NCBI GenBank assembly: GCA_000826855.1
Contig: JTLS01000080.1
Span: 1 to 33,914, forward strand
Source: Basidioascus undulatus
Lineage: Eukaryota
Reading direction: 5' to 3'
DNA length: 33,914 nt
Notes under the pieces: generated by a model
Told to the model about the DNA's origin: nothing
Database searches by the model: none
Seen by the model: the letters and a program-made list of their open reading frames with translations, nothing else
Program-made: the position numbers and the translations under genes
Shown: positions 1-33,914 of the stretch, in pieces
Layout: the number at the start of each line of letters is the position of its first letter
How positions within the stretch are numbered: the stretch's first letter is position 1

Positions 1-74
1 CTCTTCCGGCGTTGAGGTGGTAGTCTGATACTGACACTGAACTGGAATGGGGATGCGGGGATGCGGCCGTCCAG

Positions 75-1352
75 CCAAGACAAGAAGGACAAGTCGCGCG
101 CGCCCATCACCGCCAAGCTCGTCGCCAACATGATCCAAAAAGCGGGGTGCGACCACGTCATTGTGCGTTGGCGGTGACCCATTTCCATCCTTGGGAGGTG
201 GGGAGGAGAGGAGCGAGAAGCTGATTGTCTGGGGGCGGCGGCGGCAGACGATGGACCTCCACGCCAGCCAGATCCAGGGCTTCTTTGACGTGCCTGTCGA
301 CAAGTGCGTTGCCTTCCCTTATCCACACTCCAGGAAATACTCTGACCTGGAAATCTGAACTGCAGCGTCAGTGCTTCGGCATTTGATTGTGGGCGCAGGG
401 AGGCGCGGGGTGCAGCGTACTGATGCGGGAGCGATGTTGGGACACTCTGCAGTTGTACGCCGAACCGTCAACGCTGCAGTTCGTCCGGGAAAACATCGAC
501 GTCAGCCAAGTCGTCATTGTCTCCCCCGACGCTGGCGGTGCGAAACGGTGGGTTGTAACTCCCGTCCCGTGCCATCCACCTCGCGATTGACCATGGGAGG
601 TGATTCGTTCGCGCAGGGCGACCTCCATCGCCGACAAGCTCAACGTGGACTTTGCGCTCTTCCATAAGGAGCGCAAGAAGGCGAACGAAGTTTCGCGCAT
701 GGTCCTCGTCGGCTCCGTCACCGGGAAAATCGCGATCCTCGTAGATGACATGGCGGACACGTGCGGGACGCTCGGCCTCGCCGCCTCCCACCTCGTCGAG
801 GCTGGCGCGAAGAAGGTGTACGCCATGGTCACCCACGGCATCCTCACTGGCCCCGCGCTCAAGGTCATCTCTGAGAGCGGGCTCGAGAAGCTTGTTGTCA
901 CCAACACCCTGCCCCAGGAGGAGAACCGCAGGCAGTGCGCAAAACTCGAGGAGATTGACATCAGCCATGTCCTCGCCGAGACGATCAGGAGAAGCCACTA
1001 TGGCGAGAGCGTTAGCGTGCGTGGCGGGTTCTTCCTCGTCTCTCTCCTTCTTCCTTCTCTTCCGCTGTGTTTGACTGACGTGGGTAGTCTTGCCTTCTAC
1101 ATCACAGGTCCTCTTTGACAACCTGCCATGTGAGTCTCCGCTCAACTCCCAATCCCTCGCACGCAACATCGTACTGACCCTCCCTCCCCTCTCGCAGAGT
1201 ACGCCCCACCCCGCCCCTCCCTACCCACATTCCTCTCCCCAGACTAACCGCCTTTCCCCGTCTCCTCCCTCCCCCCGCGCAGCGCCCACACCCTCTCGAC
1301 CCTCACGCCGCAGCTGACAGGCCTCGCGAACGGGACCGGCGGGGGCGCATAG
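75..1352 (+). CDS. PRS: Ribose-phosphate pyrophosphokinase (PRPP synthetase), 5'-partial; exons 75-162, 248-303, 366, 453-547, 617-1016, 1108-1129, 1198, 1283-1352
   Basis: Spliced translation gives [66 protein letters not shown] (PRPP-binding loop), THGIL and [18 protein letters not shown]. All introns are GT-AG. Confidence 0.96.
366..366 (+). other. Putative single-nucleotide exon (C) in PRS
   Basis: Context ctgcAG|C|GTcagt. Introns 304-365 (branch CTGAC 342-346) and 367-452 (branch CTGAT 420-424). It completes AA+C = Asn of VDNLY; without it the frame breaks. Confidence 0.82.
1198..1198 (+). other. Putative second single-nucleotide exon (A) in PRS
   Basis: Context tcgcAG|A|GTacgc. Introns 1130-1197 (CTGAC 1174-1178) and 1199-1282 (CTAAC 1244-1248, pyrimidine tract, CAG). 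T+A+C = Tyr gives LFDNLPY, open to TAG at 1350-1352. Confidence 0.68.
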
Positions 1353-1372
1353 ACGGTCGGCCACGTCCGGGA

Positions 1373-1440
1373 AGGAGCTGGGAGCTTGGAGGAGCTGGGA
1401 GCTGGGAGGAGCTGGGAGTTGGAGGAGGAAAGGAAGGAAG
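1373..1440 (+). repeat. Degenerate GGAGCTG(G) tandem repeat followed by GGAA repeats, 3' of PRS
   Basis: ggagctg ggagcttgga ggagctg ggagctggga ggagctg ggagttgga ggaggaaaggaaggaagg. Confidence 0.8.
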
Positions 1441-1670
1441 GGCACTGTAGAGACGGCGTCTGAATCGGGCCGTTTGTATTGCTAGGTTCGGAGGGTGCGT
1501 GCGTGCTAGCAAGAGCGCCGGTGTCAGGAACAGTTCCGATATTCGATGTTCTCTTGTCCTTGCTTTTTCTTTTGTCTTTTGATTTTTGAGTCTTGAAACG
1601 ACGCTTTGGGACGCTCTCTCGTTCTCTTCCCAACAACTCAATTCACGCTACATGAACCTCACTCGCCCAC

Positions 1671-2549
1671 ATGCAGCTCAACATCGCTGAAGTCGTCGGA
1701 TATGTCCTACCGCATCCGCCACACCTACGGCCGCCGCTCCCAGATGTGCTGAATCTGGTGTACCCCTTCTTCAAGGGCGTAGTGTCGCTGTACGACGCGT
1801 ACTCTTCGGAGGTGCCACCGCCGGATGACTTCACGTACAACAGCCGCTTCGACGCGTCCTTCCTTAACATTCCACATTGCATTGTTGTGAACGAGGAGCA
1901 GTTTGAGTCTTGGGTGAACGGCCAGCTGGAGCTTGTGTGGGCTACCATGGATCAGATTCGATGGGATACTCGAAAAAAAGCGTTGGTGGCGCTCCGGACG
2001 AGTATTTTGATACTGAAGCGCGCTTTACGCTGGGTCATAGGTACGTGGCCCATCGATAAACGTCTTCAGTTGATTCGGAACGCTGAAGGGCGTAGTCGGG
2101 ACAGCCTATCGAAAAAACCGCACAAATGCGATGGGCCTACCACAAGCTTCACCACAACCACCTGCATGTCAGTTCGCCAACTGTCTTGCTCGCTTGTTCC
2201 GAGGCTTATCTTTCGTGTTACGCAGCGTCCGTCTACCATACATTGGGGGAGACTACAAGTCGACTCTTTTCTGCTTTCACCACCACATCTGGCCCCAACC
2301 CTCCGCCTTCTGGTGAACGCCCCTCCGCCGCTTGCAGAACGCGTTCATGCCTCTGCCCTCTCGTCTGCCTTTTTGTCGTGCAGTATGCAAGTCTGCGAGA
2401 GACATGCCGCACACCTTTTCTGTCTCGGCAGCCGGCTGTGCAATTCAGTGAAATGGCGCTTCGAGGTTTCTTATGATCCAGCTACGAGAAACGTCCGATC
2501 TAGCAAGAACAAAAACCGAGGGAGGAACGAGGTACACGCTCACTTGTAA
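1671..2549 (+). CDS. Orphan hypothetical protein or gene relic; 3' structure uncertain
   Basis: The first ~123 codons look protein-like and end at a GTACGT donor (2041). No family recognised, and downstream exons could not be resolved. Confidence 0.35.
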   Translation: MQLNIAEVVGYVLPHPPHLRPPLPDVLNLVYPFFKGVVSLYDAYSSEVPPPDDFTYNSRFDASFLNIPHCIVVNEEQFESWVNGQLELVWATMDQIRWDTRKKALVALRTSILILKRALRWVIGTWPIDKRLQLIRNAEGRSRDSLSKKPHKCDGPTTSFTTTTCMSVRQLSCSLVPRLIFRVTQRPSTIHWGRLQVDSFLLSPPHLAPTLRLLVNAPPPLAERVHASALSSAFLSCSMQVCERHAAHLFCLGSRLCNSVKWRFEVSYDPATRNVRSSKNKNRGRNEVHAHL

Positions 2550-2807
2550 ACACTGCTCACTGTGTTGCTTCGCGGCATTCAGATACTCTGATGTCTGTTT
2601 CACTGTAGGACACACATGCGATCGCGCTGTACGGAGCAGCAACGCATCTAATATGGCGGCTCGGGCACTTCCACCCCCTGCCTTTCCCAGCTCTCCCTCA
2701 GCAGCGCGCGCACCTCTTCCACGACGCCCGGGCGTGCGACGAACCGCCCCGACTTCGGATCGGCCGGATCGGGCTCGCCCCAGAACCATCTGTGCCACGT
2801 GTCCACC

Positions 2808-4024
2808 TCAATCCCTTTCGCCCATTGTGCGCGGACGTAGGAAGCGTCGAAGGGCGGGGTCCACGTCCAGTGCTACCCGACCCGTTCCCCGCCGTTCAGC
2901 TTCCCGCGTGCCTTCCTTTCGACCTGGAACCCAACGCACATGGTCCACCCAGACTATCTCCTCCTCCTCCGAAAGGACAAGGTGCAAACTCGTCGGGAGC
3001 GCGATTTCGAGGAAGCAGTCCGTCTCCAGGAACGTGCCGAGCGTGTCGAGGAAGTCGGAGCGGAGGTGGCCGGGGATGTACGCCGTGTCAACTGAGCCGC
3101 CGATGAGGCGCGGGACGCCGTCCGTGAGCTCCGCGAGGCGCTCGCGCTGCACCGAGGAAATGTTGTAGTAGGCGGGGAGGCAGGCAGCCAGGCCGACGTG
3201 CGGCTCGCTGTGGAGCGAAGGAAATTGAATGAGGTGTGAGGGATACAACAGCAGAGAATTGTAGAACAGACGCACCCCCACCACCAATCTTTCCATATGC
3301 TCTCCCACTTCTCCCGCCAGTCCCCATCGAGCTCCGGGCTCAACCGGATTCCAGGCGGGCGGGGAACCTCGGCTGGTGAGCCCGTCGCCCCCCCCTCCTG
3401 CGCCCGGTTCGGGATGTACCGCGTCTTGAGGTCAGAGAGGTACCATATGCTGTCCTGGGGGAACTGGACGAGGCGGGGGATGTTGAGGAAGATGTCGAAG
3501 GGTGCGAAGAGATAGCCGTCGTAGCAGGGGTGCTGCTCCATCGCGGTGTACAGCATGTGGTGCGCCATCCGCCCCGCCATGTGCCACTGCCCCTCGGAGA
3601 GGTCCTCGTCCGACTTGAACGTGTCAGTGAGCACGTCGTACGAGTGCGCGAAGCCCGCGTCCTCGCGCGAGCCTGGGCCAATGTAGAGGATGTTTGGGAA
3701 GAACTCCGAGTAGACTTCGCGGTGCGCATCGAGGTTCCCCGCGTCGTAGCGCGGGTGGGAGAAGAAGACGACGAGGAGGACATCGTCGAACGCGTGGAAG
3801 GCGCGCGTTTGGTTGTAGGGGTCCTGGGAGGAGGGGGGTAGAGGTCTTCGAGCGCAGGCGGAGGCTGTGGAGGAGCCTGAGGCGCCGAGGCGAAGGGGAG
3901 CGTAGTCGAGCGGGGAAAGGAAGGAGCTCAAGAACGCAAATAGGAGAGCTGACGCCGTAAAACCAAAACAGAGGAGTATAATGTCCCTGCGTGATAGAGG
4001 GTGTGCCCGTATGAGCGACCACAT
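2808..4024 (-). CDS. Type II membrane protein, STELLO/DUF288-like (putative glycosyltransferase-related); exons 4024-3276 and 3207-2808
   Basis: N-terminal hydrophobic anchor (IILLCFGFTASALLFAFL). Motifs DVLLVVFFS, YSEFFPNILYIGP, HPCYDGYLFAPFDIFLN, ADTAY-like VDTAYIP and FLEIALPT. One GT-AG intron (3275-3208) joins WWW|GEPH in frame. Family call is from recalled motif similarity. Confidence 0.7.
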
Positions 4025-5923
4025 CGTCGTCGAGAGCCAGGAAGGCTACCCCGGCCAGGGGAAGCGATCGAAAGGAGCAAGGCGCGAGAGTCCAGCGGTG
4101 CGGCAAACAAATAAGAGTCTGGGTCGGATGGCGTACATCGCTGTACTGAAAAATTTAATGCAAACTGGGCATACTTTTTTCAAGAAGACAGAATATTGCC
4201 ATCCTGGGCAGTCTGGGTAGAGGGAATCATTGGGCATTCTTGCCTGCCTTGCAGTCCCGAAAAACGCAGCCACCGCCCCAGCGAGCCTTCAGACCTCGAA
4301 CGTGCGTCCATGGTGAGACTCCCTCATCTTAACATAGTAAACAAATAAGAAAGGAGATTCTGGGTCTCTGACTTTCCATTGGTGTTACGAAACATCCCCC
4401 ATACGTCGGCTCAGACCGAAAACGTTCCCTCTGCGGCTCCTAGCCCTACAGTGGGCTGAAATGTAACCCATCTGGTAAGTCGAGCTGAATATAATTGAAC
4501 CAGGCTCCCGATAAGTCTTCAAGGAGTCCATGGGATGCGTACCGCAAGTTGTTGAGGGTGTGTGCTGTTCCATTCAACCCTGACATCCACTCGACTGGTA
4601 ACGGCGCCGCACCCGGCATCCATCTGTAGGGAAGGAGCTTCCGTCCGTCTTCTTCTCCATTTTCGTGAAGAACAAGCAATAACCCATGCACCGTTTTGGA
4701 TGTTCTGTGGTGCTGCTTGCTAGACCGATCGTGCACCACACGTTCAGCACACGCGATTACTCAAGCTCAACCTGGGTTAACCGGGAGCGTTGAAAGTGTC
4801 TGCGCAGCAACATCGAGAGGCAGAACCAACAAGCCAACAACGTGCGGAAATGCATTCGAGCTCCTGATGACCTTAATGTCTTCCCCCCCCCATCCACTAC
4901 CTACCCATGACCCGCTCCTAACGATCGCCACAGTCCGACCGCGAACGTACTCATGCATGCCCGCCATAGCAGGGGGAAGCTAATTTAGCTGTCCTTGGGC
5001 TGAGCGGACCGCGCCTGGATTGGATGGGCGGAGATGCGTGGTTGGAAGACTGTGGAGGAGGGGGCAGGGTGGTAGCGCTGGGTAGGGAGTTGGACGCTGA
5101 CAAGGTCTTTGCGCCGCCCACTACATCCACTTGAATGTTTTCGCCTGGTGTTGCTAGTTTATGCTACTGCTACCCGGTGCTCGCGACCTCTGGTAACAGG
5201 CTGCCCGCGTCTTGGGTTTCGCGTCTGGTGTGGGAACACAGGCCCTGCGTGCATTCATGGAGTTTGGAATGATCTTTTGAATAGTAGTATTCACTTCTTT
5301 CATAAGAAATTTCGTGTGTGAATCTTGGCTGGCAACGATCGGTGAGCTTTATCTTTTGCAGTCTGGCTGTCTTTCAGTGATCTGGCGGCGAAGCTCGAAG
5401 GGCTCCGGACTCGAGCTGCTCAGCGTGAAGTCATTCAGCCACCTCACGACACGAGCAGCAACAGGTCGAGGGCAGTATCCATATTGCATTTTTCTCTGTA
5501 AGAACAAGGGAGCTAAAGTACGAGCAACGGCGTCGTCCTGCCAGATCAGACGCACAGAATAACACAGGCCTGGACGCGTCTTGCTCGAGCCGGTATTACC
5601 AGGTATAACCAAGTCTAAGCAATCTAATGGATTGAACGGGCATTCGTGTTTCCGGAAAAATAAAGGGAAAAAAACCCCTAGGGCGGTGCAGAGCACTACT
5701 TGCAATTTGCCAAAGCGGCGACTGCCTCGGCTAATCGCTGGCTGCCATGTCACGCGTCAGGAAGATAAGGCCCGGAATACTTGGGGACACCTACGTACGC
5801 GTGGTTCCATGATGCCCGCAGTGAGCACGGAAAAGCCGGATATTCCTTTGGATAAACCTGAACTGGTTGACCTTCGACTACTCCCACCCTCTGCAGAACC
5901 CGCCTCGTCCATACCGAGACGAG

Positions 5924-8900
5924 ATGTCAACCCCTGCTCAGATTCCGGAATCCAGCACCCCTGCTGAAACCAAGTCGGGTTCGGAACCAGCCGATTCGCC
6001 CACATATCCTTCCAAAAGCCAACGCCCGCGCAAGCGCGTAACCAAGGCATGCGAGGTTTGCAGGGCGAAACGCCAGAAGGTATCAACTTCAACCGGTGCT
6101 AGCGAGCGTGTCCACCCCGCGTCATGAAACTTGTTTACAGTGCGATGGTAAACAACCGCAATGCGGACCATGTAAAGCATTAGGGTGAGTAGAGCATAGC
6201 AATAGTAAACCACTACTTTCTGCTTCACTGGCTACGCTGCCGGAGCGTCCTTGGAGGCTTGACCGTCGACCACTCACGTCGTCGTCTTCGGATCTCTCAC
6301 CTTGCTCGATCAACTCGCTTCCTTGTAGTTCGAACGCTCACGTACCCATGGTGATGGATTTCTATCAACAGAGAGTCTTGTCGTTACGACCCAAACTCGA
6401 TCAAGCGGCACGTCGCGATATGTTTCATTGAAACTTCCTCATGCTCACCAATTGTTTGCTCGGTCAGGGGCCCGCCCAAAGGATACAAGTATAACGCCCC
6501 GTCCACGAAGCGCCGGAAAACGCTGGAGACCGGCGGCTCAGACGCAGCCGATGCGAAGGTCCCGCAACAGGCTGACGCTCAGAACGCACCTATCTCTTCG
6601 GTTCGCCATCCCTTCTTGTCCGTGCGTCCGTCCGAAAAAAAATTGATGGTTGAATGAACGACAGAATGCTTCCCGTCCTTCAGCGGGTCCGTCCCCGCAA
6701 GGTACATCCCCGACATCCGCCGAGACGGCGGCGCACTTGCTCGATGTCTTCTTCACAAATGGTGAGGCGCCAATCCATCAAGCCCTCATCAATCGTATGG
6801 TTAATCTACTCCCACCATTTCCTAACAGTGCACAACGTATGGCCTTTAATCTACAAGGTACGTACGGACGCTTCCGCTTCCACACATTATTGCCCTTGAC
6901 CCTTCTCAACTACATCAGCCCGCTTTTCACCCTACTCGAGCTCCACCGCTGCTGCTGAAGGCGATCCTCGCCATCGCTGCATGCATAGAGCCTTCTTCAG
7001 CCAAGGGTAAAGAGCCCGAGCCGTCGGCTGTGCAGCTCGACAAGGACGCGCTCTTTAACGAAGCCGAGCAGGCGCTGTACGCGACGCGGCTCGAAGCTCG
7101 GGTCGAGACTGTCCAGGCACTCGTTCTCCTCTCCCTCCGGCAGACAGGCTGCGGAAATAAGAGCTCGGCTTTTCTGTACGCCGGTGAGTGGAGACGTCGT
7201 ATTAGCTGTGCGAGCTGTTGGGCGCAAATGCTGACGCACTAGGAAAGGGATGGCGTGCACGATGGCTGTCGATCTCGGCTTGCACCACGATATGCGACCT
7301 TCCGGCGCACCTGGCACCACTAGGAGAGCTACATCATCAGCACCCAATCTCGTGGAGTCCGAAACGCGCTCGCGCGTCTACTGGAATTGCTACGTGCTGG
7401 ACAAGTGGGTTACGCAACAATGCATCGCGTGCCGTGGGCCTTTCTTTGCTAACGCTTCGCTGTTCACCAGGACACTCTCCGAAGAAACTGGCCACCCGCA
7501 CATCTTGCGCGCTTTTCTTGCGACTACCCCGCTACCGTCCGCGTACGAAGCAGACGAGCTCGAGCTCTGGCCGCCCTCCCCGTCTCCATCGATCGTCCCT
7601 CGCCGCTCGCATATCATATCCTGCTTCAATTCGACATGCAGACTAGCCGTCATTATCGAGCGCATCATGGACCTCGTCAGCGGTGAGGAAGGGGAGGTCA
7701 TGAAGGCGGATGAGGACAAGATCCGACCGCGAGACGAGCTCGCGGCAGAGCTCGAGAAGTGGAGAAGGTCGCAGCCTGACTTCCTAGCCGTCGAGGTCGC
7801 GCCCAAGGTTTGTCCTCTTCCTCATGTAGTAGTCAATGTCGCCGTAAGCCGCTCTTTTGTCTAGCTTTGCGTTTCTCAGTCTAACTCGCTCATGGACGGA
7901 TCCGCAGTGGTATCACTCTGCCATCATCCTCCTTCACCGCCGCTTCATCGACCTCGACAACGCCACAGAAGATTCTGGGTCTTCGTCGAGGTTCTCTGAT
8001 AGCCATACCCGCTGTACGGAAGCGGCTAACGACGTGGTCTCGCTCGTAGCGGCTCTCGACCGCCACCGACTCGTCGGCGTCTCGTGCTCGGATATCATAC
8101 ATATGGTCAGCACCGCGGCAATTGTATGTTCATATTTTCTTGGTCTTTCATTTTGACAGTCCTAACCGAATGCGTCCTGCTCAGCTGCACGGTAATGAAA
8201 CATCCCATACCCACTCCCCGCACGCGTGTTGCCTCCCTGCTAACGCAGCGTCCCTCCGCCACAAAGCGTTCAACTCAGCTCTACCAGACGTGGCCCTCGC
8301 GAATCAGGCCAAGATTAACTTTTCCCAATGTTGCCTCTGGCTTCGAGATATCAGCCACAGCTGGCCGTCCGCTAGTTCGCACAAGGTTTTCCTGGAAGGA
8401 CGTACGTTTTTCTTCACTGCACATCTGCTTCCTAACCCGTCATACTAAAACATGTCACGATTCAGTAATCCAAGGCGGACTCGGGCTCTCGGCAGATGTC
8501 GGTACATTTTCCAACCTACCGGATATAGCGCAGCCCGTTACCGACGTGGGGCCGACCAGCGCAGTAACACCTGCAAGCACGAGTGCGTCCACAAGCAACT
8601 AACCATTTTTGAACTATTGTTCATTATTCATGACTTCCGCTTTTCCGTCTTCCAGTCCGCACTCCGTCCTTGACGGCTCTTTCCCCTGACCCATCTCCCG
8701 CCCCGCCGCTTGCGCAGCCAGTGCCCACAGCCGTCTCCGCCCCAAACCCCAACCTGTTCGACCTACCGTCCTTCTACTGGAATTACGCCCTACCGTCGTC
8801 GCGATCCTCAACCGCGTCACCCACTGTTTGGGGATTCGACGTGCCGGCCGGCCAGGCGACCGCGGGAGTGAGGGACGAGGAGGCGTACTGGGCGCTGCTC

Positions 8901-8942
8901 ACGTTCATGCAAGGTGGCGGCGGGAGCGCACCACCTGGCTGA
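5924..8942 (+). CDS. Zn(II)2Cys6 (GAL4-type) transcription factor with fungal-specific middle homology domain, multi-exon
   Basis: Spliced CEVCRAKRQK|CDGKQPQCGPCKALG|ESCRY...KRGPPKGY (six Cys, introns 6080-6140 and 6185-6371). Also HLLDVFF, VHNVWPLIYKPAF, ETVQALVLLS, YAGMACTMAVDLGLH and RSRVYWNCYVLDK. The frame stays open to TGA at 8940-8942. Confidence 0.92.
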
Positions 8943-10348
8943 TATTCCAATATGATTCAGTACTTCGTGTAACTAGCCCATGGGGCTATGTAATAGCTTT
9001 TACGACTGAGATCCACCCACACCTTAGCGTCGCTTGCGGTAGTGAAGGTCGCAAGAAGGTCGATGCGACAGTCTCTTCCGCCCATTCAATCCACTGACGG
9101 TGAAGGTGACGAGATATCTATCCACAGTGTGCTGGCGATGTGCGCTTCGCCATACCCAAAAGGCGCGCGGTTCTGCCCGTTGACAGCGCATTATGTAGAA
9201 GATGCAGTGTAGCATGATCTGCTCTGAAAGACCATGTGCGCCAGGCCACCACTGGTCACAGCTATACATTGGACAAGAATCTTCTAGTGGATTGAGTGAA
9301 GCCTTATATGAATCAGTCTTTGTATCCGAGGCAGCTACCGAATGCAGGTTCCGTTCCTTGAGCGAACACGCTGGTGCGAGGCTGGGGTCCGGTTCCCCGC
9401 CCCCCCTCCCTCCCCCGCACGTCCCGGCGGAGCTGTGTAAGGTTAATTTTTCATATTTATTTGTACACATGTATATCAAAGTCTGCGCATTGCGAGGCCC
9501 GCACCTGAATCGAAGAGCCAAGCGTGCGGTGCAGGAAAGGCTGGCAGTTCAACGTGGATCGCTGGCGACAGCGCCTGTATTGTATTGTCCAGTAAAGAAT
9601 CGACATGCATTCAACAGGTATGAGGGTTCATGAGGGTGAATGCAGGATACTAGCCCTTACAAACAAGCCTCCAAATCCACGTGGAAGGCCTATTGCCGCC
9701 GCTTTCGCCATGGATCCGAACGTCACAGAGCGCTCCACGTTGTACTGCTTTTACGAGGGGTGGCCAACGCATTCTAAAACTCATAAATACGGTGTTTTGA
9801 ACCTAAAGAGGATCTCGATATCAAAAAATTTCTTGTATCTCGCAAGGTCGCCAGCTCCTTACAGTAACACTGCAGCCGTGTTGAGCGTCGAGCGGTTTTC
9901 CGCAAGCCTTCATTACTGCCTCTTCTCACCGCTCAGGGATGGGGAGGTCCCTCCTTTTTCTGCTCCTTCACGTAAAACACCCCATCCGATAACGGACCTG
10001 TATCGAGTCCATAACGCAGTCGGTACCTAGGTGCCCAACCGCGGCGAGCAAAGCAGCGAACACGGAATTCGAAGACGCTACGCACGATCCGCTTGGATCT
10101 GTAGGATGTGGGTATGTTTGGCCGGCAGCGTGCAGGTGAGCCAGCGATAGGTACAAAAGGAAACAGTACAGGCAGTAAAACTGTTCGTGAGTTGGGTGTG
10201 GCAGTGCTCGTAGTCCGCATATAACTTATAAGTGCCTCGAAGGCCGCACAGCCGCCAGGTCTCAAGACGACTTTGCTCCTCTCAGGTTCTCACGACTCTC
10301 TCTCTAATTTGCTCTACTTGCACACAACGTAGCGCCTCTCTTCACGGT

Positions 10349-12368
10349 ATGCACTTCGCGTTTCTTGCGGCAAGGCTGCTCGCCCTCCCTGGGTACGCTA
10401 GAATCGAGGTCCTCAAGACGCTGCCCGCGTCAGCGTTCGAGGACGCAATCGGCAGCCGGTCGCATCCGGTGCGCTCGCTGGCGCTCATAAACTTCTGCAC
10501 AACCGAGCAAACCTGTCTTTCTTTAGTGACAATTGACCGTCTCTGCGCATGCTGAACGCAGTGGGCGGCACGGCAGATCCAGGATATGTAAGCTTGCAGT
10601 CGAACTTCATCGCCGGAGGCACAATCGTGGTGGCTCATCGTTTTCCTTCTCCTGAAACCACAGGTAAAGATGTTGCGCAGCAATTCAAGAAAGTCGCAAC
10701 AGGGCTCGAGCCTCTGGACCCCCTCATCACTCTGGGATCCGTAGACTGCATGTCTGAGCGTGACCTGTGCGCCCATCACGAGGTTCAATGGTTTCCGTAA
10801 GTACCACTTCCCACGTCACTCTTCACCTTCGAGAGGCATGAACACCAGTTTGGGACCATCTCAAGCACACTTAAAGTGTTCCCGGGGTTGTATTCGACTC
10901 CGACGGACAGCGCGACGCCATGGGTATCGTGAGGTACATGGCGGCGTGCGTTCACCTATTGATTACTTTCGTCGCGCAGAAGATGGGTTGATCACCCCGT
11001 TTGCTGCCCACCAAATGATTGAACCCGTCCAGATCATCTCGGCAATTAATCACGCCGCGTTCACGACCAGCACCCCCATCGTGGTGGTCGCGTACGCGCC
11101 TGGGGACTCCGCGTTGCCGCGCACCATTCGCTCCGTCGCACGTAGCGAGGGCTTTCCCCGCTACAAGATACTCTTCGGGGAAAGCACAGATCCATCCGTC
11201 GCTACAAGTGCGGGCATGGAACAGCCGCCACTTGTGATCTACAAGCAGTTCAACGAGGGCCGGATGGAAGCGGGCGAGGACAACCTTTCCTCGAAAGAAG
11301 CGCTCGAATTGTTCGTCCGCTGGAACTTGGGCCTGCTCGTCGCGAAGCGCATCTTTACAACAACGGGGCCCTGCTTCGTGAACCGGACGTTCTTGTCGTG
11401 CAGCTATTCGTTGACCCGGTGGTGGATGCGCACAGCGAAGAGGCCATCCGCGCGCTGGAGGAGGTCGCACGGGCGTACAAGGACAAGGGCCTCATCAGGT
11501 TTGAGTGGGCCGACGTCACCAAGTACCGCCGTGCGTTATCTTCTCTTTCGTTATAGACCCATTCCCATTCCGATGTACTAAAGGACGCGCGGCGTGCAGG
11601 ATTCGCCTCGGGACTCCTCGACCTCTCACCCTACTACTACGCCTGGCCGCGTCTAGTCATTAGCGATGCTCGTCCTCCGCACTCCAAATACGTCCTCGAC
11701 GAAAACGTGCCCTTTTCATTCAAAGCCGCATCCGACTTCGTTGCGCGGTATCTCGCAGGCGAGATCGCTCCGTCGATCAAGTCCGCCGCGGTGCTAATGC
11801 ATAACGACAGGCCGGTCGCGGTCGTTGTCGCTGAGACCTTCAAAGAAATCGTATTCGTGACGCAAATTACGGTTTCATTTATTCAACAGACCCAGGACGT
11901 GGGATCACTGGTGAGATCGCCTCTTTTTTTTTTGTTCGTTCTCCCGCTGAAGCTGACGCAACGAGACTCTCTTTTACTTTGCTCTGCTGGATCCAACGTG
12001 AGTCGCACTCGGCGAATACTATCGGTTGCAAAATGTGAGAGCCTCTTATGCCTCTGCCTAACCTATCCCTATTTTCCGGCCGCTTACAAATCTTCTCGTT
12101 CCCACAGTCAACTCTTACCATAGCCGAGACGGACGCCTCAGCCAACTACCTCCCGCCCGCTGCACACTTCGCGATCACGTACTACCCGATGCTCATGTTC
12201 AAGCGTGCCGGCACCCGAGAGTGGCCGAATACCGAGGCTATCGAACGTTTGAAGAAAGAACGGCAGGGCGACGTCGACGACGGCGCCGGCGCTGGAGGAG
12301 GCCCCCGGGGCTCTTGTAGTGCAGTAGCGGTGGGACGTGGGGCAGGGCTAGAATTCATTGTCCCGTAG
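10349..12368 (+). pseudogene. Degenerate protein disulfide isomerase-like gene (a-b-b'-a' order, no CXXC, frameshifted)
   Basis: Signal-peptide-like start; LGSVDCMSERDLCAHHEVQWFP|TLKVF; GQRDAMGIVRYM; PLVIYKQFNEGR; LEEVARAYKDK; FVARYLAGEIAPSIKS; VAVVVAETFKEIVF; TIAETDASANYLP; YPMLMFKRAG. Frame changes without an intron occur near 10885-10895 (stop at 10930-10932 in the TLKVF frame) and 11340-11350. Confidence 0.8.
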
Positions 12369-12656
12369 ACACTTCTGAGCGTGGAATGCGTGCGCTGCGC
12401 TTAGAATGAGAGCAGTGTGAAGGTTTCGAAGGACTTACACTGCCTCTGCGAAATTGGCAGCGAGGCTGTTGTCGAGGCTGTTCTGAGATCGGCTGCTTTA
12501 TGAGCACGCAGACAGCAGATGGGTAAAAGACCCACTGTTCCAAACAGTACCGGCAAACGCATATAGCTCTCAAATGTGGTATCGTTTATTAACCCCCCAG
12601 TGACAAGACAACCCAAGCAAAAAAGGCATGTGCAGCCCACGTCCCCCTCAGCTCGT

Positions 12657-13960
12657 TCACTTCAGAAACGCCCCCCCCCCGCGTCTCCTCCAGCAGCAGC
12701 TCGTACTCCGTCTGGAACTCCATATACGTGCTCTCGGGATCCTGAACGGTAGCCGCCCTGAACCGTGCGTCCTCCTCGTCGATACGCGCTTCGTGAGCCC
12801 GGGGTTCCCCGCAGCGGCAGCGTCGACTAGGAGCTGTACTTGGCACTGCTTCTCGAGTGAGCTGAAGAGGAAGATGGCTTCGTCCACTGTTTTACCCGGG
12901 GTCAGGAGGACTTGGTTCTTCGGAGTGGGTGTAGAGGAGTCAGGATACGAGAATTGAAGAAGGGGGACTGAGAAAAGCGAGAGGGGGACGACACACTTGG
13001 AGGATGCAGCAGTTGTACTTGTCGCCCATGGCTTTGGCAATGTTCTCAGCCTCTTCGTCAGCTAGGACAATACCGCCGAAGTCTCTGAGTGTCACGATTC
13101 AAATCAGCATGCGGTACTCAACAAGCATCGAGCAAGGCGCAGTCGCACTTGTAAAGTCCGAGGTTGTCCTGTATAAATGGGCCATCCATTAGAGGTAGAG
13201 AGCGGCGTGCAGGATCAATTCCAGAATACGCACATAGAACAAGCATGAGTTCTGCGTTGTGATATCGATCGGCTTGCCGAACACAGAGAATGCCTTGCCG
13301 TGCAGGCTGTGGCAATGTGCGGCGGCGACGATGTCCGGCCGGGCGCGATGGATGGCGGAGTGGATGTGGAAGCCTGCCTGGAATACATCTTGCAGTGTGA
13401 GCAGAGCGCATTCAGATGGAAAGCTTGTAGTGAAACTCACAGTGTTGATTTGCAGCTGCGCCCCGCCTGGGGCGGCGAATCCGTCTGGCCCGACAAGGAC
13501 GAGCTTGAAGACCTGCGGAGCGCGGCTAGATGAACATGTTGGCATTCTAATTGGGACTGAATTGATAACACTCACAGTCATCGAGGAGAAGTGCACGGCA
13601 AATGGGTTCATCCTGCTCCTCGCAAATGACATCAGCACATTGATTCTCACGCTCTCGTCCGCTCGGCGCACCGTCCGGCAGCACCGGATCATTCACAGAG
13701 ATATGCTCGCCGACGCCCTCCCCGTACCCACACTTGCCCCAGAACCGAAACGCCGTAGCCAAGTGCTTCTTGACATGCTCACGCTCGGCGTACACGTCGC
13801 CCTGAAAGTCCGGACGACGCGCAGCGAGCTGGATCGTGCGCTGTGCGTTGCCGCGGTATTGGCGGGCTACGGGGCCATCCGACAGGTTCGAAAGGGATTG
13901 GTGCACAGCCTTTGGGGGGGCGGTGGTCGCAGTGACGGGAGAGGTGGCGATGGGGGCCAT
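12657..13960 (-). pseudogene. Class II aldolase/adducin head-domain family gene with several lesions
   Basis: KKHLATAFRFWGKCGYGEGVGEHISVNDPV, MNPFAVHFSSM, AGFHIHSAIHRARPDIVAAAHCHSLHGKAFS, DFGGIVL, GKTVDEAIFLF. Lesions: phase mismatch at the first intron (~13670), NHG replaced by NQV, and frameshifts at ~12785 and in the C10 run 12671-12680. Confidence 0.82.
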
Positions 13961-14698
13961 GATTGTAGGCGAAGTGCAGGAAGACCAAACGTCTCGCTTG
14001 GTACGGTGAGCAACGATTAAGCACTGTCAAGACCGTGTGCCAGGAGGGGAACCAGTTGATGGTTCGTGGTCAAGGAGGTCGCATCGCAAAATCTCAAGCA
14101 GTCTCATGGTAAGATGAGCTCGCGAAGGACCCTCGGCAGCCAGCTTGCCGACGCCTGCAGCAACAGTCTGGTTATGAGTGGCCACGAGCATTCTGGCAAC
14201 TTCCAAGCGCATACAACGAGACCGTCCATCAAGCCTAAAGAACAGCAATGGCTTAAATAGATGTGATGGTTGCAGGCGAAGACGCATATTCGATCGGGCA
14301 GGTCCCGTGCGAGACGCGACATCAAGTGGGCTAACTGACAATGGAGTAACTCACCCAGCCGAAAGCGTACATTTGTAGGACGCATAACAACAAACACCTG
14401 GGTAATTACCTTTCTTAGTGCAAACACCAAAGACAGCCGTGCTTGAAGCCAGAGGACTAAATTAATTGACGCCTGAGGCCAGTGCCGAAGGGCCCCGGCC
14501 GGCTGTCACGCAGCGCAACACCGAGGTCGACCTTGGACGTTCACTGCCAGTCGCTCCCACCGCACTACCCACACTTTTCAGCAATTTCATCAGCCTATAG
14601 TGTCAATCACACGTATTCGATCAACTCCCGCGCTTATTTGACCGCCCCGCGCCCTTTCTTCCTTCCATCGACTTGGGTCCCTCGTTCGCCCGCCTGCG

Positions 14699-17600
14699 AT
14701 GGACAAGATCAAGGGCGGCTCCGCGCTCAAGCGGGCGACGTCCTTTGCGCTTCAGTCCAACAACAAGGACACTGGACAGAGCAGCATGAACAACGCGACC
14801 AACATGCGCGGTTTGACGCAGGTGCGCGTTGTTGGCCCTGGGGCAGGCGAGGAGCGAGGTCTGGAGCTGACAGCGAGCTCGGGCGCACCACCAGTACATC
14901 GCCGACCTGCGAGCGTGTCGCGTGCGGGAGCTAGAGGAGAAGCGGATCAATAAGGAGATGGCACATATCCGGCAGCGGTTCAAGGGTGAGTGGGCCGCAC
15001 TCGCATGGTGAGATGGAGGGCAGGCTGACCGTTCGAACGGCGACAGAGGGCAACATGACGGGTTACCAGAAACGGAAATACGTCGCCAAGCTGCTGTTCA
15101 CCTACATCCTCGGCTACAAGGTCGACATTGGCCACATGGAGGCCGTGAACCTCATCTCGTCCACAAAATACTCGGAGAAGCAGATGGTCTGTTCCCCCTT
15201 TCCCCGATGACCATCTTCCCTTTGACTCAGCTGCTCATCGAGCTTGTTGCACTGCAGGGGTACCTCGCCCTTACGCTTCTTCTCCACGAAAACTCGGACC
15301 TCACGCGTCTCGTCATCAACTCGATCCGCAAGGACCTCGAGGACTTGAACGAGGTCAACAACTGCCTCGCGCTTCACGCGATCGCGAACCTCGGCGGTGC
15401 TGAGATGGCCGAGGCGCTGGGGGAGGACGTGCATCGGGCGCTGATATCTCCGTGAGTTAATCATGTTTACTTGGCGGTCAGGGTGGGGTGGGAGGAATGC
15501 TGGTGGAGAGCTGCGAGGAGCAGGCGTTGGAGATGTAGAAGTGGACCGGGCACAGGCGGAGAGGCAGCGCGGTGGCCCTGTGATCCGACTGGCAGTACTC
15601 ACGCTGACACTTCTTCCCGCCCCATCAGAACATCCTCGACCTTCGTCAAAAAAAAGGCGGCTCTCACCCTCCTCCGACTCTACCGCAAGCACCCGGACGT
15701 CATCCCCGCTGCCGAGTGGGCCCTGCGAATCGTCTCGGTCATGGACGACGACGACCTCGTAAGCGAGATCTTTTCCGTTCCAGTGCCAAGCTTCGGTGCC
15801 TGACGGGGGCGCCGTCGGTCTGGCAGGGGGTCGCGCTCGCGACGACTAGCCTCGTCATGACGCTCGCTCAAGATCACCTGGAGGCGTTCTCGGTCTGCTA
15901 CGCCAAGGCTGTCAACCGGCTTTCCAAGGTATGCGGACATTGGGTGCGAGACTGAAAGGAGACGTCAGACTAAAAGCATGCACGCCTCGACAGCTCGTCA
16001 TCGACCGCGAATTTTCGGCGGACTACATCTACTACAAGGTCCCCATACCTTGGCTGCAAGTCAAGCTCCTCCGCCTATTGCAGTACTACCCTCCGTCCGG
16101 TCAGTCTTCTGCAACCTTCTCGCACCCACTGTTGCTTTCTTTCTGACATCACGCGATGCACCCAGAGGACCCGGCTGTCCGGCTCGCAATCCACAACGTC
16201 CTGCACGAGATCCTCGAGGGCGCGCAAGATACGCCGAAGAACGTGCAGCACGCGAATGCACAGAACGCGGTCCTCTTCGAGGCGATCAACCTCGCGATCC
16301 ACCTCGACACCGAGTCGTCGATTGTTCACGCGGCCGCCGTCCTCCTCGGCAAGTTCATCCTCTCCAAGGAGACGAACGTGCGCTACCTCGGCCTCGACAC
16401 GATGGCGCACCTCGCCGCGTGCTCGGACAGCCTCGAGCCGATCAAGCGCCACCAGGACACGATCATCCTCAGCCTGCGCGACAAGGACATCAGCGTCCGC
16501 AGGCGCGGCCTCGACTTGCTCTACAGCATGTGCGACGTCACGAACGCGAAGGTCATCGTCGGCGAGCTCCTCAGGTACCTGTCCGTCGCGGACTACGGTC
16601 TACGCGAGGAGATGGTGCTCAAGATCGCCATCCTGACGGAGAAGTTTGCGACGGAGGTGAGCGCCTAGGGTTCTCGATGGGGATTAGCGGGGAGGCGCGC
16701 ATGCTGATGGCGACGGGCGATGACGCAGTACCAATGGTATGTCGACACCATCCTCCAGCTCATCCAATCCGCGGGCGAGCATGTCGGCGACGAGGTGTGG
16801 TACCGCGTCGTCCAGGTAAACTGCTTACGCATGCATGCAGTTGGAACACCGTCCGGCTGACACTCACATCTCACTACAGATCGTCACCAACACCGAGGAT
16901 CTGCAGCAGTACGCGGCGCAGACGGTGTACGAGCACCTGCGAAACCCGACGTGCCCGGAAAACCTTGTCAAGGTTGGCGGTAAGTCGACTTGGTCTGCCA
17001 TCTCGACTCTAACATGCGCAGTGGCTGATTGAGATGCGCAACAGGCTACATCCTGGGCGAATACGGGCACCTAATCGCGGACAACCCCGGCTGCAGCCCG
17101 ATCGAGCAGTTCCACGTGCTGCACTCCAAGTCCAACTTCAGCTCCGCGCAGACGCGCGCGCTCCTCCTCTCCACGTACCTCAAGTGGGTCAACCTCTTCC
17201 CCGAGATCAAGCCCCAGCTCGTCAGTGTCTTCGACCGCTACAGGCACGTCCTCGACGCCGAGCTCCAGCAGCGCGCATCCGAGTACCTCGCCATCTCAAC
17301 CCGCGACGACGACGACGCGCTCCTCCAGACGCTCTGCGAGGAGATGCCGCCGTTCCCCGAGCGCGAGAGCGCGCTGCTCAACCGCTTGCACCGCAAGCAC
17401 GGGGATACACAGGACCAGCGCACGTGGGTCATCGGCGGGAAGGAGGCGAACCGGGATCGGGAGCTCGCGCGGCTCAAGAGCCTCAAAAAGGCGGAGGGCG
17501 GCATTTTGGGCGGCGGGGTAGCGGCGATGGCGACGGGGACGGGGGCGGCGGCGGCAGCTGTTCCCCCGCGTGCCGCCGTCAACGGGAACGGCAACGTGCC

Positions 17601-18652
17601 GGTGGACGATCTCCTCGGCTCGGGCGACATCATGTCTTCCCTCAGCGGACTCGACCTCTCCTCACCGCCCGCTCAACCTCTCGCATCCCCCCCGCCGAAC
17701 CTCTTCCCCGAACCGATCACCACCTCGACTTCCCCTCCCTCTTCCTCCCTCTCCGCCACCGCGCCCATCCGCAACGCCGCCGTGGACAGTGCGTACGATC
17801 GCCTGTGCTACACGTACGAGGGCGTCCTGTACGAGTCGGACTTCCTCTCCATCTCGCTCAAGTCGGAGTACCACGGCCAGCTCGGTCGGCTCGCGCTCGT
17901 CTTCCGCAATAAGATCAGCTCCGCGGCGTTTACGAGCTTCTCGGCGACGATCGACGTGCCCCAAGCGAGCGCGCTCGCCGTCACGTTCCCGCAGATGACG
18001 AGCAGCACGATCGACGCCGGCGGCTCGCTCCAGCAGCCCGTGCACGTCGAGTGCAAGGACATCTTTGACGAGACGCCCATCCTGCGCGTCTCGTACCTCG
18101 CCGGCTCGCACCAGACGCTGGCGCTGCGGCTGCCCATCATCTTGAGCAAGTTCATCGAGCCTGTACAGTACGTTTCCATTTCCGCCCTTCTCGTCTATCG
18201 CACTTTGCTGACAGTGAGTGTGACGTCCGAATAGACTTGGCCAGAGCGACTTCTTCGAGCGATGGCGACAGATCGGCGGCCCTCCGCGCGAGGCGCAAGC
18301 CATCTTCCCGATTGCGCTCGACGCGGCGGGCGAGGTCGACGTTGCCGCCCACGGGCGCATCGTCTCTGGCCACCGGCTCGGGCTGCTTGACGGCATCGAC
18401 CCGAACCCGGTCAACAACGTCGGCGCGGGCGTGCTGCACACGAGCGCGGCGGGCAAGGTCGGGTGCCTGTTGCGGCTGGAGCCTAACAAGGACGCCAAGG
18501 TGCGCTTCGTTGCGATAAATTTCCTTTTCTACGAGAGGCATGTAACTGACGTTGGGGTGCGAGGACAGCTGTGTCGCTTGACGGTTCGCACGACCAACGA
18601 GGACGTTTCCTCGCGGCTGCTCCAACTCCTGCAACGACTGCTCACTGCATAG
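14699..18652 (+). CDS. APL3: AP-2 adaptor complex subunit alpha (alpha-adaptin), multi-exon
   Basis: [150 protein letters not shown]; ear domain [11 protein letters not shown] and [10 protein letters not shown]. Intron phases are consistent. Confidence 0.97.
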
Positions 18653-19239
18653 TCTGTCTTGACCCTCGTCTTCTCCCGTTTGTCTCTTATATTCGGTACC
18701 CCTTGTCATTCGGTTTCGTCCCATCTATACCCGTTCCCCTCATCTGATACTGCCGCTGGACTGCAGCGGCGTTTGATTGTGTCGCTGCCAGCGCTGCCGC
18801 CATTCCTTTCTCCATCTTAACCATTGGCTTTCCTCTCCCTATCTTGTGTTGCATCTTGCATTGATATCAAGCGATCATCGATACTGCTTGCGCTTGCTTG
18901 AAAGACTACTGGAACCCAAGCATGTGCGCGATGGGGCGGCTTCTCGGCTTCAGAAGCGGCTCGAGAATTATCGCAGAATGCAACAGGTCACATGCACACT
19001 CGAATAGTTCGGAACACTCTTCCGTGCAGGTCAACAGCAGGTAAAATAGGAAGCGATGGTTACAATTGAAAAGTACAGTATGTAGCATGCAGTAAAACAG
19101 GGAATCCCAATGAAGCGGACGAAAAAATGCCAATGCGGGATGCGTATGCGTATGAGAACGAAGGGAGGCAGATATGGGACACCGGAGGACGACAACGACC
19201 CGAAATGGAGGAGACATGCAAGCGCCTGTGCGCGATCTA

Positions 19240-22200
19240 TCACCCGAGCTTGTTGCTCCATTTTGCGAGGAAGCCAGACTTCTTCCGCCCGCCGCTAAGC
19301 CCGATGTCATCCTGCGAACGCGGACCGTACTCGCCGCCTGTGCTGATAATGGTCGTGGGCATGGGTACGCCCGACATGAACTCCTCGGGGATCGCCGGCT
19401 TGGAGCCGCCGGACGAACGCTCCCGCAGGGAGCCCGTCCCACTCGCCCGGTCGCTCGTGGTGTCAGGGGTGGCAGACGTGCCCGCCTCCAGAGACGACCG
19501 GCGAGCAATGACTTCGTCCTCCTCGTCGCTCGATCTGCCGCCTGAGAACGCGACCTATGGGGGGAGGCGCCATCGGGATTCAGCTGTGTGAAGTGGGACA
19601 TTCAATGCGAAAACGTATCGGCTCACTGTCGTAATGACTGTGGGGGGAGCAAAGTCGGCGAAGGGTCCCCGAAGGCGCTGGGAGCCGGCGCCTGTAACGG
19701 TGAACCCTCGGCGGCGACTGAAGAGGTTGACGCTGCTCGTCGCGGGAGGGCTCGAGCTGGGCGTCCCAGGCGGGCTGAAGTCGCCGCTCGAATCGTTGAC
19801 AGGCACGAAAGCGAGGTCTGGCGCGGATGGTCGCCGCAGCTCGGAGAGATCAGGCTCGACGCAGCGCACGCGCGCCGCGCGCTGCCCGCTCTCCCACCGC
19901 GCCTGCGCCTCCTCGTGCAACTCCGCACAGACGCGCACGAGCTGGCCAATTGTCTCGCGGACCTCTTCGGACGCGATGGACAGCGCCTCGTCCGACGTCA
20001 GGCTCGCCTCCTCCTCGACGCGCACGACGAAGGCTGCGAACGCCGCGAGGTCCCGCGAGACGTCCAGCCCACTGTGCGGGCAGAGGATCGACTCGCGGAA
20101 GATGCGGGATGAGACGGACGAGTACCGCGCATCGATGTCGGCGTTGATCGCATCCGCCTTCTTCGCTATCGCTGCATCGCGAGCGGTGGTGGTTGACGGC
20201 GCGGACGTCGAGTCTCCGACGTACGCGACCTATCACGCATGCCATGTCAGCCGCGTCAAAGTGATTGAGCTGGACATTGAGACCGCGCACATAGTCCATA
20301 AACGCGAACTTCCGATCCGAGTTTCGGAGGAAAGGGGAAACAACGCCCATGAAATCTGTTAAAAGCTTTGAGCAAAATTCCCACAACCATGCCAGCACGC
20401 ACACGTACGTTCTTTGTCGCCCAAGTCTTCCTTCTCATTGGCAAGCGCCTGGATAATCCTGTCGGCCACACCGTGTCAGTCCCTCGTGGAGTTGAGCACA
20501 AAGGACAGCCATACGCACTTGGCAATGAGCGTGAGCGTGCGGCCCACAGCCGGCGGCGGGGACACGACCGTGAGGCCGAAAAGGTTCGGGTTGATGATGG
20601 CGGGTACGAACAGTCGGAGGAAGAGGAAGGAGTTGACGAGCTGGGCTTTGCCCCATCGTTGGTTACATTGACTGACATGGTCAGGCAAGACAGTCAAAGG
20701 AGGTTCAGGCCGCCGCTTATCGTCGCCGACGACGCACCTGCGGATGTGCTGGAATATCCGTCGGAGCTCCCTGCAACCAAGAGTCAGTCGCTTCCGCTGG
20801 ACTGGACTGCCTTGCAAAATGAAACGAACGTGGGGCATTGTGTTCGTGCTTCGTGTCTAAGCGCAAAGAACGCAGTCGTCAGTATCGAAACCCCAAGAGG
20901 CAGCCCTCCAAGAACCACGCACATGCTCTCGAACACCACGTCCACCCATCGCAGCAGTTCTTCCGTATCTGCCGGGCCCCCTTTCCGGTCCGTATCGAGC
21001 TACAGAATTGCGCTGTCAGGAACTGATTCCTGCGCGGAGGACGGTCTGAGCCAACGAACTTCGCATTCAACCCGCTTCTCAATAATGTTCCGGACCGGCG
21101 CGCCCAGACTCGCTTCTAGCCAACCAGACTGTCGACTCGCAAAGCTCATGTAGCGGTCGATCATCTTGGCTGAGGGGCGCAATAAGGAAACGTTAACGTT
21201 GTTCGACCGCCAAGGGAGGGACGGGCGCAGCTTACTGAGAATGGTATTTGGTCGGAAGATCGTATTCTCGTCTGTGGGAGGGGGCATTAGCATGAAGTTG
21301 GCTAGAGGTGAAGGAAGAAACGGGACGCACCCGCTCGTTCTGACCAGATCTCGTGCATCGCTAGCTCGTTGATCACGTTGATGAGGAGCTCGGAATCTGA
21401 CGCGTAGAGGTGGACCAGTCCGTCGGCGAGGTTTTCCTGCAGACCACGAGCGAGGACATTGAGCGCCCGGTGCTCACCTGCCTTGGAGCGAATTGGCTTA
21501 CCAGTGAAGGGCAGCGGGGGGCGATGGCTTCGATCACCGCAGACTTCTCGGAGCCATGCAATAGCTATGCCCAGAGCAAATCAGCGCCTCTCCCTCAAGT
21601 CAACCGAGGGAAGACACGCACAGTGACCAGCTCGTCGTAGTGCGCCCTCGGGAGGACGATGTCCTCGTCGACGCGCACGCGCAGGCGGAGCTCGCCCTTG
21701 ACCGACGACTCGTACGCCTCATCGGAGCCCATGATCGAGAACCACGTCTCGACGTCCGCGCCGCGGCGGTACGTCTTGAGCGGGATCTGGACGACGCCGA
21801 ACGATGCGAGCGCGGCCTTGCTGGCTGGCGCGCGCGAGACGCGGATCGTGAGCGCGCTCAGCTGCGGCAGGTCTTGGAGGTGGCATTCTTCCCGCCAGAA
21901 GGGCGCCGAGCCCTGCAGCGTTGCGAACAAGGCGCAGGTAAGCTTTGGGACTGTCGATTGGACAGGAAAAGGACCGCAACGCACTTTCTTGAGAGACGTC
22001 CGGAAACACGGGCCCGTGCTGTCCCAGATTTCGCAGATCCACTCGGCGGAGCTCGAGTCCACCGCGAGGTCGTGCAGGCTCGAACTGCTTCGCCGCTGTA
22101 GGGACGGCGCGGCAGAGGAGGTAGTCGGGCTGACACTGCCGGACGCGTCGTCAAGACTCGTCACGCTGCCGAGGGAGGGCATGTGCTCGTGCTTGGCGGT

Positions 22201-23104
22201 GACCGTTCGGAGCTCTATGACGGTGAGGTGCACCTGTCCGAGCACTCGTTCAGAACCCCTGGAACCATGACCACCCTTGGAACGGAGGATTGCCCTCACC
22301 TGCCGATGCACCCGATAGTATCCAGCGTCCCCGTCTCCGCCGGCCTGGTACACCTCCGCCTTCGCCCAGCTGCGGGTGAGCGCGAGCCACGCGAGCATCG
22401 CCCGCCTCGTCGGGAAGGCGAGTTGGAGTGGCTCGTCGAGGCCGAGGCCGGGATACCCCTTGCCGTTGGGGCTGCCGCGCGGCGGCGTGGAGGGTGATCG
22501 GAAGTTAGTAGTTGCGGGGGACATCGGGGATGGGGATGGGATGGAGAGGGATCGGGTCTGGATGGAGAGGACGTGGGGGAGCGTATGCAGGGATGGGTCG
22601 ACCGGGCGGATGTCGGTCATTCGGAGGGGGGACAGCGTGATTGCTTTGAGGAGGACGTTCTCCTATGCGGAGAGGAAGAGGTCGGGGTTGAGCTAGCAGG
22701 GTAAAGGGGAATCATACCGCCGAGATGGGAGAGGGAACGCACATCGCCGAAGACGAACAGCCTCCCTTCCGAGTTCATCTGGAGCGTGACCTTCCGCCAT
22801 CCTGACGGTGGTGGTTGCTGCGCCTTCTCTGCTTCGGACCATCCTCAAGTCAGCTCAGTCCAACCAGCGAGGATTCCAACAGCCCACCTTTACTGCTCTT
22901 CGGCCGCTCCTCCTTCCCCGACGCCTTCCGCAGCGCCTTGGGCATCTGGGATCAAATGGAACACCTCAGTACGAGTTGATTCCCTCCACTATAGGATGTA
23001 CGCACCTTGGGGACCAGCAGCCGCCCATCTCGCGTGCCGATCTTGAGCAAGCAGCCATGGAGGGTGTGCTCTGCGCTCGCCTGCTCGCCGTCCGAAGCCG
23101 CCAT
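19240..23104 (-). CDS. Ras GTPase-activating protein (PH-like + C2 + RasGAP; Bud2/Cla2-like), multi-exon
   Basis: PH-like part (WRKVTLQMNSEGRLFVF, DIRPVDPSL, LAFPTRRAMLAWL); C2 part (APFWREE, ETWFSI, GELRLRVRVDEDIVLP); Arg finger DENTIFRPNTIL; signature SFLFLRLFVPAIINPNLFGL..RTLTLIAK; low-complexity tail ending WSNKLG*. The start codon at 23104 is inferred. Confidence 0.9.
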
Positions 23105-24513
23105 CGCAGCAGCGCGCTCAATATCAGTCTCGTTGTCGTTGTCAGTGTCGCCGCCACCGCCGCCAATGCTAAGAAGGTGGTGGTCTGGGAGCGCTCGGAT
23201 TCAGGGCAGAAGAAGAACTCGGGAGGAATGAGCGCGAGCTTCTTTTGAGACGGCCAGCCCCGGGCAGAGTGACCGCCTGAGGGCTCGTGCACTCGGAGCG
23301 TCACACACTTGCCATCGTGCGTGGCCAGCGTCCTGGTCACACAAATCCGCCTCGCACTCTTGCTCCCTGCCTACGCCTTCCCCACAAATATTCAATGAAA
23401 AAAATTCTCATGCGCACACCTTGCAGCTTCCTCGATAACACCATACGGTTGCCTTGCCGAACCCAACCTCAGTTTTCACCGCTGCAAGACTGTCACGACG
23501 GCGATCGGCTGTTGAAACGCAACGAGCAGCCTGGTTTGCATCCTGAGGCGTAAGTACATTTTTATCGTACGAAACGTCCTTGTCGTTGCGTGAATCTGAT
23601 AATAAAACGTTGAGATTGAAGGCTATCAGGGATCAGCGACAGACGGTTAGTAGCTTGAAACGTGTCCGCAAGTACTGTACAAATTTCCACATTTGCGCGG
23701 GGCATTCAATTCCTTTGTGCACACGGCAGGGTATCACAGCGCGTGCCACTGCATCGCTCCTGAAGTCATGGAAGAAGGCAAGGAGAACGAGCAGCGCGAA
23801 GCTTGATTTGAAGCGTGAAACACGAGCGCGATTGTTTTCTTGCCCGGGTTCCGAAACTTCACGCCTTATCTTTGCGTGTGGTCCCCATTGTGAACAAACT
23901 GCCCCCTGGACGCTCTTACTTGTTTACCGTGATGCCTGCAAAACTGGCATAACGATACGTGCCGGACGCCCGTCGAAGGAGCGAAAGGACTTCGACGCCC
24001 CAGGCCTCGCGATTTGGTTGGCGCTGACTTCAGAACGATCGTCGCTGATGGTCTACTCTTCCTTTCACTAATATACCCCTAATTCTACCCATCCAGAACT
24101 TCGTACAGTGCTCTAGTTGAACGAGTTTAAGCATTCCTGGACGGTCGTCGATGGTAGCATGTACAGCCGCTCCTGCTCTGCCGTATCCTGCTCTCGCGCG
24201 ACACGGCTCAAGCAAGCTTCAGATGAAATGTTGGCCATCATCCAGACGGCACACACACCTGCAACGGACGGCGATGCCGCCCCTGAATCATCCAGCTGGG
24301 TGAGTACGTCGAGAACTGAAAGCACACAGAACGCCCCAGATGTTGGCAACGGCAATTGATCGGCTAAGAAAAGAGAGGACTAGAGACTAGAGACGTGACA
24401 GGAGAGCAAAGAGTTCTAGAGCGTTCGTACAGATGCAGATGCAGGACGTGACATGGTACCCGTGATTAAGAAAAGAAAAGAGAAGAGGAGAGAAACGCGA
24501 ATGAAAAGGGACC

Positions 24514-24935
24514 TCAAAGCGCCTGGGCGAAGGCGACGGCGACGTCCTGGAGAATGGAGACTGGTCAGCTCATGTCTTGGAGGGGGACAGCAGAAACAAA
24601 CGTACATCGCTGTGAGAAATAGACACCAACACCTCCGTGATGCCGCGGGAGGCGGCAGCCTGTGCAGCCTCAGCGTGGAGATGAACCTTCGGGCCGTTCT
24701 TCTCGGTGAGGATCTCGATGCTCGACATCGCGGCGCCTGCACCTCGCAAAGGCACCCCGAGTGCCTTCGCGATGGCCTCCTTGGCGCACCACCTGCCGGC
24801 AAGTGTGGCGCGCGAGTCAGGCTGGGACCGCGCGTAGCCCAACTCCGCCGGCGTGTAGTTTCGCGCCAAGAAAGTCTCGTTCTCGGTCGGGACGGCGTGG
24901 ATTAACTCAACGTCCGTCCCGACACCGAGAACGCC
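24514..24935 (-). other. FAS phosphopantetheinyl transferase (AcpS-type) domain
   Basis: GVGTDVEL...[10 protein letters not shown]...[15 protein letters not shown]...VSISHSD|DVAVAFA. Confidence 0.92.
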
Positions 24936-27900
24936 CTCAGTGGAGCCAACGAGTTGTTGCGCGATCGCGGCGTTCCCCGAACAAAGATCAACCGTTTGGT
25001 TGAGCTTCTTCGGGAAACTGTACGAGCCCGAGGCGTCCTTGACAGTGCGCGCGAGCGGGTTCAGGAGCACGGGCTGCTCGAGCTCGGGCGTGAACGGCGG
25101 CGCCTCCTTGATGACCACGAGGTTCTCCTTGATCAGGTGGTCCTGTGGAAGGGGCAAGATTCCGATGAGCACGGCAAGGGGAAAGGAGGGTAAATTAAAT
25201 CAGAACGCACGTTGAGCTTCTTGTAGCTCGCGTTGTAGCGAGCGGCGCGGTCGGCCGCGTACTTCTCGAGGACCGCGGGCTCGAGCGAGGCGAGGAGGTA
25301 CGCCGGGTGGATGATGAGCGCGGAACCGCCGACCTGGCCGAAACCTGAAGAGTAGCTTCCTTCAGTCACGCGGTTACCGCGTGACTGAGACAAAAGAAAA
25401 ACGCACCGAACGACGTGAGGATACCGCACTTAATCGCGTCAACCTTGATGCTGCGCGAGAGGTAGACGAGGTACTCGAACGCCTGCATTTCGGCGGAGAT
25501 GTTGTCGGCGTTGCTGATGGTGCGCCCTGTCAGCAGCGTTCTGGCGACAGCAAACGTGCTCGAAACGTACCGGTTGCCAGGGATGATCGCGTCGTTGATG
25601 ACCTGAGTAAGGCCGTTGAACATCCAAGCAGCGGCACCGCCCTTGGGGTGACCTGATAAGACAAAACACGTCAGCGACTGAGCGCGAAGGGAGGAGGACT
25701 GGAAGGGAGAACGCACCAGTGAGCCACTTCTGGGCGATGACCGGGCAGGCGTTACCCTTCGAACGGCCGAGCTGCGCGAACTGAGCGTTGTAGACCGTGC
25801 TCTCGTTCTTGTCGTTGGCCTTGGTCGAGGTGCCGTGGAACGAGACGGCACCGACGTCGTCGATCTGCAGCAACAAAACGTTAGCGGGAGAAGTCGAGGT
25901 GGAGAAAGGCAAGTACGCACGGTCAGGCCCCAGACGGCGAGCGCACGGCGGAGCGGCGCGATACGGGGGTCGGAGCCCTCGAGCATGCCGAAGGTGGCGA
26001 GCGCCTCCTTCTCCTGGCGGCGCGCCTCCTCCTCAATGTAGGAGGTGCGCTCCTGGAAGAACGCCTCGTCGACGGTCTTGCCCTCGGCCTTGAGCGCGTT
26101 GACCTCCGCCTTGAGGACCTCATACTCGTTGTCCATCCACTGCGAGACCTGCTTACGGCGGAACGCGAGCTGGCGCGCGCGGTAGTCGATGTCGAGCGTC
26201 GGGAGCGGGTACTTGGACGGGATCTCGCGCGCGGTGCTGAGGACTCCCTTGCCCGGACTGTCGGCACACGATGGAGTCAGGCTCGAGTTGCAAATTAAAA
26301 GAGAAATAGATGACGCACGCAGGCACAGAGCGGCCAGCCTTGTCGGTCGAGGTGGAGGTGAAGGCGACGATACCGCGGATCGTCGCGCCCATCTTGATGG
26401 CCGTTGAGGCGGACATGAGGACGTGGACACCGGTGCCCTGCGACTCCATGAAGCCAGCGCGAGTGGTGGTAGTCGGGCGCGACATCTCGTTGGGCTCACG
26501 GCCCATCGCGAGCTCACTCTCGGTGTTGCTCGTCGCCTTCATGTTGGCGAACTCATACGAGCCCTCCTCGCTGAAGTCGTCGAAGCCACCAGCGAGCATG
26601 ACCTTGGCCTTGCCGTTAAGGATTGTGTCGCAGGCGATCTCGACGGACTGCAGCGCGGTAGCGCTGTAGATAGAAGGTTGGTGTCAGCAAGCGACTTCGG
26701 ATGGGACAGTGGAAGTGGAAGACGTACCAAGCACCGACGGGGATCTTGATCGGGCCGGACGACGAGAGGAGGAGCAGGTTGACCCAGCCGGCGACCGTGT
26801 TAATGAAGCTATTCGGGAACTTAAGTCAGAACTTGCCCGTCTCGAGACAGAAGAGAATGAAGGCGCACGTCTCCTGGAGAACGTCCATCTGGACGTCCTT
26901 CTCCTCGCGGCGGTCCTTGAACATGGCCGCGAGCGACTGCATACCACCCATGCCGGAGCCGATGGAGGAACCGACCTGTTCAAGAAAGGTGGTCAGCAAC
27001 GGCGGAAAGGAGAGAAGGAGAGGGAAAGGGACGAACCTCGGACGGGTGCACGAACTTGTAGAGCTCGTAGGGGTCGTTGACGCCGGACTGGATGAGGGCC
27101 TCCGCCGCGCAGACCAGCGCCCAGAGCGCGGTGCGGTCGGTCTGCGCGATGATGTCCGCGGGGATGCCGTAGCGGCCGGCGTCCCAGCCGGTCGGGATCT
27201 GACCGGCGACAAGGCGGTCGAAGCGGAACGCCTTCGGGACGAGGACGCGAGCGCCCTTCTTAAGCTTGGCGAACCAGGCGGACTCAGTCGACCAGATGTC
27301 GACCTTGCCGCCGTGCTCCTTCTTGAACTTGAGCGCGTCCGCCTCCGAGACCTCGATCGCCTCGAGGTCGTGGTTGAGCTCGACCTCCTGATGGAAGACC
27401 TTGTGCTTGGGGTCGTAGCCCTTGAACAGATCGGGCTCTGCAGACGCGCAGAACGTCAGACCGGCAAGGAAAGGAAAGACGCAGGAGACGTACCGATGAG
27501 GCGGATGCCGGTGTGCTCGAGGATCTGCTTCTCGTACTTGATCTTGACGTCCTTGTCGTCGACGGGGTCCTGCGTCTTGGCGTCGACCCAGCCGACGAAG
27601 AGCTGGCCGTTCTTGAGGCGCCCGTCGAAGTGCTTGATCAGGCCCATCATCCAGGCCATCTCGATGCAGCCCTCGATCGTGAACTCGCCGCGTGCCTCCA
27701 TCTCCCAGCGCGTGCGCGAGCTGCCCCACGGGCCGACTTCGGCGAAGCCGGTGACGACGACGACCTTGTCGAGGTCGATCATGCCGCGGAGCTTGGAAAG
27801 CTCGCCGAACGCGGCTGGCTGCTTGAGGTCGGGGAAGGAGAACTTGAAGTTCGCGCGTGGCGCGATCGGGACCTTCTGGTGGAGGCGCTCCGCGTCGACG

Positions 27901-30900
27901 CCATTGACGACCTTGAAGTCGGCCGAGTTGTCGATCGTGATTGCGCGGCGCTGAGCGGCGGTCGCGTTGATGTCGAGACGGAGGTTGGTCGTGATCTCCG
28001 CAAGGTTGGGGAGGCGGTCCATGCCACCGTTGAGGTCGGCCCAGATCGGCTCGACTTGGGTGATGTCGAAGAGCAGCGGGTGCATCAGGCCGAGGATGTT
28101 GAATGCCATCTCCTTCGCCGAGAAGGTGCGGACGCCACACTTCTCGACGCCCTCCGCGACGATGTTGATCGCGCTCATGAGACCGGTGCCGCGAGTCCAA
28201 CTAAAAAGACAAGGTCCGCATCAGGATCGTTTCGAAAAGAAGTGTGAAAAGAGAAAGGACGCACCCGATGACCGCGCCGGCAAGGCAGAGATACTCGCCC
28301 CAGCTCTCGGCGCTCCAACGGTTGAAGAGTGTCTCGAGCGAGATCTTCGACTCGGAGTAGAGACCGTCCGAGCCGAAGAGACCGTGGTTGGGCGAGAGCG
28401 GGAGGACGACCTGCGTCGGGCGCGTGACGAAGTTGCGCGCGGCCTTCTTGGTCTTGACGGCGCCGAGCAGGCGGAGCAGGTTGACCAACATGATGCGGTG
28501 GGCGAGCTCGGACTTGTCGTCGATGCCGTCGATCTCGCGCCCGTTCTCGGGGAGGGCGGCGAAGGGGAGGATGTAGTCGAGGTCCATGCCGAGCGTGGAG
28601 TAGATGTACTCGACGAGCGCCTCGACGTCCTGCTTCGAGCCCTGGTTGAACGGTACGACGGTGAGGGAAGAGTCACGGCTACCGCACTCCTGGTAGACGG
28701 CCTGGTAGTACTCGACCGTGGCGCGGCTGTAGCGCGAGGTCGTGATGACGACGCGCGCGCCACCGGCCAGGAGGCCCTTCAGGATCTCGACGCCGATCGA
28801 GCCCTTGCCGACACCCGTGAGGAGCGCATTCTTCTGGCGGAAGGTCGTGCCGGACGTTGCGATCTCGGTGAGGATGTCGAGGTCTGCAGGGAAGAACACG
28901 TAAGGTCAGCTGAAAAGATCATGAAGAGCGAATCAGCATAAAACACTTACAGATCGACGTGAGCTTGGAGCTGTACTGCCAGTTGTTACCGAGCTTGCGC
29001 TTCAGGTGGAGGAACGGCAGCTTGTCCTCGGCGACCAGGGCAGACTCTGCGACAGTGGGGCGGAGGAACTGCGAGGACGAGCGGCGGCTGCGAGGGCCGG
29101 GCGCGGAGCGGCGCAGCTCAGCGGGACGGCCCAGCGAGCGCACGACTTCGCCGTAGAGGGACTGAGGAGGAAACGGTCAGCGCCTCGTCGTTTCATGGAA
29201 GAGCAAAGAAGACTCACCTTGATCGCAGCCTTGTGGCCACGGGAGACGTTCGGCTGCGCCTTGATGAGGCGCCAGAGCTTCGCGACGTCGGCCTGGACCT
29301 TGTCGAGGTTGACGCTGGCGCCGGTGATCTTTCCACCGGTAGCCATCTCCTTGACTGTAAACGGAAAGCACGTAAGTCATCTTCTGCAAACGTAGATATG
29401 CGTCGGAACGGACCGTAAGCCTCGAGCTTGCGAACCGACTCGCGGTTGACCTCCGAGTACTCGAGGTCGCCACGAGCGGTGACCTCGGTCTTAGGCGCAG
29501 TCGGGAAGGTGACTGCCAAGTCAATGTCAGCGTCGCACATCCAAGTAAACAAACCAACAAAAGCTGCTTACCATCCTTATACTTGGGCGGCTCGCCCGAT
29601 GCGACTGCTTCGCGGACGTTCTCGAGCAGCTGCTCGCCGAGCTCCTTCGCGAGCTTGTAGGTGGGGCCCAGCTCGACGTTGACGGTGGAGATGTAGTACT
29701 CCATGTAGTCGACGAGCGCGGGGTCGGCACGCGAAATGATGTTCAGGCAGCGTGAGGTGACTGTGCGAACAGAGTCAGCACGTCCAAGACAGGGATGAAG
29801 AGTTCAGGACGAAGACTCACTGTCGCGGTCAACGGTCGTGAGACGGCCGAAGATGATGTCGTAGAACATCGACAGCGCGTCCTGCATAAGAAACGAATCA
29901 GTGCTGTAGATAGGTGCAAAGGTCGGCGGGCAACGCACCTGACGAGCCCAGTTCCAGCTCGAGTCGAAGGTGCGCGCCTTGAGCGGCTCGAACACTGCAG
30001 GACGTATGGTCAGGATCGGAGAGATGAAGACGAACAGGAAGGAAAACGCACCAGGCATGACACCCTCAATGTAAGTGTCGCCGTGCTCCTTGGCGATGGC
30101 GTCCAGACGCTCCTGGAGAGCGGCCGAGTTGGCCTTCTCCTCGTCGTGGAGACGGTGGCCGGCACGGGCGTCGCGCTGCAGCAGAAAGGGAGTCAGTTGC
30201 CGAGCGAGGAGAATTAAGAGATAATCGAATGCGCACCTTGAGGTAGCGCAGGTAAAGGTCGACCTGCTGCGAGGCGAACTCGTTCTGCGCCTCCTGGAAC
30301 TTCTCGAGCTCCTCGCTGCTGATGACAGCGCCGCCGCCGCCGCCACCGCCGCCGCCGCCGCCAGCCGCGCCGCCAGCCGAGAGCGAGATGCCGGTCTGCT
30401 GAGCGTAAGCGGCGACGACAGAGTCGAGCCAGGCCTTCGCCTCGGGCTCGGAGCCGAGACGCTTGGGCGGCTCCATGGTGACACCGAGGAGGAGCGCGGC
30501 GTCCGAGCGGCCGGGACCGAGACCCCAATTCTTCGAAAGGTAGGCCTTGATGGCGGAGAGGTTGAAGCCACCGGGCATCTTGCCGCCGACGAGACGTGAG
30601 ACGAGACCGCTGGTGTGCTTACCGAGCGCGCCGGAGTAGCCGACCGAGAGCGCAGCGCCCAGCTCGTCGAGAGGAAGCTCCTCGCCCTTCTCAGGAGCGC
30701 TGAAGGGAAAAGAACGTCAGTCGAAGCTTCTTTAGATTGAATGGAGACGGACGCAAGACGTACGAGCTAAACTCGGCCTGGAGGTCACCGAGGATCTCAT
30801 TCTGCAGGGTCGACTTGCCGCCGACGAGGTCCTTGATCGCCTTGGAGAGCGGGACCTCGTCAACGCGCTTCTTGAGCTTCTGCGCGATGATGATGCGAAG

Positions 30901-33900
30901 CGTGTCGACCGCCTTGAGAGGCTCGTCGGGAACCTCGGCGGCGGGACCGCTCGACGCGGCAGGAGCGGCGGCGACGGGAGCCGACGCGGCGGGGGCAGCA
31001 GGAGCAGCCGCGGGCACAGGCGCGGACTCAGCCGCAGCGGGGGCGGACTCCTCCTCGGCGTCCTCGATCTGGTAGTAGAGCTCCTTGGTGTTCTTGGCGT
31101 GGCAGAGGATCGCGCGACGGATCGTGAGAGAGCCATCGAGGCTCTCGTACTTGAGCTTCTGCGTGCGCGTCGCCATACCGGTGAGGGTCGGCGACGGACC
31201 GAGCTCGACGAGGCGCTCGAACTGGTACTTGGTGAAGAGGAGGTCTGAGGAAGAAATTGAGGTCAGCGACGGTTGTGTGGAACTTCAGCCCGAAATTGAC
31301 CTGCCCTGCGTCTCGATCCAGCGGACGGGCGAAGCTGTGGGAATGATGTTAGAAGAGCAAATCAAAACTTGAGCAACCACGAGCACGTGCCGAACTGGTA
31401 CGCGAGGAGCTCGACGAGGATGGTGTATGCGAGCTTCTGGCGGTTCTCGGACGCATCCCATGAGTCGCGCTCCCAGTTCTTAAGGACGCGGTCGAGACGG
31501 GGCGAGGCCGTCTGGTCGAAGATGAGCTGGGCGTCTGTAGAACGCAAAGTACGTGTCAGGCATGGAGGACAGTTACGTAGCGGAGCCGGACTTACAGGAC
31601 TTCGAGACCTCGAACGGCTTGGCGACCAAGTTCGGGATATACTTGCCGATGAGCATGTCGGGGTCGAGGTCTGGCGGAGCGGGAAAACGTGAGCGTAGTG
31701 GCGGCGCGCGGGACAATGAGAAACGTACCGTTCGGGTTGATCTTCTTCGATAGGTCTGTACAAGAAGCAGAAGGGTCAGCAAAAATTGGCGCAGTGATGA
31801 AGACCGGCAAACGCACAGGTGCGGAACGGCATCACACCCTGGAAGACAGATGCATGTCAGTTCTATTTCCATCGGAAAGAGAGCAAGTCTCAAAGACGCA
31901 CCGCCCACAAGTAGCGGGAGTGGAAGGGGACGTCGATACCCGGGAGGGGGATGGTCGCGAAGCCGCGCTCGAGCTCGATCCAGCCAGTCTTGGCCTCCTT
32001 CTCCTTGGCAGCGGCGAAGCAGCCCTCGACGATCTCCTCGAGCTTCTCCTTGACCTGCTCAACGCTCATGATCTATGTAGGAAGCAAGTTCCACGTCAGT
32101 TTGGTGAGCTGGAGAGTGGAAAGAGACGACCAGAGAATGTCAACCTTAGTGAGCTCGGCGATGTCGATCTGCAGCGAAAACATTTCAGCCAGCAAGCGCG
32201 CATGTTTGGAAAAGTAGAAGCGCACCTTCTGGACCTTCAGGAGGTTGAGGGTGTTCGTGAGGGTGTCGAGCGCGAGAAGGTGGCCGGCCGTGACGTATTG
32301 CTGGCCGTCGACGTTGAACTGCGGTTACAAAGGACCGTTGAGCCATCATGCGGGCACAAGAGAGAAAGCGCGAAACGCACGTTGACGATCTGCAGCAGCA
32401 GGTCGGTCTTGCGCGAGACGGCGTCGACGATCTCACGCAGGACGACCTCGTTGAAGGACTGGAGGGATGGGGCGGATGAGCTGCTGCGCAGGAATGGGTG
32501 TCAAAAGAAGGATGCTCACCTTGCCAATGCGCGACGGGTTAACTGAGAGAGAAAATTGAAAGATGAGCTTGCTGGAGGAACGACTGGGGCCGAGAATAAC
32601 TTACCGGCCATCATGCGGAACTGCGAACGGCCGTCCGCGTCACGCTCGACGGCGCGCTGCATGGTCAGACCGCGGTAGAAAACGACGTCCGTGAGAGCGG
32701 AGATGGGGAGGACGTCCGCGATCGACGCGAGCGACGCGTACTCGCCGAGCGAGTGGCCGGCTGCGCACACGAAGCGAAAACTGTCAGCCCGAGCGAAAAG
32801 GAGCAGATTGGAAAAAAGGGAAACGCACCGAAGGAGCAGTCACGCTGGACAAGGCCCTTGCTGCGCATGTCCTCGAAGGCGGCCTTCTCCATGGTCACGA
32901 GCGCGATCTGCGCGAACTGGGTCGCGAAGAGCAGACCGTTCGGCGAGTCGAAGGTGTAGTCGGTCGTGCGGAGGCCGATGTCGGGGCTGCAAATGCGGAA
33001 AGGGATCAGCTTAAGAACGCGAAGTGAAGTAGAGTGGAGGAGAAACTCACAAGAGCGGGAGGGTCTTCACATTGCCGTCCTTGTCGGTCGTGTCGTACAT
33101 GAGGTCCATGTAGCGCTGACGGATCGCCTGGCCCTTGAGACCACCGAAGTGGATCGTCTTGGTCTTCGCGTTGCTCTTGACGATGTCGATGATCGAGAAC
33201 CCGTAGACGTCGAGGAGGTGCGCGTCGGCGGCGTCCCAGACCGCAGCGGCCGCGGGCGAGTTGGCGTAGAGCTCCATGCCCATGCCCTGCTCCTGCGAGC
33301 CCTGCCCGGTGAAGACGTACGCGGTCGTCGGCTGCGCGACCTCGGCCGTGCCGTCGATGACCTTCTCGCCGCGCTGGTTGAACGTCTCGACCTTGATGAG
33401 CTTGTTGCCATCCTTCATGCCGGTGTGCTTGAGCTTGACCTCGAGCTCGTCGGTCGGTAGGACCATGCCGACGAAGGTGACGGCGTAGCTGCACAAGCAA
33501 GGCAAATCGTCAGCGCTATGAAGAGAGAATGCAAGGGAGAATGAGAGAAGCGTACCTCAGGACGCGCTCCGGGTGGTTCTCCGCGGCGACCGTCTCCAGG
33601 AACTTGCGCGTCGCGGCGCTCGACCACAGGCCGTGGGTGATGGTGCCGGGGAGCGCGGCGTAGTCCGCGAAGTACGGGTTGACGTGGATGGGGTTGAAGT
33701 CGCCCGAGATCTTGGAGTACGGCTCGTTGGAGTGTGGCGAGACGAAGGTCGACGGCGCAGCGGACGAGGTGAGCGAGTAGCCGCCGTTCTCGAACGGCAC
33801 GACGCCGGTCTGAGCCTTGCCGTGGCGGCGGAGGTACTCGAGGACGGGGTTGCCGTGCGCGGGCCCGCTCTCGAGCTCGACGGTCGCGACCTGGACGAGC

Positions 33901-33914
33901 TCCTTGAGCTGGTT
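24514..33914 (-). CDS. FAS2: Fungal type I fatty acid synthase, 5'-partial chain encoding DH-MPT-ACP-KR-KS-PPT
   Basis: [155 protein letters not shown]. Stop at 24514-24516. Confidence 0.97.
25300..27780 (-). other. FAS ketoacyl synthase domain
   Basis: [22 protein letters not shown]. Catalytic Cys in PVGA-C-ATA; His residues in FHGTST and GHPKG. Confidence 0.93.
28030..28885 (-). other. FAS ketoreductase domain
   Basis: [17 protein letters not shown]-binding motif, LPLSPNHG, and YSESK (Tyr codon 28357-28359). Confidence 0.92.
30328..30378 (-). repeat. GGC-rich run encoding the poly-Gly linker after the ACP
   Basis: + strand (ccg)n tract translating to [19 protein letters not shown]. Confidence 0.85.
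30385..30930 (-). other. Single FAS acyl carrier protein domain
   Basis: [21 protein letters not shown]...GGKST (Ser codon 30811-30813)...MPGGFNLS...[10 protein letters not shown], preceded by an Ala/Pro linker (30930-31060). Confidence 0.93.
31090..33330 (-). other. FAS malonyl/palmitoyl transferase domain, uninterrupted
   Basis: GQGSQ, GHSLGEY (Ser codon 32750-32752), [47 protein letters not shown]. Confidence 0.92.

Follow-up and report, generated by a model that had tools for sequence, protein, structure and literature searches.

The DNA studied here raises the question of how a gene for a housekeeping enzyme keeps its reading frame when a single base is lacking between two of its conserved exons. 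The stretch analysed, called the window below, is 33,914 nt long (positions 1 to 33,914 of contig JTLS01000080.1 of Basidioascus undulatus, assembly GCA_000826855.1), and it carries the 3' two-thirds of a gene for class I PRPP synthetase (PRS; ribose-phosphate diphosphokinase, EC 2.7.6.1). The PRS exons span positions 75–1129 on the + strand, and the 5' part of the gene lies beyond the window edge. Very probably, as judged from sequence comparison, a single nucleotide, C366, is an exon of its own that completes a conserved Asn codon, with both flanking introns being removed. The features of the gene are as follows.

75..162, + strand: PRS coding exon, placed by reading frame and part of the model that includes C366; the preceding acceptor CAG ends at 74
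163..247, + strand: intron of 85 nt, GTGCGT...CAG, with CTGAT about 22 nt before the acceptor
248..303, + strand: PRS exon ending in AA, phase 2 (GAC = 299–301, AA = 302–303)
304..365, + strand: predicted upstream mini-intron of 62 nt, with donor GTGCGT (304–309), CTGAC at 342–346 and acceptor CTGCAG ending at 365
366..366, + strand: putative one-nucleotide exon, C, which would complete AA+C, the Asn codon of D-N-L-Y, at its third position
367..452, + strand: predicted downstream mini-intron of 86 nt, with donor GTCAGT (367–372), CTGAT at 420–424 and acceptor CTGCAG ending at 452
453..547, + strand: PRS exon with phase-0 start TTG TAC GCC GAA, ending in CG
548..616, + strand: intron of 69 nt, GTGGGT...CAG, ends read from the sequence
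617..1016, + strand: large PRS exon of 133 codons, with the Pribosyltran and Pribosyl_synth domains
1017..1107, + strand: intron of 91 nt, GTGCGT...CAG, ends read from the sequence
1108..1129, + strand: the last part of the CDS that is clearly recognizable as PRS exon (VLFDNLP and a further T), assigned by reading

The assignment of the gene is based on domain and protein searches. ORF 591–1118 contains PF14572 (Pribosyl_synth, 3.2e-36) and PF00156 (Pribosyltran, 1.9e-09), and homologues have PF13793 as well. In the protein database search, the large exon shares 83–84% identity with the PRS proteins of Kwoniella, Cryptococcus and Cutaneotrichosporon, which points to a tremellomycete-like basidiomycete; no PRS protein of the same species was found in this database, the best identity being 84% among longer proteins and 83% among those of nearly the same length. 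An antisense gene was also considered and was rejected, because the minus-strand ORFs across 3–467 are the mere reverse of the PRS exons.

An initial annotation of this DNA had pointed out that one exon ends in GAC AA and the next starts with TTG TAC, and that joining them directly is one base short. Our coordinates confirm this: the conserved flanking exons end in phase 2 at 303 and start in phase 0 at 453, with 304 as the first intron base. We built four models of the junction by coordinate-based exon joining, translated them and aligned them to the PRS of C. deneoformans (P0022). When 303 is joined to 453 across a single 149-nt intron, the CDS is one base short and out of frame, and a stop occurs 121 codons into the modelled part. 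When C366 is included, the CDS of 639 nt is open, its frame reads ...FFDVPVDNLYAEP..., and the alignment to P0022 covers 213 columns with 177 identities (83%) and 0 gaps. Human PRPS2 (7yk1) aligns ungapped through FFDIPVDNLYAEP, so that PRS tolerates neither a missing nor an additional residue at this point, and the motif FFDxPVDNLYAEP is common to the human enzyme and the window PRS with C366. The proposal that AA+C, read as Asn, restores the P-V-D-N-L-Y of class I enzymes is thus borne out by ungapped alignments to both the Cryptococcus and the human protein. The conserved ungapped segment QIQGFFDxPVDNLYAEP was obtained only when C366 was included, and a predicted one-base exon is the only model that would yield the conserved ungapped D-N-L-Y. 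Because skipping of the base leads to a frameshift and a premature stop, inclusion of C366 would be obligatory for a functional enzyme.

The division of the 149-nt gap that had been proposed also holds by coordinates. CAG|C366|GTCAGT separates it into a 62-nt and an 86-nt intron, both of which have their own donor, branch-like motif and acceptor. CTGAC precedes the first acceptor by 20 nt and CTGAT the second by 29 nt, and the two mini-introns resemble the other introns of the gene (69–91 nt) in size and look. When the gap was shuffled 2000 times at the mononucleotide level, 2.35% of the shuffles held any YAG-Y-donor with both flanks of at least 35 nt, a rate that is suggestive for the window alone, and it is the comparison with relatives that decides. 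The gap holds another AG-C-GT, absent from the initial annotation, at 414–418 (CAG|C|GTACTG, base C416). We have also examined other partitions of the gap. On reading, nested introns, a type known as stwintrons, were rejected because both introns are whole and lie side by side with no overlap, and longer micro-exons formed by other AG/GT pairs in 304–452 (4, 7, 34 and 70 nt) were rejected for being out of phase, for containing a stop or for requiring a 17-nt intron.

For the comparison at the DNA level, metagenome contigs were scanned with the 133-residue PRS exon, and 80 loci were obtained. At the D-N-L junction, 45 of the 80 have GAYAA|GT ... AG|YTN TAY, with the same one-base gap as in the window; 24 have no intron, being short cDNA-like contigs or intronless lineages; four Tremella-like loci (L004, L007, L008 and L024) have a single phase-0 intron after AAT; two loci of an unplaced outgroup (L068 and L069) have a single phase-2 intron ending AG|T; and the junction region is absent from five. 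The 45 loci with the one-base gap represent 36 distinct sequences, which together with the window give 37 distinct intervening sequences. The initial annotation had suggested a search of orthologous PRS loci for a conserved AG-(C/T)-GT, and it is present throughout: one central YAG-Y-donor with both flanks of at least 35 nt occurs in 37 of the 37 sequences when the sixth donor base is left free, and under a strict donor pattern exactly one YAG-Y-GT (or GCAAGT) occurs in 36. A version with a purine as the single base was found in none of the 37. The mean chance of a YAG-Y-donor in shuffles is 0.7% per sequence, and the 37 sequences share descent and are not 37 independent trials.

Twenty of the distinct sequences have C as the single base and 17 have T, which is a wobble pattern since both encode Asn, and the close relatives L059 and L061 differ in this way (T and C, respectively). 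The second donors are mostly GTAAGT or GTGAGT; the distinct sequences include one GCAAGT, a donor present in loci L010, L018 and L019. The upstream intron is 45–66 nt long in the relatives (median 58) and the downstream intron 45–191 nt (median 56), and YTNAY is located 8–45 nt before the acceptor in 35 of the 37 upstream and 30 of the 37 downstream introns. The intervening sequences form at least 14 groups that are less than 65% identical to each other; the remaining intron sequence has diverged freely while the YAG-Y-donor has not.

We then compared 177 proteins at the junction, with source classes and organism names assigned by hand from the search tables. Among the annotated genome proteins, 69 are aberrant, 35 read VDN-L and 17 do not contain the region, so that 69 of the 104 covering the junction are aberrant. 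The 33 unannotated contigs of up to 3.1 kb, which are intron-free with full-length ORFs and in this sense transcript-like, include no aberrant form; 29 read VDN-L, i.e., all of those covering the junction, and the region is absent from four. Unannotated contigs of longer or unknown length gave one aberrant protein (a read-through), 14 with VDN-L and six without the region, and two animal-labelled proteins, both with VDN-L, were set aside. Among the aberrant forms are loss of VDN, replacement of N by K, K followed by C, Y, W or F, and read-throughs. That the exon is missed by gene predictors, as had been supposed, thus agrees with what is registered for the relatives.

Four pairs of a transcript-like contig and an annotated protein are identical except at the junction: P0018 (374 contigs) has N and C. 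neoformans P0020 has KHCC; P0089 (113 contigs) has N and Postia placenta P0087 has K; P0102 has VDN and Leucocoprinus leucothites P0103 has RGYYS; and P0242 has VDN where Sporobolomyces roseus P0241 has nothing. No same-species pair of cDNA and genomic sequence was found by blastn among the 80 loci at 93% identity or above, and the nearest usable pairs of transcript and genomic sequences are L010 with P0120 and L063 with P0242. In the former, 298 of 299 exon-encoded residues match, and residue 128 (N) of P0120 is covered by no exon of L010, which has CAG|T|GCAAGT at this point. Four cDNA-like loci (L034, L041, L050 and L054), which group with agaricomycete proteins in a quick tree, read GAY-AAY-YTN. 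In four annotated proteins of Rhodotorula and Rhodosporidiobolus, '...VDNVR...' is the outcome of reading through Y+GTNCGN, and CAG|C|GTACG is what the related genomic loci L063 and L055 have at this point. Mature transcripts of the relatives would therefore contain the extra base, the transcript origin of the short Logan/JGI/ENA contigs being deduced from their length and uninterrupted ORFs rather than from library records.

On the basis of these comparisons, other readings of the gap can be weighed. A single 145-nt intron would result if the upstream exon were four bases longer and used the GT at 308–309 (GTTGCC) as its donor, giving PVD-K-C-LYAEP with one extra residue. This model is in frame without stops and scores 893 in the alignment, with one gap, against 910 for the model with C366, and an analogous K+C/Y/W/F solution has been adopted in several public annotations of other basidiomycetes. 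Nevertheless we consider it very unlikely, because GTTGCC has neither the +5 G nor the +6 T present at all other donors of this gene, and because the model gives up the conserved Asn, adds a residue to a segment in which fungal and human proteins align with no gap, and leaves the conserved internal YAG-Y-GT unexplained. Moreover, the K-x forms in relatives occur only in genome annotations, against the uniform N of the short intron-free contigs covering the junction; the K forms that can be paired with a transcript-like contig are only the KHCC of C. neoformans and the K of Postia, and both contigs read N. It is likewise very unlikely that the one-base exon is C416 instead of C366, with introns of 112 and 36 nt. 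The AG-C-GT needed for this does exist in the window, and the resulting mRNA and protein would be identical to those obtained with C366, but the second intron would be just 36 nt long, there is no +5 G in its donor GTACTG, and its sole CTGAT (420–424) overlaps this donor. The upstream intron, which is 45–66 nt in all 37 distinct sequences, is 62 nt with C366 and would be 112 nt with C416.

Two further readings regard the missing base as a defect. It might have been lost by an assembly or sequencing deletion from a gene with one ordinary intron of 149–150 nt, and single-base indels do occur in long-read assemblies. Neither the boundary 303/304 nor 452/453 is a homopolymer, however, and the same gap is found in the 45 loci of independent metagenome assemblies, all with an internal AG-Y-GT, while the many aberrant annotated proteins indicate that predictors meet it in numerous genomes. 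The phase gap together with the central AG-Y-GT in independent assemblies therefore makes a chance motif very unlikely, and we hold an assembly indel in the window to be extremely improbable. The probability of a decaying pseudogene with a real frame defect appears to be nearly negligible. Such a view could appeal to the 5' part of the gene lying outside the window and to the 3' end of the CDS not being cleanly placed; against it, all other exons seen are open, the identity of 83% to Cryptococcus PRS extends over 213 residues with no gaps, all PRS introns have intact signals, and the one-base 'defect' is the conserved state of the orthologues.

With C366 as the exon, removal of 304–365 and 367–452 would produce an mRNA reading GAC-AAC-TTG, and the enzyme would keep PVDNLYAEP. 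The comparative evidence suggests that the spliceosome of this organism uses C366. Recognition would probably proceed by intron definition, both introns being short and having full sets of signals, and the two introns would presumably be removed sequentially, since only one base separates the acceptor of the first from the donor of the second and simultaneous occupation of both sites is unlikely; either order would leave an ordinary intron for the second round. The original suggestion of an obligatory 1-nt exon in a housekeeping gene is thus supported by the reading frame and by the 37 comparative sequences, the splicing itself being deduced from them. A bolder and purely speculative addition is that PRPP synthesis might be switched by regulated skipping of the base, through unproductive splicing.

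The phylogenetic breadth of the arrangement was estimated from best protein hits and a quick, weakly supported tree, which allow only rough placement of the metagenome contigs. The best protein matches are Papiliotrema for L002 (94% identical), Leucocoprinus for L006 and L012 (95%), Cyathus for L015 (91%) and Sporobolomyces roseus (Pucciniomycotina, Microbotryomycetes) for L063 (99%), which places the one-base-exon arrangement, at the DNA level, in Tremellomycetes, Agaricomycetes and Microbotryomycetes. For Tilletia (Ustilaginomycotina), Mixia and Cystobasidium, aberrant protein annotations hint at the same state. In much or all of Basidiomycota the arrangement appears to be the ancestral state, and in some lineages it would have been simplified by loss of one flanking intron; the Tremella-like loci with GAYAAT|GT look like a precise loss of the upstream intron, with the single base fused to the preceding exon. 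We lean towards the view that the one-base exon of PRS was ancestral in Basidiomycota, with selection on one wobble base and secondary loss of either flanking intron. Such an ancestral exon would have been retained for hundreds of millions of years. If this is true, no other one-base exon known in fungi would be as deeply conserved, and the wrong PRS proteins in most annotated basidiomycete genomes would be accounted for.

The initial annotation had described exons of this kind as very rarely documented. This holds only in part, for examples have appeared in print from Arabidopsis APC11, from plant VPS55, from Fusarium CYP621A and, in 13 genes, from Coprinopsis cinerea, and we compare them here with the PRS case. 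In Arabidopsis APC11, a constitutive single-nucleotide exon lies between two GT-AG introns (Guo & Liu, 2015; PMC4674806); it keeps the frame of an essential gene, had been missed by annotation and was shown by GFP fusion and RT-PCR, the identity of the base was of no importance for splicing, and the authors favour intron definition and successive removal of the two introns (PMC4674806). The PRS case is alike in having a one-base exon between GT-AG introns that keeps the frame and escapes annotation. It differs in that APC11 is a plant gene with other intron sizes and is experimentally proven, while the case of PRS rests on comparison; moreover, unlike that of APC11, the PRS base is the wobble base of an Asn codon, which is itself conserved, and is C or T among species. 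The 1-nt microexons of APC11 and VPS55 are conserved in land plants and absent from reference annotations (Yu et al., 2022; PMC8831610). Strong GTRAGT donors follow the base in these genes, the VPS55 exon is also used alternatively, and some plant lineages have lost a 1-nt microexon by intron loss, the base joining a larger exon (PMC8831610). Such loss parallels the Tremella-like PRS loci with a single phase-0 intron after AAT. The plant microexons resemble that of PRS in being kept across a major clade, in the strong donors that follow the base and in escaping annotation; they differ in belonging to land plants and to other genes and, for VPS55, in an alternative use of which PRS gave no sign.

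Closer in kind is the one-nucleotide exon of Fusarium CYP621A, which was recognized from a phase mismatch in a conserved motif and a conserved AG-N-GT in orthologues, later backed by SRA reads (Nelson & Syed, 2026; PMC12940212), and is claimed by its authors to be the first in a fungal gene (PMC12940212). That exon and the one of PRS are both fungal and were deduced in the same way from a phase mismatch and AG-N-GT. The former is restricted to one ascomycete genus with 20–24 genes, in a P450 of unknown role, where it is always G, at the second position of a Gly codon (PMC12940212), whereas PRS is a housekeeping enzyme and its exon extends over at least Tremellomycetes, Agaricomycetes and Microbotryomycetes. 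A long-read annotation of Coprinopsis cinerea, also a basidiomycete, gives thirteen long-read-supported 1-nt exons as a count only (Cell Genomics, 2025; PMC12230235). The PRS orthologue of C. cinerea may be one of these thirteen, because an older model (P0084) lacks V-D-N at the junction; the text supplements of that paper (PMC12230235) yielded no mention of PRS. Likewise, no mention of a one-base exon was found in the relevant passages of two Cryptococcus genome papers, and none of a one-base exon of PRS in the literature searched. The PRS exon is accordingly a further case of a one-base exon and a deeply conserved one, distinguished by the housekeeping gene, the phylogenetic depth and the scale of misannotation.

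An exon of one base is the smallest possible exon, and the PRS case, conserved across a phylum, located in an essential gene of nucleotide metabolism and flanked by very short introns, can serve as a test bed for how intron-defined spliceosomes handle splice sites one base apart and in which order the introns are removed. For annotation, the consequence is that two-thirds of the annotated basidiomycete PRS proteins covering the junction (69 of 104) are wrong at a conserved motif, including that of Cryptococcus neoformans; Rhodotorula toruloides is among the models studied. A repair rule follows, namely that a central YAG-N-GT should be sought wherever conserved exons are one base out of phase. 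In addition, lineages in which the site holds just one intron, in phase 0 or in phase 2, illustrate how a one-base exon is lost.

Finally, we mention the donor GTCAGT, which has C at +3. Other donors are commoner in the relatives, GTCAGT being found once in the 37 sequences at each of the two sites, which is a point against C366; it is the first donor in locus L039. The same hexamer had been reported as a donor near 16100 of the window in APL3, and this holds by reading: GTCAGT at 16100–16105 follows an exon ending ...CCG TCC G and is plausibly a donor in an adaptin gene, the next ORF (16147–16668) matching Adaptin_N at 2.7e-34 and an alpha-adaptin C2 domain lying farther downstream.

The D-N-L junction of class I PRPP synthetase (PRS) was wrong in 69 of the 104 basidiomycete PRS proteins with public annotations among the homologous proteins P0002-P0289, and the wrong-junction models include not only those of Cryptococcus neoformans, C. 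deneoformans JEC21 and Coprinopsis cinerea but also those of Trametes versicolor, Postia placenta and Rhodotorula toruloides. One bird-labelled protein, P0276 (Spelaeornis/Elachura KPR2), differs from the Rhodotorula paludigena PRS in 12 of 323 columns and is probably a yeast contamination of the bird data set.

Among the related fungal loci from the metagenome scan, three Leucocoprinus-like loci (L010, L018 and L019) open the intron 3' of the one-base exon with GCAAGT, about 53 nt into the gap between the flanking exons, and this intron start makes it a GC-AG intron. Asn is nonetheless present in P0120, a near-identical protein from a transcript-like contig (judged by its length and open ORF). 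A single intron was found at the junction in four Tremella-like loci (L004, L007, L008 and L024), where it is in phase 0, 42-48 nt long and placed after GAYAAT, and in two unplaced outgroup loci (L068 and L069), where it is in phase 2 and ends AG/T. These single-intron loci look like states that arose when one of the two introns, upstream or downstream, was lost; as an alternative to such loss, the phase-2 state of L068 and L069 may be the ancestral one.

Reading of the B. undulatus gap sequence gave a second AG-C-GT:

414-418, TGCAG/C/GTACTG

The octamer TGCAGCGT is common to this site and that of C366, the proposed one-base exon. Taking the 414-418 site as the one-base exon would give an mRNA identical to that with C366, but the second intron would then be only 36 nt long and its donor poor.

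Where the PRS coding sequence ends at its 3' side is ambiguous (1108-1250); an acceptor at 1197 would place a TAG stop immediately after ...DNLP, and one at 1242 would add one more residue, Tyr, followed by TAA. Two features of this 3' region, the second found by eye, are as follows.

1108-1129, + strand, PRS exon ending in phase 1, at GTGAGT
1371-1440, just past the 3' side of the PRS gene, units resembling GGAGCTGGGAG in an imperfect tandem repeat

Two other coding regions were assigned in the window:

15700-18234, + strand, AP-2 alpha-adaptin-like gene with Adaptin_N and Alpha_adaptinC2 matches
29804-30766, - strand, ORF matching the fatty acid synthase type I helical domain (PF18314, 3.3e-19)

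In the former, Adaptin_N is matched by 16147-16668 and by 17029-18234, the latter segment also matching Alpha_adaptinC2. The initial annotation had claimed that GTCAGT serves as a donor in this adaptin gene near 16100, and this agrees with an intron whose donor GTCAGT lies at 16100-16105.

Follow-up and report, generated by a model that had tools for sequence, protein, structure and literature searches.

No exon can physically be smaller than a single nucleotide, and few exons of that size have been documented. Arabidopsis APC11 contains a one-base exon (PMC4674806), and plant microexons of 1 nucleotide (nt) in APC11 and VPS55 have been reported as conserved and validated by RT-PCR; for VPS55, the form that contains the base coexists with a form in which an intron is retained (PMC8831610). 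Among fungi, the long-read annotation of Coprinopsis cinerea is reported to hold 13 one-nt exons in 13 genes (PMC12230235), and the single base described in CYP621A of Fusarium is a G (AGGGT) that is conserved in 24 genes and confirmed by SRA reads (Nelson and Syed 2026, PMC12940212). Aligners miss exons of this kind unless the junctions are supplied to them (PMC8831610). Each new one-nt exon tests how the spliceosome recognizes an overlapping acceptor and donor; the practical side, that neither gene finders nor read aligners can place such an exon, matters more.

Recursive splicing at AG/GT ratchet points is stepwise; it leaves zero bases behind and serves very long introns. In stwintrons, an inner intron interrupts the donor, the branch site or the acceptor of an outer intron, and here too no base is left (PMC5587772, PMC5639578).

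Here we analyze a basidiomycete gene for ribose-phosphate pyrophosphokinase (PRPP synthetase, PRPS) that lies at the start of a stretch of DNA of 33,914 nucleotides, the whole of which we refer to as the window. The gene has one obligatory one-base exon, C366, and a second candidate, A1198. Like the C. cinerea exons, these are single bases between spliceosomal introns, in a basidiomycete with short introns, and their omission breaks the gene model; as reported, the C. cinerea exons have long-read cDNA support and occur one per gene, whereas the PRPS gene would have two, known from sequence. The supplementary text of PMC12230235 does not name PRPS. With Fusarium CYP621A, A1198 would share a phase mismatch of one base that is solved by an AG-N-GT arrangement, with restoration of a conserved residue; it differs in that its base is an A, that the site appears lineage-specific, that conservation is poor in the exon downstream of it and that it is a prediction. 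The plant APC11 and VPS55 microexons are, again, single bases between two introns that annotation routinely overlooks; they are described as ancient and as affecting the N-terminus, and C366 resembles them in age, whereas A1198 does not.

The likeness to fungal stwintrons lies in two successive splicing reactions within a short stretch. A stwintron reading of A1198 was rejected: all six signals are uninterrupted, excision creates no new signal and one base would stay. With recursive splicing, A1198 would have in common an acceptor that adjoins a donor and a stepwise removal, unlike it in that one coding base would be kept and that the introns measure 68 and 84 nt. In the open-access literature that we searched, neither a micro-exon of PRPS nor a gene with two one-nt exons was named by any paper. 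One-base exons are already documented in plants, Fusarium and Coprinopsis, and the presence of two in a single gene would be the unusual feature.

Results

The Window Begins with the 3′ Part of a PRPS Gene

Positions 75 to 1352 of the plus strand are the 3′ two-thirds of a basidiomycete PRPS gene, the N-terminal third of the protein falling outside the window. As expected of class I PRPS, the exons carry three domains, Pribosyltran_N, Pribosyltran and Pribosyl_synth, and are highly identical to named PRPS proteins; the Pfam matches were to PF14572 (E = 2.8e-35), PF00156 (E = 3.1e-9) and PF13793 (E = 4.1e-7). In a search of a protein collection, the exon of 133 residues was 83–84% identical to PRPS of Tremellomycetes and 77–81% identical to that of Wallemia, Ustilaginomycotina and Agaricomycetes. 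Another gene of the window, which encodes an AP-2 alpha adaptin, has its nearest relatives in Wallemia (58–59% identity versus at most 53% for all others). A metagenome scan yielded 80 fungal PRPS loci, the best of them at 81% identity, and in the protein and metagenome collections searched no protein or contig exceeded 84% identity to the large PRPS exon. The protein search was made among longer proteins and among those of similar length, with best identities of 84% and 83%, and gave no protein of the same or of a sister species. The source of the window is therefore a basidiomycete from a thinly sampled group, perhaps one on the Wallemia side. Table 1 gives the exons and introns.

Table 1. 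Exons and introns of the PRPS gene, in window positions
Feature	Positions	Strand	Remarks
PRPS coding exon	75..162	+	The window begins within the intron before this exon; codons 76–162, 29 residues; Pfam PF13793 on 76–162; agrees with orthologues
Intron, 85 nt, GTGCGT...CAG	163..247	+	Connects ...CDHVI to TMDLHAS, as in orthologues
Coding exon, ends GAC AA (bases 1 and 2 of an Asn codon)	248..303	+	
Intron, 62 nt, GTGCGT...CTGAC...CAG	304..365	+	Upstream intron of the first one-nt exon, C366
First one-nt exon, C	366..366	+	Makes AAC, the Asn of the VDN-LYAEP motif
Intron, 86 nt, GTCAGT...CTGAT...CAG	367..452	+	Donor score at the 12th percentile of window introns
Coding exon, 31 residues + CG	453..547	+	
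Intron, 69 nt, GTGGGT...CAG	548..616	+	
Large coding exon, catalytic part of PRPP synthetase (P0001, 133 aa from 618)	617..1016	+	Pfam PF14572, PF00156
Intron, 91 nt, GTGCGT...CACAG	1017..1107	+	Connects GESVS to VLFDNLP; nearby intron in relatives
Short coding exon, VLFDNLP + T, ends ...CTG CCA T (base 1 of the Tyr codon)	1108..1129	+	Compare Wallemia SVLFSNLPY
Intron, 68 nt, GTGAGT...TACTGAC (1172–1178)...CGCAG	1130..1197	+	Branch A 20 nt before AG
Candidate second one-nt exon, A (base 2 of the Tyr codon, TAC)	1198..1198	+	Putative, from the sequence
Intron, 84 nt, GTACGC...CTAAC (1244–1248)...CGCAG	1199..1282	+	Branch A 35 nt before AG
Last coding exon, C (base 3 of the Tyr codon) + 22 residues + TAG stop at 1350–1352	1283..1352	+	Predicted

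An earlier note on this DNA had described a set of splice elements around A1198 and, following from them, three alternative C-termini. When checked against the sequence, all of the elements were where the note had placed them, and coordinate-based translation reproduced the three ends exactly. Removal of both introns gives a predicted end of ...LFDNLPY plus 22 residues, the last of them GGGA*. If only 1130–1197 were removed, the protein would end ...DNLP* and the cDNA of this retained form would read CCATAGTACG. Skipping of A1198 gives, by translation, an altered end of 15 residues.

Four further points had been absent from the note. The unspliced RNA has a frame that is open as far as the TGA of the skipped form; a single intron, 1130–1320, also enters the last frame (11 residues by translation); use of an acceptor at 1313 after the one-nt exon would give ...LPY* by translation; and A1198 together with G1199 forms a second AG (CAG/AG).

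C366 Is an Old and Regularly Mis-Annotated One-Base Exon

We computed five forms of the transcript across 304–452. Only the form from which both introns had been removed and in which C366 had been kept yielded FFDVPVDNLYAEP, the motif of the orthologues; the other four brought a frame shift or a stop. C366 is thus needed for the invariant VDN-LYAEP motif, and since it is obligatory in the PRPS gene, the spliceosome of the organism must handle exons of 1 nt.

The same layout (AA, a GT..AG intron, a single C or T, and a second GT..AG intron) was present at this site in 42 of the 80 fungal metagenome PRPS loci, and three further loci had it with a GC donor. The remaining loci had one phase-0 intron after AAT (four), one phase-2 intron (two) or no interruption (25, being cDNA-like contigs or other fungi), and four were unparsed. 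A search for cDNA-like and genomic metagenome loci of one species that could be paired for splicing of the C366 type gave a sole match, of 44 nt at 95%. From the layout in 42 of 80 loci it follows that the ability to splice one-nt exons is old and widespread. The earlier note had suggested a lineage that splices such exons routinely: the ability is real, being required by C366, but it is not peculiar to this lineage, as the 42 loci and the 13 exons of C. cinerea attest.

Database proteins show how the exon has been handled in annotation. Among the 120 best matches, VDN was read in 68, whereas 38 had a deletion, an insertion or a substitution exactly at the C366 joint (for example, VDN missing, or VDK with extra residues) and 14 were unparsed. 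The misread entries include models from Cryptococcus, Kwoniella, Naganishia and Papiliotrema. With 38 of 120 proteins altered at the joint, an invariant motif is therefore given wrongly in many basidiomycete PRPS models, those of Cryptococcus and Kwoniella included. In short, the one-nt exon of the C366 type is old, widespread and regularly mis-annotated.

The Junction at A1198 Is More Than Chance

A complete U2-type intron, with donor, branch site and acceptor, lies on each side of A1198. A scoring matrix was derived from 75 segments of the window that resemble introns; both flanking introns fell within the range of those segments, and a CTRAY and a YAG are present in each. For intron 1130–1197, the donor ranked at the 89th percentile of window introns and the acceptor at the 36th; for 1199–1282, the donor (GTACGC) ranked at the 19th and the acceptor at the 21st, the obligatory donor 367 being at the 12th. 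The low ranks of the two signals of 1199–1282, roughly in the bottom fifth, count against A1198, as does the a priori rarity of one-nt exons, with some 13 reported in one well-annotated basidiomycete genome (PMC12230235). The length distribution of the intron-like segments of the window has its peak at 49–75 nt and becomes flat above about 100 nt. Introns of 68 and 84 nt belong in or near the peak, whereas a single intron of 153 or 191 nt would lie in the flat background.

A strict intron model (GT[AGC]NG[TC] as the donor, CTRAY 8–45 nt before YAG, the first-AG rule and a length of 45–140 nt) recognized 42 intron-like segments on the plus strand of the 33.9-kb window and 63 on the minus strand. 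Adjacent intron pairs with a spacer of 0–12 nt were only two in the window, those at 366 and 1198, each with a spacer of 1. Meanwhile, in 200,000 shuffles of the interior of 1130–1282, the full acceptor-N-donor junction with a spacer of 1 arose once, and junctions with spacers of 0–5 together arose 10 times. Thus, the scan under the strict model and the shuffles bear out the view that a pair of AG-N-GT structures within one gene is unlikely to have come about by chance, and the junction at A1198 is more than chance.

A looser pair scan, which accepted any GT or GC donor and a degenerate branch site, was noisy and returned matches at all spacers from 0 to 15. The sole extra spacer-1 candidate with the features of short introns, C2226, lies within an uninterrupted open reading frame of 297 codons and was treated as chance.

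A1198 Would Restore a Conserved Tyrosine

Which residue follows the proline at the end of the short exon depends on A1198. We computed nine isoforms, and Tyr after Pro was given only by GT-AG isoforms that keep the A: the exon upstream stops in phase 1, the best downstream frame wants two bases, and T+A+C is a Tyr codon. The base is thus required for joining in frame and for rebuilding the conserved residue, the downstream frame itself being weakly supported.

Homologues have overwhelmingly the residue that inclusion would provide. After the C-terminal [VLIM]P, the 120 best homologues had Tyr in 100 cases, Phe in seven and Leu in six, with seven unparsed. When 240 PRPS proteins were fetched, the 205 that could be parsed had Tyr (182), Phe (13), Leu (8) or Met (1) after Pro, or ended at Pro (1); Cys or Ser was seen in none of the 205. 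The metagenome loci agreed, with Tyr in 49 of the 62 parsed among the 80, Phe in seven and other residues in six. Wallemia PRPS ends in ...SVLFSNLPYTLGAN, to be compared with ...SVLFDNLP(Y) in the window. A check of whether orthologues end in Pro-Tyr plus a tail, as had been proposed, found Pro-Tyr present and a short tail in some lineages.

An intron inside the Pro-Tyr codon pair was seen in none of the 15 loci that we read at the 3′ end, nor in the other parsed metagenome loci; one locus (L063) had an intron one codon beyond Pro-Tyr. The absence of introns at Pro/Tyr from the relatives examined marks the putative A1198 site as lineage-specific among them, in contrast to the layout at C366, and counts against it. 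On the combined evidence of the signals and the protein, we consider it likely that A1198 is a genuine one-nt exon that restores the Tyr codon after Pro.

The Predicted Tail Has a Weak Coding Signal

Downstream of the tyrosine, the frame entered by inclusion is the best of the three for the tail, with G or C at the third position (GC3) in 20 of 22 codons. Its advantage over the other two frames is 13.2 bits, as compared with a median of 34 bits for windows of true exons. Of 20,000 shuffles, 533 did at least as well, as did 2.2% of intron windows and 6% of the windows taken downstream. The coding signal of the tail is therefore weak, and the tail may be barely constrained or non-coding. Its end, ...NGTGGGA, is reminiscent of the ...SNGVGA of Tremellomycetes. 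At 22 residues it exceeds the tails seen in homologues of the Tremellomycete and Agaricomycete type; in 79 of the 113 proteins that could be parsed, Pro is followed by 1–7 residues.

Alternative Readings of the 3′ End

The weights that we attach to the readings of this region are our own judgment rather than a computed posterior; they combine the rarity of one-nt exons, the odds from the proteins (182 Tyr against at most one for each rival residue) and the chance of accidental signals.

The alternative that survives best, and that we nonetheless hold to be very unlikely, is splicing of 1130–1197 only. T+A+G would then form a TAG, the protein would end ...LFDNLP, and 1199–1282 would be an intron-like part of the 3′ untranslated region. 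Such a protein would be just one residue shorter than many homologues (...VPY* is the exact end at 43 of the 80 metagenome loci), and the weak coding signal of the tail and the mere 19th percentile of donor 1199 speak in the same direction. The homologues do not: a single one of the 205 parsed proteins stops at Pro, as against 182 with Tyr. Moreover, none of the three frames does better than that of inclusion, and the accidental presence of a full donor, branch site and acceptor one base past a real acceptor is improbable, at about 0.002 by a rough estimate of ours.

Next comes the proposal of the earlier note, to which we give little credence, that the one-nt exon is real and that retention or skipping serves as a regulated switch among three C-termini. 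Precedents exist in the plant VPS55 microexon of 1 nt, whose presence or absence is reported to yield two proteins (PMC8831610), and in a regulated microexon described for a transcription factor of Trichoderma (PMC11121469). For the PRPS gene, the three ends exist on paper, by translation, but the alternative tails match no orthologue, and the in-frame TAG of the retained form needs no regulatory explanation because the G of the donor automatically follows T+A. Intron retention in fungi is, besides, mostly low-level noise. A switch is thus not supported, the three ends being mere sequence arithmetic, and forms with retention or skipping would probably be minor by-products.

A single long intron, 1130–1320, within which AG-A-GT would be a silent accident, is a highly improbable reading. 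It is bounded by GT and AG, the final ...NGTGGGA stays in frame, and the predicted end of 16 residues would bring the tail nearer in length to those of Tremellomycete orthologues. All of this comes at the price of an intron of 191 nt, far beyond the length peak of the window, and of an acceptor (1320) at the 13th percentile whose only CTRAY is 3 nt from the AG and for which two earlier AGs, at 1282 and 1313, must be skipped. The residue after Pro would be Cys, as in none of 205 proteins; codons 1284–1313, with GC3 at 10 of 10 in the inclusion frame, would be discarded; and the internal junction arose only once in 200,000 shuffles, even though these were of the shorter, 153-nt version.

We judge even less probable a single intron, 1130–1282, with the A skipped and a frameshifted end of 15 residues. 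This is the choice that an aligner or a gene finder would make, combining the strong donor at 1130 with a real-looking acceptor, but it loses the Tyr in favor of Ser (0 of 205 proteins), enters the worst of the three tail frames and requires an atypical length of 153 nt, besides leaving the internal junction (1 in 200,000 shuffles) to accident.

Finally, read-through, with no splicing past 1108 and a Pro/Ser-rich tail of 62 residues after ...DNLP that reaches the TGA at 1315–1317, is scarcely credible: the unspliced frame is indeed open, but no frame stands out over 1129–1281 (scores of -54, -58 and -60), donor 1130 ranks high, at the 89th percentile, and the Tyr is lost. Taken jointly, the two single-intron readings and read-through are still quite unlikely.

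A Proposed Route of Splicing

In the preferred reading, that of A1198 as an exon, both 1130–1197 and 1199–1282 would be removed as ordinary short introns of the U2 type, leaving CCA-TAC-GCC in the mature mRNA. The conserved C-terminal Pro-Tyr would thereby be restored and would be followed by a lineage-specific tail of 22 residues. Alternatively, with acceptor 1313 the Tyr would be the last residue of the protein; acceptor 1282 is favored over it by the first-AG rule and by the branch site at 1247.

Removal would most likely be sequential, because the first acceptor and the second donor overlap: the U1 site of the second intron, AGA/GTACGC, would cover the AG of the first. Once either intron had left, the A would sit in a long exon of the normal kind and the second step would be an ordinary one, so that either order would lead to the same product. 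If 1130–1197 left first, the intermediate would carry the in-frame TAG discussed above. That the A is kept in the mRNA, the order of the two steps and the choice of the 3′ acceptor are what we infer from the signals in the DNA.

At its 3′ end, each of the two introns has CCTCCCTCCCC..CGCAG. In a global alignment they scored 11.5, as compared with a mean of 1.9 (standard deviation 3.1) for shuffles, the best of 500 shuffles equaling 11.5. The shared 3′ ends could reflect a partial duplication, or they could be merely two pyrimidine tracts.

Discussion

These observations allow a bolder scenario, which we regard as unlikely: the PRPS gene would combine an ancient one-base exon, C366, shared across Basidiomycota, with a new one, A1198, which may have arisen when the 3′ end of the neighboring intron was duplicated, and the order of splicing could set the C-terminus. 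If this were true, one-nt exons could arise de novo beside existing introns, and a forced order of splicing could choose among a conserved Tyr with a tail, a stop at Pro and a frameshifted end.

A useful by-product of the analysis is the recognition in basidiomycete PRPS of a one-nt exon that is conserved and widely mis-annotated. If A1198 is confirmed, the occurrence of an old and a young one-nt exon in one gene would provide a natural system for questions about the origin of such exons and about the order in which their flanking introns are spliced.

The one-base exon C366 in other fungi

The first one-base exon of PRPS, C366, which completes an asparagine codon, is not peculiar to this lineage. 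Among 80 fungal PRPS loci from metagenomes, the same layout, AA/GT..AG/Y/GT..AG, was found in 42 (loci among L002-L065). Database annotation is frequently at odds with it: when the 120 best PRPS matches among database proteins are compared, 38 prove aberrant at exactly this joint, and a further 14 were left unparsed. The C366-type single-nucleotide exon of PRPS is conserved and is often mis-annotated across many gene models. In three loci (L010, L018, and L019) the sequence GCAAGT opens the intron on the 3' side of the one-base exon, between GFFDVPVD and LYAEP; judged from the sequence, this would be a GC-AG intron immediately behind a single-nucleotide exon.

The surroundings of A1198

The proposed second one-base exon, A1198, lies in the sequence CAG/AG/T (window 1195-1200), in which A1198 and G1199 form a second AG immediately 3' of the acceptor, in the manner of a NAGNAG site. 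Splicing at this second AG would remove the A and destroy the donor at 1199. The two introns that flank A1198 have similar 3' ends (window 1178-1197 and 1262-1282), sharing 11 identical bases, CCTCCCTCCCC, followed by ..CGCAG. Alignment of the two whole introns gave a score of 11.5, as compared with a mean of 1.9 for shuffled sequences, and the highest of 500 shuffles reached the same score. The resemblance could reflect a partial duplication or simply the pyrimidine tracts of both introns.

A more distant PRPS, L063 (69% identity), has a long, unrelated tail and an intron (GTGAGT...TACTGAT...CACAG, at about 2900-3050) that lies one codon 3' of the proline, behind V-P-V. Because L063 has its own intron there, intron gain close to this C-terminal spot has occurred more than once.

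The remainder of the window

Directly 3' of the PRPS stop codon is a run of GGGAGCTGGGAGGAGCTGGGAG-like repeats (window 1371-1425). A loose scan revealed a further AG/C/GT at 2226, with flanking segments of 62 and 157 nucleotides (window 2164-2383). This is probably a chance pattern, since it falls within an uninterrupted ORF of 297 codons (1656-2549) that has no Pfam match.

Features of the window
Feature	Position	Strand	Pfam match or remark
First one-base exon, C366, with flanking introns	304-452		Asn codon of VDN-LYAEP
Fungal transcription factor	7235-7861	+	PF04082
AP-2 alpha adaptin	17029-18231	+	PF02883, PF01602
Type I fatty-acid synthase	29807-30766	-	PF18314

Finally, the AP-2 alpha adaptin is nearest to that of Wallemia (58-59%, versus at most 53% for others), a closeness that offers a hint as to the position of the organism.
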